64,000 nucleotides of DNA from an uncultured Candidatus Rokubacteria bacterium. GTDB lineage: Bacteria; Methylomirabilota; Methylomirabilia; Rokubacteriales; CSP1-6. The position numbers and the translations under genes were made by a program. Location of the stretch: contig CAVYTA010000006.1 of assembly GCA_963771355.1 (NCBI GenBank), forward strand, positions 1,856,001 to 1,920,000, read 5' to 3'. Below are positions 1 through 64,000 of the stretch, piece by piece. The stretch's first letter is position 1. Every line of letters begins with the position of its first letter. The notes beneath the pieces are model-generated. The model searched no databases. It was not told where the DNA came from and saw only the letters and a list, made by a program, of their open reading frames with translations.

Positions 1-308
1 GCCACCGAGCTGGAATTCGAGCCGGGCGCGTGCACCACCGCGATACCGAGATCGGAGGCGGCGGGCAGGTCCACGATGTCGAGCCCCACCCCGTGCCGGC
101 CGATCACCTTGAGATTGGGCAGGGCCGCCATGAGCGAGCGCGAGCAGAGCGGCTTGGAGCGGAAGAGGATGCCGGCCGCGTCCTTCGCCGCCGTCACCAT
201 GCCGGCCTCGGTCTCGGAATCGGAGACGAGGGTGACGCGCGCTTCCGCCTCCATCAGCTTGAGCCCATCGGGATGCAGGCCGCCGCCGACGACGATATGT
301 GGCTTCAT
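1..308 (-). CDS. D-isomer-specific 2-hydroxyacid dehydrogenase (phosphoglycerate dehydrogenase-like), 5' part, runs off window
   Basis: Manual translation MKPHIVVGGGLHPDG...LPNLKVIGRHGVGLDIVDL...VVHAPGSNSSSVA matches the family substrate-domain motif; AGGAG RBS upstream; not in the ORF track. Confidence 0.85.
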   Translation of the reverse strand, partial: MKPHIVVGGGLHPDGLKLMEAEARVTLVSDSETEAGMVTAAKDAAGILFRSKPLCSRSLMAALPNLKVIGRHGVGLDIVDLPAASDLGIAVVHAPGSNSSSV

Positions 309-377
309 GGGGTCTCCTGGAAGTTGAGCTTGCCGTGGAACACGAGCCGCATTATACCGGAACGGGAGGTTTCACAG

Positions 378-1364
378 ATGACGACGCTGGTCACGGGCGC
401 ATTCGGTTGCATCGGGTCGTGGGTAGTCAAGCGGCTGCTCGCCGGCGGCGAGACGCCGGTGGTCTACGACCTGGGCGACGACCCGTGGCGCATGCGCATG
501 CTGGTGGGTGCCGACGCGATCCGTGACGTAGTCATGGTACGCGGAGACATCGCGGACAAGGACGCGCTGATCCGCGTCATCGGCGAGCACAAGATCGACC
601 GGGTCATCCACCTCGCCGCCTGGCAGGTGCCGTTGTGCCGCCAGGATCCCGCCCGCGGCGCCCTCGTGAACGTGGTGGGCACCGCCAATGTCTTCGAGGC
701 GGTCAAGGCGCACCGCGACCGAGTTTCCCGGGTCGTCTACTTCTCCTCCGGGGCGGTATTCGGGCCGCCCGAGCACTACGGCCCCGGGCCGGTGACCGAC
801 GACTCGCCGCCGCGCCCCGCCACGCACTACGGTGTCTACAAGGTCGCCAACGAGGAGACCGCCCGCATCTACTGGGACGAGCACAAGATCCCCTCCATGG
901 GCTTCCGGCCGCTGTCGGTGTACGGGCCCGGCCGCGACTTCGGCCTCACCGCCGACCCCACGCTGGCCATGAAGGCCGCCGTGCTCGGCCGTCCCTATCA
1001 GGTCCGCTGGGGCGGCGCCACCGACCTCATCTATGCCGAGGATGTGGCGCAGGCCTGCCTGGCAGCATCCACTTCCACGCTGGATCGCGCGCGGGTGTAC
1101 AACCTGCACGGCGAGTCCGCAAAGATCGCCGACGTGGTGCGGATGATCGAGGAAGCGTGGCCGGCCGCCCGAGGCAAGCTCTCGCATGTGGAGCAGCCCA
1201 TCCCCTTCCCGGGCGCCCTCGACGACCCCGGGTATCAACGCGATCTCGGCCCGCGGCCGCGCACCGGCCTCCGCGACGGCATCCGCAAGACGCTCGACGA
1301 GTTCGCCGCCTTGCAGAAGGCCGGCCGGCTCGACGCGCGGGAGCTCGACCCGCCCAAGGCATGA
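378..1364 (+). CDS. NAD-dependent epimerase/dehydratase (extended SDR)
   Basis: MTTLVTGAFGCIG Rossmann motif, YGVYK catalytic YxxxK; GGAGG RBS. Confidence 0.85.
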   Translation: MTTLVTGAFGCIGSWVVKRLLAGGETPVVYDLGDDPWRMRMLVGADAIRDVVMVRGDIADKDALIRVIGEHKIDRVIHLAAWQVPLCRQDPARGALVNVVGTANVFEAVKAHRDRVSRVVYFSSGAVFGPPEHYGPGPVTDDSPPRPATHYGVYKVANEETARIYWDEHKIPSMGFRPLSVYGPGRDFGLTADPTLAMKAAVLGRPYQVRWGGATDLIYAEDVAQACLAASTSTLDRARVYNLHGESAKIADVVRMIEEAWPAARGKLSHVEQPIPFPGALDDPGYQRDLGPRPRTGLRDGIRKTLDEFAALQKAGRLDARELDPPKA

Positions 1365-1855
1365 CCGCGATCGCCATCCGCGCCGCCACCGACGCCGACG
1401 CGGGAGCCATCTGCCTCGTCTACAACCAGGGCATCGAGGACCGTATCGCCACGCTGGAAACCGAGCCGCGCACGCCCGAGGAGCGCCGGCAGTGGCTGGC
1501 CTCCCGCGGCCCGCGGCATCCGGTGTTCGTGGCCGAAGCGGAGGCGAGGGTGGTCGGCTGGAGCAGCCTCAACGTGTACAACCCGCGCCCGGCCTATCAG
1601 TACGTGGCCGACCTCTCCATCTATATCGAGCGCGGGTGGCGGGGAAAGGGCGTGGGACGCCGGCTCCTCGAGCACCTCATCGAGCAGGCGCGGGCCCTCG
1701 GCTACCACAAGATGATGCTCTCGGCCTTCCCCTTCAACGCCTCCGGGGTGGCCCTCTACGAGCGCATGGGCTTCACCCGGGCGGGCGTCTTCCACGAGAT
1801 GGGCCAGCTCGACGGCCGCTGGGTGGACACCCTGATCATGGAGAAGCTGCTCTAG
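1361..1855 (+). CDS. GNAT N-acetyltransferase, phosphinothricin/arsinothricin (ArsN1-like) family
   Basis: YNQGIEDRIATLET, RGKGVG acetyl-CoA motif, GRWVDT C-terminus; ATGA overlap with upstream stop. Confidence 0.8.
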   Translation: MTAIAIRAATDADAGAICLVYNQGIEDRIATLETEPRTPEERRQWLASRGPRHPVFVAEAEARVVGWSSLNVYNPRPAYQYVADLSIYIERGWRGKGVGRRLLEHLIEQARALGYHKMMLSAFPFNASGVALYERMGFTRAGVFHEMGQLDGRWVDTLIMEKLL

Positions 1856-2328
1856 AACGGTCGCTCGCGCGTATGGTCCGGTGGAGTCCCCAGGGCGCAG
1901 AGCGCCTCGATGATCAGGTCCGCGGTGGCGAGATTGGTGGCCACCGGCACGTTGTGGACATTGCACACGCGCAGGAGCGCGCGGATGTCGGGCTCATGGG
2001 GCTGGGCGCTCAGCGGATCCACGAAGAAGAACACGCCGCCGACCACCCCGGTGGCGACCAGCGCCGCGATTTGCGCGTCACCGCCCTGAGGGCCGCTGAG
2101 AAGCGCCTGCACCGGCAGCCCGACCTTCGAATGGACCAGCTGGGCGGTGTGTCCGGTGGCCACGAGGTCGAACAGGGACAGCGCGGCCCGATTGAAGGTG
2201 GCCCAGGCCACCAGGTCGACCTTCTTGTTGTCGTGGGCGATCAGGGCGAGGGTGTGCAGGCGGCCGCCGCGGCCGACGCTGCGCGCCGATTCCCGGGACC
2301 GATGATCCACGGAGCCCCGGCCCATCAT
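1852..2328 (-). CDS. mgsA: Methylglyoxal synthase
   Basis: LALIAHDNKK, ATGHT, SGPQGGDAQI, FFVDPLSAQPHEPDI, ATNLATAD motifs; exact start uncertain. Confidence 0.9.
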   Translation of the reverse strand: MMGRGSVDHRSRESARSVGRGGRLHTLALIAHDNKKVDLVAWATFNRAALSLFDLVATGHTAQLVHSKVGLPVQALLSGPQGGDAQIAALVATGVVGGVFFFVDPLSAQPHEPDIRALLRVCNVHNVPVATNLATADLIIEALCALGTPPDHTRERPF

Positions 2329-2915
2329 CGCGGGCGGAACTCCACGGACACCACCCCTTCCTCGAGCTTGCGCTCCGTGATCTCGGTGCGGCGGGCCAGC
2401 AACCCGAGCATGCGGCGGTTGTCCGCGAGCACGAAGGCGCGGAACTGCCTCACGCCGCGCGCCACCGCCGCCCGCAGCACCGCGTCCAGCAGGATGGTGC
2501 CGAGCCCCCGCCCTTGCCACGCGTCCTGCACCACGAAGGCGACTTCCACCGACGAGGGCACGCCCGCGGGCGCCCCGTCGGGCGTGTCGGCCGGCTCGTA
2601 GCGGCCCACTCCGACGAGCTCGGAGCCGGCCGGCCCGACCAGCTCTGCCACGATGGCGAGACGCTGCCGATAGTCCACGTTGGCGAAGACTTTCGCGTAG
2701 GCCGGCGGCAACCGATTGAGCACGGAGAAGAACCGCTGGTAGGCGGTGTGCCGGCTCAGCCGGTCGAAGAGCGCGACGAGCCCCGGCGCATCGTCGGGGC
2801 GGATGGGCCGGAGGTGTATGACGGTCCCGTCCTTCAACGTCGCGTCGCCCTCGAGCTCCTTCGGATACTCCGCAGGCAGGGTCACGGTCGCGGTACCCGG
2901 CCGTTCCTCGGTCAT
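2325..2915 (-). CDS. GNAT N-acetyltransferase (resembles GNAT domain of Pat-type protein acetyltransferases)
   Basis: LRPIRPDD, YQRFFS, VDYRQRLA, EVAFVVQDAWQGRGLG. Confidence 0.8.
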   Translation of the reverse strand: MTEERPGTATVTLPAEYPKELEGDATLKDGTVIHLRPIRPDDAPGLVALFDRLSRHTAYQRFFSVLNRLPPAYAKVFANVDYRQRLAIVAELVGPAGSELVGVGRYEPADTPDGAPAGVPSSVEVAFVVQDAWQGRGLGTILLDAVLRAAVARGVRQFRAFVLADNRRMLGLLARRTEITERKLEEGVVSVEFRPR

Positions 2916-3050
2916 CGGCTCACCCTCCTCTCTTTCGACGTTCTGCGTAGGATCGGGGATGCCAGAGGAGAGAAACGGCCAAGTGGCCAGAATCGCCGAC
3001 CCGGAAAGAGACCTCCGGCCTTCGTGGTGCTCGTTGGGTAGGCGGCTGCC

Positions 3051-3896
3051 TTACTTGATGGCGCCGTGGGTAAGGCCGGACACGTAGTAGTCGAGAAAGA
3101 AGACGTACAGGATGACGATGGGCACCGAGCCCAGCACCGCGCCCGCCATGAGCGAGCCCCAGAAGTAGATGTCACCGCGAATCAGCTCCGTGGTGACGCC
3201 CACGCTGGCGGTGATCTGCTCCGAGGAGGAGGTGAAGGTGAGCGCGTAGATGAACTCGTTCCACGACAGCGTGAAGGCAAACAGCGCCGCGCACACGAGC
3301 CCGGGCACCGCGATGGGCAGGACGATGCGCCAGAGCGCCTGGATCCGGGTGGCGCCGTCCACCATGGCGCACTCCTCGATCTCCTTGGGGACGGTGCGGA
3401 AGTAGCCGATGAGCAGCCAGGTGCAGAACGGAACCAGGAAGGTGGGGTACGTGAGCACGAGCGCCCACTTTGAATCACCCAGCCCCACCCAGTTGATGAT
3501 CTGGGCCAGCGGCAAGAAGAGCAGCGACGTGGGCACGAGGTAGGTGACGAATATGACCGTGCCCAGGGCGGCCACCCCGGCGAACTTCAGCCGCGCGAGC
3601 GCGTAGGCCGCCACGGTACCGAGGACGACCGACACCACGGTGGACAGACCGGACACGAGCAGACTGTTCATGGTCCAGGTGATGAACTCGGTGTCCCAGA
3701 GGAGCTTGCTGTAGTGCTCGAGCGTGGGCCCCTGCTTGATGATGAGGGGCACCGCGTGGCGGTCGTAGAGCTCGCGGTCCTGCTTCAGCGAGGTGAGCGT
3801 CATGTGATAGAAGGGAAACAGCGCGAAGACGAGAAACGGCAAAAGCAGCAAGTGCTTCCCGACTTTACTCATGAACGGTCGGCGGGCCACCGTCAT
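3051..3896 (-). CDS. Carbohydrate ABC transporter permease (MalG-like)
   Basis: Multiple TM segments, EAA-type loop EIEECAMVDGAT, SWNEF. Confidence 0.9.
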   Translation of the reverse strand: MTVARRPFMSKVGKHLLLLPFLVFALFPFYHMTLTSLKQDRELYDRHAVPLIIKQGPTLEHYSKLLWDTEFITWTMNSLLVSGLSTVVSVVLGTVAAYALARLKFAGVAALGTVIFVTYLVPTSLLFLPLAQIINWVGLGDSKWALVLTYPTFLVPFCTWLLIGYFRTVPKEIEECAMVDGATRIQALWRIVLPIAVPGLVCAALFAFTLSWNEFIYALTFTSSSEQITASVGVTTELIRGDIYFWGSLMAGAVLGSVPIVILYVFFLDYYVSGLTHGAIK

Positions 3897-3899
3897 GCG

Positions 3900-4841
3900 C
3901 TAGTACACCTGCTTCCGCACGAAGCGGAGCTGGGCCCAGACCACGAAGACCAGCAGGGGGAAGAGGTAGAGCGAGATCGCGGCGCCCTCGCCGATTCGTC
4001 CGGTGTCGATGCCGATCATGCGCGACAGCGTGGCGAAGAGGTGGGTGGAGTTGATGGGCCCACCGTGGGTGAGCACGTAGACGATGTTGAAGTCGCTGAA
4101 GGTGAAGATGGTGGAGAAGAGCACCACCACCGCGAGCACGGGCTTGAGCAGCGGCAGCGTGATGTGCCAGAAGCGGGCATTGGCGCCGGCGCCATCCGCC
4201 TCGGCCGCCTCGTAGAGCTCTTTCGGGATGGCAACGAGACCGGCGAGGATGGTGATGGCGAAGAACGGCAGACCTCGCCAGATGTTGACGGTGATGACCG
4301 CGGCCATGGCGTAATACCGCTGGCCGAGCCAGTTCGGGCCGGGCGGATCCATGAGTCCGGTGGCGATACCAGTCCAGTTCACCACGCTGTAGAGCGAGTT
4401 GAACATCCACCACCAGCCCAGCGTGCTGAGCGCGGTGGGAATCACCCACGGCAGGAGCACCGCGCCGCGGATGAGTCGCTTCAGCCAGAGCTGCTCGTTG
4501 AGGAGGAGCGCCAGGCAGATTCCCAGCACCACCTTGAAGACCACCGCGATCCCGGTGAAGACGAACGCGTTCTGGAAGGTCTGGCGGAAGGCATCGCTGT
4601 CCCAGAGCTTCACGAAGTTGCGGAATCCGATGAACTCGCTCGGCCGGCCGATGAACGCGTTGGACATCGAGAAGTAAAGTGCCACCACGAAGGGATAGGC
4701 GACGAGCAGGAGCAGGAGGAGCAGGGTCGGCGTGACGAAGACCGGCCCCAGGACGTCCTCGCGGTCGAGCAATCCCCTCACCCGGGCGACCAGCCCCGGG
4801 CGTCCGCGTGGTACCTGAATCTCCTCCGCTCTGACCGCCAT
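3900..4841 (-). CDS. Carbohydrate ABC transporter permease (MalF-like)
   Basis: ELYEAAEADGA EAA motif, ITLPLLKP, TM segments. Confidence 0.9.
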   Translation of the reverse strand: MAVRAEEIQVPRGRPGLVARVRGLLDREDVLGPVFVTPTLLLLLLLVAYPFVVALYFSMSNAFIGRPSEFIGFRNFVKLWDSDAFRQTFQNAFVFTGIAVVFKVVLGICLALLLNEQLWLKRLIRGAVLLPWVIPTALSTLGWWWMFNSLYSVVNWTGIATGLMDPPGPNWLGQRYYAMAAVITVNIWRGLPFFAITILAGLVAIPKELYEAAEADGAGANARFWHITLPLLKPVLAVVVLFSTIFTFSDFNIVYVLTHGGPINSTHLFATLSRMIGIDTGRIGEGAAISLYLFPLLVFVVWAQLRFVRKQVY

Positions 4842-4862
4842 GCGCTACCCTGACCTCTTTTT

Positions 4863-4898
4863 CATATCCGTTCGGCTCGCCTTCGGCTGCGCCTCACC
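4863..4898. repeat. REP-like intergenic repeat (family A, ctcgccttcggctgcgcctc)
   Basis: Near-identical to the two copies at 7425-7524. Confidence 0.65.
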
Positions 4899-4906
4899 CT
4901 GCGCGG

Positions 4907-6184
4907 TTAGCCGGCCAGAATCTTCTTCATCTCGTTCTCAGCCCAGGCGATGGCGTCCTTGGTCGGGGTGCCGGTGACCGCCTTGGCGATCATGTTGGGC
5001 AGGAGATAGGTATTGGTGATGAGCTGCACCTTGTCCGAGGGCGGGGCCGGCCAGCCGTAGGTGTGGTACTGCACGCCCTCGCCCTTGAGCGCGGCGTACT
5101 TAGGATCGGTCCGGAGCACCGGATGATCCTGAAGCTTCTCGTAGACAGGCAGATTGAAGGCGTCCCCGGCCATGATGTACTCATCGTAGTTCTCGCGCTT
5201 GCCGAGGAGGTACCGGATCCACTCCTTGGCGGGGTCGATGTTCTTGGAGAACTTCCAGATGCCGATGTGGCGCGGCGTGTCCGTCTCGTGGCGCCCCTGA
5301 GGGCCGCCCAGGCTCCGGTGGTGGTTGATCCCGTCGGCGGTCACGAGCTTGCGCTGCTTGGCGACGATGTAGGCGGACACCGGGTTGTGGACCCATCCCG
5401 CCTTGCCCTGCTGGATCGACTCGTTGTTGCTCGAGTCCGACCAGGACAGCACCTCGGGCTCCATGCAGTCCTTGAACATCTTCTGGTACCACTCGATGGT
5501 CTGCACGGTGGCGGGCGAGTTGATGCGCACGGTCTTGCCGTCCTTGTCCACCTCCATGCCTCCGAATGACCAGAGCACGGGCCCGGCGGTGGAGATCGAA
5601 TCGTAGTTCTGCGAGATGGGGATGCCCACCGGGTTCCCCATCTTCTTGAGCTCCTTGCCTGCCGTGTAGAGATCCTCCCAGGTGTCCGGCACCTTGAGGC
5701 TCGCCTTCTTGAAGAGATCTTCCCGGTAGGTCGCCACGAACATGCCGTGGTACTGAGGCACCGCCCGCCACACGCCTTTGACGTGCGCCCCCTCGTACGA
5801 GGAGGCGATGGCCTTCCCATACTGCTTCTCCAGCCCCGTCACCACGTCGGAGACGTCCGCGAGCTGGGGCTCGTAGAGCCACGGGAAATGCATGCGCATC
5901 TCCACGAGATCGTGGCCGGCTTGCGTCTGCACCTCGGCCGCGTACTTGGCCTGCTGCGGGCCCATGTGGGAGATGTGGTCGATCTTGAGCTTGATGCCGG
6001 TGTCCTTGGTGAAGCGCTGCCCGATCTCCGCCATCTTCTTGTCCGAGGCGGGGGCGAAGTTGTTCCAGCAGAGATAGGAGATCTCTCGCTGCTGGCCCCG
6101 TGCGGGCGGGACGCGGGCGGCGAGGATGCCGGCGAGGCCGGCGGTGCTCCCAATGACGAAACGGCGGCGGCTGACAGGCTCCAT
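4907..6184 (-). CDS. Carbohydrate ABC extracellular solute-binding protein with Tat signal
   Basis: MEPVSRRRF twin-arginine signal, PDTWEDLY, AAGGAGG RBS; upstream of two permeases. Confidence 0.85.
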   Translation of the reverse strand: MEPVSRRRFVIGSTAGLAGILAARVPPARGQQREISYLCWNNFAPASDKKMAEIGQRFTKDTGIKLKIDHISHMGPQQAKYAAEVQTQAGHDLVEMRMHFPWLYEPQLADVSDVVTGLEKQYGKAIASSYEGAHVKGVWRAVPQYHGMFVATYREDLFKKASLKVPDTWEDLYTAGKELKKMGNPVGIPISQNYDSISTAGPVLWSFGGMEVDKDGKTVRINSPATVQTIEWYQKMFKDCMEPEVLSWSDSSNNESIQQGKAGWVHNPVSAYIVAKQRKLVTADGINHHRSLGGPQGRHETDTPRHIGIWKFSKNIDPAKEWIRYLLGKRENYDEYIMAGDAFNLPVYEKLQDHPVLRTDPKYAALKGEGVQYHTYGWPAPPSDKVQLITNTYLLPNMIAKAVTGTPTKDAIAWAENEMKKILAG

Positions 6185-6415
6185 GAACGCCTCCTTGTGT
6201 GGGAAACGGGGCGCGGACGGGACGGAGCGGACGGGCTTCAGCATCGGCCACCGGCGGGGCCGGAGTTGGCAGCGGGGAGCGGTCTCGGGATACCGAATCG
6301 AGGCATGCTCGCCTCCCAGGACAGCGGCACAGCAAACCGGGCGCGCACAACGCGCGCTGAGTTGAAGCGACTTTACGGGCTCACCCCTCACGTGTCAAGG
6401 CGCCCGTCTGCCAGC

Positions 6416-6444
6416 TTGACCGGCCGCGGCGGGGGTCGTACTGT
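6416..6444 (+). promoter_or_regulatory. Sigma70-type promoter, probably leaderless transcript
   Basis: TTGACC-17bp-TACTGT, ATG 6 nt later, no SD. Confidence 0.6.
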
Positions 6445-6450
6445 CAGCCC

Positions 6451-7416
6451 ATGACGACTTCACGGGCGGCGGCGGCACGGACGGTCTCCTCGCGGCTTGA
6501 TACCCTGTGGGACTTCGACTACGAGCCCACCCACGCCGAGCTCGAATCGCTCTACGAGACGGCCAAGAAGAACCAGTGGAACGGGAGCATCGATCTGGAC
6601 TGGAGCCGTCCCATCGGCCAGGAAGGGCCAGTCCTCAACACCCATCTGGCCTTCTTGGGCACCGAGTTCTTCCCGCGCCTGTCCTCCGAGGAGCAGAAGG
6701 AGGTGGAGATCCGCGTATCGGCCTGGCGGCTCTCCCAGTTCCTCCACGGCGAGCAGGGCGCCCTCCTGGTGGCGAGCCAGCTCGTCAACCCTCTTCCCGA
6801 GCTGGACTGCAAGCTCTACGCGTCCACCCAGGTGGTGGACGAGGGGCGGCACGTGGAGGTGTTCGAGAGGTACGTGAAGAAGCTTCACAAGATCTATCCG
6901 GTGGATCCCCTCTTGAAGGGGCTCATCGACGAGATCCTCACCTCGGAGCACTGGGAGCTGAAGCTCCTCGGCATGCAGATGCTCATCGAGGGGCTGGCCA
7001 TCGCCGCCTTCAACGTCATGCACAAGCAAACGGGAGATCCCACCCTCGCCCAGCTCCTGGACTACGTGCTGCAGGACGAGGGCCGCCATGTGAACTTCGG
7101 CTACTTCGCGCTGAAGCGCGCCCTGCCCGACATGGACGGCGCCAAGCACGAGCTGCTGGAGGACTTCGCCCTGCGCGCCTGCGACTCGATGTTCGCCCGC
7201 GACGAGCGGACGGGCTTTCAGTCCATCCGGGGCGTCTGGAAGGAGATGGGCTGGGACGCCGATGCCATCTGGCGGGACACCATGACCAACTCGCAGACCG
7301 CCAAGGCCTTCAACCGCTTCCTCTTCACCGAGGTGCTGATCCCGCGCCTCAAGCGCCTCGGCCTCATCAGCTCCCGCGTCGAGACCCGCTACCGGGAGAT
7401 CGGTCTCCTCGACTAG
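6451..7416 (+). CDS. Ferritin-like di-iron protein (AurF/desaturase-like superfamily)
   Basis: SQFLHGEQGAL, two DEGRH (ExxH) motifs and LIEG ligand. Confidence 0.8.
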   Translation: MTTSRAAAARTVSSRLDTLWDFDYEPTHAELESLYETAKKNQWNGSIDLDWSRPIGQEGPVLNTHLAFLGTEFFPRLSSEEQKEVEIRVSAWRLSQFLHGEQGALLVASQLVNPLPELDCKLYASTQVVDEGRHVEVFERYVKKLHKIYPVDPLLKGLIDEILTSEHWELKLLGMQMLIEGLAIAAFNVMHKQTGDPTLAQLLDYVLQDEGRHVNFGYFALKRALPDMDGAKHELLEDFALRACDSMFARDERTGFQSIRGVWKEMGWDADAIWRDTMTNSQTAKAFNRFLFTEVLIPRLKRLGLISSRVETRYREIGLLD

Positions 7417-7424
7417 CCGGTCCA

Positions 7425-7524
7425 CATACCCCGCTCGTCTCGCCTGCGGCTGCGCCTCGCCCCCCTCGCTCCGCTCGGGAACCATCTCCATATTCGCTCG
7501 TCTCGCCTTCGGCTGCGCCTCGCC
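7425..7524. repeat. Two tandem REP-like repeats (family A) between convergent genes
   Basis: cgctcgtctcgcct(g/t)cggctgcgcctcgcc occurs twice. Confidence 0.7.
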
Positions 7525-7533
7525 AAGCAGCGA

Positions 7534-7629
7534 CTAGGACGCGTAGAGGCGGAGTACCCCGTAGGCGAGGGTCCCCAGCACCAGCGCGCCCGCGATCAGG
7601 GTCAGCGCCACCTGCTGGGCCCGGCTCAT
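7534..7629 (-). CDS. Small 31-aa single-TM protein
   Basis: MSRAQQVALTLIAGALVLGTLAYGVLRLYAS; ATGA overlap with TRAP permease stop. Confidence 0.55.
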   Translation of the reverse strand: MSRAQQVALTLIAGALVLGTLAYGVLRLYAS

Positions 7630-9560
7630 CGCGCGGCTCCGATCAGGCCCTCGGGAGAGACATCGGGGCGCCGGAGCTTCTGCGAGGCGATCGCGATCGC
7701 GATCAACCCCAGCCCGAGCAGATCCGTGAGCAGGCGGGGATCGATGAGCAGGAGCGCCGCGGCCACGAAGAGCGCCCGCTCCAGCCAGGTCGCGCGCCGG
7801 AAGAGGTAGCCCTCCAGTCCCGCGGCGAGGAAGACCACGCCGACGCCCCCGCTCACCACGGCCTGGGTGATCTCGCCCCAGGAGCCCTGGAACAGCAGCG
7901 CCGGGTAGTAGACGAAGAAGAACGGCACGATGAAGCCCGCGGCGGCGAACCGCATGGCGTGCCAACCCGCCGCCCACACGCTGCAGCGGCTGATGGAGGC
8001 CGCCGCGTACACGGCCAGACACTCCGGCGGTGTCACCGCGGAGAGGCACCCGAAGTAGAACGCGAACATGTGGGCGGCCAGCGGCGGGACGCCCAGCTTG
8101 ATGAGGGCCGGGATGAGCAGCGCGGCCAGCATGATGTAGGCGGGGGTGGTGGGCAGCGCGGTACCGAGGATGATCGCCGCGAGCATGGTGATCACCAGCG
8201 CGAGGAACAGCGAGCCGCCCGCGAAATCCACCAGGAAGCTCGTGAAGCGGATGGCCAGGCCGGTCTGGAGGATGACCCCGATCATGATGCCGGCGGTGGC
8301 GGTGGCCATGGCCACCGGGACGGTCTGCTGCGCGCCGTCGCGGAACGCCTGGAGCGCCCTGCGCAAGGTGATGCGCGACTCCGCCCGGAACCAGGACACC
8401 ACCACCACCGAGGCGGTAGAGATGATGGCGGCGTAGGTGGCGGTGTAGCCCAGGAGCAAGAGCCAGAAGATCACCAGCACCGGCACCAGGAGATGCCCCT
8501 GGCGGCGCATGATCACGCCCATCTTCGGCAGCTCCGCCTTCGGGATCCCCTTGAGCCCGTTCCGCCCCGCGTTGAAGTGGATGGCCGCGAAGAGAGTCCC
8601 GTAGTAGAAGATCGCCGGGATCGCCGCCGCCAGCATGATGTGGGAGTAGGGGACGCCGAGGAACTCGGCCATCACGAACGAGGCCGCCCCCATCACCGGC
8701 GGCATGATCTGCCCGCCGGTGGACGCCACCGCCTCGATGGCCGCCGCCGCCTCCGGCTTGAAGCCGGTGCGCTTCATCATGGGAATGGTGAGCCAGCCGT
8801 CTACCATGACGTTCGCCACCGCGGAGCCGGAGATGGTCCCGAACATGCTCGAGGACACCACCGAGACCTTGCCGGGCCCCCCGCGCTGGCCGCCCGCGAT
8901 GGAGTTGGCGAAGTTCATGAAGAACTGCCCCGCGCCCGATTGCTCGAGGAAGGCGCCGAAGATGATGAACAGGATCACGTAGGAGGCGGCCACCCCCAGC
9001 GGAATCCCGAACAGACCCTCGGTGGTGAAGAACGTCTGGTCGATGAGGATCTCGTAGGTGAGCCCCTTGTGCCGGAGGGGCCCGGGCAGCCAGGGCCCGC
9101 CCAGCGCATAGGCGATGAAGAGCAAGGCCAGGATGGGCAGGGCGATTCCGAGCGTGCGCCGGGTGGCCTCCAGCACGAGGAGCACGGTGACGGTGCCCAC
9201 CACGATGTCCATGACGGCCAGCGGATGCGCGGTGGGAAAGCGCTGGGTGATGTAGTCGTAGTAGACGAACACGTAGGCGAGGCAGGCGAGGGACAGCGCG
9301 GCGAGCCCCAGGTCGATCCACGGGATGGTGGTGGGCGCGTCATCCTGGGGTCCCAGCCGCGTGCCGTCCTCGTCGAGCGGGGCGGACGTCTTGAACGGGA
9401 AGAGCAGGAACGCGAGAACGAGGCAGAACGCCAGCGCGATGATCCTGAGGACGAGGCCGTCGGGCGCGGCGGGGGTGAGGCGCGCATAGACGAAGTAGAG
9501 GGACATGACGACCCCCACCACGCCCACCACGAGCGCCGCGTAGCCGGCGAGCTTGCGCAC
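7626..9560 (-). CDS. TRAP transporter fused 4TM/12TM permease (TAXI type)
   Basis: GGPGKVSV, GSAVANV, STGGQIMPPVMGAASF, AVTPP motifs. Confidence 0.95.
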   Translation of the reverse strand: MRKLAGYAALVVGVVGVVMSLYFVYARLTPAAPDGLVLRIIALAFCLVLAFLLFPFKTSAPLDEDGTRLGPQDDAPTTIPWIDLGLAALSLACLAYVFVYYDYITQRFPTAHPLAVMDIVVGTVTVLLVLEATRRTLGIALPILALLFIAYALGGPWLPGPLRHKGLTYEILIDQTFFTTEGLFGIPLGVAASYVILFIIFGAFLEQSGAGQFFMNFANSIAGGQRGGPGKVSVVSSSMFGTISGSAVANVMVDGWLTIPMMKRTGFKPEAAAAIEAVASTGGQIMPPVMGAASFVMAEFLGVPYSHIMLAAAIPAIFYYGTLFAAIHFNAGRNGLKGIPKAELPKMGVIMRRQGHLLVPVLVIFWLLLLGYTATYAAIISTASVVVVSWFRAESRITLRRALQAFRDGAQQTVPVAMATATAGIMIGVILQTGLAIRFTSFLVDFAGGSLFLALVITMLAAIILGTALPTTPAYIMLAALLIPALIKLGVPPLAAHMFAFYFGCLSAVTPPECLAVYAAASISRCSVWAAGWHAMRFAAAGFIVPFFFVYYPALLFQGSWGEITQAVVSGGVGVVFLAAGLEGYLFRRATWLERALFVAAALLLIDPRLLTDLLGLGLIAIAIASQKLRRPDVSPEGLIGAAR

Positions 9561-9569
9561 GAGCGGCGG

Positions 9570-10556
9570 CTACTTCGCCAGTCCGGCCTCCTTGAAGTAC
9601 TTCTCCGCCCCGGGATGGATGGGCATGCCGTGGCTCTCCGCCATCTGCTTGGGAGTGACGCCCTTCATGGCCGCGGTGACGCGCCCGAAGTCCTCGCGCC
9701 CTTCGACGATGGCCTTGGTGATCTTGTACACGACGTCGGCCGGCGTCTTGGCATGCGCGATGAGGATGGTGGGGGACTGGAAGGTGACCACGTCCTCTTC
9801 GATGCCGTAGGAGCCGTAGGTGGCCTTGGGGATGACGTGGCGCACGAAGCCGGGATTGATCTGGCGGAGCTTCTCGAGAACGTCGTCGGGCACCGACACC
9901 ATGCGGAGCTTGAGCGAGGTGCCGAGATCGAGCATGAACGCGGCGGGCACGGTGGTGAACCAGCCCATGGCGATGGCTTGCCGGTTGCGGATGGCCTCGG
10001 CGTTCTCGGTGATGGAGCCGTAGCTCTTGGTGCCGAGATCCTCGAGCTTCATCCCGTACGCGCGCAGCAGCAGCTCCCAGCCCTCGGCCAGGCTGGTGTT
10101 CCCCCGCGGGGGCAGCGCCACCGCCTTGCCCTTGAGGTCGGGGAACTTGAGGATGTCGGCCGAGGCCGGCGCCACCAGCTGCCAGACGTTGGGATAGTAG
10201 TTGGCCACGAAGAGCGGCTTGTCGGTCTGCTTACCCTTCCAGGAGTTGGTGCCGGCCCGCGCGTCCGAGAGCACGGTGGTCATGGACCAGCCCAGATCGG
10301 TCTTGTCGTTGCGCATCTTCTCCATGTTCACCAGCGCGGCGCCGGGCTCCACCTGCACATCGATCTCGGGGAACTTCCGCTTGATCACCTCGGCGGTGGC
10401 GGCGGCCATCGGCGTCCAGCTCCCGCCGGTGGGGCCGGCGGAGAAGACGAGGTTGACCTTGTTCTGGGCGGCGGCGGGCGCCGGTACCCCCGCGAGGAGC
10501 ACGAGGGCGGCGGCCACCAGCGAGTACATACGCACGCAAACCTTCAGATCCAGCAT
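9570..10556 (-). CDS. TAXI family TRAP solute-binding subunit
   Basis: Signal peptide, AGPTGGSW, DLKGKAV, C-terminal PIHPGAEKYFKE. Confidence 0.92.
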   Translation of the reverse strand: MLDLKVCVRMYSLVAAALVLLAGVPAPAAAQNKVNLVFSAGPTGGSWTPMAAATAEVIKRKFPEIDVQVEPGAALVNMEKMRNDKTDLGWSMTTVLSDARAGTNSWKGKQTDKPLFVANYYPNVWQLVAPASADILKFPDLKGKAVALPPRGNTSLAEGWELLLRAYGMKLEDLGTKSYGSITENAEAIRNRQAIAMGWFTTVPAAFMLDLGTSLKLRMVSVPDDVLEKLRQINPGFVRHVIPKATYGSYGIEEDVVTFQSPTILIAHAKTPADVVYKITKAIVEGREDFGRVTAAMKGVTPKQMAESHGMPIHPGAEKYFKEAGLAK

Positions 10557-10587
10557 GAGCGAACCCCCTTGTTCACGAGTGAGAACG

Positions 10588-11841
10588 TCAGTGAGCGAGC
10601 AGCGGCGCGATCCGGCCGCCGGCGTCGAAGCCGAGCGGGCGCGCCTCGCCCACGACCTCGAGGTCGGGGCGCTTGGCAATGTCGGGCAGGAAGGCTTCGG
10701 AGCATTCGATCTCGCCGAGCACGAGGGTGTTCTTGATCCGGATCACCCGGGCTTGCTCGGGCGCGGTGAGGCCGATGCAGGACAGCGCGGTCTCCACCGC
10801 CTCGCGGTCGGAGTCGAAGGTGGCCGGAATCTTCGCCCCATTGGGCGTGCAGGCGGTGATGCAGTTGATCAGCGTCGGCTTCATGTCGATCTTGTCCACC
10901 AGCCGGCGCGTGGCGAAGTCCGCGTTGCCGATGCCGGTGGCGTTCCCGGAGCTGTCGTCGGTGAGATCGAGCGCCACGATCCAGAGGATCCTGGGATCAT
11001 TGGGAAACGGCTCGTGCGGGTTGGAGGGCCGCCCGATCACGTTGGTGTCCATCCCCGCTCCCGAGATGTTCTTGCCCATCTCCTCCACCACCAGGACGTC
11101 GATGGGCGAAAAGGGCAGGCGCGCCATCCACTCCCGCGCCTCCTTCAGCAGGCGCCGCTCCCCCGCCTCGAGGTCCGCGGCGGGGAAGGCCTCCACCTTG
11201 GCGGTCTCGTCGTAGCCATTCTCGACGATGCCCAGCCCGAAGCCGATGCGGGCCTTGGCCAGCACCTCGCGGCCCACCGCGGTGATGACGGTCTCGTAGC
11301 CGTGGGTGACGTTGGCGCGATGGTACTGGGTGGCGCCCTTGAGCTTGCCCAGCCCGATGGTCATCATCTTGAAGAGCCCGGACTCGATGGAACCCTTGAA
11401 GTCGGTGTGCGGCTTGACGCGGTTCACGAGACCGATCCAGTCCGCCTCGCTGGCCACGCGGTCCACCCAGACCGGCAGGTCGAGCGCCTGCCCGATCTGC
11501 ACGACCTCCATGGAGGCTCGGAGCTCGCAGCCCATGGTGGGCTCGGTGATGCCGTAGTGCGCCAGGACGTCGAGCTGCCCCTCCGCGGTGGCGCCCCCGT
11601 GGCTGCCCATGGCGGGGAAGACGAAGGGGTGGGCACCGATATTCTTGAGATGGTCCACGGTGGCCCGCACGATGGTCGCGATGTTCGCGATACCCCGGCT
11701 GCCCGCGCCCACCGCGACCGTATCGCCGCGCCGTATCGGGAGGGGGGCGCCGGCGAGCGCCGATCGGACGGCCCCGGGGATATCCGCCAATCGGGGACCC
11801 GTGAAGGATTGGCGCACCTTTACCATCCTGGGGAGGGCCAT
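10588..11841 (-). CDS. Lactate racemase (LarA/DUF2088)-like, putative nickel-pincer isomerase
   Basis: GSRGIAN, PAMGSHGGATAEGQ, NRVKPHTDF, ESGLFKM, GKNISGAGMDTNVIGR. Confidence 0.75.
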   Translation of the reverse strand: MALPRMVKVRQSFTGPRLADIPGAVRSALAGAPLPIRRGDTVAVGAGSRGIANIATIVRATVDHLKNIGAHPFVFPAMGSHGGATAEGQLDVLAHYGITEPTMGCELRASMEVVQIGQALDLPVWVDRVASEADWIGLVNRVKPHTDFKGSIESGLFKMMTIGLGKLKGATQYHRANVTHGYETVITAVGREVLAKARIGFGLGIVENGYDETAKVEAFPAADLEAGERRLLKEAREWMARLPFSPIDVLVVEEMGKNISGAGMDTNVIGRPSNPHEPFPNDPRILWIVALDLTDDSSGNATGIGNADFATRRLVDKIDMKPTLINCITACTPNGAKIPATFDSDREAVETALSCIGLTAPEQARVIRIKNTLVLGEIECSEAFLPDIAKRPDLEVVGEARPLGFDAGGRIAPLLAH

Positions 11842-11849
11842 CGCGGGCG

Positions 11850-11912
11850 ATCTTACGCAAGGGGGGGGAGCCTGTCAATGTCCTTGACTTTGCAGAGGTC
11901 TGACCTTACCTT
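11850..11912. promoter_or_regulatory. Back-to-back divergent sigma70 promoters
   Basis: Minus: TTGACA(11878-11873)-17-TAAGAT, 8 nt before ATG. Plus: TTGACT(11884)-17-TACCTT, 10 nt before ATG. Confidence 0.6.
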
Positions 11913-11922
11913 TCACGCACAA

Positions 11923-12708
11923 ATGCACGCCCCGTTCCGAATGTTCCCGGTCGCAGTCCTCTCCCTGACGCTGCTGCTCGGAGGCTGTTCCTCCGTCGGT
12001 GGATGGGTGGCGGACCTCTTCAAGACTCCGCCGACGCCGCTGCCCCCGGCCGCCGAGCTCTACGCGACGGGCGAGCTCGAGATGACCAAGAAGCGGTATG
12101 AGGACGCGCGCCTGCCGTTCCGCAAAGTGGTGGAGCGGCACCCGCAGTCCAGCTACGCCCCGCGGGCACGCTTCCTCATCGGCGAGGCCTATTACCGCGA
12201 GGGTGAGTTCGACAAGGCCATCAAGGAGTTCGAGTCCTTCCTCGCCTTCTTCCCCCGCCACGAGATCTCCGACCTGGTCCAGTACCGGCTCGCCATGAGC
12301 TACTACGACCAGATGAAGCCGGTGGAGCAGGACCAGTCCATCACCGCGAAGGCGGGCGATCAGTTCCGCAAGCTGGTGCGGGAGTACCCGGACAGCCGCT
12401 ACGCCTCGGACGCACTTTCCAAGATCGAGATCTGCCGCGGCCGGCTCGCTCAGAAGGAGCTGTGGATCGCCGCCTACTACATCAACCAGGGCAATGCGCC
12501 GGCGGCACGTCAGCGTCTCGAGCTCGTGCTGCGGGAATATTCGCGCACGCTGGTGGTGCCGGAGGCGCTCTACCGCTTGGCCGACGTGGACACCCAGGAA
12601 GGCCGCCACCAGGACGCCCGCGGCCGGCTGGAGCGCCTGGCCAACGAGTTCCCCTACACGGAATGGGGGCGGCGCGCGGCGCAGCGCCTCCGGACCGCCG
12701 CGAGGTAG
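11923..12708 (+). CDS. bamD: Outer membrane protein assembly factor BamD
   Basis: Lipobox LGGC, TPR helices, DQ..T..A..F..LVREYPDSRYA, LAQKELWIAAYY; start may be 11941. Confidence 0.88.
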   Translation: MHAPFRMFPVAVLSLTLLLGGCSSVGGWVADLFKTPPTPLPPAAELYATGELEMTKKRYEDARLPFRKVVERHPQSSYAPRARFLIGEAYYREGEFDKAIKEFESFLAFFPRHEISDLVQYRLAMSYYDQMKPVEQDQSITAKAGDQFRKLVREYPDSRYASDALSKIEICRGRLAQKELWIAAYYINQGNAPAARQRLELVLREYSRTLVVPEALYRLADVDTQEGRHQDARGRLERLANEFPYTEWGRRAAQRLRTAAR

Positions 12709-12713
12709 CCCGG

Positions 12714-13754
12714 ATGCACGACATCGTCGAGCTGCGATCGGACACGTTCACGCTCCCCAGCCCGGCGATGCGCGAGGCCATGGCGCAGGCCCAGGTCGGC
12801 GACGACGTGTGGGAGGAAGATCCCACCGTCCAGCGCCTCGAGGCGCTGGCGGCCCGGCGGACGGGGAAGGAGGCCGGACTCTTTGTGGCTTCCGGGACCC
12901 AGGGCAACCTCGTTTCCATCCTCGCGCAGACCGAGCCCGGCCAGGAGATCCTCCTCGACGCCGATTGCCACGTGTTCGGCTCGGAGGTGGGCGGCGCGGC
13001 GCGACTGGGCGGGCTGCAGACCCGCGCGCTCGTCACCGAGCGTGGCTTCCTCACCCCGGCCCAGGTGCGCGACTCCGTCCGCCCCAGCAATATCCACCTG
13101 CCCGTCACCGGCCTCGTCTGCATCGAGAACACGCACAATCGCCACGGGGGCACCTGCTGCACCCCCGAGGAGATCGCCGCGCTGGCGACGGCCGCCCATG
13201 CCGCCGGCGTGCCCGTGCACCTGGACGGCGCCCGCATCTTCAACGCCGCGGTGGCGCACAAACGCCCGGTGGACGACTTCACCCGGCCGGTGGACTCTCT
13301 CACCTTCTGCCTGTCCAAGGGCCTGGGGGCGCCGGTGGGATCGGTCATCTGCGGCCGGCGCGACTTCATCGCGCGGGCCCGGCGTGTGCGCAAGATGATC
13401 GGGGGCGGGATGCGGCAGGCGGGCGTGCTCGCCGCCGCCGGGATCGTGGCCCTCGAGACCATGGTGGAGCGGCTCGCCGAGGATCACGCCCACGCGCGCC
13501 GGCTCGCCGAAGGGCTCACCACCCTCCCCGGGCTCCGCGTCGATCTGGCCACGGTGGAGACCAACATCGTCCGTTTCCAGATGACCAGCGCCGAGCGCGC
13601 GACCGAGCTCGTCACCGGCTGCCTCGCCCGGAAAGTCAAGGTCCATCACGCGGGCCCGGCCGCGATCCGGTGTGTCACCCACAAGGACGTGGACGCCGAG
13701 GACATCGACCGCGCCCTGGACGCGTTTCGGGAGATCACCGCCGCCTGGCGCTGA
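12714..13754 (+). CDS. ltaE: Low-specificity L-threonine aldolase
   Basis: [44 protein letters not shown]. Confidence 0.92.
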
Positions 13755-13767
13755 GAGGACATCGCAC

Positions 13768-14745
13768 ATGGCCGAGCGTCTACTCGAAGTCAAGAACCTC
13801 AAGACGTACTTCTTCACGGACGAGGGCACCGTCCGCGCCGTGGATGGCGTGGACCTGCACATCGACAAGAGCGAGACGCTCGGCGTGGTCGGCGAGTCCG
13901 GCTGCGGCAAGTCCGTGACCGCGCTCAGCGTGATGAAGCTGATCCCGCAGCCCCCCGGCAAGATCGTGGAGGGCCAGATCCTCTACGACGGCCGGAACCT
14001 CGTGGACCTGCCGGCCAGTCAGATGCGGAAGATCCGGGGCAAAGAAATCTCGATGATCTTCCAGGAGCCCATGACCTCGCTCAACCCCGTGTTCACCTGC
14101 GGGGAGCAGATCGCGGAGGCCCTGCGGCTGCACGAGGGCCTGGGCCGCCGGGACGCCATGGACAAGACCGTCGAGATGCTCAAGCTCGTCCACATCCCCA
14201 ACGCGGAGCGGCGCGTGAAGGAGTATCCGCACCAGCTCTCCGGCGGCATGCGGCAGCGCATCATGATCGCGATGGCGCTGTCCTGCAATCCAAAGCTCCT
14301 CATCGCCGACGAGCCCACCACCGCGCTGGACGTGACCATCCAGGCCCAGATCCTGGATCTCCTCAACGAGCTCAAGTCGCGATTGAAGATGGCGATCATG
14401 CTCATCACCCATGACATGGGCGTCATCGCGGAAACGGCGCAGCGCGTGGTGGTGATGTACGCGGCCAAGGTAGCCGAGGAAGCCTCGGTGGCGGACCTCT
14501 TCAAGGAACCGCTGCACCCGTACACCCAAGGCCTCTTGCGATCGATCCCCAGGATCGACCTCGCCGCCACCGAGCGGCGCCGGCTCGAAGTGATCGGCGG
14601 CACCGTCCCGACCCTGCGCGGCGACATCGCCCCCGGCTGCCGGTTCGCGCCCCGGTGCCCCTTCGTCAAGCCCGTGTGCACCGAGAAGGACCCGGTGCTC
14701 AAGGAAGTCAAGCCCGGGCACAAGGTCTCCTGCTGGCTGTACTGA
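13768..14745 (+). CDS. dppD: Oligopeptide/dipeptide ABC ATP-binding protein (DppD/OppD)
   Basis: [33 protein letters not shown]-terminal Cys cluster. Confidence 0.93.
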
Positions 14746-14759
14746 GAGGAACGCACGCC

Positions 14760-15734
14760 ATGGCTGAGACGCCGCTCCTCCGAGTCAAGAATCTCAAGAA
14801 GTACTTCCCCATCCGCGGGGGCCTGTTCTCGCGCGAAGTCGCCCGCGTCCACGCGGTGGACGACATCTCCATGGAGATCCTCAAGGGCGAGACCTTGGGC
14901 CTCGTGGGCGAGTCGGGCTGCGGCAAGTCCACCACCGGGCGCTGCATCCTCCGCCTCATCGAGCCCACCGCGGGCGAGGTGTGGTTCGAGGACAAGAACG
15001 TCACCACCCTGGACAAGCGGTCCCTCCGCCACCTGCGGCGGGACATGCAGATCATCTTCCAGGACCCCTACGCGTCGCTGAACCCGCGCATGACGGTGGG
15101 CTCGATCATCGGGGAGGCCCTGGTCATCCACAAGCTCGCCAAGTCGCGGCGCGAGCGAGAGGAGCGGGTCGTCCATCTGCTGGAGACGGTGGGCCTCGGC
15201 GCCGACCACCTCCGCCGATACCCCCATGAGTTCTCCGGCGGTCAGCGCCAGCGGATCGGCATCGCGCGCGCGCTGGCGGTGAATCCCAAGCTCATCGTCT
15301 GCGACGAGCCGGTGTCGGCGCTGGACGTGTCCATCCAGGCCCAGGTCATCAACCTCCTGGAGGACCTCCAGAAGCAGTTCAACCTGACCTACCTCTTCAT
15401 CGCCCACGACCTCTCCGTGGTCGAGCACATCTCCACGCGGGTGGCGGTGATGTATCTCGGCAAGATCGTCGAGATCGCGCCCGCCAAGGAGCTCTACAAC
15501 AACCCGAAGCACCCCTACACCGAGGCGCTGCTCTCCGCGGTGCCCATCCCCGACCCGCAGGTGAAGCGCAAGCGCATCCTGCTGGAGGGCGACGTGCCCA
15601 GCCCCATCAAGCCCCCTTCCGGCTGCCGCTTCCACACCCGCTGCGCCATCCGGGTGCCGTCCTGCTCGGAGAACGAGCAGGTGCTGAAGCAGATCTCGCC
15701 CGGCCACTGGGTGGCCTGCCAGGTCCGCGCCTGA
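14760..15734 (+). CDS. dppF: Oligopeptide/dipeptide ABC ATP-binding protein (DppF/OppF)
   Basis: [43 protein letters not shown]. Confidence 0.93.
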
Positions 15735-16627
15735 TCGACTGGTCGGGCATCTTTCACATCATGGCGACGCCGTTCACGGACGGCGGCGCGCTGGACCGTG
15801 ATGGGCTGCCGAGGCTGGTGGAGCGGGCGCTCGAGACCGGCATCACGGGCTTCACCGTCCTCGGCATCGCCGGTGAGGCACATCGCCTCACCGACGACGA
15901 GCGCCGGCAGGTGGTGGAGACGGTGGTCAAGGAAGTGCGCGGGCGGGTCCCGGTGGCGGTGGGCGCCTCCGCCTCCGGCACCCATATCGCGGTGGCCCTG
16001 GCGCGCATGGCGCAGGATTCCGGCGCCCAGGCTCTCATGCTGGCCCCGCCCACCGGCTCGCGGAACCTCGACGCGGTGCTCGCCTACTACCACGCGGTGG
16101 CGACGGCCACCCCGCTCCCCATCGTGCTCCAGGACGAGCCGGTGACCACCCAGGTGGTGATGCCGCCCGCCTTCATCGGGCGCGTCGCCGCCGAGATTCC
16201 CAGGGTGGAAGCGGTGAAGCTCGAGGAAGCGCCCACCCTGCCCAAGATCACGCGGCTGCGCGCCCTCTGCGAGCGCCGGGTGGCCATCTTCGGCGGGCTG
16301 GGCGGCTGCTACTTCTTCGAGGAGCTCTCCCGCGGCGCCGACGGCGCCATGACCGGCTTCCCCTACCCCGAAGCCCTGCGCGCCATCCGCGACGAGTTCG
16401 TGGCGGGGCGACGCGGTACCGCCCGTGCGCTCTTCTACCGGTGGCTACCGCTGATCCGGTTCGAGAGCCAGCCCGGCTCCACGCCGGGCACGTCGGTGGG
16501 CATCCGCAAGGAGATCCTCCGCCGGCGCGGGTGGATCGGCTCCGCCTTCGTGCGACCCCCCGCGCCGGCCCTGGACGCGGAAACCCTCGAGGAGCTCACC
16601 GAGATCCTCACCGCCGTCGTCGGCTAG
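15731..16627 (+). CDS. Dihydrodipicolinate synthase family aldolase/dehydratase
   Basis: [24 protein letters not shown]; the conserved N-terminus extends to CTG at 15731 (first ATG 15761). Confidence 0.85.
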
Positions 16628-16638
16628 GCGGCGCCCCG

Positions 16639-17451
16639 ATGCCCCGCCTTCCCGTCAACGGCATCGGCCTCTTCTATCAGGACCTGGGCGCTCCGTCCGG
16701 CGAGCCGGTGGTCCTCATCATGGGCTGGGGCGGCGATCACACCGCCTGGGCCTTCCAGATGCAGGCCCTCGCCGGGACCCATCGCGTGATCGCGCTCGAC
16801 AATCGGGGCGCGGGGCAGAGCGATCAGCCGGACATCCCGTACTCGATCGCCGGCATGGCGGAGGACGTGGCGGGCCTGATGGAGGCGCTCGGCGTGGCCC
16901 GCGCGCACATCTGCGGCGCCTCGATGGGCGGCATGATCGCGCAGGAGCTGGCACTCCGGTATCCGGCGCGCGTGCAAACCCTCCAGCTGCACTGCACGCT
17001 GGGACACATCGACCCGTACGGAACCTTGGTCGTGGAGAGCCTGCTTCGCGTGCGCGCGCGCGAGGATCGCGAGGAGTGGGCGCGCGCGATGCTGCCCTGG
17101 GTCCTCTGCCGGAAGACCGCCCGCGAGCGTCCCGAGTTCGTCGAGCTCATGCTGCAGCGCTCGCTGGACAACCCTTACCCCACGAGCTATATCGGGCTCC
17201 GACGCCAGGCCGAGGCCATCGGCGGGCACGACACGCTGGACCGTCTGCCCACGCTGCGCGTCCCGACCCTGGTGACGCTCGGCGCGGAGGACATCCTCGT
17301 CCCGCCCGCCTTCTCGCGCGAGGTCCACGCGCGCATCCCGGGCGCCGACCTCGCCGTGATCCCCGACGCCGGCCACGTCCACTTCCTCGAACAGCCCGAC
17401 GCCTTCAACTCGGTAATGCTGGCCTTCCTACGGAAGCACGCCGCCCGCTGA
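16639..17451 (+). CDS. Alpha/beta fold hydrolase
   Basis: DNRGAGQSD, GASMGG nucleophile elbow, D(ILVP) and AGH catalytic residues. Confidence 0.9.
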   Translation: MPRLPVNGIGLFYQDLGAPSGEPVVLIMGWGGDHTAWAFQMQALAGTHRVIALDNRGAGQSDQPDIPYSIAGMAEDVAGLMEALGVARAHICGASMGGMIAQELALRYPARVQTLQLHCTLGHIDPYGTLVVESLLRVRAREDREEWARAMLPWVLCRKTARERPEFVELMLQRSLDNPYPTSYIGLRRQAEAIGGHDTLDRLPTLRVPTLVTLGAEDILVPPAFSREVHARIPGADLAVIPDAGHVHFLEQPDAFNSVMLAFLRKHAAR

Positions 17452-17457
17452 CCCGCC

Positions 17458-17585
17458 GGCGCGCGCCGAGAAGGGTCCAGATGCAAGGCGGCGCCCGAGA
17501 TCCGCCTGCGAGGCGTACCCCTGGTACGTTGAGCAGGCGGACGAGTGGCGCCAACGAAGCAGATGGGCCCTTATCGGCGCGCGCC
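17458..17585. mobile_element. MITE/REP-like palindromic element (~128 bp)
   Basis: 27-bp imperfect terminal inverted repeats (23/27) plus nested internal stems (tccgcctgc/gcaggcgga, cgtacc/ggtacg). Confidence 0.6.
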
Positions 17586-18493
17586 TAATCCCAGAGGTAG
17601 GAGCGGGGATTGACGGGCGAGCCCTTCACCTGGATCTCGTAATGCAGGTGCGGGCCCGACGAGCGGCCCGTATTTCCCGTGAAGGCGACGACCTGGCCGC
17701 GCTCCACCTGCTCCTCGGCCTGGACGCCCACGCGGGTGAGATGGCCGTACAACGTCTTGATGTCGTTTCCATGGTCGATGATGAGAGTGACCCCGTACTC
17801 CGCGTGCTGGCCCGCGTAGGTCACGATGCCGGGGGCGGGCGCCACCACCGGCGTCCCCCGCACGGCCCCGATGTCGAGCCCGCTGTGAACCTCGACGGAG
17901 TCATCCTGCCAGGGCGAGCTGCGGCGACCGAACTCGGAGTTGACGGAGCCGCGCACGGGCCAGCGAGACGGCAGCGAGGCCAGCACCCGGCTCGCCTTAC
18001 CGACGAAGCGCTCCAGCGACCGGAGACTCTGCCCCTCCTGGGTCACCACCGCGGCCAGACGCTCGAGCTCGTCTGCCACCGCGCCGCCCTCGTCCCCATC
18101 CACGTCCTTCGCGGCCGTGCGCCCGCCGATGCCGCTCTCACTCCGCTCCTGGCCCGCGTCGGGCCCGAAGGGCTGCCAGATCCGGTCGTGGAGGGCGCGC
18201 CAGCCGTCGACCTCGGCCCGGACGCGGGCCACGCGCTGCTGGAACCCCTCGAGCAGCCGCTGCTGATCCGCGAGCCGGGCCTGGAGCGCGGCGAATTCGG
18301 CGCGGTGGACGCGGAGCGCGGAGTAGTCGTGGTACCAGGCCCCGCCGGCGACGAGGAGCAGGCCGAGCAGCCCAACCGCCACCGAGACCAACCAGCGGGG
18401 GGCCGGGAGCCGTATCAGCCGACTGCCATCGGGACGCTCCACCACGACGTGAACTCGCTCGGCCGCCTGCTTCGGTCTCTGCTGTGCGCTCAA
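17585..18493 (-). CDS. M23 family metallopeptidase with N-terminal TM and coiled coil
   Basis: HSGLD (HxxxD), TLYGHL, GNTGRSSGPHLHYE; TTG start. Confidence 0.92.
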   Translation of the reverse strand: MSAQQRPKQAAERVHVVVERPDGSRLIRLPAPRWLVSVAVGLLGLLLVAGGAWYHDYSALRVHRAEFAALQARLADQQRLLEGFQQRVARVRAEVDGWRALHDRIWQPFGPDAGQERSESGIGGRTAAKDVDGDEGGAVADELERLAAVVTQEGQSLRSLERFVGKASRVLASLPSRWPVRGSVNSEFGRRSSPWQDDSVEVHSGLDIGAVRGTPVVAPAPGIVTYAGQHAEYGVTLIIDHGNDIKTLYGHLTRVGVQAEEQVERGQVVAFTGNTGRSSGPHLHYEIQVKGSPVNPRSYLWD

Positions 18494-18720
18494 ATGGTCC
18501 TCGCCTCTCGGTGATGGCCGTCGTTCTTGATTTTCTCCCGGGACGCCGCTTGGGGGCGACGGGAGCGCTCGTCTTCGAGCGGACCAGGCACTGCCGGATG
18601 GGTGCCGGGAGGCCGTTTGCCCCTGCGGCTAGCGAGTTTGTAACATCGACTCCGGAGGGTGTCAACCCTGAATCGCCACGAATCGCCTCAGCTCTTGAGC
18701 CCATGCATCCGCTCGATTTG

Positions 18721-18750
18721 TTGACAGTTTTGACAAGGCAGGAGTATGAT
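18721..18750 (+). promoter_or_regulatory. Sigma70 promoter for alaC-like/hom operon
   Basis: TTGACA-18bp-TATGAT; a divergent TTGACA-17-TACAAA on the minus strand near 18638-18666 faces the M23 gene. Confidence 0.6.
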
Positions 18751-18766
18751 TTTCGGCGGGTTTCCC

Positions 18767-19939
18767 ATGGACGACTTCTACCGCATCAAGCGCCTTCCTC
18801 CCTACGTCTTCGCCATTGTGAATGACCTCAAGGCCAAGGCCCGCGCCCGAGGGGAAGACGTCATCGATCTCGGCATGGGCAATCCCGACCAGGCCACCCC
18901 CAAGCACATCGTGGACAAGCTCGTCGAGGCGGCGCGCAATCCGCGCAATCATCGCTACTCGGCGTCCAAGGGCATCACGCGGCTGCGCAAGGCCATCACC
19001 ACCTGGTACGCGACCCGCTTCGGGGTGGAGCTCGATCCCGAGACCGAGGCCATCGCCACCATCGGCGCCAAGGAGGGGCTGGCCCATCTCGCCCTGGCCG
19101 TGCTCCAGCCGGGCGACGGCGCGCTGGTCCCGAACCCCACCTACCCCATCCACTCGTACTCGGTGGTCATCGCCGACGGAGACCTGCGCTCGGTGCCGCT
19201 GGTGCCGGGCGAGGACTTCTTCGCCCGCCTCACCGAGACCGCGCGCCTGTCGTGGCCCAAGGCCAAGCTGCTCATCCTGTCCTTTCCGCATAATCCCACC
19301 ACGCTCTGCGTGGACCGCGACTTCTTCGTCAAGGTGGTGGCGTTCGCCAAGGAGCACCACCTGATGGTGGTGCACGACTTTGCCTACGCGGATATCGCCT
19401 TCGACGGGTACCGGCCGCCCTCCTTCCTGGAGGTCCCGGGAGCCAAGGACGTCGGCGTGGAGTTCGTCTCGACGACGAAGTCCTACAACATGGCGGGCTG
19501 GCGGCTGGCCTTCTGCTGCGGCAACCGGCAGATGGTCACTGCGCTCGCGCGGATGAAGTCCTACCTCGACTACGGCGTGTTCCAGCCCATCCAGATCGCG
19601 GGCATCGTGGCGCTGGAAGGCGACCAGAAATGCGTGGCCGAGATCAACGAGCTGTACCGCCGCCGCCGCAACGTGCTCGTGGACGGGCTCAACAAGATCG
19701 GCTGGCAGGTGGAGAAGCCCAAGGGCACCATGTTCGTGTGGGCGCCGGTGCCCGAGGCCTTCCGAGCCATGGGCTCGCTCGAGTTCTCCAAGATGCTCAT
19801 CCAGGAGTGCAAGGTCGCGGTGTCCCCGGGCATCGGCTTCGGCGAGTACGGCGAGGGCCACGTCCGCTTCGCCCTCGTCGAGAACGAGCAGCGCATCAAG
19901 CAGGCGCTGCGCGGCCTCAAGACCCTCGCCTCCCGGTGA
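18767..19939 (+). CDS. alaC: Class I/II PLP aminotransferase, AlaC-like
   Basis: [40 protein letters not shown]; typical position upstream of hom. Confidence 0.8.
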
Positions 19940-19964
19940 AGCGCCCCGGGGCGGCCATCCCCGC

Positions 19965-21266
19965 ATGAACGAGATCAAGGTCGGTCTCCTCGGGCTCGGC
20001 ACCGTGGGCGCGGGCGTGGCGCGAATCCTCCAGACGCACGGCGCCGAGATGGAGGAGCGCGCCGGCTGCAAGCTCACGCTCGCCGCCATCGCAGACCTGG
20101 ACCTCGTCCGCCCGCGCGAGGGCCTGGACCTGGCGCGCCTGCCGCTGACCTCCGACGTGGAGCGCGTGCTCGGCGACCCCGCGGTGCACATCGTCATCGA
20201 GCTGGTGGGCGGACTGGAGCCCGCGCGCACCTTCATCCTGCGCGCGCTGGCCTCCGGCAAGCACGTGGTCACCGCCAACAAGGCCCTGCTCGCCCACCAC
20301 GGCCCGGAGCTCTTCGAGGAGGCGCGGCGGAACGGCGTGATGCTCGGCTTCGAGGCGGCGGTGGCGGGCGGCATTCCCCTCATCCGCGCCGTCAAGGACG
20401 GCCTGCCTGCGAACCGCATCCGCTCCGCCTTCGGCATCGTCAACGGAACGTGCAACTACATCCTGTCCAAGATGACCGACGAGGGCCTGGACTTCTCGGG
20501 TGTGCTCAAGGAAGCGCAGGCGCGCGGCTACGCGGAGGCCGACCCCACGCTGGACATCGAGGGGCTCGACTCCGCCCACAAGCTCCAGATCCTCGCCATG
20601 CTCGCCTTCCGCACCGCGGTGGATCTCAAGGACATCTACACCGAGGGGATCACGGGGGTCTCGCAGGCGGACGTGGTCAACGCCCGCGAGCTCGGCTACC
20701 GGATCAAGCTCCTCGCCATCGCCAAGGCGGGCGACGGCGCGCTGGAGGCCCGGGTGCATCCCACCATGATCCCGGCGATCTCGCCCATGGCCGCCGTCTC
20801 CGGCGTCTTCAACGCGGTCTTCATCACCGGCGACAACGTGGGGGACCTCATGTTCTACGGGCGCGGCGCGGGCCAGCTGCCCACCGCCTCCGCGGTGTGG
20901 TCGGACGCGCTGGACATCGCCCGTCGCGTGGCCCACGGCGTTCCCGCGCTCGCGGTGGACCTGCCCTCCGCCGCGCAGACGCCGCTCCCCATCCGGCCCA
21001 TCGACGACATCCGCACCGCCTACTACCTCCGCGTGATGGCCCTGGACCGGCCGGGTGTGCTCGCCCAGGTGGCGGGCATCCTGGGGCAGCACGGCATCTC
21101 GCTCGTCTCCGTGCTCCAGAAGACGCGCGCCGAGCAGCACGAGGCGGTGCCGGTGGTGATGATGACTCACGAGGCGCGCGAGCGCGACATGCGGGCCGCG
21201 CTGGCCGCCATCGACCGGCTGCCGGTGGTGGTCGGGCCCACCACCATGATCCGGGTCGAGGCCTGA
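19965..21266 (+). CDS. hom: Homoserine dehydrogenase with ACT domain
   Basis: GLGTVG, VVTANKA, FEAAVAGGIP, NGTCNYIL, GYAEADPT, C-terminal DRPGVL. Confidence 0.97.
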   Translation: MNEIKVGLLGLGTVGAGVARILQTHGAEMEERAGCKLTLAAIADLDLVRPREGLDLARLPLTSDVERVLGDPAVHIVIELVGGLEPARTFILRALASGKHVVTANKALLAHHGPELFEEARRNGVMLGFEAAVAGGIPLIRAVKDGLPANRIRSAFGIVNGTCNYILSKMTDEGLDFSGVLKEAQARGYAEADPTLDIEGLDSAHKLQILAMLAFRTAVDLKDIYTEGITGVSQADVVNARELGYRIKLLAIAKAGDGALEARVHPTMIPAISPMAAVSGVFNAVFITGDNVGDLMFYGRGAGQLPTASAVWSDALDIARRVAHGVPALAVDLPSAAQTPLPIRPIDDIRTAYYLRVMALDRPGVLAQVAGILGQHGISLVSVLQKTRAEQHEAVPVVMMTHEARERDMRAALAAIDRLPVVVGPTTMIRVEA

Positions 21267-21297
21267 TGCCCGATCTCTCCGAGCGCTGACTCCGCGC

Positions 21298-22290
21298 GTG
21301 CCGTCGCGCGGACGGCTCCTCAAGATCGTCCTCGGGCTCGCGGTCAGCGCGGCCCTCATCGTGTATCTCTTCTCGCACGCGGACCTGCGCGCCATCGGTG
21401 CGCGCCTCGCCGACACGCACTGGGGCTTCCTCGCCGCGAGCGTCGCGCTGAGCCTCGGCTCCCTCTGGGCTCGGTCCCGGCGCTGGAGGTATCTCTTCCC
21501 GCCGGGCGCAAATCCCTCGGGCCTCTTCAACGCGGTGATGATCGGCTACATGGCCAATAACCTCCTTCCCCTTCGTGCGGGCGAGGTGGTCCGAGCCTAC
21601 GTGGTCACCCGGCGCGGTCAGCGCTTCTGGACCACGGTGACCACCATGGTGGTGGAGCGCGTGCTCGACGGGCTCGCCATCGGGCTCCTGCTCGCCTCGC
21701 TCTTCCTGCTCATCCCCGTCCCGCGCGAGCTCGAGTGGGCCGCCCTCGTCTTCCTCTCGTTAGATCTCGCCCTCATCGCCTTCCTGGGAGTCTTCGCTCT
21801 GGCGCCCACACGGTGCAACCGGCTGGCCCGCATCCTCACCGGCGGCCGCCCCTCGCTCGCCGCTCGGTTGGAACGGCTGCTCGACACCTTGGACCGCGGC
21901 CTCGCCGGGGTGCGGGCGCCGCGCCATGTCCTGCCCATGCTCGGCTGGTCCTGCGCCATCTGGATCGCGCAGGTGGCCTCCATCTGGGCCGGCTTTCACG
22001 CCGCGCGGCTGGATCTGCCGCTGGTGGCGGCCTGGACCACGCTGGCCTTTCTCGGCCTCGGGGTGAGCCTTCCGTCGAGCCCGGGCTTCGTCGGGGTGAT
22101 CCAAGCGGCGGTAGTCACGGCCCTCCGTCTCTTCAGCGTGCCGTACGACGACGCCCTGTCCTTCTCGCTGCTCTTCCACGTCTCGCAGTTCGTCCCCGTG
22201 ACCGTCTGGGGGCTGGTCTTGCTCTTCGTGGAGCACGTGAGCCTGGCCGAGGCCGTGCGGACCCAGGACGTTACCCAGGATCTACGCTAA
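21298..22290 (+). CDS. Lysylphosphatidylglycerol synthase TM-domain/flippase-like membrane protein (UPF0104)
   Basis: RWR, NNLLPLRAGE, ERVLD, PSSPGFVG. Confidence 0.85.
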   Translation: MPSRGRLLKIVLGLAVSAALIVYLFSHADLRAIGARLADTHWGFLAASVALSLGSLWARSRRWRYLFPPGANPSGLFNAVMIGYMANNLLPLRAGEVVRAYVVTRRGQRFWTTVTTMVVERVLDGLAIGLLLASLFLLIPVPRELEWAALVFLSLDLALIAFLGVFALAPTRCNRLARILTGGRPSLAARLERLLDTLDRGLAGVRAPRHVLPMLGWSCAIWIAQVASIWAGFHAARLDLPLVAAWTTLAFLGLGVSLPSSPGFVGVIQAAVVTALRLFSVPYDDALSFSLLFHVSQFVPVTVWGLVLLFVEHVSLAEAVRTQDVTQDLR

Positions 22291-22310
22291 CTTAGCCGGC
22301 ACCCCCGTGT

Positions 22311-22338
22311 GTAAACGGGGTCCCGCGGCCGCGCGTCT
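22311..22338 (+). promoter_or_regulatory. Putative ECF-sigma autoregulatory promoter
   Basis: GTAAAC-17bp-CGTCT (AAC/CGT ECF consensus) upstream of the ECF gene. Confidence 0.5.
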
Positions 22339-22406
22339 TACCAGCGAAGGGAAGCGGGGGAGGGCATTCGCCTATCCGCCCGCCACTAGGTGGCGCGCAT
22401 GAGCAT

Positions 22407-23009
22407 ATGGGAAGATCGGACCGAGACGAGTCCGTGGAGCCATCCGATGAAGCACTGTGCCGGAGCGTGGCAAATCGCGAGCCGGAGGCCTTCGACCTCC
22501 TCGTGGAGCGGTACCAGGAGCGGGCCTACCGGATCGCCTGGTCCGTCGTTCGCGATCGCGAGGACGCCAAGGATTGCGCCCAGGAAGCCTTCATCCGCCT
22601 GCACGACGCGGCGGGGTCCTTTGCCGGCGAGTCCAAGTTCTCGACCTGGTTCTACCGGATCCTGGTCAACTGCTGCCTCGACCATCGCCGCCGCGGACGC
22701 GGCTGGCGCCGCCTTCTCGTCTGGCGCGACGCCGAGGACGAGGACGAGGCCGGCGGTCTCGTCGAGCGCCAGCCGGCGCCGCCGGACGATCCCGGTGAGC
22801 GCATGGACGAGGATCAAAAGATGAGCCGGATCTGGGAGGCCGTGGAGACGCTCTCGCCCCAGCAACGCGCGGCGGTAACGCTGCAGTGCCGCGAGGGGCT
22901 GGCCACCAAGGAGATCGCGTCGGTGCTGGGCACCTCGGAGGCCACCGTCCGCGTGCACCTGCATCGGGCCTTCGCGACGCTCCGCCGCCGCGTGGGAGGC
23001 ACCCCGTGA
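22407..23009 (+). CDS. ECF RNA polymerase sigma factor
   Basis: AFDLLVERYQ, AQEAFI, KFSTWFYRILVN, region 4 EIASVLG..VRVHLHRA. Confidence 0.92.
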   Translation: MGRSDRDESVEPSDEALCRSVANREPEAFDLLVERYQERAYRIAWSVVRDREDAKDCAQEAFIRLHDAAGSFAGESKFSTWFYRILVNCCLDHRRRGRGWRRLLVWRDAEDEDEAGGLVERQPAPPDDPGERMDEDQKMSRIWEAVETLSPQQRAAVTLQCREGLATKEIASVLGTSEATVRVHLHRAFATLRRRVGGTP

Positions 23010-23500
23010 CCGCGCATCCGTCCGACCGGCTGCTTCCCTATCTGCGCGGGGAGCTGGCCACCGCAGAGCGCGCGGCGGTGGACACCCATCTGGCCGTCTG
23101 CGCGGAGTGCCGCGACACCGTCCGGGACTTCGCCATCCTCGCGGAGCGGCTCGCCCGCGCGCCGGAGCCGGCGCCGCCGATTCACTGGGGCGCGTTCCGG
23201 GCCCAGCTCCACGAGAAGCTGGACCGCCGGGAGCGCCCCGTCGCGACCGGACGGCGCTGGTCGATGGGCCCCGTGCCCGCGACGCTGGCCGCCGGCCTCG
23301 CCGCGGTGCTGCTGTATCTGGGCGTGCTCGGCCCGGGCGCACTGACGCCCGTGGGCAATCAGGCCCTGCTGGAGGGCGAGGTGCTGGACGGCCGCCTCGA
23401 CGTGGTCTCGCAGCTCGATCTCGTCCAGAACCTGGACCTCTTCGAGGACTTCGACGCCATCGATCGGCTCGACCCCCTGGCACCGAGCGAGGAGAGCTGA
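23006..23500 (+). CDS. Zinc-binding (zf-HC2/ZAS) transmembrane anti-sigma factor
   Basis: HLAVCAEC (HxxxCxxC), single TM; GTGA overlap with the sigma stop. Confidence 0.85.
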   Translation: MTAHPSDRLLPYLRGELATAERAAVDTHLAVCAECRDTVRDFAILAERLARAPEPAPPIHWGAFRAQLHEKLDRRERPVATGRRWSMGPVPATLAAGLAAVLLYLGVLGPGALTPVGNQALLEGEVLDGRLDVVSQLDLVQNLDLFEDFDAIDRLDPLAPSEES

Positions 23501-23504
23501 GGCC

Positions 23505-24155
23505 GTGTTGACACGGCTCTTCGTGGCCCTCGTGGCCGCGCTCGTCCTCGGGCTGGCCTCCCATCCCACGGGCGCCCAGTCGCCGCCCCCGGCGAGCCAT
23601 CCGCCCAGTGCAGACTTCGACAAGCTCTCGCCCGAGGAGCAGGCCGGGATGCGGCAGAAGCGGGAGCGCTGGCGCACGATGTCGCCCGAGCAGCGCGAGC
23701 AGGCCCTCGAGAAGTATCGCCACTGGAAGTCGCTCACCCCCGAGGAGCAGCAGCAGGCGCGGCAGAACAAGGAGCGCCTCCAGCGCTTGACGCCGGCCGA
23801 GCGCGCCCAGATCCTCCACGATTTCCAGCGCTGGAACGAGCTGCCGGCGGAGCGCCGGCAGGAGCTGGAGCAGGCCCACGATCGCTTCCAGAAGCTGCCG
23901 CCCGAGCGCCAGCAGCAGATCATGGAGCGGCTGCGCCGGTACCAGAGCCTCTCGCCCGAGGAGCGAGAACGGGTGGACAAGAATCTCGAGCGCTGGCGGA
24001 ACATGTCCCCCGAGGAGCGCCAGAAGGCCCGCGAGGCCATGCGCGAGCGCCGCCGCGACCGCGAGACGGACGGCGGCACGCCGACCCGCCCGCGCGCCGG
24101 CGATCCCTCCGGCGTCGTCCCCGGTGCTCCGGGCGGAGCCGGGCCCAACCGGTAG
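23505..24155 (+). CDS. Secreted DUF3106-like protein with eight 18-aa helical repeats
   Basis: Signal peptide then (W/F)xxL(S/T/P)PEE(R/Q) repeats every 18 aa. Confidence 0.8.
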
Positions 24156-24181
24156 CGGGTCATATGGTAAATTGGCCCCTC

Positions 24182-25411
24182 ATGGGCCAGTTGATCGTCC
24201 AGAAGTACGGCGGCTCTTCAGTCGCCGATCCCGAGAAGATCAAGAACGTGGCCCGCCGCGTGGCCGAGGGTGCGCGCCAGGGCCACCGCATGGTGGTGGT
24301 GGTCTCGGCCATGGGCAAGACCACCGACTCCCTCATCGCCCTCGCCGGCGCCATCACCCCGATGCCGGATCCGCGCGAGATGGACATGCTGCTCGCCACC
24401 GGCGAGCAGGTCACCATCGGGCTCCTCGCCATGGCGCTGCAGGCCATGGGCCACCCCGCCCGCTCCTTCACCGGGCCGCAGGTGGGCATGGTCACGGACG
24501 ACGCGCACACGCGCGCCCGCATCAAGCGCATCACCGCCGAGCGGATCGGCGCCGCGCTCGCCGCGGGGAAGGTGGCGGTGGTGGCGGGCTTCCAGGGCAT
24601 GACCGAGGCCGGCGACATCACCACGCTGGGCCGCGGCGGCTCCGACCTGACCGGGGTGGCACTGGCCGCCGCGCTGAAGGCCGACGTGTGCGAGATCTTC
24701 ACCGACGTGGACGGTGTCTACACCGCGGACCCCAACGTGGTGCCGGACGCCCGCAAGCTCGCCCGGGTCTCTTACGACGAGATGCTCGAGATGGCCGCGC
24801 TGGGGGCCAGGGTCCTCCAGGCCCGCTCGGTGGAGTTCGCCAAGAAGTACAGCGTGCCCGTCCATGTGCGCTCGACGTTCAAGTCCGACCCGGGCACGCT
24901 GGTGACGAGGGAGGATCTCAGCATGGAAGAGGTGGTGGTCACCGGCATCACCCACGATCGGGGCCAGGCGAAGCTCTCGATTCTCCGCGTCCCCGACCGC
25001 CCGGGCATCGCCTCGCGGGTCTTCGGCTCGCTCGGCAGCCAGAACATCGTGGTGGACATGATCGTGCAGAACATCAGTCGCGACGGTTACACCGACATCT
25101 CCTTCACCCTCGCCCGCGCCGATCGCGCCCGCGCCGAGCAGGTGCTGGGCAACGTGGGCAAGGAGGTGGGCGCCTCCGGGGTGATGGCGGACGACCGCGT
25201 GGCCAAGGTGTCCATCGTGGGCGTGGGCATGCGCAGCCACGCCGGGGTGGCGGCGCGGATGTTCGATACGCTGTCCCGGGAAGGCGTCAACATCCAGATG
25301 ATCTCCACCTCGGAAATCGCGGTGTCCTGCGTGATCGAGGACAAGTACACCGAGCTCGCGGTGCGGGCACTCCACGACGCCTTCGAGCTGGGCAAGGAGC
25401 GAGGAGCCTGA
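24182..25411 (+). CDS. lysC: Aspartate kinase
   Basis: [34 protein letters not shown], two ACT domains. Confidence 0.97.
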
Positions 25412-25413
25412 CC

Positions 25414-26529
25414 ATGGCGCAGACCGCGACCGCCGCCGTCTTCTTCGGACCGGGCAAGCCCTTCGAGGTGCGCGCGGTTCCCATCCCCGAGGTGGAGCCC
25501 GAGGGCGTTCTGATCCGCGTGACCCGCGCGAGCATCTGCGGGAGCGATCTGCACTTCTGGCGCGGCGACGCCCCCCTGAAGTACCCGGAGGACGGCTGGA
25601 TCTTCGGCCATGAGATGACGGGGACGGTGGCGCGCCTCGGGGCCAAGGTGAAGACGGACTCGCTGGGCCGCGCGCTCAAGGAAGGCGACCGCGTCGCCTA
25701 CACCTACTTCTACCCGTGTGGGCGATGCCATGCCTGCCTGCACAAGGAGCCCGCGGCCTGCCCCAACAAGATCGAGCGGCCGCTCGGCCCCAGCGCGTTC
25801 CCGCATCTGCACGGCGCCTTCGCCGACCACTACTATCTCCGCCCCGGCGGCGCCATTTTCAAGGTGCCGGACACGCTGTCCGACGACGTGGTCGCCCCCG
25901 TCAACTGTGCGCTGTCCCAGGTGCTCTACGGGCTCTGGGTGGCCGGGGTGCGGATGGGTGATCGGGTGATCATCCAGGGCGCGGGCGGGCTCGGCGTCCA
26001 GGCGGCCGCGGTGGCCAAGGACATGGGCGCCTCCTGCGTCATCGTGGTGGACCAGATTCCCGGCCGTCTGGAGCTGGCACGCGCCTTCGGCGCCGACCAC
26101 ACGCTGAACATCAAGGAGATGCCGGAGCGGCGCGACCGCGTGAAGCAGGTGCGGCAGTGGACGGAGGGGGTCGGCGCCGACGTGGCCTGCGACTTCGTGG
26201 GGTTTCCCGCCGTCATCCCGGAGGGCATCGAGATGCTCCGGTCGGGCGGCACCTATCTGGAGATCGGCACCATCAGCCGCGGGGCCAAGATCGACCTCGA
26301 GCCGTCCCTCCTGGTGTGGGGGTCGAAGAAGATCCTGGGCGTGATCCAGTACGATCCGTGGGTGATTCCGCGCGCGCTCGACTTCCTGGTGCGCACCCGC
26401 GAGCGCTTCCCGTGGAGCCGGATCATCTCCCACAAGTTCCCGCTCGCCCAGATCAACGAGGCGTTCGCCGCCTCGGAGTGGCACAACAAGGACACCCTCA
26501 ACATCACGCGCGCCGCGCTGGTTCCCTAG
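25414..26529 (+). CDS. Zinc-binding alcohol dehydrogenase (MDR family)
   Basis: ICGSD, GHE, CGRCHAC...C structural Zn site, GAGGLG. Confidence 0.9.
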   Translation: MAQTATAAVFFGPGKPFEVRAVPIPEVEPEGVLIRVTRASICGSDLHFWRGDAPLKYPEDGWIFGHEMTGTVARLGAKVKTDSLGRALKEGDRVAYTYFYPCGRCHACLHKEPAACPNKIERPLGPSAFPHLHGAFADHYYLRPGGAIFKVPDTLSDDVVAPVNCALSQVLYGLWVAGVRMGDRVIIQGAGGLGVQAAAVAKDMGASCVIVVDQIPGRLELARAFGADHTLNIKEMPERRDRVKQVRQWTEGVGADVACDFVGFPAVIPEGIEMLRSGGTYLEIGTISRGAKIDLEPSLLVWGSKKILGVIQYDPWVIPRALDFLVRTRERFPWSRIISHKFPLAQINEAFAASEWHNKDTLNITRAALVP

Positions 26530-26554
26530 CACCGGAAGGAGAGGCGAGCATCCC

Positions 26555-26959
26555 ATGGAAGCCGAGTCGCCGGCTGTCCCGCCGCAGGCCACCATCCTGG
26601 TCGTCGACGACGACGATCCGGTGCGCGCGTTCGTCAGCGACGCGCTCGCCAGCGAAGGCTACACCGTCGTCGACACCGCCGATCCGCTCGAGGCCCGGCG
26701 CATCGTCACCTCCCGCACCGTTGACCTCCTGCTCACCGACGTCGTCATGCCGAGGATGAACGGGATCGAGCTGGCGGAGCGCGTCGAGGTAACCAGCTCC
26801 GCGACCAAGGTGCTGCTGATGTCGGGCTACATGACCGCCCTCATGAAGGCCTCCGGCCGGCCCATCCTCACGAAGCCCTTCACCATCGACGGCCTGCTGC
26901 GCGCCGTCCGCGAGGCCCTGGGCGGGCCAGCCGCGTTCCGGCGGTCCCCTCCGCGCTAG
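26555..26959 (+). CDS. Single-domain response regulator (receiver)
   Basis: ILVVDDD, LLTDVVMP, MSGY, KPF. Confidence 0.9.
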   Translation: MEAESPAVPPQATILVVDDDDPVRAFVSDALASEGYTVVDTADPLEARRIVTSRTVDLLLTDVVMPRMNGIELAERVEVTSSATKVLLMSGYMTALMKASGRPILTKPFTIDGLLRAVREALGGPAAFRRSPPR

Positions 26960-26986
26960 GCCGCCCACCCGAAGGGGCCGGGGCGG

Positions 26987-29554
26987 TCAGCGGATGGCCG
27001 CGGCCTTGACCTGCCGGTAGTCGGTGATGCCCTGCAGGGCCTTGAGGATCCCGTCCTGCACCATCGTGGTCATGCCCTCGCGCTTGGCGCGGGCGAGGAG
27101 CTGGGGCACGCGCGCCCCCTTCTGCATGCGGCGCTTGATGGCGTCAGTGCCGATCAAGAGCTCGTGGATGGCGATCCGCTCCCGGTATCCCTTGCCCTCG
27201 CACTGCTCGCAGCCCACGCTCTCGTAGAGCTCGACGTCGTCCGTGTAACGGTACCCCTGCCGCTCGAGCTCCTCGACGCCGAAGGCCTCCGCCAGCTCGT
27301 TCCAGTCGCGGCGCGTGGGGTGGTAGGGCCGCCGGCAATCGGGGCACAGGCGCTTCACGAGGCGCTGCGCGAGCACGCCGAGGAGCGCGTCGGAGAAATT
27401 GTACGCGTTGAGGCCCAGGTCCAGCAGTCGGACGACGGTCTCCACCGCGCTGTTGGTGTGGAGCGTGCTCAGCACCAGGTGCCCGGTGAGGGAGGCCTCC
27501 ACCGCGAGGCCCGCCGTCTCCGGATCGCGCATCTCCCCGACCATGATGACATCGGGATCGGCCCGCAGCAGGGCGCGCATCGCGGCGGCGAAGGTGTAGC
27601 CGATCTTGGGGCGCACCTGCACTTGCCGGAGCCCGTCCTGCGTGATCTCGACGGGGTCCTCGGCGGTCCAGATCTTCCGCGTCCCCGTGTTGAGGTGCCC
27701 CAGCACGGCGTGGAGCGAGGTCGTCTTGCCGGCGCCGGTGGGGCCCACGCTGAGGATGAGGCCGTAGGGCTTCTCCGCGATGGCCTTGAGCTCGCGGAGG
27801 TTGCGGTCGCTGAGGCCCAGGTGCTCGAGGGTCAAGAGGCCCGACGAGCCCAGGAGACGGAGCACCACGTCCTCGTTGCCGCCCACGGTCGGCACGGTGG
27901 CCACGCGGAGCTCGATGTCGCTCCGGCCCGGCGTGCGCACCCGGATCTTCCCGTCCTGGGGCTTGCGACGCTCGGCGATGTCGAGCCCCGCCATGATCTT
28001 GAGGCGCGCCACCAGAGGATTCCGGAGCGTGGGCGGGATGCGCTGGTAGTCCACGCAGGTGCCGTCCACGCGGAAGCGGATCGCCGTGTCCCGCGTATTC
28101 CCGCGGGGCTCGAGGTGGATGTCGGACGCGCGGGCCCGGTGGGCGTCGAGGATGATCTGGTTGGCCAGCCGGACGACCATGCTGTCGTTCTCGCTGATCT
28201 CCGCGTTGCCGGCCTCGGGAGCGTCCTCCGTGACCGGCTCCGCCGCCACCTCGCCGAGAATCTCGACCACCGTCCCCGGCCGCCCCTCGGTCCCCGTCAT
28301 CTCGTCCAGCGCGCCCAGGATGCGCTCGCGGACGGCCACCACCAGGGTGACCTTGCGCGGCCGGAGCACCGCCTCGATGGCGTCGACCTTGAGGAGATCG
28401 TGCGGATCGTCCACCGCGACGGTGACCACGTCGCCCACGCGTTTGATCGGCAGCCAGGCACCCGCTCGTAGCCTCGGCCGCTGCAGGCCCGACAGGAGCT
28501 CGGGCGACAGGACCGTCCGCTCGTCGAGGGAGACGTAGGGGCAGCGATAGTAGAGGGTGAGCGCGGCGGCGAGGTCGGCCTCGCGGATACCGTGAACCTC
28601 GAGCAGGATCGACTCGACGCTGACCTGACGCTGCCGGGCCTCGGTGGTGGCGTGGGCGAGCTGCGCCCGGGTGGCGAGGCGCTGGGCGATGAGGTAGTCG
28701 AACTTCGACATCCGGCCGTTGCGGCCTGGCGGCCGGGAGGGCGCCTCGGGCGCCGGCGGAGCCGGCTCCGGGACCTCGGGACGGGGAGTGGGAAGTGGCC
28801 GGCTGGTGGCGCGGGAGGCGGGAACCCGCAGGTTCGCGCGCTGATAGTCCGCGACGGTTTCCATCCGGCACAGCGTCGCGTCGCGAAACTGGATCCGCTG
28901 GCCTGCCTGCTCCCAGACCGCGGGGCCCCCATTGCCCGGCACGTCCAGCCACGCGGCGTCCTCGCGCCGGACGAGCGCCAGGCCGGCGGGCACACCGCCG
29001 ATCGCGGCCCATAGCGACGTCCCCGGACGCGCGCGCGCGGCGGCGAGGAAGCGATCGACCACCGGACTCCGCAGCACGTCGCACCGGATCACCAGGACGT
29101 CGCCGTTGAGCTCGGTGCCGAGGCGTGCCAGGATCGCGCCCTCCGGCTCGTCGGCGGGAACCCGCAGGAAGTCGAGCGCGATCCCCCACCGCTCGCCCGT
29201 CCCCAGCAGACGCTCGACCTGTTCGGCATGAGAGCCGAGCACGACCAGCGCGGAGCGGATGCCGGCGGCGCGGAGCGATTCCAGGGCGAGCTCGGCAAGC
29301 GTCACTCCGGCGACGGAGAGGAGCGCGGCGCAGGTGTCCTGAGTGAGCGCGCGCAGCCCCTCGGGGGCGGTATGAGCGAGGAGCACGGCGTGGAGGCCGT
29401 CGGGTCCCGGATCCGAGCCGGCCAAGGGAAGCTGGGGACGCGCATCCGCGACGGCGGCCGATTTGCTTCTAGACTTGTCTACTTCCGAGGGGGCGGTGGT
29501 GTGCATGCCGGTCAATGGGAGCAAGCGGAATGCCAGGGGCCTTCCGGGGGACAT
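26987..29554 (-). CDS. GspE/PilB-family secretion ATPase with N-terminal degenerate nucleotidyltransferase-like domain
   Basis: ASDIHLEP, RFRVDG, LDIAERRKPQDG, GPTGAGKT, EDPVE, LRADPDVIMVGEMRD, TGHLVLSTLHTN, CPDC/CEQC; N-terminus resembles NTP_transferase; start uncertain. Confidence 0.9.
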   Translation of the reverse strand: MSPGRPLAFRLLPLTGMHTTAPSEVDKSRSKSAAVADARPQLPLAGSDPGPDGLHAVLLAHTAPEGLRALTQDTCAALLSVAGVTLAELALESLRAAGIRSALVVLGSHAEQVERLLGTGERWGIALDFLRVPADEPEGAILARLGTELNGDVLVIRCDVLRSPVVDRFLAAARARPGTSLWAAIGGVPAGLALVRREDAAWLDVPGNGGPAVWEQAGQRIQFRDATLCRMETVADYQRANLRVPASRATSRPLPTPRPEVPEPAPPAPEAPSRPPGRNGRMSKFDYLIAQRLATRAQLAHATTEARQRQVSVESILLEVHGIREADLAAALTLYYRCPYVSLDERTVLSPELLSGLQRPRLRAGAWLPIKRVGDVVTVAVDDPHDLLKVDAIEAVLRPRKVTLVVAVRERILGALDEMTGTEGRPGTVVEILGEVAAEPVTEDAPEAGNAEISENDSMVVRLANQIILDAHRARASDIHLEPRGNTRDTAIRFRVDGTCVDYQRIPPTLRNPLVARLKIMAGLDIAERRKPQDGKIRVRTPGRSDIELRVATVPTVGGNEDVVLRLLGSSGLLTLEHLGLSDRNLRELKAIAEKPYGLILSVGPTGAGKTTSLHAVLGHLNTGTRKIWTAEDPVEITQDGLRQVQVRPKIGYTFAAAMRALLRADPDVIMVGEMRDPETAGLAVEASLTGHLVLSTLHTNSAVETVVRLLDLGLNAYNFSDALLGVLAQRLVKRLCPDCRRPYHPTRRDWNELAEAFGVEELERQGYRYTDDVELYESVGCEQCEGKGYRERIAIHELLIGTDAIKRRMQKGARVPQLLARAKREGMTTMVQDGILKALQGITDYRQVKAAAIR

Positions 29555-29774
29555 CGCCGCCTAAGTATTCGGAAAAGCGTATCTGATCGAAGGGTGCGAG
29601 GGCTCTTGAAGAGTCGCGGCAGGCTACAAACTTTGGTAGAGAGCATCCGCATCTCGGGAGCCTGACGCCCGCGTCACACGTCGACCCCGAAAAGATCTGC
29701 ATGGTGTGGACACCGCGCCGCCCCATTGGCTTCCCCGTTCACCACCGGGTATTCTCCGGGGCGAGGAGGACAAC

Positions 29775-30707
29775 ATGAACGTCGGGTTCATCGGGCTGGG
29801 GCTCATGGGTGGGAGCATGGCGTCGAACCTCCAGGCCGCGGGGCACACGCTCGCGGTCAACGATCTCCGGAAGGAGTCCGCGGCACCGCACCTCGCCAAG
29901 GGTGCCGCATGGAAGGACACGCCGCGGGCGGTGGCCGAGGTGAGCGACGTGGTCTTCACCTCGCTCCCCGGCCCACCCGAGGTGACCGCGGTCGCGACCG
30001 GCGCCAACGGCCTGCTCGACGGGATGCAGCGCGGGAGCGCCCTCTTCGACCTCTCCACCAATTCCCCCGCCGCGATCCGCCGGCTGCACGCGACATTCGC
30101 CACGAAGGGCATTCACGTTCTGGACGCCCCGGTGAGCGGCGGCCCCTCCGGAGCCAAGTCGCGCAAGCTGGCGATCTGGGTGGGCGGCGACCGCGCGCTC
30201 TTCGACCAGCATCGTCCGCTGCTCGAGGCGATGGGTGATCAGCCGTACTACGTCGGCCCCATCGGCGCCGGAGCGGTGGCCAAGCTCGTCCACAACTGCG
30301 CGAGCTTCACCATCCGCGCCGTCCTGGCCGAGGTGTTCTGCATGGGCGTCAAGGCCGGCGTGGAGCCCGAGCTCCTCTGGCAGGCCGTCCGCCAGGGGGC
30401 CACCGGGCGCGCGCGCACCTTCGACCGGCTCATGGACAAGTTCCTGCCCGGCACCTACGAGCCGCCCTCCTTCGCGCTCAAGCTGGGCCACAAGGACGTC
30501 TCGCTGGCCACCGAGCTGGGCCGCGAGGTGGGGGTGCCCATGCGGCTGGCCAACCTCGCCCTGGCGGAGATGACCGAGGCGCTCAATCGCGGCTGGGGTG
30601 AGCGCGACTCCAGCAGCTTCATGCAGCTGGAAGAGGAGCGGGCGGGCGTGAAGATCGCGGTGCCGCCGGCGCGGCTGCGCGAGATGATCGAGCGCGACGG
30701 CGCGTGA
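29775..30707 (+). CDS. NAD(P)-dependent oxidoreductase, 3-hydroxyisobutyrate dehydrogenase family
   Basis: VGFIGLGLMG, DAPVSGG, KLVHN, KD; GAGGAGG RBS. Confidence 0.92.
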   Translation: MNVGFIGLGLMGGSMASNLQAAGHTLAVNDLRKESAAPHLAKGAAWKDTPRAVAEVSDVVFTSLPGPPEVTAVATGANGLLDGMQRGSALFDLSTNSPAAIRRLHATFATKGIHVLDAPVSGGPSGAKSRKLAIWVGGDRALFDQHRPLLEAMGDQPYYVGPIGAGAVAKLVHNCASFTIRAVLAEVFCMGVKAGVEPELLWQAVRQGATGRARTFDRLMDKFLPGTYEPPSFALKLGHKDVSLATELGREVGVPMRLANLALAEMTEALNRGWGERDSSSFMQLEEERAGVKIAVPPARLREMIERDGA

Positions 30708-30729
30708 GGGAGACGGTGGGAGCGCCTGC

Positions 30730-31261
30730 CTAGCCGCCGCGGATCTGCGTGCAGCCGAGCGAATACGCCTCCCGCGGCTCGGTGCGGGTCGGATATCGGC
30801 GGTAGAGATCCGTGAGCTGCTCGCACGGGCCCGAGCGGCCGGGCATCACCGGTAGCGCGGAGAGGGCGCGCAGATGCGCGGCGACCAGTCGGAACGCCAC
30901 GCCCTCCTCGACCCCCCAGGCGCGCACCATGACCTCCACCGACTTCGCGTTGGCGTCCAGCTCCTGCTGGGGCGGCCGCGGGTCGGCCGCATCGGAGTGC
31001 CCGAGGATATGGTGCGCGAGCTCATGCGCGAGAGCGGCCGAGCCGGAGTCGTTCGTCAGGAGCGCCCGGCCCAGCACGATCCGGCCCCGCTCATAACGAC
31101 TCGCCCCGCCCGGCTCCAACTCGACCCGCACCGGCGCCATCTCATAGGCGTGCACCGCCGCGTCGGCCAGTCGCTGGGCGCCCCGGAGGTTCACCTCGTC
31201 GACCGGGCGTGAGCCCGGCACAGCCCGCCAGGAGTCCGGCGAGCAGCACGACACGCTTCAT
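30730..31261 (-). pseudogene. Frameshifted lipoprotein with M48-like zinc metalloprotease motif
   Basis: MKRVVLLAGLLAGC lipobox in one frame; AHELAH and ELDAN in another; one extra base near 31203-31207. Confidence 0.6.
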
Positions 31262-31630
31262 CGCCAGACAGGCTCGCCGGATCGCCATCGGCCCTATCCT
31301 CCGGGAGCGGACACGCGAGCGCAACCGACGGCGTGTACCCGAACCGACACGTCCTCGGCCCGCTCAGGAACCGCAGAAAGATGGGACTCCCGACACGGCA
31401 GAGGGCGGCACGACACAGCACCGGACGCCGAACGGGGCTGACTACGGTGTATCCACCCCGGCGACACTTCTCTACCGCTCGCGCTAGAGTCGGCCCGCCA
31501 TGCCCGGCTATGGATCGGACTCCCGTTTGAGGGCTCGGTGCGGGCGGTTGCCGTCACAAGAAGATCACGTTGGCCAGGACGAGCGGGCATCAGAGTTGAA
31601 GAATCCACGGGCAGCGGCTACTATCGGCCC

Positions 31631-31933
31631 ATGAAGCTCTGGCTAGTGGCCCTGCTATTCGTTGACCTGGCGCTCCCGATGGCTCCCGGCGCGTTCCAGC
31701 CCCTCGAAGGGCCATCCGTTGAGGTCGCCCGGCGTCTGACAGTTCAAGCCGCTGCCGCCGTCGTCCCGCCGCCGTCGCTTCAACCGCGGTGCCCCATCGC
31801 GCCGCATACTGCTCCGCGAATCTCGATGGGCCGTGCCTCGCGGCGAGAAGTTGCCCGCACCTTCACCGCCCAGAAGAACCCGCAGGAATCAGAAGCGCCG
31901 ATTTCAGAAGCTGACCCGCCGCTCCCCTCCTAG
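31631..31933 (+). CDS. Hypothetical protein with hydrophobic N-terminus
   Basis: MKLWLVALLFVDLALPMAPGAF; TTGAAG-17-TACTAT promoter 6 nt before ATG. Confidence 0.5.
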   Translation: MKLWLVALLFVDLALPMAPGAFQPLEGPSVEVARRLTVQAAAAVVPPPSLQPRCPIAPHTAPRISMGRASRREVARTFTAQKNPQESEAPISEADPPLPS

Positions 31934-32019
31934 CTCCTAGCTGATCCTGTCTGCTCCGCTAGTCCAACGGCCGAAGTTCGCCGTCTGGCAAGTCAAACGG
32001 ACACCAAGGAGGGAATGAA

Positions 32020-32202
32020 ATGACGAGGAGCATCCTCCGCCATGCGGTCGGAGTCGGGGCGCTGTGTCTCATGGCCGCGTTGATCTACGCGGCGGTCGTC
32101 TTGCGCGAAGGAGAATGGTCGCTCCTGCTCACGATCTTGTCCTTCGCGGCTGGCTATCACGGCCTCAGGTATGTCCGAAGGCTCAGTTGGTGGGCGCGAT
32201 GA
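32020..32202 (+). CDS. Small 2-TM membrane protein (60 aa)
   Basis: AAGGAGG RBS, two hydrophobic stretches. Confidence 0.55.
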   Translation: MTRSILRHAVGVGALCLMAALIYAAVVLREGEWSLLLTILSFAAGYHGLRYVRRLSWWAR

Positions 32203-32291
32203 CCCGCTGGCTCGCCCTGATCTTCTGTTTCGTACTCGTCGGCGCCGCCGCGACATGGTTGGTCTACATGTGGCTCGGGTGGGAGCGATGA
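32199..32291 (+). CDS. Small 1-TM protein (30 aa)
   Basis: MTRWLALIFCFVLVGAAATWLVYMWLGWER; ATGA overlaps at both ends. Confidence 0.5.
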   Translation: MTRWLALIFCFVLVGAAATWLVYMWLGWER

Positions 32292-32395
32292 AGAATTGGC
32301 TGACCTGGGTGGTGGGCCTATCCGTGTTCTTCGTACTCCTCACGGTCGCTATCCTGGTTGCGAGCTTCTACTGCGGCACGCAGAAGCCACCGTAG
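32288..32395 (+). CDS. Small 1-TM protein (35 aa)
   Basis: MKNWLTWVVGLSVFFVLLTVAILVASFYCGTQKPP; ATGA overlap, GGAG upstream. Confidence 0.5.
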   Translation: MKNWLTWVVGLSVFFVLLTVAILVASFYCGTQKPP

Positions 32396-32634
32396 CCGGT
32401 TTCGTCGCGTCCAGGTACGCTCCGCACACGGGACCGAGGACCGCGTCACCCGCCCGTGCCGCCAGAGGTTGCGCGATAGGTCTTCTTCGAGGAGCCGTCA
32501 ATGTGGCGAGCGGGACGGCGGCGTTGAAGCCGGGCGGCTGTGCATGACTTGCGACTGTGACGCGCGGCTGGCGCTGACGCTGTATCCGAACCGACACTCT
32601 AGCCGGCTCCCGCCCGGCGTGGCAGCGTGGGGAC

Positions 32635-33153
32635 GTGATGCTCTACTCGCGTCCGCAGCTCTCACTCCTGCTGGTCCTCGGCGCCGCGCTCCTCGCCGGC
32701 CTGGCGGTGCGCGAATGGCGCGCGGGATTTCCCGAGGCGGCGGCGCGGCTCGAGACGTTCGACCGGGATGAATCCACGGCAGCGCCGGGGCCGACCCCCT
32801 TCACGGGGCCGGCCCGGCCGAACCGCCCGCCACGATCGGCGCGCGTCCCGACCGTTCCGGCGGCTGTCGAGCGCGCCGCGGTCGACGGGGCCGCGCCCGA
32901 ACGCACGCCACCCGGACGCACGCCGAAGGAGGAGCCGCCGCCGGCCGACCCGCGCCCACTCGATCTCAACGAGGCCACCGCGGAGCAGCTGGCCCGGCTG
33001 CCCGGCGTGGGCCCGGGGCTCGCACGCCGCATCGTCGAGGAACGACAGCGACGGGGCCGCTTCGAGGGACCCGAGGGGCTGCGCTCGGTGCTGGGCCTGG
33101 GGCCGCGCAAGCTGGCCGCGCTGCGCGATCTCGTCACCGCCGCCGCACCCTAG
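32635..33153 (+). CDS. comEA: ComEA-like helix-hairpin-helix DNA-binding protein
   Basis: N-terminal TM, LDLNEATAEQLARLPGVGP..A.RI...R...GRF, V.GLGP; upstream of comEC. Confidence 0.88.
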   Translation: MMLYSRPQLSLLLVLGAALLAGLAVREWRAGFPEAAARLETFDRDESTAAPGPTPFTGPARPNRPPRSARVPTVPAAVERAAVDGAAPERTPPGRTPKEEPPPADPRPLDLNEATAEQLARLPGVGPGLARRIVEERQRRGRFEGPEGLRSVLGLGPRKLAALRDLVTAAAP

Positions 33154-33162
33154 CGTGGGCCG

Positions 33163-35610
33163 ATGGCCTTCGTGCCACCGGCCGCGCTGGCGCCAAGCGC
33201 CGAGGAGCCACTGGCGCGGCCGCGGATCGCTCCGGTGGGGCAGGCCCCGCTGGTGCCCGTGGCGCTGGCCTGGGCCGCGGGGATCGCCGCCGGCCCGGCG
33301 CTGGCGGCGCCCTCAGCCTGGCTGATCGTGGGCGCGGGCGCGCTGCTCCTGGCCGCGGCCGGATCGCTCGCGCTCCGACGCGCGGGATTGGCGACCGGCC
33401 TGCTGCTGGCCGCGGCCGCGGTCCTCGGCGCGCTCCGGGCACATGAGCTTCCCCCGGGACCGGACGACATCGCCGCCCTCGGAGCGAATGGGGCCGTCGC
33501 CGTGGAGGCACGGATCGCCGAGGAGCCTCGACGGTGGGCACCCGATCGCCTCCGACTGCTGCTCGACGTGGAGGCGCTCGTGACCGAGACGGAGCGGCGG
33601 TCGGCCTCCGGGCGCGTGCTCGTCACGATCTATGGAGAAGCGCCCGCGCTGGGCGAGGGCCAGCGCATCGCGGCTGACGTGCGTCTCCATCCGCCGGTGG
33701 GATACCGCAACCCGGGCGGCTTCGACTATCCCGCCCAGCTCCGCCGCGAAGGCGTCGCGCTCGTGGGCAGCGGGCGCGCGGACCGCGTGCGGCCCCTCAC
33801 CGCCGACCTCCCGCCCTGGCCCACGCGCGTGAAGCGCTGGGCGGTGGCGCGGATTGGCGCCGCCCTGCCCGAGGGCTCGGCCGCGCTCCTCGCCGGCCTG
33901 CTCCTCGGCGAGCGCGCCGCCCTCCCGCGCGAGATGGACGACGCCTTCCGGCGCGCCGGCGTCTATCACGTGCTGGCCGTCTCCGGCTTCAACGTCGCGC
34001 TCGTCTCGGCCTCGATCTTCGCGACGCTCAGCATGGTCGGCGTCTCGCGCCGCCCGACCGCCGGGATCGCCGCGGCGGCGCTGGTGGGCTTCGCCCTCGT
34101 CGTGGGCGCGCAGGCCTCGGTGCTGCGCGCGACGATCATGGGGCTCGTCCTCCTGGGCGGAGTGCTGCTCGAGCGCGAGTCCCAGCTGCCGAACGCGCTG
34201 GGCCTGGCCGCGCTCGGCCTCCTCGCCTGGCGGCCGGGCGATCTCTGGGACCCGGGCTTCCAGCTCTCCTTCGCGGCCACGGCCGGCATCGTGTACCTCG
34301 CCGCCCCCGTGGGGGGCGCGCTCGCGCGGCTGGGCTGCCCGCCGCGGGCCGCCGCCGCCGTGGCGGTGAGCGCGGTGGCGCAGGGCGCCGTGCTGCCGGT
34401 CATGGCCGCGCACTTCAATCAGCTCTCGCTGATCGGCCTGGCCGCGAATCTTCTCGTGGTCCCGCTCGCGGGGGCGGCCACCACGGTGGGCCTCTTCGGT
34501 CTCGCCCTCGCCGTGGTCAGCGATCTCGCCGGCTCTCTCGCGCTCGATCTCGCCTGGGCGCTCGTGGTGCTGCTCCGGCTGGCGGTGTGGCTGGCGGCGG
34601 CGGTTCCCTACGCGCTCGTCCACATTCCGGCTCCCGGGCCGCCGGCCATGGCCGCGTGGGTCGTCGGCGCCGCCCTCGCGGTCAGCGTGGGCCGGCAGTG
34701 GGCGCGCCGCACCGCCGGTCTCCTGCTCGTGGCCGGTCTGGTCGCGGCGGCGTGGCCGTGGCTCGCGCCGGGTGACGGCCGCCTGCGCGTCACCTTCCTC
34801 GACGTTGGGCAGGGCGACGCGATCTTCATCGAGGTGCCGGATGGGCCACGGCTCCTCGTGGACGGCGGGCCGGGCGGCGGCGCGCGCTTCGACGTGGGCG
34901 AGCGCGTGGTGGCGCCCTATCTCTGGAACCGCGGGGTCACGGGGCTCGACGTGGTGGCGGCCACGCATGCCGACGCCGACCATTCAGGCGGGCTGGCGGC
35001 CGTGCTCCGCCGGTTCACCGTCCGCGAAGTATGGGAGAACGGGCGCTGGGGCCCGGGACACGAGGACGTGGTGGCCGCACTCGAGCGATCGGGCGCGGCG
35101 CGGCGGATCGTCTCCGGCCGGCAGCGCATCTGGCGCGGCGAGGCCCTCCTCACCATCCTCAACCCGCCCGGCCCGGACCAGCCCGAGCCGGCCACGCCGG
35201 GCGAGAACGATCGCTCACTCGTCCTGCGTCTGGACTGGCGGGGGGTATCGATCCTCCTCACCGGCGATCTCACCGCGAGCGGCGAGGAGATGCTCGTGAT
35301 TGACCGCGCCCCGCTCGCCGCCACCGTGCTCAAGGTGGCGCATCACGGCAGCCGCACCTCCACCACGGAGCCTTTCGTGAACGCGAGCCGCCCGCTCCTG
35401 GCCGTCGTGTCCGTGGGCGCGCGGAACCCCTTCCGTCACCCCGTCCCCGAGGTGCTCGCGCGCCTCGCCCTCGCCGGCGCCCGCGTGTATCGCACGGATC
35501 GCGACGGCGCGGTCATCGTCGAGACGGACGGCGCGCGCCTGTGGGTCACGCGCTGGGCCACCGGGCGCACCGAGCGTCTCGAGCTCGCCCCCGAGCCCGG
35601 CGCCCGCTGA
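33163..35610 (+). CDS. comEC: DNA internalization competence protein ComEC/Rec2
   Basis: NPGGFDY, HVLAVSGFNV, GFQLSF, FLDVGQGD, THADADHSGG, LKVAHHGS, YRTDRDG. Confidence 0.95.
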   Translation: MAFVPPAALAPSAEEPLARPRIAPVGQAPLVPVALAWAAGIAAGPALAAPSAWLIVGAGALLLAAAGSLALRRAGLATGLLLAAAAVLGALRAHELPPGPDDIAALGANGAVAVEARIAEEPRRWAPDRLRLLLDVEALVTETERRSASGRVLVTIYGEAPALGEGQRIAADVRLHPPVGYRNPGGFDYPAQLRREGVALVGSGRADRVRPLTADLPPWPTRVKRWAVARIGAALPEGSAALLAGLLLGERAALPREMDDAFRRAGVYHVLAVSGFNVALVSASIFATLSMVGVSRRPTAGIAAAALVGFALVVGAQASVLRATIMGLVLLGGVLLERESQLPNALGLAALGLLAWRPGDLWDPGFQLSFAATAGIVYLAAPVGGALARLGCPPRAAAAVAVSAVAQGAVLPVMAAHFNQLSLIGLAANLLVVPLAGAATTVGLFGLALAVVSDLAGSLALDLAWALVVLLRLAVWLAAAVPYALVHIPAPGPPAMAAWVVGAALAVSVGRQWARRTAGLLLVAGLVAAAWPWLAPGDGRLRVTFLDVGQGDAIFIEVPDGPRLLVDGGPGGGARFDVGERVVAPYLWNRGVTGLDVVAATHADADHSGGLAAVLRRFTVREVWENGRWGPGHEDVVAALERSGAARRIVSGRQRIWRGEALLTILNPPGPDQPEPATPGENDRSLVLRLDWRGVSILLTGDLTASGEEMLVIDRAPLAATVLKVAHHGSRTSTTEPFVNASRPLLAVVSVGARNPFRHPVPEVLARLALAGARVYRTDRDGAVIVETDGARLWVTRWATGRTERLELAPEPGAR

Positions 35611-35619
35611 GGAGAAACA

Positions 35620-35657
35620 CCACGGCCCCCGGGCGGTTGCCGCCCCGGGGGCCGTGG
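35620..35657. terminator. GC-rich hairpin between convergent comEC and rpoA
   Basis: ccacggcccccgggcgg / ccgccccgggggccgtgg inverted repeat. Confidence 0.7.
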
Positions 35658-35682
35658 CGCACGCGCGCGAAGCGGGAGGGTT

Positions 35683-36681
35683 CTAGCTCTCGAACGTGCG
35701 CTCGTACTGAGCGCGGAGCCGCTCCAGCTCCTCGGGATCGAGACGGATGCCCAGGGAGAGCCCCATCTCTCCCAGGATCGTCTTGATCTCGTTCAGGGAC
35801 TTCTTCCCGAAATTCTTCGTCTTCAACAGCTCCGACTCCGTCTTCTGGACGAGGTCGGCGATCGTGCGGATATTGGCGGTCTTGAGGCAGTTGGAGGCGC
35901 GCACCGACAGCTCCAGCTCGTCCACGTTGCGGAACAGGTGCTCGTTGAGCTCGAAGCGCGCCGCCGGCTCCACGCCCGCCTCCGGGCTCTCCGTCTCCTC
36001 CTGCGTGGGCACCGGGAAATCGGTGAGGAGGTTGAACTGATCCTGCAGGATGCGCGAGGCCTCCGCCACCGCGGCGTCGGGCGTCACGCTCCCATTGGTC
36101 CAGAGCTCCATCACCAGGCGCTCCGCGCCCTCGGCCGCGTTCTCCACGTGGAAGTTCACCCGCTTGACGGGCGAGAAATCCGCGTCGATCAGCATGGCGT
36201 TGATCGGGAGGGCCTCCGGCTCGCGCCGCTCCGCCGACTGATAGCCGCGGCCGCGCTCCACGCACAGCTCCATCTCGAGACCGCCATCCTTGTCCAGGGT
36301 GGCGAGCACCACCTCGGGGTTCAGGATCTCGACGTCGGCGTCGGGCTCGAAGTCACCGGCGGTGATGGTGCGCGGTCCCTGCGCCTTCAGCCGGAGAATC
36401 TTGGGCCGGTTCACGTGCAGCGCGAACACGACCTTGCGGAGATTCATGATGATGTCGAGGGTGTCCTCGGTCACGCCCTGCATGAAGGAGAACTCGTGCA
36501 GCACGCCCTCGATCTTGGCCCACGTGGGGGAGGCCCCGTGGATCGAGGACAGGAGCACCCGACGGTAGGCATTGCCCACGGTGAGCGCGAAGCCCGGCTC
36601 GAACGGCTCGATGGCGATCTTGCCGTTCTTGCGATCCTGGGCGAGCCATTCGTGACGGGCGGGCATAGCGAGTTGCGACAT
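35683..36681 (-). CDS. rpoA: DNA-directed RNA polymerase subunit alpha (divergent, stand-alone)
   Basis: [77 protein letters not shown]. Confidence 0.95.
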
Positions 36682-36725
36682 GTAGTCCCTCCTGGGGAGA
36701 TCAGGGGCCGAAACCCCGAGCCGTG

Positions 36726-36734
36726 ACTATACCA
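36726..36734 (-). promoter_or_regulatory. Extended -10 promoter for rpoA
   Basis: TGgTATAGT on the minus strand ~45 nt upstream of ATG. Confidence 0.5.
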
Positions 36735-36829
36735 TAAAGCCTTCACGGGCACGGTCTTGCGTGCCGGGGATCCTCCCCCGTCGGAGAAGTTGACCCTCGG
36801 CCGAAGTGCCCTCAAAATAGAAGGAAACC

Positions 36830-37885
36830 ATGATGGAACGACCTTGGTTCGTCAAGACTTGGGCCGAGCCATCGGGCCAGCGAGGCAGCGCCCTGCGGAC
36901 CGTGCTCGGCGTGCTCGCCGGTCTGCTCGCCGTGTTCCTGGCCCTGCAGTCCTTCTGGATCTTCACCGCCGCGCCGGCCGTGCAGGCGGGGCCGCGGGTG
37001 GTGGACATCCCTCCCCACCAGGGCCTCACCGGCGTCGCCGGCCGCCTCGACGAAGCCGGGGTGATCCGGAGCCCGCTGGGGTTCATGCTGCTCGCCCTGG
37101 CCCGGGGCACCGCGCGCGGACTCAAGGCGGGCGAGTACGAGATCCCCCAGGGGGCCAACACGCTGGCCGTGCTCACCCAGCTCGAGGGCGGGCGCGTCCG
37201 CCAGCACCCCGTGCTGTTCCGGGAGGGCGGCACGCTCACCGAGCTCGCCCGCATCCTCGAGACCGAGCGGCTGGCCCGCGCGGACGACGTGCATCGCGTG
37301 GCCCGGGATCCCGTGTTTCTCAAGACCCTCGACATCCAGGCGGAAACGCTGGAGGGCTATCTCTACCCCGACACCTATCAGTTCGTGAGGGGCATGACCA
37401 CCGAGGAAATCCTGGCGCGCATGGTGGCGCGGATGCGCGACCAGATCTCCCCGGAGCTCCTCGAGCGGGCGCGGGCGCGTGACTTCAACCTGCATCAGGT
37501 GCTCACCCTCGCCTCCATCATCGAGAAAGAGGCGGTGATCCGCGTCGAGATGCCGCTCATCTCGGCCGTGTTCTGGAACCGCCTCCAGCGCGAGATGCCG
37601 CTCCAGGCGGATCCCACCGTGCAGTTCGCGGTGGGCAAGGACGGCAAGGCCCTCACTCGCGCGGATCTTCAGGTAGAATCGCCGTATAACACCTATCGGC
37701 GGCAGGGGCTGCCGCCCGGGCCCATCGGCGCCCCCAGCCGCGCCGCCATCGAGGCCGCGGTGAAGCCGGCGGCGGTGAACTACCTCTACTTCGTCTCGGT
37801 GGACGACCGCCGCCACCAGTTCTCCACCAACCTCGCCGAGCACAACGCCGCCGTCGCGCAGTACCGCATGACGAAATCCCGCTGA
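36830..37885 (+). CDS. mltG: Endolytic transglycosylase MltG
   Basis: LKAGEY, LEGYLYPDTY, LASIIEKE, LQADPTV, SPYNTY, GLPPGPI, YLYFV. Confidence 0.95.
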   Translation: MMERPWFVKTWAEPSGQRGSALRTVLGVLAGLLAVFLALQSFWIFTAAPAVQAGPRVVDIPPHQGLTGVAGRLDEAGVIRSPLGFMLLALARGTARGLKAGEYEIPQGANTLAVLTQLEGGRVRQHPVLFREGGTLTELARILETERLARADDVHRVARDPVFLKTLDIQAETLEGYLYPDTYQFVRGMTTEEILARMVARMRDQISPELLERARARDFNLHQVLTLASIIEKEAVIRVEMPLISAVFWNRLQREMPLQADPTVQFAVGKDGKALTRADLQVESPYNTYRRQGLPPGPIGAPSRAAIEAAVKPAAVNYLYFVSVDDRRHQFSTNLAEHNAAVAQYRMTKSR

Positions 37886-37892
37886 CGCGTCC

Positions 37893-37921
37893 TTGTCAGG
37901 GTCGGACTCGGGTGCTATAAC
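37893..37921 (+). promoter_or_regulatory. Sigma70 promoter
   Basis: TTGTCA-17bp-TATAAC with TG extension, 10 nt before ATG. Confidence 0.6.
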
Positions 37922-37931
37922 CGACCCGATC

Positions 37932-38642
37932 ATGTCGCCGAGCGAGGAGTCCAGCCTGCTGTCGGTCTCGTCGCGGCCGGTGGCGCTGCCCTTCCGCCGC
38001 GTCGCCCGCGAGCGCTTCCCCGTCCTGTATCGCATCGTCCGCGATCTCTGCCGGCCCGCGCTGTCTCGCTGGTTCGATCTGTCGATCGAGGGCCTCGAGA
38101 GGCTGCCCGCCGGCCCCTTCATCCTCGCCGCCAACCACCACAACTATCTCGACGGCGTGGTGCTCGGCGTCGCCGTCCCCCGGCCCATCTCCTTCATCGT
38201 CATGCCGCGCGTCTACCACGCGAGCCCGCTGCACCCGGCTTTTCACCGGCACATCGGGTCCATCCCGGTCAACCTCTCGCGCCCGGAACCGGGCGCGATC
38301 AAGCGCGCGCTGCGCGCGCTGGACGCGGGCCACATCGTGGGCATCTTCCCCGAGGGTCCCTTCAGCCGCGAGGGCCGTCTCGTGCCCGGCCAGCCCGGAG
38401 CCGCCGCGCTCGCGCTCCACGCCGGCGTGCCCGTGGTGCCCACGGCGGTGCTCGGCACCTTCGAGGCGATGCGGGGCCGGCGCTTCTACCTGCCCCGCCG
38501 GCACCCGCTCGGGGTCCGCTTCGGCGCCCCGCTCGCCCTGCCTGGACCCCGTCGCCATGGACCCGGCCGCGCCGAGCGCGTGGAGGTCACCCGCCGGATC
38601 ATGGCCGAGATCGACCGGCTCCTCGCCCGAGCCCACGCGTGA
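37932..38642 (+). CDS. plsC: 1-acyl-sn-glycerol-3-phosphate acyltransferase family
   Basis: NHHNYLD (NHxxxxD), IFPEG, VPVVP. Confidence 0.85.
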   Translation: MSPSEESSLLSVSSRPVALPFRRVARERFPVLYRIVRDLCRPALSRWFDLSIEGLERLPAGPFILAANHHNYLDGVVLGVAVPRPISFIVMPRVYHASPLHPAFHRHIGSIPVNLSRPEPGAIKRALRALDAGHIVGIFPEGPFSREGRLVPGQPGAAALALHAGVPVVPTAVLGTFEAMRGRRFYLPRRHPLGVRFGAPLALPGPRRHGPGRAERVEVTRRIMAEIDRLLARAHA

Positions 38643-40039
38643 CCGAGCCCGGCGGCACGCGCTGGGGCGGCCGCTTCGCCGGGCGCATGGACCCGGGCGC
38701 CCAGGCCTTCACCGCTTCGCTCGATTTCGACCGGCGGCTCTGGCCCTGGGACCTCGACGGCAGCCGCGCCTGGGCCCGCGCGCTGGCGCGCGCGGGCCTC
38801 CTCACCGAAGCGGAGCTGACCGCGCTGCTCGCGGGGCTCGACGCGGTGCGGGCCGAGCTCGAGAGCGGGCGCTTCCCGTTCCGGCGCGAGCTGGAGGACA
38901 TCCACCTCAATATCGAGCGCCGCCTCACCGAGCTGGCCGGACCGGTGGGCGGCAAGCTCCACACCGGGCGCTCGCGCAACGACCAGATCGCACTGGACGA
39001 ACGGCTCTACCTGCGCGACATGATCGGCGACGCGGAGGCGGGGATCCGCGAGGTCCAGGCCGCCCTGGTGGCCCGCGCCGAGGAGCACATGGGAGCGCCC
39101 ATGCCGGGCTATACCCACCTGCAGCGCGCCCAGCCGGTGCTGCTCTCGCATCACCTCCTCGCCTTCGTGTTCATGCTGGACCGCGACCGGCAGCGGCTGC
39201 GCGAGTGCCGGGAGCGGGTGAACGTGCTGCCGCTGGGCGCCTCCGCGCTGGCCGGCGCCGCCTTCCCCATCGACCGCGAGGCCCTCGCCCGCGATCTCGG
39301 CTTCGCCGCGCCCTCCGCCAACAGCCTGGACGCGGTCAGCGACCGCGACCACCTCATCGAGTTCCTCGCCGCCGCCGCCATCCTCGGCATGCACCTCTCG
39401 CGCCTCGCCGCCGATCTCACGCTGTGGACCACCAGCGAGTTCGGCTTCGTGGAGTTCGACGACAAGTTCGCGACCGGGTCGTCCATCATGCCGCAGAAGA
39501 AGAATCCCGACGTGGCGGAGCTGCTCCGCGGCAAGACGGGTCGCCTGTACGGCAACCTCATCGCGCTCCTCACCGTGATGAAGGGGCTCCCCCTCACCTA
39601 CAACTCCGACATGCAGGAGGACAAGCACCCGCTCTTCGACACCGTGGACACCCTCGAGGCGGTGCTGGCGGTGGTGCCGCCCATGCTGCGCACCCTGACC
39701 TTCCGGCTGGAGCGGATGCGCGAGGCGGCAGGGGCGAGCTTCTCCACCGCCACCGACCTCGCCGACTATCTGGTCCGCAAAGGACTGCCCTTCCGCGCGG
39801 CCCACGAGGTGGTGGGCGGCGTGGTCCGGCACGGGCTGGCGCAGGGGCGCGAGTTGGCGGCGATGTCCCTCGAGGAGCTGCGCCGCTTCTCGCCCCTCAT
39901 CGGCGCCGACGTCCACGCCGCGCTCACGGTGGAGGCCTCGCTGGCCGCGCGCGCGGTGATCGGCGGGACCGCGCCGGACGCGGTCAAGCAGGCGCTGGCG
40001 CACGCCCGCGCGCTCGTCGAGCCCGAGCCGCGACGGTGA
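38639..40039 (+). CDS. argH: Argininosuccinate lyase
   Basis: WGGRF, LHTGRSRNDQ, PGYTHLQRAQP, GSSIMPQKKNPD, YNSDMQEDK. Confidence 0.97.
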   Translation: MTEPGGTRWGGRFAGRMDPGAQAFTASLDFDRRLWPWDLDGSRAWARALARAGLLTEAELTALLAGLDAVRAELESGRFPFRRELEDIHLNIERRLTELAGPVGGKLHTGRSRNDQIALDERLYLRDMIGDAEAGIREVQAALVARAEEHMGAPMPGYTHLQRAQPVLLSHHLLAFVFMLDRDRQRLRECRERVNVLPLGASALAGAAFPIDREALARDLGFAAPSANSLDAVSDRDHLIEFLAAAAILGMHLSRLAADLTLWTTSEFGFVEFDDKFATGSSIMPQKKNPDVAELLRGKTGRLYGNLIALLTVMKGLPLTYNSDMQEDKHPLFDTVDTLEAVLAVVPPMLRTLTFRLERMREAAGASFSTATDLADYLVRKGLPFRAAHEVVGGVVRHGLAQGRELAAMSLEELRRFSPLIGADVHAALTVEASLAARAVIGGTAPDAVKQALAHARALVEPEPRR

Positions 40040-41124
40040 GGCGTCGCCCCCGCCTCCTCCTCGCCGTCGCCGTTCTGACCGCTCTCATCGCCGGCGGCGT
40101 CGGCTGCGGCAAGAAGGGTCCGCCGGTAGCGCCGGAACAGCGGCTGCCCGCTCCGCCCACCGGGATGTCCGCCACCGTGGAGGAGAATTCCGTCGTGGTC
40201 AGCTGGAGCCTTCCGCGCGGGCGCGTGGACGGGACGCCCCTGCGCGACATCACCGTCGCGCGGCTGCACCGGCGCGCCGAAGCCGAGGGTGAGCCCGCCA
40301 AGTCGGCCATGGTCTCGTCGGGTCAGGTGGTCGGATGGGAGGAGATCGCCGCCATCAAGCTCGACACCCCCGGCCCGGCGGTGGTGGAGGGCAAGGCCAT
40401 CAAGTGGATCGACCGCCGTGGGCTGGTCTTCGGGCGGCGCTACGTCTACGTGGCCACGGTGGCCGACAGCCGGGGACGGTGGAGCGCGCCCTCGGAGCGC
40501 CTCGCCGTCCTCTATCTCGCCGCGCCCCGGCCGCCGCAGGAGCTCGCCGTCGTCGCGGGCGAGGGCGAGGCGCGGCTCTCATGGCAGCCGCCCACCGGTT
40601 TGATCGACGGCAGCCCGCTGCGGGGCGAGCTGAGCTACGTGGTCTTGCGCGGCACCGGACCGGACGGTCCCCTGGCCGCCATCACCGGGGAGCCCGTGCG
40701 CGAGACGCGGTACGTCGACACCGGACTCGAGAACGAGACGCTCTACCGCTACGCGGTGCGCGCGGTGCGGCGCGAGGGCGCGGCGACGGCCTACGGCGAG
40801 CCCTCGGCGCCGGCCACGGTGACGCCGGTGGACCGCACCGCGCCCGCCCCGCCCACCAACCTCGTGGCGGTGCCGTCGGCGACGGCGGTGCGACTGGCCT
40901 GGAACCCAAGCGTCTCCCCCGACGTGACGAGCTACGTGGTGTACCGGGCGACCGGCGAGGGGCCGTTCGTTCGCATCGGGACGACGCCCGCGATCACGAA
41001 CCTGTTCACGGATCGCGAAGTGACGGCGGGGACGGGCTACCGCTATGCGGTGACCGCTCTCGACGCGGCGCGCGTGCCCAACGAGAGCGCGCGGTCGAAC
41101 GTGGCCGCGGTCAGCATTCCCTGA
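40036..41124 (+). CDS. Lipoprotein with fibronectin type III repeats
   Basis: Lipobox GVGC followed by GKKGPP; three FN3-like units (SW..P, Y.YAV.A, ESARSN). Confidence 0.8.
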   Translation: MRRRPRLLLAVAVLTALIAGGVGCGKKGPPVAPEQRLPAPPTGMSATVEENSVVVSWSLPRGRVDGTPLRDITVARLHRRAEAEGEPAKSAMVSSGQVVGWEEIAAIKLDTPGPAVVEGKAIKWIDRRGLVFGRRYVYVATVADSRGRWSAPSERLAVLYLAAPRPPQELAVVAGEGEARLSWQPPTGLIDGSPLRGELSYVVLRGTGPDGPLAAITGEPVRETRYVDTGLENETLYRYAVRAVRREGAATAYGEPSAPATVTPVDRTAPAPPTNLVAVPSATAVRLAWNPSVSPDVTSYVVYRATGEGPFVRIGTTPAITNLFTDREVTAGTGYRYAVTALDAARVPNESARSNVAAVSIP

Positions 41125-41136
41125 CCCGGCGGCGGA

Positions 41137-42411
41137 TCACACCTCGTTGGCCCACACCTCGGCGGGATCCTGCCGGCGGCGGAGGAGGCGCAAGGTCCCG
41201 TCGGCCTCCAGCATGACCTCGGGCGCCTGCGGGTAGGAGTTGTAGTTGATGGTGGACATCGCCGCGCAGTAAGCTCCCGCCCCGCCCACCACCACGAGGT
41301 CGCCGATGCGCGGCATGGGTACCCAGCGCGGCGCGAGGGCCTCGGGATCGCCGGGGGCCGGGGTGAGGATGTCGCCCGACTCGCAGCAGGGCCCGACGAA
41401 GACCACCTCCGCGGCCGGTCGCGCGGGCGCACCGTCGGGGGCCACCAGCACGTCGATGGGGTGTTGCGCGCCGTAGAGCGACGGGCGCGTGACCTCGGTC
41501 ATCCCGGTGTCGAGCTTGGCGAAACGATAGCCATCGTTGCCCGTGTCCACCACGTCGATGCACGTCGCCACCACCGCGCCCCCGCGCGCCACCAGGAAGG
41601 TGCCGGGCTCGATCTCGAGATGGGGCGTGCGCCCGGTGCGGTCACGGAAGGCCATCAGCTCCCGCCGCACGTGCCCGCCCACGTCGACGAGATCCACCGA
41701 GGGCTCCTCCGGCATCCGGCCCACCTTGAAGCCGCCGCCCAGATTGACGCTCACCACGTCGGGGAGCCGCGCGGCAAGATCGAGGGTCATCCGCGCCACC
41801 CGCTTCCACACCTCGGGATCGGTGCCGGAGCCGATATGCGTGTGCAGGCCGCGGATGGTCACCCGGTGGCGCGCGGCAATGCGCAGCACCTCTTCGAGGT
41901 GCTCGTGCCAGATCCCGAAGGAGGAGCCGGGCCCCCCCGTGTTGGTGCGGTTGGTGGCACCGCTGCCGAGGCCCGGATTCATCCGCACGCTGACCTGACC
42001 CCCGGGCGCGGCGCGTCCGAACTCCTCGAGCTGATGCAGCGAGCAGGCGTTGAAGAGAATGCCCCGCGCGAGGTGGTCGCCGAGCCGCCGCGACGGCATC
42101 TGGGAGGTGAGCTGGATGGCCTCGGGCTTGAAGCCCGCCCGCAGCGCGCGCTCCACCTCGAAATCGCTGGAGGCGTCGAGATGGAGTCCCAGGTCGCGGA
42201 AGATCGCGAGGATGCCCGCGCTGGGATTGGCCTTCATGGCATAGCGCAGGGTGAAGCCGAAGGGGGCGGGGAACGCGAGCGCCTCCCGCGCGGTGGCCTC
42301 CAGCGTGGCGCGATCGTAGACGTAGGACGGGGTGCCGAAACGCTCGCGCACCTCGGCGGCGCGCGCGTGGCTGAGAAAGGGCACCGCGGGCGTCGCGGGG
42401 GTCGGGCTCAT
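41137..42411 (-). CDS. lysA: Diaminopimelate decarboxylase
   Basis: YAMKAN PLP lysine, HTHIGSG, NLGGGF, IEPG, GPCCESGD, GAY. Confidence 0.9.
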   Translation of the reverse strand: MSPTPATPAVPFLSHARAAEVRERFGTPSYVYDRATLEATAREALAFPAPFGFTLRYAMKANPSAGILAIFRDLGLHLDASSDFEVERALRAGFKPEAIQLTSQMPSRRLGDHLARGILFNACSLHQLEEFGRAAPGGQVSVRMNPGLGSGATNRTNTGGPGSSFGIWHEHLEEVLRIAARHRVTIRGLHTHIGSGTDPEVWKRVARMTLDLAARLPDVVSVNLGGGFKVGRMPEEPSVDLVDVGGHVRRELMAFRDRTGRTPHLEIEPGTFLVARGGAVVATCIDVVDTGNDGYRFAKLDTGMTEVTRPSLYGAQHPIDVLVAPDGAPARPAAEVVFVGPCCESGDILTPAPGDPEALAPRWVPMPRIGDLVVVGGAGAYCAAMSTINYNSYPQAPEVMLEADGTLRLLRRRQDPAEVWANEV

Positions 42412-42500
42412 GCCGAGGATGATAACTCAAGGGCCGGCTGGCTTGAAGAGCCTCGCCACTTGGTGCTAGAGTCCAACCAGTCCTCGCGGCTGAACGCATG

Positions 42501-42557
42501 GAGTCACGCCGCGAGTCATGCCGAGTGTCATGGCCGAGTGTCATGCCGAGTCTCATG
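42501..42557. repeat. Five degenerate 10-13 bp tandem repeats gagt(gt)catgcc
   Basis: gagtcacgccgc, gagtcatgcc, gagtgtcatggcc, gagtgtcatgcc, gagtctcatg directly before the dapA RBS. Confidence 0.7.
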
Positions 42558-42568
42558 GAGGATCCGCC

Positions 42569-43459
42569 ATGCGTCCCATGTTCCAGGGCTCCATCGTCGC
42601 GCTGGTGACCCCCTTCCGGAACGGCGCCGTGGACGAGACGAAGCTTCGAGACCTTGTCGACTTCCACGCGACCAACGGCACCGACGGCATCGTGCCCTGC
42701 GGCACCACCGGCGAGTCGCCTACCCTCCGACACGACGAGCACAAGCGCGTGGTGGAGATCGTGGTCGAGGCCGCGCACGGCCGGCTGCCCATCATCGCGG
42801 GCACGGGCTCCAACTCGACGGTGGAGGCCATCGATCTCACGCGCCATGCCAAGCGAGCGGGCGCCACCGCTGCCCTCGTGGTCAATCCCTACTACAACAA
42901 GCCCACCCAGGAAGGTCTCTACCGGCACTTCCGCGCCATCGCGGAGTCGGTGGACATTCCGATCATCGTCTACAACATCGCCGGCCGTACCGCGATCAAT
43001 GTGGAAACGGACACCCTGGCGCGGCTCGTCAAGGACTGCCCCGGCATCGTGGGAGTGAAGGAAGCCTCGGGCTCGCTGGACCAGATGACCCAGGTCATCC
43101 TCGCCTGTGGGCCGGATTTCAGCGTGCTGTCCGGTGACGACAACCTCACCCTGCCCCTCATGGCGGTGGGGGGGCGCGGTGTCATCTCCGTCATCGCCAA
43201 CCTGATGCCCAAGGAGACCGCCGAGCTGACGCATGCCGCGCTCAGCGGGGACTGGAAGCTGGCCCGCGATCTCCACCACCGGCTCTACCCGCTGTCCCGG
43301 GCGGCCTTCCTCGAGACCAACCCCATCCCCATCAAGGAAGCGATGGCGATGGTGGGGATGATCGAGCCCGAGTTCCGCTTGCCGATGTGCCGGATGGGTG
43401 ACGCCAACCGCGAGAAGCTGCGGGGCGTGCTGCGCCAGCTGGGCCTTCTCAAGGGCTGA
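42569..43459 (+). CDS. dapA: 4-hydroxy-tetrahydrodipicolinate synthase
   Basis: GSIVALVTPF, GTTGES, PYYNKP, YNIAGRT, VKEASG, LSGDD, ETNPIP. Confidence 0.96.
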   Translation: MRPMFQGSIVALVTPFRNGAVDETKLRDLVDFHATNGTDGIVPCGTTGESPTLRHDEHKRVVEIVVEAAHGRLPIIAGTGSNSTVEAIDLTRHAKRAGATAALVVNPYYNKPTQEGLYRHFRAIAESVDIPIIVYNIAGRTAINVETDTLARLVKDCPGIVGVKEASGSLDQMTQVILACGPDFSVLSGDDNLTLPLMAVGGRGVISVIANLMPKETAELTHAALSGDWKLARDLHHRLYPLSRAAFLETNPIPIKEAMAMVGMIEPEFRLPMCRMGDANREKLRGVLRQLGLLKG

Positions 43460-43471
43460 CCGGCCGCCGCA

Positions 43472-44275
43472 ATGGCTGACGTGGTCGTCGCCGGCGCTGC
43501 CGGCCGTATGGGGTGCCGTCTCGTCGCCAATCTCCAGGGGGACACGGACCTGCGCCTGTCGGCCGCCCTCGAGGCGCCGGGGCATCCCGCGGTGGGCAAG
43601 GACGCGGGCGAGGTCGCCGGGGTCGGCCGTAGCGGCGTGGCCATCACCGACAAGGCCGAGGGCGCGCTCGGCGCCGACCGGATCCTGATCGAGTTCTCCG
43701 TCCCGGAGGCGACCCTGGCGCATCTCCGCCTGGTGGCGCGTGACGGCGGCCGCGCGGTGATCGGCACCACCGGGCTGTCGCCCGCTCAACGGGAAGAGAT
43801 CGCGGGCCTGGCCCGGCAGGCGCCCATCCTCCTCTCTCCCAACATGAGCGTGGCGGTGAACGTCGCCTTTCACGTGCTGCGGGACATGGCGCGGCTGCTC
43901 GGCGACGAGTTCGATGTGGAGGTCACCGAGATCCACCACCGCTTCAAGAAGGACGCGCCCAGCGGCACCGCGCTGCGGATGGCGGAGGTGGTGGCGGAGG
44001 CGCTGGGGCGCAACCTCGCCGACACCGCGGTGTACGGCCGCCACGGCCTGCCCGGCGAGCGGACGCGCCAGGAGATCGGCATCTTCTCGCTGCGCTCGGG
44101 CGACGTGGTGGGCGACCACACGGTATCCTTCGGCACCCTCGGCGAGCGCCTCGAGCTCACCCATCGCTCGCACAATCGCGACAACTACGCGCGGGGTGCC
44201 CTGCGGGCGGCTCGCTTCATCAGCGGCGCCCGTCCCGGTCTCTATTCCATGCAAGACGTCCTCGGACTCGGCTGA
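43472..44275 (+). CDS. dapB: 4-hydroxy-tetrahydrodipicolinate reductase
   Basis: GAAGRMG, GTTG, EIHHRFKKDAPSGTA. Confidence 0.96.
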   Translation: MADVVVAGAAGRMGCRLVANLQGDTDLRLSAALEAPGHPAVGKDAGEVAGVGRSGVAITDKAEGALGADRILIEFSVPEATLAHLRLVARDGGRAVIGTTGLSPAQREEIAGLARQAPILLSPNMSVAVNVAFHVLRDMARLLGDEFDVEVTEIHHRFKKDAPSGTALRMAEVVAEALGRNLADTAVYGRHGLPGERTRQEIGIFSLRSGDVVGDHTVSFGTLGERLELTHRSHNRDNYARGALRAARFISGARPGLYSMQDVLGLG

Positions 44276-44276
44276 G

Positions 44277-45074
44277 ATGCGCATCGTCCGCTTCAAGACC
44301 GCGGGCAAGGTGCGCTTCGGCGTGGTGGAGGGCACCCACGTCGTCGAGTACGCCGGCACGCCCTTCGGACCGTTCCGTCGCGGGCGCAAGAAGTACCCGC
44401 TCCGGCAGACCGTGCTCCTCGTCCCCGTGGTCCCGTCGAAGATCGTGGCGGTGGGGCTCAACTACCGTGACCACGCGGAGGAGATGCGGCTGCTGATTCC
44501 CACCGAGCCGCGGATCTTCTTCAAGCCGCCCTCCGCGCTGTGCGGCCCGGACGATCCCATCGTCTATCCGGCGTGCTCGGGCCGGGTGGACTTCGAGGCG
44601 GAGCTGGCGGTGGTCATCAAGAAGCGCTGCCGCAACGTGCCGCCGGAGCGCGCCCGCGAGCACGTGCTGGGCTACACCTGCCTCAACGACGTGACCGCCC
44701 GCGATCTCCAGAGCCGCGACGGTCAGCCCAGCCGCGCCAAGGCCTTCGACACCTTCTGCCCGGTGGGCCCGTGCATCGCCACTGACATCGATCCCAACGG
44801 GGTCGAGATCGAGGCCTATCTCAACGGCGAGCGCCGGCAGAGCGGGAACACGAAGAGCTTGATCTTCCCGGTGGAGGATCTCATCGCCCGCATCTCCGCC
44901 GTGATGACCCTCCTGCCCGGGGACCTCATCGCCACCGGCACCCCTGCCGGGGTGGGCTCCCTCCAGCCCGGGGACAAGATCGAGGTCCGTATCGAGGGGA
45001 TCGGCAGCCTGGCCAACCCCGTCATCCGGCTCTCTCCGAGATCCGGGCCTGAGAGACCTCCCGCTGGCCTCTGA
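44277..45074 (+). CDS. Fumarylacetoacetate hydrolase family protein
   Basis: KIVAVGLNY, FFKP, DFEAEL, NDVTARD, KAFDTF, GDLIATGTP. Confidence 0.92.
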   Translation: MRIVRFKTAGKVRFGVVEGTHVVEYAGTPFGPFRRGRKKYPLRQTVLLVPVVPSKIVAVGLNYRDHAEEMRLLIPTEPRIFFKPPSALCGPDDPIVYPACSGRVDFEAELAVVIKKRCRNVPPERAREHVLGYTCLNDVTARDLQSRDGQPSRAKAFDTFCPVGPCIATDIDPNGVEIEAYLNGERRQSGNTKSLIFPVEDLIARISAVMTLLPGDLIATGTPAGVGSLQPGDKIEVRIEGIGSLANPVIRLSPRSGPERPPAGL

Positions 45075-45426
45075 TAAGATATTCCTCGAGGACATCCGGT
45101 TTTACGGGCACCATGGTGTCACCCGCGCCCAGCAGACCGTGGGCGCCTGGTTCTCGGTGGACGTGGAGCTGTCGGTGGACGTGGGGCCCGCCGCGGCCTC
45201 CGACGACGTCCGGGCCACGGTGGACTACGGGCTGGTCGCCGCCCAGGTCGTGGAGATGTGCACCAAGCAACGGGTGAACCTCCTGGAGCGGCTGGCGGTG
45301 GGGGTGGCGGGGATGCTGCTCGCCGAGTTCCCCTGCTCCGAGGTCCGGGTGCGGGTCCGGAAGCTGACGCCGCCGATGGAAGGGCTGCACGCGACACCAG
45401 GGGTCGAGGTGACGCGGCGGCGCTGA
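45064..45426 (+). CDS. folB: Dihydroneopterin aldolase
   Basis: DKIFLEDIRFYGHHGV, TVDYG, LLERLA, RVRK..PP; conserved N-terminus implies a CTG start (~45064). Confidence 0.88.
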   Translation: MASDKIFLEDIRFYGHHGVTRAQQTVGAWFSVDVELSVDVGPAAASDDVRATVDYGLVAAQVVEMCTKQRVNLLERLAVGVAGMLLAEFPCSEVRVRVRKLTPPMEGLHATPGVEVTRRR

Positions 45427-45428
45427 CA

Positions 45429-45977
45429 ATGCCGAGAGTATTCCTGAGCGTCGGGTCCAACATGGGTGATCGCGTGCAGTGCATGCGCGATGCGGTGGCG
45501 CGCCTGCGCGCGCTGCACGACGTGGTCTTCGTGGACGCCTCACCCCTCTATCAGACCGAGCCGTGGGAGCAGCGACCCGGCGAGGTCCCCGATCCCGACG
45601 CGTGGTTCTTCAACTGTGTGGTGGCGATCGACACCACCCTGCCCGCCCGCGATCTGCTCGCGGAGCTCCAGGCCATCGAGGCCGCGCTCGGTCGCGTGCG
45701 GGGGACGGGGACCCAGGAGAGCCAGCGCTACGATCCGCGGCCGCTCGACATCGACATCCTGCTCTACGGCCACGAGGTCATCGCCGCGTCCGACGCCCTC
45801 CACGTCCCGCATCTCCTGATGCACGAGCGCGGCTTCGTGCTGCGCCCCCTGGCGGACCTGGCGCCGGACTTCGAGCATCCCATCCTCTACCAGACCATCC
45901 GGGAGCTGGTGGCCGCGCTGGAAGACGAACACGAGGTTCGCCCGTCCGATCTGCCCCGGCGCTGGTTCGAGCGGTGA
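45429..45977 (+). CDS. folK: 2-amino-4-hydroxy-6-hydroxymethyldihydropteridine diphosphokinase
   Basis: SVGSNMGD, YQTEP, FFNCV, PRPLDIDIL, VPH..MHERGFVLRPL. Confidence 0.93.
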   Translation: MPRVFLSVGSNMGDRVQCMRDAVARLRALHDVVFVDASPLYQTEPWEQRPGEVPDPDAWFFNCVVAIDTTLPARDLLAELQAIEAALGRVRGTGTQESQRYDPRPLDIDILLYGHEVIAASDALHVPHLLMHERGFVLRPLADLAPDFEHPILYQTIRELVAALEDEHEVRPSDLPRRWFER

Positions 45978-46495
45978 GCGACGAGGAGTTCCGGCGGCAG
46001 GCCCTCACCCACCTCGATGCCCTCCACAACCTCGCCGTCTACCTGACCCGGAACGGCTCGGAAGCGGAGGATCTGGTCCAGGAAACCTATGTCCGGGCCA
46101 TGCGTTTCTCCCATCGCTTCCAGCCGGGAACCCATCTCCGCGCCTGGTTGTTCCAGATCCTGAGGAACACCTTCCTCACGTTTTACCGGCTTCGGGAGCG
46201 CGAACCGGCGCTTTCCGAGGACGGGGTACCGGCGGGCGGGGCGCCAATGTTCCATGACGCCCCGGACCAGGATGGGGCGAGCACGGAGGTCCTCACGGAC
46301 CTGGACCGGGCACTGTCCCGACTCCCGGAGGAGTTCAAGACCCCGCTCCTGCTCGCCGAAGTGGAAGGACTGCCTCTGGACGAGGTCGCGCAGATCATGG
46401 ATTGCCCGGTGGGAACGGTGAAGTCGCGCATCTTCCGGGCGAAGGAGCGGTTACGCGACTATCTCAAGGACTACGGACAGGATTTCAGGAGCTGA
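45974..46495 (+). CDS. ECF sigma factor (SigH/RpoE-like)
   Basis: AEDLVQETY, FQPGTHLRAWLFQILRN, CPVGTVKSRIFRA; GTGA overlap with folK. Confidence 0.92.
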   Translation: MSDEEFRRQALTHLDALHNLAVYLTRNGSEAEDLVQETYVRAMRFSHRFQPGTHLRAWLFQILRNTFLTFYRLREREPALSEDGVPAGGAPMFHDAPDQDGASTEVLTDLDRALSRLPEEFKTPLLLAEVEGLPLDEVAQIMDCPVGTVKSRIFRAKERLRDYLKDYGQDFRS

Positions 46496-46505
46496 GCGGA
46501 CCGAC

Positions 46506-47234
46506 ATGGCACGAGATCCCGGGGAGGACCAGCCGATAGGTGACGATCGGCTGGTGGATCGCGCCCTGCGCGAGCGGCTGGGGCGCTACCCGGCCTCTCC
46601 CCGTCTGCGCGCCTCCCTCCTGCGCGCGCTCGAGGCGGAGGCCGCGCCGCCCCGCTGGGGCGCGAAATGGCTGGCGCCCGCGGTTTCCGCCCTGGCCACC
46701 GCGGTGGTGATGCTCCTCTGGATTGCGGGCGGGCTGCCCACCGCGGTGCCCGGGGATCCCCTGCGCGATCTCACCCGTGCGGTGGTCACGGAGCACGCGC
46801 GCACCCTGTCCTGGACCGATGCCCAGCCCGACGTGGTGCCCGCCACCCTGCCCCGGGTAATGGACGAGAGCGGCATCATCCTCAACCTCGTCTTCACCGG
46901 CGACAGCGACCTCCGGCTGGTCAATGCCCATCCGACCTATGTGGAGGGACACCGCGGCCTCTCCCTCGCCTATCAGGACACGCGTGGGCACGGGGTGACC
47001 TACGTCATCTTCCCCGGCGCGGTCACGGTGGCGCTGCCGGAGCAAGAACGGGTCAAGATCGAGACCTGGCGCCCGGTGGTGCGCAAGGAAAGCGGCTTCA
47101 GCCTGATCATGTGGAAGCAGCAGGGGCTCTTCTGCGTGCTCGTCGCGGATCTCGTCTCCGACGACGATCTCGCCCGCCTCAAACAGTACTTCGTGAAGGT
47201 TCGCTCGGCGACGGATCTCTACCAGCGCTACTAG
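46506..47234 (+). CDS. Putative transmembrane anti-sigma factor
   Basis: Directly downstream of the ECF gene; single TM followed by an extracytoplasmic domain. Confidence 0.65.
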   Translation: MARDPGEDQPIGDDRLVDRALRERLGRYPASPRLRASLLRALEAEAAPPRWGAKWLAPAVSALATAVVMLLWIAGGLPTAVPGDPLRDLTRAVVTEHARTLSWTDAQPDVVPATLPRVMDESGIILNLVFTGDSDLRLVNAHPTYVEGHRGLSLAYQDTRGHGVTYVIFPGAVTVALPEQERVKIETWRPVVRKESGFSLIMWKQQGLFCVLVADLVSDDDLARLKQYFVKVRSATDLYQRY

Positions 47235-47950
47235 CCCGCCGTTCCGTGCCCGCCCCGGTCCGCTCGACCGTGAAGGGCAGGGCCATGATGGCCCAGAGCA
47301 CCATGACCACCTCGGAGTCGCCGAAGTTGTACTCCGCCAGCCCGCCACCACGAAGCCCGTCACCGCGGCGAGGCAGCCCACCACCAGGTCGCGCTCGGCC
47401 TCATGTCCCGGGGGGAAGCCGCCGGAGGATCGCGCCCGCGCGCGCGTAGAACGCCACCCAGATCCACAGCCACGCGGCGAGGCCGATCAGCCCGCGCTCG
47501 ACGAGGATCTGGAGCGGCGTGTTGTGCACGTGGCCGGTGCGCTTCTTGAATGCCTCCGGGACAGGCCGCCACCTGCAGCAGGCCGGTCGCGGCGGCGACC
47601 GTGGTCACCAGCGCGAGCACCCCCAGCCATCGCCGGGCCTCCCCGGGTCCGCGCAGCAGACCCGCGGTCACCCAGGCGGTGAGCACGAGGACGATGTCCT
47701 TCGACGCGACCAGGCTCGTGAGCGGCGTCTCCGAGGCCAGCGCCGAAGCCAGCGTGGCCGCGGTGAAGGCGAGGAGCGGCCCCTGGAGCGGCAGGACGCC
47801 AGCGGCGCGGCGGACGGGATCCTGCCGGGCCCGCAGCAGCCAGAGGAGCACGAGCGCGGTGAGGCTGACCTGCGCGAGCGAGATGGAGGTGCCGAGCCCG
47901 ACCGCGAACAGGACGAGCAAACTGCGGCGGAGCCGCTCCGCGTCAGTAGG
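47231..47950 (-). pseudogene. O-antigen ligase (WaaL/Wzy_C) family, internally deleted and frameshifted
   Basis: Fragments in different frames: N-terminal TMs ...LQVAACP; KKRTGHVHNTPLQILVERGLIG; ERDLVVGCLAAVTGFVVAG; EYNFGDSEV; boundaries approximate. Confidence 0.75.
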
Positions 47951-49340
47951 CGTTCCGGTCGAAGAGCACCCGGGCGACGGTGGTGGCGATGATCCTGAGG
48001 TCGAGCCAGAAGGACCAGCGCTCGATGTACTCGATGTCGAACTGGATCCGCTTCTCGAGCGAGGTGTTCCCGCGCAGACCGTGGATCTGGGCCCAGCCGG
48101 TGAGACCGGACCGGACCTTGTGGCGCAGCATGTAGCCGGGCACCGTCTGGCGGAACCGCTCGACGAAGACCGGCCGCTCCGGGCGCGGGCCCACCACGCT
48201 CATCTCGCCCCGCAGCACGTTGACGAACTGGGGGAGCTCGTCGAGGCTGAACCGTCGGAGAAAGGGGCCGATGGGCGTCCGCCGCGCGTCGCCCTCGTGC
48301 GCCCACACCGGTCCGGAGGCGGCCTCGGCATCAACGGCCATCGTGCGGAACTTGAGCATCCGGAAGCTCTGCCCATCCAGCCCCATGCGGTCCTGATGGT
48401 AGAGCACGGGCCCCGGGGAGGTGAGCCGCACCGCCGCCGCGAGCACCGCGAGCAGCGGCGACAGCGCCACCAGCACGGTGGCGGAGAAGGCCACGTCGAA
48501 GACCCGCTTGGCCACCGCGTTCCACCCGTGGAGCGGCGACTCCCGGAGATGGATGAAGGGGATGCCCTCGAACTCCTCCACGCCGCCCCGCAGCGTGGTG
48601 AACCGGAAGAGGTCGGGCACCACGTGGATGGTGACCGGCTCGTCGCCGATGGCATCGAGCAGGCCCGGCAGCCGGCTCGCGTCCTCATGGGCCAGCGCGA
48701 GGATCACGTGATCCACCGGACGGGCCGCCAGCACCGCGGAGAGGTCCGCGTACGCGCCCAGCCACGGCACGCCGCCCGCCCCTTCCTTGGCGTCGCCCAC
48801 CACTCCCACCACCTGGATGCCGGTATCGGGCCGCCCCCGCAGCCGCTCGATCACCTGCTGGGCCAGCTCGCCCGACCCCACCACCAGGCCGTAGCGCTGG
48901 TTGTAGCCGCCTCGGCGCGCGACGCGCAGCCCCTCGCGGAACACGTTGCGGGCGAAGGAGACGGCGGCGATGGAGAAGAGCCAGAAGTAGACGATGACCA
49001 CGCGCGAGTAGTCGTACTCGCGGAAGAGGAAGGTCATGATGGTAACCAGGACGAGGGCGGCCAGCGAGGAAGCCTTCGCCACGTCCGCGACCTCGGACAG
49101 CCGCGAGCCGATGCGCCGCGGCCGGTAGAGGTCGAAGGCCCGGAAGGAGATCCCCCACACGACCACGATGGGCACGATCATGATGAGGTAGGGACCGAGC
49201 GGGGGAACCTCCGGGGTGGGGCGCGGAGGACCGAAGAGGTAGAAGCGCGCCACGTAGGCCAGCAGCCAGCAGCCCACCACGAGGATGAGATCTCCCGCCA
49301 GCATGAGATGCTCGAGGACACGCGAGTAGCCCTTCAGCAC
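47943..49340 (-). CDS. wcaJ: Undecaprenyl-phosphate glucose phosphotransferase (WcaJ-like)
   Basis: KRVFD, KFRTM, LDELPQ, MSVVGPRPERP, GLTGWAQ, D..YI..WS. Confidence 0.92.
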   Translation of the reverse strand: MLKGYSRVLEHLMLAGDLILVVGCWLLAYVARFYLFGPPRPTPEVPPLGPYLIMIVPIVVVWGISFRAFDLYRPRRIGSRLSEVADVAKASSLAALVLVTIMTFLFREYDYSRVVIVYFWLFSIAAVSFARNVFREGLRVARRGGYNQRYGLVVGSGELAQQVIERLRGRPDTGIQVVGVVGDAKEGAGGVPWLGAYADLSAVLAARPVDHVILALAHEDASRLPGLLDAIGDEPVTIHVVPDLFRFTTLRGGVEEFEGIPFIHLRESPLHGWNAVAKRVFDVAFSATVLVALSPLLAVLAAAVRLTSPGPVLYHQDRMGLDGQSFRMLKFRTMAVDAEAASGPVWAHEGDARRTPIGPFLRRFSLDELPQFVNVLRGEMSVVGPRPERPVFVERFRQTVPGYMLRHKVRSGLTGWAQIHGLRGNTSLEKRIQFDIEYIERWSFWLDLRIIATTVARVLFDRNAY

Positions 49341-50452
49341 GCGCGCGCCCTCGCCAGCACCGCCGCCAGATAGCCGGCCATGCGCTCCTTGAAGATCGGC
49401 CGGTCGAATTGCTCGGCGTGGCGACGCAGGGTCTTGGGCTCGAAGACGGTGGCACCGGACTCGAAGCGCCGCACCGCCTCCGCCAGGTCGTCCGCGGTCT
49501 GGCGGGCGAAGAAGAGCCCGGTAGGCGGCTCTGGTCCCCCCGGCGGCACCACCGTCTCCAGCGCGCCCCCCTGCCCCAGCGCGATGACGGGACGACCGGC
49601 CGCCATGGCTTCCAGCGGCGTGATGCCGAAATCCTCCACGGTGGGGAACAGGAGCGCGCGGCAGCGCGCGTAGAGCTCTGCCACCTGGGCGTCGTCCTTC
49701 CAGCCGAGGAACTGCACGGTGGGGCCGGCCCGCGCCCGCAGGCGCGCCTCTTCCGGTCCCGTGCCCACCACCACCAGGCGGCGGCCCAGCCGGCTCGCCG
49801 CCTCCACCACGAGATCGACCCGCTTGTACGGAGCGAGGGCCGAGACCACCAAGTAGAAATCCTCGGGTCGTTCCTCGATCCGGAAGCGCGCCACGTCCAC
49901 CGGCGGGTAGATCACGTCGGCCGCGCGGCCATAGCAGCGCCGGATACGGTCGGCGATGAAACGCGAGATCCCCACGAAGTGATGCACCCCGGCGGCGGTG
50001 CGCCGGTCCCAGCGGCGGAGGGCGGCGGCGACTCCCGGCATGAGCAGCCGGGTGAGAGGGCCCGCGCGCGCGCCGAAGTAGTCGTCATACAGGTCCCACA
50101 CATAGCGCATGGGGGTGAAGCAGTAGCAGACGTGCAGCGCGCCTGGCGGAACCCGCACTCCCTTGGCCACCGCATGGCTGGAGGAGAGGATGAGGTCGTA
50201 TCCGGACAGGTCGAAGCGACGGATGGCGGCGGGAAAGAGCGGGAGATAGGAGCGATACCGGCGCTCCGCGTCGGGCAGCCGCTGGACGAAGGAGGTGATG
50301 ATCCGCCGCCCCTCGATCACCGGGGAGACCGAGCCCCGCACGTGGAGGAGGGTGTAGAGATCGGCGTCGGGAAAGAGCTCACAGAACACCTCGAGGCAGC
50401 GCTCGCCGCCCCGCATCCCGGTGAGCCAGTCGTGGACGAGCGCGACTCTCAC
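49334..50452 (-). CDS. Glycosyltransferase family 4 (mannosyltransferase-like)
   Basis: VHDWLTGMRGGER, YKRVD, EDFGITPLEAMAAG. Confidence 0.92.
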   Translation of the reverse strand: MRVALVHDWLTGMRGGERCLEVFCELFPDADLYTLLHVRGSVSPVIEGRRIITSFVQRLPDAERRYRSYLPLFPAAIRRFDLSGYDLILSSSHAVAKGVRVPPGALHVCYCFTPMRYVWDLYDDYFGARAGPLTRLLMPGVAAALRRWDRRTAAGVHHFVGISRFIADRIRRCYGRAADVIYPPVDVARFRIEERPEDFYLVVSALAPYKRVDLVVEAASRLGRRLVVVGTGPEEARLRARAGPTVQFLGWKDDAQVAELYARCRALLFPTVEDFGITPLEAMAAGRPVIALGQGGALETVVPPGGPEPPTGLFFARQTADDLAEAVRRFESGATVFEPKTLRRHAEQFDRPIFKERMAGYLAAVLARARAC

Positions 50453-50474
50453 GTGCGCGTCACCGCCCGACCGC

Positions 50475-51443
50475 TCAGCGCGACGCCGTGGAGTTCCGGT
50501 GCCGCCAGTAGTCGAGGAGCTCCGTCAAGGTTTGCTCGAAGGGGATCTCGACCTTCCACCCCAACGCCCGCTGGATCTTGCCGGGATCACCCTCGAGCTC
50601 CATCACATCGGAGGGCCGCAGCCGCGCGGGATCGATCTTGACCGCGATCCCCTTGACCCGGGACTGTCCGAGCAGGAAGTCGAGCACGTGCTGGATGGGC
50701 CATGACTTGCCCGAGCAGAGGTTGTACACCTCGCCCGGCTCGCCCCGCTCCAGCAGCGCCCAGTAGCCCCGGACGATGTCGCGTACGTCGGAGTAATCGC
50801 GCTTGGGCTTGAGATCGCCCACGAAGATCACCGGCTCGCGGATCCCGGCCTCGATCTCGACGATCTGCCTGGCGAAGTTGGACGTCACGAAGACGTCGCC
50901 GCGCCGCGGTCCCTCGTGATTGAAGGCCCGCGTGCGGACGATGGGCAGCCCGTAGCTCTTGAAGTACTGGTAGCCCATCATGTCCTGCGTCACCTTGCTC
51001 ACCGCGTAGGGTGACAGCGGCCGGAGGGGATTGGTCTCCTTGATGGGAAGCTCGTCGGGATGCACCAGCCCGTACTCCTCGCTGCTGCCGACGGCGAGGA
51101 AGCGGGGGGAGATCCTGAGACCACGCATGGCCTCCAGCAGGTTGACCTGGGAGATGATGTTGGTGGTCAGCGTCTCCGCCGGCGCCTTCCACGACGCGGC
51201 CACGAAGCTCTGGGCGGCCAGGTGCACCACGTGCGTCGGCTCCGTGATTTCCAGGAGGTTCCGCACCGAGGAGAGGTCACGCAGGTCGCACTCGACCAGC
51301 GTGATGCGCGCGCGCAGGTGGTCGATGTTCTCGGTCTTGCTCCGCCAGCGCATGGAGCCGGAGACCTCGGCGCCGTGCGCGAGGGCAAACTCCGCCATGT
51401 GACTTCCCACGAACCCGGTGATGCCCGTGATGAGCAGTCGCAT
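50475..51443 (-). CDS. GDP-mannose 4,6-dehydratase / GDP-6-deoxyhexose reductase family
   Basis: ITGITGFVG, HLAAQSFV, SSEEYG, PLSPYAVSK, FNHEGPRRG, RDYSDVRD, RLRPSD. Confidence 0.88.
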   Translation of the reverse strand: MRLLITGITGFVGSHMAEFALAHGAEVSGSMRWRSKTENIDHLRARITLVECDLRDLSSVRNLLEITEPTHVVHLAAQSFVAASWKAPAETLTTNIISQVNLLEAMRGLRISPRFLAVGSSEEYGLVHPDELPIKETNPLRPLSPYAVSKVTQDMMGYQYFKSYGLPIVRTRAFNHEGPRRGDVFVTSNFARQIVEIEAGIREPVIFVGDLKPKRDYSDVRDIVRGYWALLERGEPGEVYNLCSGKSWPIQHVLDFLLGQSRVKGIAVKIDPARLRPSDVMELEGDPGKIQRALGWKVEIPFEQTLTELLDYWRHRNSTASR

Positions 51444-51492
51444 CGGCCCCCGCTCCTCTCGCTCGCATCCCTCGGACGCGAGCCGATCGCAA

Positions 51493-52656
51493 TTATACGC
51501 CACGGAGATGCGGCTCTCCGCGCAAACTCGCCGCCGCCCGCCGGTACTCGTCGGCAACCTCCGCGGTCATACGCGCCGCCGAGAACTCTCTCGCCACGTG
51601 CTCGCGCGCGGCCTCGCCCATCCGGAGCCGTCGCGCGCCATCGGCGAGGAGCGCGTCGGCAGCCTCCGCCAGCGCGGAGGCGTCGCGCGGGGGCACGAGG
51701 AGCCCGGTGACGCCGTCGACGACGGCATCCACGTGCCCGGGCACCCGGGTGGCCACGACGGGGAGACTGCTGGCCATGGCCTCCAGCACCCCGAGGGGCA
51801 GCCCTTCTCCCAGCGACGCGGTCACGTAGAGATCGAGCGCGGCGAAGTAGCGCGCGGCGTCGGGGAGCGGCCCGGTCCAGACCACGGTGCCCCCCAGCCC
51901 CAGCCGTCGCGCTTGTGCGCGCAGGCGTCCGCTCTCCGGACCGTCGCCCACCACGAGACACACCGCGCCGGGCCGGCGCTGCCGCAGGCGCGCCATGGCC
52001 TCGAGCAGCGTCTCGAGCCCCTTCACGGGGTCGAAGCGCGCCACCGTGCCCAGCACGAGCGCGGCCGGGTTCAGCGCCAGTGCCGTCCGGGCGCCCTCAC
52101 GGGGCCGGCACTGCGCGCGCACGCGCGCGCCGTCGATGCCGTTGACGATGATCCGGGCGCGCTCCGCCGGCGCGAGCCCGAGCGGACCCGCCTCCGCGGC
52201 CTGGCTCGCGGAGACGTGGATGATCGTGTGGGTGATGCGGGCCAGCCCGCGTTCCATCGCGAGATACGCGCTGCGCACGCCCGGCGGATAGCGGTCATAG
52301 TGCACGCGGTGGAAGGTATGCACGGCGGCGATGCCCGCCCGGCGGGCGGCGAGCCGGCCATAGAGGCCGGCGCCCTTGCCGTGGGAGTGCACGACGCGGA
52401 TCTCGCGCTCGCGGATCAGCCGCGTCAATTTCCCGAGGGTGAACGGTGAGAGCCGGTGGGCCGCCACCTCCACCACCTGGGCGCCCCCCGCGCGGAAGCG
52501 CTCGAGGTATGGCCCGCCCGCGGGGGCGCCCACCGTGACGCGGAAGTCCTTCGGATCGAGCCCGGCGAGCAGGTCCACCACGTGCGCGGGTTCGCCGCCG
52601 AGCTGGCTCGAGACCAGCAGCTCCAGGACGGAGATGGGCGCCGGACGCGCGGTCAC
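51493..52656 (-). CDS. Glycosyltransferase family 4
   Basis: HSHGK, NGID, ARFDPVKG, EGLPLGVLEAMA; start uncertain (ORF open to 52785). Confidence 0.88.
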   Translation of the reverse strand: MTARPAPISVLELLVSSQLGGEPAHVVDLLAGLDPKDFRVTVGAPAGGPYLERFRAGGAQVVEVAAHRLSPFTLGKLTRLIREREIRVVHSHGKGAGLYGRLAARRAGIAAVHTFHRVHYDRYPPGVRSAYLAMERGLARITHTIIHVSASQAAEAGPLGLAPAERARIIVNGIDGARVRAQCRPREGARTALALNPAALVLGTVARFDPVKGLETLLEAMARLRQRRPGAVCLVVGDGPESGRLRAQARRLGLGGTVVWTGPLPDAARYFAALDLYVTASLGEGLPLGVLEAMASSLPVVATRVPGHVDAVVDGVTGLLVPPRDASALAEAADALLADGARRLRMGEAAREHVAREFSAARMTAEVADEYRRAAASLRGEPHLRGV

Positions 52657-52798
52657 GTCAGGCGCCGGGCGCGCGGCGTCTGCGGAGCGTACCCGCCGTC
52701 CACGAAACGCCGGCAATCCTCGACCCGGCAGATTCGCGGTGGGCCGCGCGGAAGAAGGCCTGGACGGGGGGCTCAGCTCGGGCATCCACGGCGGGAAG

Positions 52799-53332
52799 TC
52801 AGTCCGACGACTTCGGGAGCACGCAGACCCCTGACCCGCAGCCGAAGCGCCGACGGTTCCTCGCCACCCAGGCGTAGATGCGCCGTCCGATCCAGCTCGC
52901 GCCGGGGAGGTAGAAGAAGGCCAGGAGCGGCCAGGTCGCGGGGCTCACGGCGAGCAGCCGCCGAGCCGCGAAGAAGCCGGGATGCGCGCGCCCGTCCGGC
53001 GTGACCACCCACATCGCCTCGTCGAGGTTCGCCTCCCGCAGCACGGGGAAGCGGGCTTCCACCGCGCTCCGGTCATTGCCGTCATGGAAGCGCAGTACCT
53101 TCCGGAAGTCCGCGGTCCGCAGGAGCGCGAGTGACCGGATGCAGAGGCCGCACTGGGCGTCATAGATCACGTGCACGCGCGGGGCCGCGGGCCCGGCAGT
53201 CACCGGAGCTTCCCCCGCAGGGAGACGTCGACGTGAGGCTGGCTGTCCCACCGATGGAGCGGACGCGTCACGGGAACCTTTCCGACCCCGGCTGACCGCG
53301 AACCCGTCCGGGCGCGCCGGCGCGTCACTCAT
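52799..53332 (-). CDS. DCC1/DUF393 thiol-disulfide oxidoreductase family protein
   Basis: YDAQCGLC (DxxCxxC), YAWVARNR; TATACT 7 nt before ATG. Confidence 0.8.
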   Translation of the reverse strand: MSDAPARPDGFAVSRGRKGSRDASAPSVGQPASRRRLPAGEAPVTAGPAAPRVHVIYDAQCGLCIRSLALLRTADFRKVLRFHDGNDRSAVEARFPVLREANLDEAMWVVTPDGRAHPGFFAARRLLAVSPATWPLLAFFYLPGASWIGRRIYAWVARNRRRFGCGSGVCVLPKSSD

Positions 53333-53523
53333 CGGCGTCAGTATACTCCACGCGCGCGGCCCTCACTGGGCCAGGACCCGCTGGGTGAGCGGAGTCTCGA
53401 CACCGCGGCCTCGGTGCGCGACCGTTTGCCTGCGCTCCGCTTCGTCCTGGAGCACTTCGACGTCGTGCAGGGAGAGGTCACCGCCGACGGGGCCGACGTG
53501 GGCCCGTCGGTCGCGCGCAAGCG

Positions 53524-54348
53524 CTAGCCGACCTGCTTCGGATCCAGGATATCCCGCAGGCCATCCCCGAGCAGGTTGAGGCCGAGCACGGTGAGCGCAA
53601 TGGCACCGCCGGGGAAGATCGCGAACCACGGGTTGGTAGCGAGGAAGGCCTGCGACTCGCGCAGCATCAGACCCCACGAAGGATGCGGGGGCTGCGTGCC
53701 GAGGCCCAGATAGGCGAGGGCGGCCTCGGCGAGAATGGCCACCGGGAAGCTGATGGTGGACTGCACGATGAGGGGCGACAGCGTGTTGGGCAGGATGTGC
53801 CGGCCGATGATGGTGGCGTCCCCCGCCCCCAGCGCCCGCGCCGCCGCCACGAACTCGCGGTCGCGCAGCTCGAGGAAGGACGCGCGGGTGAGGCGCGCGA
53901 ACACGGGCAGGAAGGCCACCCCGATGGCGATCATGCTGATGCTCAGGCTGGGCCGGAACACCGCCGAGATGAGGAGCGCGGAGAGGATGGCGGGAAAGCC
54001 CTGCACCGCGTCCATCAGCCGCATGAACCCCTCGTCGAGCCAGCCGCCGAAATAGCCCGACACCACACCCAGGCTGGCGCCGATGCCCATGCCGATCCCC
54101 ACCGCGATCACCCCCACCAGGATGGAGGTCACCGCGCCGGTCATCACGCGCGAGAGCAGATCCCGGCCGAAGTGGTCGGTGCCGAAGAGGTGCTGACTGG
54201 TGGGGCCCTGCAACCGCCCGGTGATGGACATCTCCAGCGGATCCCGTGGCGTGTAGACGAGGCTCAGGGCCGCCGTCGCCACCAGGGCCACCGTGATGGC
54301 CAGGCCAACCACGAACGTGACGTGCCTGAACGCGCGACTTCTCAACAC
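53524..54348 (-). CDS. dppC: Peptide ABC transporter permease (DppC)
   Basis: HLFGTDHFGRD, EFVAAARALGA, HILPN, LGLG..PP.PSWG. Confidence 0.92.
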   Translation of the reverse strand: MLRSRAFRHVTFVVGLAITVALVATAALSLVYTPRDPLEMSITGRLQGPTSQHLFGTDHFGRDLLSRVMTGAVTSILVGVIAVGIGMGIGASLGVVSGYFGGWLDEGFMRLMDAVQGFPAILSALLISAVFRPSLSISMIAIGVAFLPVFARLTRASFLELRDREFVAAARALGAGDATIIGRHILPNTLSPLIVQSTISFPVAILAEAALAYLGLGTQPPHPSWGLMLRESQAFLATNPWFAIFPGGAIALTVLGLNLLGDGLRDILDPKQVG

Positions 54349-54391
54349 GCGCGTTTTGCCCTCGCTCCGCTCGGGCCCTGATTTGATCTAC

Positions 54392-54411
54392 GGTCGTCGC
54401 AAGCGACGACC
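54392..54411. repeat. Intergenic hairpin ggtcgtcgc-aa-gcgacgacc
   Basis: Perfect 9-bp inverted repeat between dppB and dppC; adjacent cctcgctccgctcggg also occurs near 7464. Confidence 0.55.
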
Positions 54412-54445
54412 TCTATAGGGTGGCTTCGCATCCTTTATATGTTCG

Positions 54446-55390
54446 TCACTCGTAGCGTATGCGGGGGTCTAACACGCCGTAGAGCAGGTCCACCACGACG
54501 TTGAGGGTCACGATCACGCAGGCCACGAAGAGGACCACCCCCTGCACCACTGGAAGGTCGCGCGCGCTGATGGCGCCGATGGCGAGCCGGCCGAGGCCGG
54601 GCAGATAGAAGACGGACTCCAGCACGATGCTGCCCGCCATGAGCTGGCCGAGCTGTATCCCCGCCACGGTGATGATGGGGATCATGGCGTTGCGGAGCGC
54701 GTGGCGGAAGAGCACCACGCCTTCCCCCAGCCCCTTGGCGCGCGCGGTCTTGACGTACTCCTCGCGCAGCACCTCGAGGACGGCGGACCGCGTGGTGCGC
54801 GCGAGGACGGCGAACTGGAAGAGCCCCAGCGCCACCGCGGGCAGCAGCAGTGACTTCAGCGCCGGCAGCACGCCTTGCCCCCAGCCATCGAAGCCGCCGG
54901 ACTTGAACCACCCGAGCTTCACCGCGAAGAGGAGGATGAGGAGGAGGCCGGCCCAGAAGGCGGGCACCGCCACCCCCACCTGGGACAGGGCCATGGCGAG
55001 ATAGTCGCCCCAGCGCCGCTGATGGGTCGCCGCGAAGAGGCCCACCGGGACCGCGGCCAGCGCCATGAAGCCCGCGGCCATGAGGGTGAGCGGAAGCGTC
55101 ACCGGCAGCCGGGAGGCGATGAGCCCGGCCACGGGCACGTCGTACTGGATGGACGTCCCGAGGTCCCCGCGGAGGGCCCGTCCCGCCCACTCCCCGTACT
55201 GGACGATGAGCGACCGGTTCAGCCCCAGCGACTCACGGATGCGCTCGGCAGCCTCGGCGCTGCCCTCGGTGCCCACGATGATGAGGGCGGGATCGCCGGG
55301 GAGCACGCGTACCACCACGAACACCAGGAGAGAAACGAAGAGGAGGGTGACCGCCAGCGCGGCCACCCTCCTCAGGACGAATCGGCGCAC
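54446..55390 (-). CDS. dppB: Peptide ABC transporter permease (DppB)
   Basis: PGDPA, GDLGTS, YVKTARAKGL, HALRNA, DPRIR. Confidence 0.93.
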   Translation of the reverse strand: MRRFVLRRVAALAVTLLFVSLLVFVVVRVLPGDPALIIVGTEGSAEAAERIRESLGLNRSLIVQYGEWAGRALRGDLGTSIQYDVPVAGLIASRLPVTLPLTLMAAGFMALAAVPVGLFAATHQRRWGDYLAMALSQVGVAVPAFWAGLLLILLFAVKLGWFKSGGFDGWGQGVLPALKSLLLPAVALGLFQFAVLARTTRSAVLEVLREEYVKTARAKGLGEGVVLFRHALRNAMIPIITVAGIQLGQLMAGSIVLESVFYLPGLGRLAIGAISARDLPVVQGVVLFVACVIVTLNVVVDLLYGVLDPRIRYE

Positions 55391-55411
55391 CGCCCGCCCG
55401 CCCGCGCCCGG

Positions 55412-56926
55412 CTACTTCTGCCAGGACACCTCGGACAGGTCGAGCACCGGCAGCGGCAGGTCTTTCCACAGCCCGGTCACACCCTTCTTGGTCACCACCA
55501 GCCGCGGGTGCATGTACAGCCACACCGCCGGCGCCTCGTCGGCCAGCATCTGCTGCATGGCCACGTAGAGCTCGCGCCGCTTCTTGTCGTCCACCGTGAC
55601 CTGGGACTCCGCGAAGAGCTTCTGGAAGTCGGCGTTGTCCCAGCGGAAGTAGTACTTGGGATTGGCGAAGTTCGCGATGTCCCACGCCTCCGCGTGCCCG
55701 ATGATGGACATCTCGTAGTCGGGATTCTGGCACGGGGCCAGGCAGAATACCTGGGAGAGCCAGGTGCCCCACTCGATCTGCTCGATCTTGGCCCGGATGC
55801 CCACCTTGGCGAACTGGCTGGTGATGATCTCCGCGCTCCGCACCGTGTAGTAGTACTGGGGCGCCACCCGGAACGTCACGTCGAAGCCGTTCGGATAGCC
55901 GGCCTCGGCGAGGAGCTTCTTGGCCTTGGCCGGATCGTAGGGAACCCGCTTGGCGAGGTCCACGAAGTACGGATTCAGCGGGTCCACGTTCGAGCCGAGG
56001 ATCTTGCCGTGGCCGAACATGGCGCCCTTGAGCACCTCGTCCTTGTTGATGGCGTGCGTCACCGCCAGGCGCACTCGCTTGTCCGAGAACGGCTTCTTGC
56101 TGTTGTTCATGGAGAGGGTGACGTCGTTGGTGGTGTCACCCACGATCACCTGGAAGCGCGGGTCCTTCTTCAGCTCGTCCACGCTCTCCGGGCCGATGCC
56201 GAAGGCCGAGACGTCCACGTCGCCCGCCTTGAGCGCGGCGAGGGCGGCGTTGGGGTCGGGGATGAAGCGATACGTCACCTTGTCCAGGTGCGGGAGCCCC
56301 TTGACCCAGTAGTCCTTGTTCTTCGTGAGGACGATCCGGTCCCCCCGCACCCACTCCGACACCGTGAAGGGGCCGGTGCCCAGCGGCTGGGTCTTGAGCG
56401 TGTCCACCGCTTCCCGGGGATAGATCACCGAGCCCTGCCGGGCCAGCGTGTAGAGAAAGGTCGCGTCCAGCTTCTTGAGGCTGACGGTGATCGTGTAGTC
56501 GTCCTTCACGATCACGTCCTGGATGGCCTCGTACTGGGTGCGGTAGGGATGCTTGGTCTCGGGGTTCACCGCGCGGTCCAGCGCGAACTTCACGTCGCCG
56601 GCGCGCATCTCGCGCCCGTTGTGGAACCGCACGTTCTTCCTGAGGAAGAAGGTGTAGTTCTTGCTGTCGGTGGTGTACCAGCGCTCGGCCAGCCACGGAA
56701 TCATCTTCCCGGTGCGGTCGATCTTGATGAGGCCTTCCTGGACGTTGTCGAAGACCACCCCCGCGATGGCAGAGGCCGGGTTCGTGGTCAGGTCGAGGCC
56801 CGGGGGCTCGGTGGAGACCTGCACCACCAGGGAGGCGGGTGCGGTCTGGGCGGACACGCCCGCCGCCCCGACGGCGAGCGCGAGAGCGATTGCGAGCGTC
56901 ACGCGGGCAAGCTTCCTCATCCTCAT
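55412..56926 (-). CDS. Peptide/nickel ABC substrate-binding protein (family 5)
   Basis: Signal peptide, FHNG...DVKF, GTGPF, RVRLA..AI, AKKLLAEAGY. Confidence 0.92.
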   Translation of the reverse strand: MRMRKLARVTLAIALALAVGAAGVSAQTAPASLVVQVSTEPPGLDLTTNPASAIAGVVFDNVQEGLIKIDRTGKMIPWLAERWYTTDSKNYTFFLRKNVRFHNGREMRAGDVKFALDRAVNPETKHPYRTQYEAIQDVIVKDDYTITVSLKKLDATFLYTLARQGSVIYPREAVDTLKTQPLGTGPFTVSEWVRGDRIVLTKNKDYWVKGLPHLDKVTYRFIPDPNAALAALKAGDVDVSAFGIGPESVDELKKDPRFQVIVGDTTNDVTLSMNNSKKPFSDKRVRLAVTHAINKDEVLKGAMFGHGKILGSNVDPLNPYFVDLAKRVPYDPAKAKKLLAEAGYPNGFDVTFRVAPQYYYTVRSAEIITSQFAKVGIRAKIEQIEWGTWLSQVFCLAPCQNPDYEMSIIGHAEAWDIANFANPKYYFRWDNADFQKLFAESQVTVDDKKRRELYVAMQQMLADEAPAVWLYMHPRLVVTKKGVTGLWKDLPLPVLDLSEVSWQK

Positions 56927-57885
56927 GCCGTCCTCCCCGTGAAGAATTCGACGGTACGGCGCAGCCCCTCCTCGAAGGTCACGAGGGGCTCGTAGCCCAG
57001 GTCCCGCTTGGCTGCGCTCACGTCGGCCAGGGTGTGGGGCACGTCCCCCACCCGCCCCGGCTCGTGACGGCGCTGGAGCGGCCGGCCGAGCATCACCTCG
57101 ATCATGGCGACGATCTCGAGCAGGCTGGTGCGGCTGCCGCAGCCGACGTTATAGGATTTCCCCGCCACCGCGCGGGCGTCCGCGCGGGCGGCGAGCAGAT
57201 TCGCCGAGACCACATTGTCGATGAAGGTGAAGTCACGCGACTGGGTGCCGTCGCCGTGCACTTGCAGCGGCCGGCCCGCCATGCCCCAGAGGATGAACTT
57301 CGGGATCACCGCCGCGTACTCGCTCTTGGGGTCCTGGCGGGGGCCGAACACGTTGAAGTAGCGCAGCCCGACCGTCTCCACGTCGAAGAGCCGGCTCCAC
57401 ACCGAGGCGTAGAGCTCGCCGGCCACCTTGGTGGCGGCGTAGGGGGAGATGGGGGCGGTGGGCTGATCCTCCCGCTTGGGCAGCTCGGGCCGCTCCCCGT
57501 ACACGGACGAGGAGGACGCGTACACCACCCGCGGCTTCTTCTTCTGCCCCGCCGCCGCGTGCAGGAGGTGCAGGGTCCCGGTGACGTTGGAGGCGTGGGC
57601 CCCGAGGGGATCCGCCACCGAGCGCGGCACCGAGCGCATGGCGGCCTGGTGGAACACCACCTCCACGCCCTTCATCGCGCGCGTCACCGCGGCCAGGCTG
57701 GTGAGGTCGCCCCGCCGGACGTCCAGGTTCCGATTGCCCTTCGCGAAGGCGAGGTTGGTGCGGCGGCCGGTGGAGAAATTGTCGAACACGCGGACGCGAT
57801 ATCCCTCGGCGAGCAGGCGCTCGACGAGGTGCGAGCCGATGAAGCCCGCTCCGCCGGTGACGAGGGCAAGAGGAGGAGTGGCCAT
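56923..57885 (-). CDS. NAD-dependent nucleotide-sugar 4-epimerase (WbpP-like SDR)
   Basis: TGGAGFIGS, HQAA..SVPRS, ASSSSVYG, SPYAATK, LRYFNVFGPRQDP..YAAVIP. Confidence 0.9.
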   Translation of the reverse strand: MATPPLALVTGGAGFIGSHLVERLLAEGYRVRVFDNFSTGRRTNLAFAKGNRNLDVRRGDLTSLAAVTRAMKGVEVVFHQAAMRSVPRSVADPLGAHASNVTGTLHLLHAAAGQKKKPRVVYASSSSVYGERPELPKREDQPTAPISPYAATKVAGELYASVWSRLFDVETVGLRYFNVFGPRQDPKSEYAAVIPKFILWGMAGRPLQVHGDGTQSRDFTFIDNVVSANLLAARADARAVAGKSYNVGCGSRTSLLEIVAMIEVMLGRPLQRRHEPGRVGDVPHTLADVSAAKRDLGYEPLVTFEEGLRRTVEFFTGRTA

Positions 57886-57960
57886 GAGGTGCGTGACGGT
57901 CCCGATTATGGTGGGCGCCCGCGCGGCTTGTCAATCTTCGGCGCGGCCCTCCGTACGGAC

Positions 57961-58030
57961 CGCACGCCAGGCGGCACGCCGGGTGCACGCCAGGCGCACG
58001 CCAGCGCACGCAGCGCACGCCAAGCGCACG
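57961..58030. repeat. Seven degenerate GCACG(C)-core tandem repeats between divergent promoters
   Basis: cgcacgccagg-like units with a 9-12 bp period. Confidence 0.7.
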
Positions 58031-58035
58031 GTGGT

Positions 58036-58064
58036 TTGACAAGGGCGCGGGTGGTCGCTAGTAT
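58036..58064 (+). promoter_or_regulatory. Sigma70 promoter of the peptide ABC-MlrC operon
   Basis: TTGACA-17bp-TAGTAT; a divergent TTGACA-18-CATAAT lies at ~57905-57934 on the minus strand. Confidence 0.65.
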
Positions 58065-58120
58065 GTGGCACTCTCGTGAACCCGCACCAATTCGTGCGCC
58101 CGTCGAAGAAGGAGGATGCC

Positions 58121-59659
58121 ATGGGTCGTCCCGCCGCCGTCGTTCTTGCCCTCATGCTCGTGCTCGGGTTGGCGCTGTCCGGCCCCGTGCACGCGCAGAC
58201 CAAGGAAGACACCATCGTCTACTCGCTCCAGTCCGACGTCGACTCGTGGGATCCGCCCGCCTCCGTGCTCCGCGAGGCGATCATCCTCGGCTACCACGCC
58301 TTCGACCATCTGGCCACGCGCGATCTCAAGACGCGGCGGGTGGGGCCGAACCTCGCCACCTCGTGGCGGAACATCGACGACACCACCTGGGAAGTGAAGC
58401 TGCGCCAGGGCGTGAAGTTCCACGACGGCACCCCCTTCACCGCCAAGGACGTCAAGGCCACCTTCGACCGCGTGCTCGACCCCGCCAAGAAGATGACCGC
58501 GCGCGGCAACCACGCCAAGATCAAGAGCGTGGAGGTAATGGACGACTCCACGGTGCGCTTCAAGACCGACGGGCCCTATCCCCTCTTCGTGGAGCGCCTC
58601 ACCGCGCAGGTGATGCAGTCCGAGAAGGCGATGCGCGAGAAGGGCGACCAGTGGATGGGCGAGAACCCGGTAGGCACCGGGCCCTACAAGCTGGTGAAGT
58701 GGAACCGGAAGCAGGACCATCTCCTCGTCCGCAACGACGACTACTGGGGTCCCAAGCCCTACTACAAGTACCTCCGCATCCGGATCATCCCCGAGAAGGC
58801 CACCGAGATCGCCGAGCTGCTCTCCGGCGGCGTGGACCTGATCAAGGCGGTGCCGCCGGACCAGATGGACGTTATCGACAAGTCGGGCGGGGCGCGGACC
58901 GCCTCCTCGCCGATTCTGCGCACCGCCATGCTCCAGCTCGACCAGGCGGCGCGGGGCGGGCCGAATCCCTTCACGGACCGGAAGGTCCGCCAGGCCGCCA
59001 ACCTCGCCGCCGACCACGACGGCATCATCAAGCATGTGCTCAACGGGCTGGGCGATCGCGTGGCCACCGGGATCAATCCCATGGCCTTCGGCTGGGACCC
59101 GAACCTCAAGCCCTACAAGCAAGACCTCGCCGCGGCCAAGAAGCTCCTCGCCGAGGCCGGGTATCCCAACGGCGTGGACATCGTCTTCCACGAGGGCCCG
59201 CCCATCGTGGAGCCCGCCATCCAGCAGACCAACGACGCCATCGTGGCGGACATGGCCAAGGCCGGCTTCCGCGTGAAGCGGGTCTACATCGGCGACAATA
59301 CCGTCCTGGTGGCCCGTATCAAGGAAGGCAAGGGCGGCCCCATGTTCAACTGGTCGTGGGGCTACTACTCGGTGTTCGACGCCGACGCCATCCTCTACGA
59401 CGTCTTCAAGTGCGGCGAGTCGTACAGCTACTACTGCAACAAGGAGCTGGACGACCTCATCGCCACCGGCCGCAACTCGCTGGACGCCAAGAAGCGGGCG
59501 GAGATCTACGTGAAGGCCCAGAAGCTCCTCTACGACGACGCCGCCTACCTCTACAAGTGGGGGCTGCGGGGCGTATGGGGCATCAGTAATCGCATCGACT
59601 ACACGGCGCCGGCGGACGAGGTCGACCGCCTCTTCCTCGCCACCCCGCGGAAGAAGTAG
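58121..59659 (+). CDS. Peptide ABC substrate-binding protein (family 5)
   Basis: AAGGAGG RBS, signal peptide, LRQGVKFHDGTPFTA.DV, PVGTGPY, AKKLLAEAGY. Confidence 0.92.
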   Translation: MGRPAAVVLALMLVLGLALSGPVHAQTKEDTIVYSLQSDVDSWDPPASVLREAIILGYHAFDHLATRDLKTRRVGPNLATSWRNIDDTTWEVKLRQGVKFHDGTPFTAKDVKATFDRVLDPAKKMTARGNHAKIKSVEVMDDSTVRFKTDGPYPLFVERLTAQVMQSEKAMREKGDQWMGENPVGTGPYKLVKWNRKQDHLLVRNDDYWGPKPYYKYLRIRIIPEKATEIAELLSGGVDLIKAVPPDQMDVIDKSGGARTASSPILRTAMLQLDQAARGGPNPFTDRKVRQAANLAADHDGIIKHVLNGLGDRVATGINPMAFGWDPNLKPYKQDLAAAKKLLAEAGYPNGVDIVFHEGPPIVEPAIQQTNDAIVADMAKAGFRVKRVYIGDNTVLVARIKEGKGGPMFNWSWGYYSVFDADAILYDVFKCGESYSYYCNKELDDLIATGRNSLDAKKRAEIYVKAQKLLYDDAAYLYKWGLRGVWGISNRIDYTAPADEVDRLFLATPRKK

Positions 59660-59673
59660 GGCCGGCTCCGGAC

Positions 59674-59725
59674 CCGGTCCGGCCGCCGGCCTCCCGCTCC
59701 ATCGGAGGCGGGCGGCCGGACCGGC
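59674..59725 (+). terminator. Long GC-rich stem-loop between SBP and permease (stabiliser/attenuator)
   Basis: ccggtccggccgcc...ggcggccggaccgg inverted repeat. Confidence 0.55.
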
Positions 59726-59743
59726 GGCGTCTGCCCGTACCCG

Positions 59744-60664
59744 ATGCGTCGGTACATCGCGCGCCAGATCGTGCAGCTGGTGGTCGTGGTCATCGGCGTC
59801 TCCATCCTCTCGTTCTGTATCCTCCACGTCATCGGTGATCCCGTCCTGCTCCTCCTGCCCCAAAACGCCGGCAAGGAGGAATTCGAGCGCTACCGGCACC
59901 TCTTCGGGCTGGACCGGCCGCTCTACGTGCAGTACTGGTCCTTCGCCAGCCGCGCCGTCCAAGGCGATTTCGGCCAGTCCTGGTACGGTAACGCTCCCGC
60001 CTTCCAACTCGTGATCGAGCGCATGCCGTACACCATCTACCTCACCCTCGCCGGGTTCGCGGTGACCCTTGCAATCTCGCTGCCGCTGGGCGTCCTCGCC
60101 GCGCTGAAGCGCCACTCCTTGGTAGACACGCTGTGCACCATGGTCGCCACCGCCGGTCAGGCGTTGCCGCTCTTCTGGCTCGGCATCATGCTCATCATCA
60201 TCTTCTCCGTGCGGCTGAGGCTCCTCCCCGCCTCCGGCTACGGCACCTGGCAGCACTTCCTCATGCCATCCCTTTGCCTGGGCATCGCCATCGCCCCCAT
60301 CACCATGCGGCTCGTCCGCTCGGGCATGATCGAGGTGCTCAGCATGGACTACATCAAGACGGCGCGGTCCAAGGGCATGACGGAGCGCCGGGTGGTGTGG
60401 AAGCACGCCTTCCGCAATGCCTGCATTCCCGTGATCACGGTGCTCGGCCTCCAGTTCGGTCAGCTCCTGGGCGGGGCCATCATCACCGAGACGGTCTTCG
60501 CCTGGCCCGGCGTGGCCACGCTGACGGTGGACTCCATCCGGAATCAGGACTTCCCGGTGGTGCAATGCGCGGTGGTGCTCCTCGCCCTCATCATCGTGGT
60601 GGTGAATCTGATCGTAGACGTCGTGGTGGGCTTCATCGACCCTCGCGTGCGGACGGGCGCATGA
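59744..60664 (+). CDS. dppB: Peptide ABC permease (DppB)
   Basis: GDP, GDFGQS, DYIKTARSKG, HAFRNA, DPRVR. Confidence 0.93.
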   Translation: MRRYIARQIVQLVVVVIGVSILSFCILHVIGDPVLLLLPQNAGKEEFERYRHLFGLDRPLYVQYWSFASRAVQGDFGQSWYGNAPAFQLVIERMPYTIYLTLAGFAVTLAISLPLGVLAALKRHSLVDTLCTMVATAGQALPLFWLGIMLIIIFSVRLRLLPASGYGTWQHFLMPSLCLGIAIAPITMRLVRSGMIEVLSMDYIKTARSKGMTERRVVWKHAFRNACIPVITVLGLQFGQLLGGAIITETVFAWPGVATLTVDSIRNQDFPVVQCAVVLLALIIVVVNLIVDVVVGFIDPRVRTGA

Positions 60665-61581
60665 GCGCGGTGGGTGCTCCCACCGGCGTGGCCCTCGAGG
60701 CCGCCCGCCCAGCGCCCGCGACCGGGCCGCCCGTCGGGATGTGGCGGCGGCGGATCATCCGGCTCAAGTGGGGCGTCGGCGCGGCGCTCGTGCTGCTCGT
60801 GGTCATTCTCAGCGCGCTGCTGGCTCCCTGGATCTCGCCCCACGATCCGCTGGCGGTGGACATCCGGCACCGGCTCGCGCCCCCGGTCTGGATGGCGGGC
60901 GGGACGCCCGAACACCCCCTGGGGACCGACCAGGTGGGCCGCGACTTGCTCTCACGCGTGATCTATGGCGGCCGCGTCTCACTCATCGTGGGAGTGAGTG
61001 CCGTCCTGCTGTCTTCCTCCGTCGGCATGCTCCTCGGGCTCGCCGCGGGCTATTTCGGGGGACGGCTGGACTGGACCGTCATGACCGTGGTCAACGTGGT
61101 CCTCACCTTTCCCTTCGTCCTCCTCGCGCTCGCCGTCATCGCGGTGCTGGGACCGAGCCTGCCCAACATGATCGCGGTGCTGGCCGTGGCGGGCTGGCCG
61201 ATCTACACTCGCGTGATCCGCGCGGAGACCATCGGGCTGAAGGAGCGGGAGTTCGTGACCGCGGGCCGCGCACTGGGCATGAGCCACCTCCGCATCATAT
61301 TCCGCCAGATCATGCCCAACCTCGTATCCGCGGGCGTGGTGATTGGAACCCTGCAGGTGGCCCAGGTCATCGTGCTCGAGTCTTTCCTCTCGTTTCTCGG
61401 ACTCGGTGTCCAGCCGCCCATTCCCGCCTGGGGCAATATGCTCGGCGAGGGGCGCGTCTACATGCTCAACTCGTGGTGGATCGCCGCCTTCCCCGGCGCG
61501 GCCATCTTCGTCACCACCCTCGTGATCAACCTGATGGGGAATGCGCTGCGCGACTGGCTGGACCCGCATATCAATCTCTGA
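60661..61581 (+). CDS. dppC: Peptide ABC permease (DppC)
   Basis: HPLGTDQVGRD, EFVTAGRALG, SFLGLG..PP.PAWG. Confidence 0.93.
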   Translation: MSAVGAPTGVALEAARPAPATGPPVGMWRRRIIRLKWGVGAALVLLVVILSALLAPWISPHDPLAVDIRHRLAPPVWMAGGTPEHPLGTDQVGRDLLSRVIYGGRVSLIVGVSAVLLSSSVGMLLGLAAGYFGGRLDWTVMTVVNVVLTFPFVLLALAVIAVLGPSLPNMIAVLAVAGWPIYTRVIRAETIGLKEREFVTAGRALGMSHLRIIFRQIMPNLVSAGVVIGTLQVAQVIVLESFLSFLGLGVQPPIPAWGNMLGEGRVYMLNSWWIAAFPGAAIFVTTLVINLMGNALRDWLDPHINL

Positions 61582-61590
61582 GGAGAGGCC

Positions 61591-63069
61591 GTGAAACTGT
61601 TCCTCGCCATGATGTCCCACGAGACCAACACCTTCAGCAACGTTCCCACCGACCGGGGGCAGTTCGAGGCGCGTAACCTCCACTACGGCGGCGAGATCCT
61701 CGAGACGTTCCGCGGCACCGGCACCTGCCTGGGCGGCATGATCGACGCCGCCGAGCGTCTCGGCGCGAGGCTGGTGCCCTCGGTGGCCGCGGCCGCCTCC
61801 CCGGCCGGGCCGGTCACCAAGGACATCTACGGGCACGTGAAGGAGCGCATGCTGGCCGACCTGCGGGCGGCGGGCCGTCTCGACGGCGTGCTTCTCGATC
61901 TCCACGGCGCCATGGTCACCGAGGGCCACGACGACGGCGAGGGCGATCTCATCCAGGCGGTGCGCGCGGTCGTGGGACCGGCGGTGCCCATCGCGGTGAC
62001 CCTGGACTTCCACGGCAATCTCTCCGAGGACATGGTGCGCGGCGCCGATCTCCTTCACGGCTACAAGACCTACCCGCACGTGGACATGGCCGAGCGCGGC
62101 ATGGAGGCCACCGCGAGGCTCCTGGAGGTCATCGCGGGGCGCCTGCGCCCCACCGCCGCCCTGCGCACGCCGCCGCTGCTGCCGCCCCTGGGCAATCAGG
62201 GCACCGCGCGTGGGCCCATGCGGCGCCTCTACGATCTCGCCGAGGCGATGGAGAAAGATCCCAAGGTAATCTCGGTGTCCATCTTCGCGGGCTTCCCCCA
62301 TGCGGACATCCCGCAGGCGGGGCTCAGCGTGTACGTGGTGACGGACGGCGACCAGGCCCTGGCCGACCGCCTCGCCGATGAGCTCGCGCAGGTCGCGTGG
62401 ACCCATCGCCACGAGTTCATCCACCAGGGCCTGCCGGTTTCCGAGGCGGTGGCGAAAGCGCTCGCGGCGGAGGGCCGGCCCATCATCCTCGCCGACATGG
62501 CCGACAATACCGGCGGCGGCGCGGCCGGCGACGGCACCGAGATCCTCCGCGAGCTGCTCCGCGTGGGCGCGCGGTCGGCGGTGGTCGCCTGCCTCTGGGA
62601 CCCCGCCGCGGTGCGCGAGTGCGCGAAGGCCGGGGTGGGCGCCAGCGTCACCCTGGACGTCGGCGGCAAGGTGGACGCCCGCCACGGCGCACCGCTGCGG
62701 GTGACCGGGACGGTGCGCACGCTGTCCGACGGGCGCTTCGTCCACAAGGGGCCCATGGCCCGCGGCCTCCCGGGCCGGCTGGGGACCACCGCGGTGCTCG
62801 ACGTGAGCGACGTCAAGGTCGTCCTCATCTCGCACCGCTGGCAGACGCTCGATCCGGAGATGCTCCGCTTCGTCGGCCTCGATCCCCTCGAGCACAAGGT
62901 ACTGGTGGTCAAGTCGACCATCCACTACCGCGCCGCCTTCGAGCCCATCGCCCGCGAGATCGTCGAGGTGGACGCCCCCGGGCTGTCCTCGTCCAATCTC
63001 GCGCGCTTCGACTTCAAGCGGATCCGCCGGCCCATCTTCCCCCTCGACCCGGACACCGCGTACCCCTGA
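61591..63069 (+). CDS. M81 family metallopeptidase (MlrC-like)
   Basis: HETNTF, LDLHGAM, DGEG, LDFHGN, YKTYPHVD, DNTGGG, VKSTIHYRA. Confidence 0.9.
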   Translation: MKLFLAMMSHETNTFSNVPTDRGQFEARNLHYGGEILETFRGTGTCLGGMIDAAERLGARLVPSVAAAASPAGPVTKDIYGHVKERMLADLRAAGRLDGVLLDLHGAMVTEGHDDGEGDLIQAVRAVVGPAVPIAVTLDFHGNLSEDMVRGADLLHGYKTYPHVDMAERGMEATARLLEVIAGRLRPTAALRTPPLLPPLGNQGTARGPMRRLYDLAEAMEKDPKVISVSIFAGFPHADIPQAGLSVYVVTDGDQALADRLADELAQVAWTHRHEFIHQGLPVSEAVAKALAAEGRPIILADMADNTGGGAAGDGTEILRELLRVGARSAVVACLWDPAAVRECAKAGVGASVTLDVGGKVDARHGAPLRVTGTVRTLSDGRFVHKGPMARGLPGRLGTTAVLDVSDVKVVLISHRWQTLDPEMLRFVGLDPLEHKVLVVKSTIHYRAAFEPIAREIVEVDAPGLSSSNLARFDFKRIRRPIFPLDPDTAYP

Positions 63070-63090
63070 TCCGCGGCAAGGAGACTCAGC

Positions 63091-63720
63091 ATGCCGTTCC
63101 CCGGCTTCATCACCGCTGACTTCAAGGTCTTCGACGTGGACGGCTTCGCGCCGCGGATGGCGGCGATCCGGAGCCGCCTCCGGCCCAAGCTCGAGGCGGC
63201 CGGCCGCGACCTCCTGCCCGACGTGACGCGCATCGGCGGGGCGGAGGCCTTTGCGCATGTGGCCAAGCACATGCGCCGCACCGTGAACCCGCCCGACGAT
63301 ACGTGGGTGGCCTTCGCCGCCGACAAGCGCGGCTACAAGAAGCACTGCCACTTCAAGGTCGCGATCTCGCGGGGGGCGGTGCGCTTCCTCTTCGAGGCCG
63401 GACCCGAGCACGCGCAGAAGAAGAAGTGGATCGCGGCCTGGAAGCGCCACGCGCCCAAGCTGGCGCCCCTGTTTCGGCGCGCCAAGGGTCTGGCCTGGTT
63501 CAAGAACGAGCACGATGAGACGCCCACCGCCTTCCTCGCCGATCTCTCCCTGGACGAGGTGACGCATCTGGTCGACGAGCTCACCCGCACGCGCAACGGC
63601 CAGCTCGTCCTGGGCCGAGTGGTCTCCGCCGAGGACGCCGCGCGCTGGAAGCCCGCCGACTACGCGCGAGCGGCGCGGGAGACGTTTCATGTCCTCGCGC
63701 CACTGTATAGACTGCGGTAG
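63091..63720 (+). CDS. DUF1054/YktB-like protein
   Basis: GF...DF.VF, HVAKH.RRTVNPP.DTWVAF, RGYKK. Confidence 0.8.
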   Translation: MPFPGFITADFKVFDVDGFAPRMAAIRSRLRPKLEAAGRDLLPDVTRIGGAEAFAHVAKHMRRTVNPPDDTWVAFAADKRGYKKHCHFKVAISRGAVRFLFEAGPEHAQKKKWIAAWKRHAPKLAPLFRRAKGLAWFKNEHDETPTAFLADLSLDEVTHLVDELTRTRNGQLVLGRVVSAEDAARWKPADYARAARETFHVLAPLYRLR

Positions 63721-63745
63721 GTGGGCACTCGACGCGGCGATTTAC

Positions 63746-63847
63746 CATCAGCGGGGGCCTCGACATGGCCCCCGCCATGCCTTCTCTTCGCCCGAGTCCC
63801 CGGAACTGTCTGTTTTTCATCAGCGGGGGCCTAGACATGGCCCCCGC
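63746..63847. repeat. Two 30-bp palindromic REP-like direct repeats, 72-bp period
   Basis: catcagcgggggcct(c/a)gacatggcccccgc at 63746-63775 and 63818-63847; stem gcgggggcc/ggcccccgc. Confidence 0.8.
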
Positions 63848-63907
63848 TCTCCCCCAGTCCGGGAACAACCTTCTGGGGACTCTCGCATCCGGTCCGGCGC
63901 TCGCTTC

Positions 63908-64000
63908 GTGAACGCCCAGACGTGCATCTTCGACATGGATGGTGTTCTCGTCGATAGCGGGGTGTGGCATCGGGCGGCGTGGGCGGCGCTGCTGGAAGAG
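63908..64000 (+). CDS. HAD family phosphatase, 5' part (runs off window)
   Basis: GTG start, CIFDMDGVLVDS...H..AW (DxDG motif). Confidence 0.8.
   Translation, partial: MNAQTCIFDMDGVLVDSGVWHRAAWAALLEE

Follow-up and report, generated by a model that had tools for sequence, protein, structure and literature searches.

The window, i.e., the whole stretch of 64,000 nucleotides of a Rokubacteriales genome analysed here, carries a stand-alone rpoA gene whose product, hereafter alpha-S, is the predicted beta-binding alpha subunit (alphaI) of the RNA polymerase (RNAP). Rokubacteriales is an order of the phylum Methylomirabilota, as stated in the available part of PMC8780371. The gene, its neighbours and the features discussed below are as follows.

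33163..35610, forward strand: comEC, convergent with rpoA; a frequent neighbour, given as context.
35620..35657, no strand assigned: GC-rich hairpin between the convergent ends of rpoA and comEC, from folding energy; a possible terminator with a weak U tail.
35683..36681, reverse strand: stand-alone rpoA (alpha-S, 332 aa), from an intact open reading frame and profile matches.
35749..35946, reverse strand: conserved alpha C-terminal domain (CTD; residues 246-311; PF03118), from Pfam and conserved columns.
36124..36141, reverse strand: degenerate loop of reduced length (residues 181-186) in place of E. coli 189-198, a likely beta'-side contact, from the alignment.
36487..36498, reverse strand: HEFS motif, beta-facing (residues 62-65; E. 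coli H66-S69), kept in alpha-S and lost in the operon copy.
36559..36564, reverse strand: R40-R41 (E. coli R44-R45), retained by each paralog.
36688..36693, reverse strand: Shine-Dalgarno-like AGGAGG, from a sequence match.
36726..36734, reverse strand: putative extended -10-like element TGGTATAGT, from a consensus match.
36830..37885, forward strand: mltG, divergent from rpoA; a conserved neighbour, given as context only.

Alpha-S scores 330.6 bits against the TIGR02027 rpoA family model, for a cut-off of 227.8, and contains all three Pfam alpha domains, PF01193, PF01000 and PF03118 (the N-terminal dimerisation domain, the insert and the CTD), which places it among the bacterial RpoA proteins. 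The open reading frame and the profile searches bear out the description in the earlier note of a full-length, 332-residue alpha gene flanked by comEC and mltG; neither rpsD nor rplQ adjoins the gene in the window. This neighbourhood is found in relatives as well, where stand-alone copies adjoin mltG and/or comEC in 38 of 39 cases, the remaining one lying on a short contig. A comEA-like helix-hairpin-helix gene sits immediately ahead of comEC (window 32635-35610 for the two), so that a competence gene pair is found beside rpoA.

The extended -10 element, Shine-Dalgarno sequence and downstream hairpin that had been claimed for this gene were all found where they had been placed. A -10-like hexamer lies within 120 nt upstream of all 39 stand-alone copies (mean of 2.0 and maximum of 6 after shuffling), 23 of them have the TGn form, with TG ahead of the hexamer, versus 0.09 in shuffled sequences, and a Shine-Dalgarno-like word is present at 39/39 loci. 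The conservation of the hexamer across the orthologs argues for the stand-alone rpoA having its own promoter. The putative promoter at TGGTATAGT is not listed by a consensus promoter scan of the window, which demands a -35 box. The hairpin has a folding energy of -47.3 kcal/mol (z -4.15; 1 of 200 shuffles equally good), and alignment judged by eye indicates that it is conserved mainly within its own genus. A terminator scan of the window returned 0 terminators, the hairpin having no long U run.

A tblastn search of the same genome located a second rpoA outside the window, at G000:C6:2192371-2193357 on the reverse strand. It encodes a 328-residue alpha (alpha-O) that is 42% identical to alpha-S, and it sits between rpsD and rplQ in rpsM-rpsK-rpsD-rpoA-rplQ, the arrangement in which the earlier note had advised looking for a paralog. 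The presence of this operon copy rules out that alpha-S is a translocated sole rpoA. A third tblastn match, at C6:686790 with an E value of 0.14, was set aside as noise. The genome, at 99.8% completeness, contains a single rpoB and a single rpoC, which rules out a second RNAP core in it. Across 41 close genomes rpoB was found in 29, with full-length double matches in G005 and G036 only. Operon copies adjoin rpsD and/or rplQ in 36 of 36 relatives. Among metatranscriptome contigs, near-identical pieces cover the stand-alone gene in 4/4 runs from three studies and the operon copy in 2/4 (X5 and X11); these were 4 of the 24 runs listed, chosen via the stand-alone gene itself, considered as contigs only and at likeness settings of 88 and 95. 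In run X1, the contig coverage extends to the neighbours of the stand-alone gene too. Such contigs give at most a weak indication that rpoA is transcribed, and equal levels of the two copies do not follow from them.

The distribution of rpoA was surveyed in 170 genomes of the phylum as a tally of matches, which are not equal to copy numbers. Of the 124 Rokubacteriales genomes, 106 have at least two rpoA matches, 16 have one and 2 have none, while in the 46 genomes of sister orders one match was found in 40, two in 5 and none in 1. The tallies include the unpublished genomes G016, G066, G073, G091 and G171, the first of which also provides one of the 39 stand-alone rows, and none of the conclusions rests on these five. 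Every match was fetched for the 41 close genomes, and both intact types of rpoA are present in 34 of them. In the remaining seven, G011, G016 and G017 have the stand-alone copy only, G025 and G027 the operon copy only, G022 has a frameshifted operon copy and G033 a foreign-looking second copy. The frameshifted copy and the second match of G033 (L042, G033:C358), which has a long branch and is likely misbinned, were removed before counting. Twelve genomes with fewer than two matches were examined further, namely nine of the 18 in the phylum survey (G097, G102, G113, G027, G125, G138, G139, G162 and G169) plus G011, G017 and G025 from the close set. The operon was unassembled or broken at a contig end in all five stand-alone-only genomes examined: rplQ and a true rpsD match are both missing from G102, G113, G017 and G097, and in G011 rplQ begins at a contig edge, behind the apparent tail of an operon rpoA. 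Conversely, mltG is missing from G125 and G138, the contig of G139 stops about 280 bases upstream of mltG, and that of G027 starts with the tail of a stand-alone-type rpoA. A renewed search of G162 and G169 for rpoA again gave no match.

The bin G025 (family f2, 73% complete) stands apart. Its single match is an operon copy (L010:997-1980; also L211) that keeps both of the N-terminal motifs described below, is basal in the operon clade and, with CTD residues 264 and 268 changed, is the least-derived operon copy. No stand-alone rpoA was found in this bin, in which ruvX, not rpoA, lies upstream of mltG; this state may be an early one, or may result from secondary loss or from a gap in the assembly. 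Extra stand-alone-type copies with drifting CTDs occur away from mltG in G106, G111 and G115, with a further match in G170 (loci L218, L221, L222, L224, L243 and L239; one is frameshifted and one match is a CTD only). As for the double matches in sister orders, the second one is a contig-edge fragment in G044; in G065 (L236, G065:C124), it is near-identical to the operon copy of the Rokubacteriales genome G170 and likely misbinned; and G049 and G054 have weak best matches only, suggesting split genes. In G074, of family f11 in another order of the class, the second match is a real gene (L085:1546-2601 on G074:C3). This alpha is encoded about 3 kb downstream of the canonical operon gene and follows additional rplF-like and rpsK genes. 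It keeps HEF without the conserved loop motif and groups on a long branch with sister-order alphas; it may be an independent, parallel duplication. It was held apart from the outgroup set used below.

The two Rokubacteriales paralogs have each lost one of two conserved motifs of the N-terminal domain (NTD), and the losses are reciprocal. Residues are numbered after E. coli (NC_000913.3), and the outgroup consists of 21 alphas, 14 from sister orders and 7 of Nitrospina type. The H[EG]FS motif (66-69) is found in 39/39 stand-alone and 21/21 outgroup copies and in only 1 of 36 operon copies. By contrast, the loop motif R[VL]G...D[YF] (191-198) is present in all 36 operon copies and 20 of the 21 outgroup alphas, versus none of the 39 stand-alone copies. 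Six residues separate the equivalents of 188 and 199 in alpha-S, compared with ten in 36/36 operon and 21/21 outgroup copies, and the loop is 5-9 residues long in 38 of the 39 members of the stand-alone clade. The shortened loop to which the earlier note had drawn attention is therefore real, and it is not common to the single-copy alphas of the phylum, since the loop is intact in all 14 single-type copies from sister orders. Neither of the two observations that were said to refute a specialised paralog, a sole rpoA in the lineage or the same loop loss in canonical alphas, has been made; the two genes and the absence of the loop motif throughout the stand-alone clade (0/39) also depart from a canonical single-copy homodimer. 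The equivalents of R44-R45 are retained in both types (39/39 and 36/36), which agrees with the retention of R45 noted earlier for the stand-alone alpha.

Other differences are less clear-cut. The sequence EPFEPGFA, which had been read as a departure of the NTD from consensus, is present, but the operon copy (EPFEKGYA) has its first F and final A too, and the telling change is the proline at the site of R33. This site is occupied by lysine in 36/36 operon copies and by proline in 90% of the stand-alone ones. Proline is also found there in the single copies of Streptomyces scabiei, Roseiflexus and Herpetosiphon (supplement 1 of PMC3294249, a paper cited here and below from part of its contents), so that it is not in itself a sign of specialisation. 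L83 is retained in the operon clade only, and fixed differences between the paralogs at or near the dimer helices (35, 43, 217 and 231) are at most suggestive of a preference for heterodimers. Full-length members of both clades score about 275-335 bits against TIGR02027, versus about 375-405 for sister-order single copies, as expected if both had diverged. The footprints of the partner subunits on alpha are placed at 30-55 and 65-75 for beta and at 175-185 and 195-210 for beta' (PMC3294249). A literature search for compensatory mutations placing the 189-198 loop on beta' found nothing usable, including in the available part of PMC11137121.

The CTDs of the two types differ as well. Mean retention over 40 conserved CTD columns is 0.89 in stand-alone copies versus 0.53 in the 23 full-length operon copies, in line with the earlier description of a well-conserved stand-alone CTD. 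Alpha-S keeps the equivalents of E261, V264, R265, N268, C269, G296, K298 and S299, of which those at 268, 296, 298 and 299 are here assumed to count among the functional residues of the CTD. R265, G296 and K298 are kept by all 23 operon copies of full length, 22 of which have lost E261, V264 and C269. Residue 265 and its neighbours form the DNA determinant of the alpha CTD and residue 261 the sigma4 determinant, according to the available part of PMC1874639. The CTD is absent altogether from 13/36 operon copies (L064-L076), those of G026 (family f3) and of twelve members of family f4, which end at 237-255 aa; the rpoA stop of the twelve f4 copies overlaps the rplQ start, which makes the deletion a clean one. 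It is thus the "orphan" stand-alone copy that has the better-conserved CTD and, likely, the main contact with beta.

Both rpoA copies are under purifying selection. In 11 overlapping, non-independent pairs, dN/dS of the NTD ranges from 0.03 to 0.13 for stand-alone and from 0.05 to 0.41 for operon copies, and that of the operon CTD, where present, from 0 to 0.13 in 9 full-length pairs. These values and the intact frames rule out a pseudogene or decaying spare.

Altogether, these findings make it probable that alpha-S is one of two reciprocally degenerated, order-wide rpoA paralogs and acts as the likely beta-binding alphaI of a single RNAP with a fixed alphaI/alphaII heterodimer. Between the asymmetric heterodimer and the alternative RNAP that the earlier note had proposed, the former is supported and favoured, because the operon copy is also non-canonical, having lost the reciprocal motif, and because there is one rpoB and one rpoC. 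Such a heterodimer is known from Francisella, in which pull-down, two-hybrid and transcription assays show that alpha1 and alpha2 pair and that alpha1 recruits beta (PMC3294249); structures of this RNAP are available (PDB 6wmp and related entries). In the Rokubacteriales enzyme, alpha-S would cover beta as alphaI, as a complex model predicts, and alpha-O would bind beta' via its retained loop, as alphaII. Each of the two would pair preferentially with the other rather than with a second copy of itself, and contacts with promoter DNA, sigma and activators would be made mainly through the alpha-S CTD. In the two families with a CTD-less operon copy, the enzyme would have one CTD only.

That the two alphas instead form separate homodimer polymerases, or a regulated mix, sharing beta and beta' and differing in promoter preference through their unlike CTDs, appears improbable. 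This reading finds support in the conserved promoter-like element of the stand-alone copy, in the R44-R45 pair kept by both, in CTDs that differ while that of the operon copy is still conserved where present, and in the extra stand-alone-type copies of G106, G111 and G115; the low activity of the Francisella alpha1 homodimer (PMC3294249) also makes a minor homodimer form plausible. However, each copy lacks a motif that is present in 20-21 of the 21 outgroup alphas, so that each homodimer would miss one interface, and in 13 genomes the homodimer of the operon copy would lack a CTD and thereby any contact with upstream DNA.

The orientation of the proposed alphaI/alphaII heterodimer was addressed by predicting, as a three-chain job, the complex of both NTDs with a 536-residue fragment of beta. 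The complex scores 0.79, versus 0.57 for the best control, with a partner pLDDT of 81, and at least 93% of contacts recur across its three runs. The mark that it passes was reached by 116/157 solved and 2/215 mismatched pairs, counts that are only roughly valid for a three-chain job. Modelling of the kind suggested in the earlier note, here with beta, seats the stand-alone alpha on beta. In the model, 36 alpha-S residues contact beta, including 40-41 and 61-73, residue 41 being the lowest-error contact, and the best run places alpha-S in this seat. Four alpha-O residues also reach beta, the helix residues 31, 32, 35 and 39 (E. coli 33, 34, 37 and 41); the first is the R33 site, kept basic in the operon clade only. 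The outgroup residue is retained more often by stand-alone than by operon copies at the modelled beta contacts (0.73 vs 0.55), and about equally elsewhere (0.50 vs 0.48), a modest gap that 8 of 214 circular shifts also reach. Since like complexes are solved, the pass may reflect structures already known to the predictor, and what is informative is only which copy takes the seat. Two residues, N161 and D168 (window 36178-36201; sites 169 and 176 in E. coli), never vary within the stand-alone clade (39/39), are unlike their counterparts in operon and outgroup copies, and contact beta in the model; they may be new alphaI-specific contacts.

A heterodimer of no fixed orientation, in which either copy could sit on beta and the motif losses would be relaxed drift offset elsewhere, is quite unlikely. 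The model leaves room for the operon copy on beta, because the control in which alpha-S was replaced still scored 0.57 for the operon copy with beta. R45 is present in both copies, and the authors who described the Chloroflexus pair saw no drastic substitutions in it and suggested that its members may be equivalent (PMC3294249). Against this, the two losses complement each other strictly and are those seen in the Francisella pair, and the best model run has alpha-S on beta, with at least 93% of contacts shared by the three runs.

The origin of the pair is indicated by a careful tree of 44 rows (12/39 stand-alone, 12/36 operon, 14/14 sister-order and 4/7 Nitrospina copies, the extra copy of G074, and E. 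coli). Stand-alone and operon copies each form a clade (100/100 and 100/99), their branching orders are largely parallel, and the two clades join at 97/91. A topology that unites operon with sister-order copies and leaves out the stand-alone ones is rejected (p-AU 0.013). The sister orders fall with Nitrospina in the free tree, not with the two paralogs, yet monophyly of the phylum is not rejected (p-AU 0.25), and the deep branching order is unsure because a single long E. coli branch provides the root. The phylogeny and selection analyses that the earlier note had called for thus agree on two paralogs forming one clade, both maintained by purifying selection. The simplest reading, and a likely one, is that rpoA was duplicated on the stem of the order and that subfunctionalisation came after. 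Horizontal transfer of the stand-alone copy, or a role for it as a free CTD-bearing regulator outside RNAP while the operon copy does the core job, is a highly improbable reading: the gene does lie away from the operon and the free tree does not place the sister orders with the two paralogs, but the two clades are sisters (97/91, alternative rejected), the operon copy is the more degenerate one, with its CTD missing in 13/36, and the stand-alone copy retains the beta-facing surface.

No paper on a two-alpha RNAP in Rokubacteria, or on rpoA in this lineage, was found among the matches listed from the open literature, a coverage that leaves aside subscription journals and bioRxiv supplements, and the only bacterial two-alpha cases recognised among the matches listed for rpoA duplication are those of Francisella. 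The available part of a 2026 review (PMC13374769) describes the bacterial alpha as a homodimer and mentions neither Francisella nor Rokubacteria. Francisella is the sole experimentally shown exception to the alpha homodimer in the literature searched. It seems somewhat probable that an entire order has exchanged the alpha homodimer for a heterodimer that is obligate and oriented, and that two families within it went further, to a natural one-CTD RNAP. Given that Francisella and Chloroflexus show the same reciprocal loss of the two motifs and that a sister-order genome has lost one of them as well, it would follow that rpoA duplication repeatedly takes one route to the asymmetry of Rpb3/Rpb11, with its intermediates still alive. 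If so, Rokubacteriales would be a second, order-wide case with graded stages (a little-derived operon copy, a degenerate CTD, a deleted CTD), which would reveal how alphaI and alphaII emerge from a symmetric scaffold and would provide natural reagents for the roles of each alpha seat and each CTD. The opposition of HEFS and the loop offers a testable signature for other cases, including a re-reading of the Chloroflexus pair. In practice, rpoA is not usable as a single-copy marker in Rokubacteriales.

The closest known system is that of Francisella, in which, as in Rokubacteriales, a lineage-specific duplication has given two diverged copies of rpoA, only one of which lies in the ribosomal operon. 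The same two reciprocal losses, HE[YF]S versus the 189-198 loop, are found in both: Francisella alpha1 keeps HEYS with the loop deleted, and alpha2 shows the reverse (supplement 1 of PMC3294249). Rokubacteriales shares with it two intact diverged paralogs, one beta and one beta', and the reciprocal loss of contact motifs. The gene positions are swapped, however, the beta-type copy being stand-alone in Rokubacteriales and operon-encoded in Francisella, and the operon-copy CTD is degenerate or deleted in Rokubacteriales, unlike in Francisella. R45 is also kept by both Rokubacteriales copies (36/36 operon), while it is Gln in Francisella alpha2; this lowers the case for a Francisella-type pair, not that for a pair working like Francisella's. 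The Francisella heterodimer is experimental, whereas the Rokubacteriales pair is known from sequence and a model. An oriented alphaI/alphaII heterodimer that arose independently is the most likely reading, and separate origins are likely because the phylum differs. In the trees, which covered E. coli, Nitrospina and the sister orders, the two paralogs make up a clade by themselves.

The Chloroflexus pair, as judged by eye from supplement 1 of PMC3294249, shows both the pattern and the gene positions of Rokubacteriales. Its operon copies lack HEF and keep the loop, its stand-alone copies keep HEFS with an altered loop, and both keep RR. It belongs to another phylum, and its loop is substituted rather than clearly shortened. 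The canonical alpha homodimer (E. coli RpoA, TIGR02027) has the same domains as alpha-S, which scores above its cut-off and conserves R44/R45 and the DNA-binding residues of the CTD, but one gene fills both seats of the canonical enzyme, whereas each Rokubacteriales paralog lacks one of the two conserved surfaces. The archaeal Rpo3/Rpo11 and eukaryotic Rpb3/Rpb11 are likewise asymmetric alpha-like pairs, of which the beta'-side member tends to shrink (PMC13374769, PMC3294249, both in part). These pairs need extra assembly subunits (PMC3294249), whereas the Rokubacteriales copies are still two-subdomain bacterial alphas, and the likeness to Rpo3/Rpo11 and Rpb3/Rpb11 is one of analogy, not of membership.
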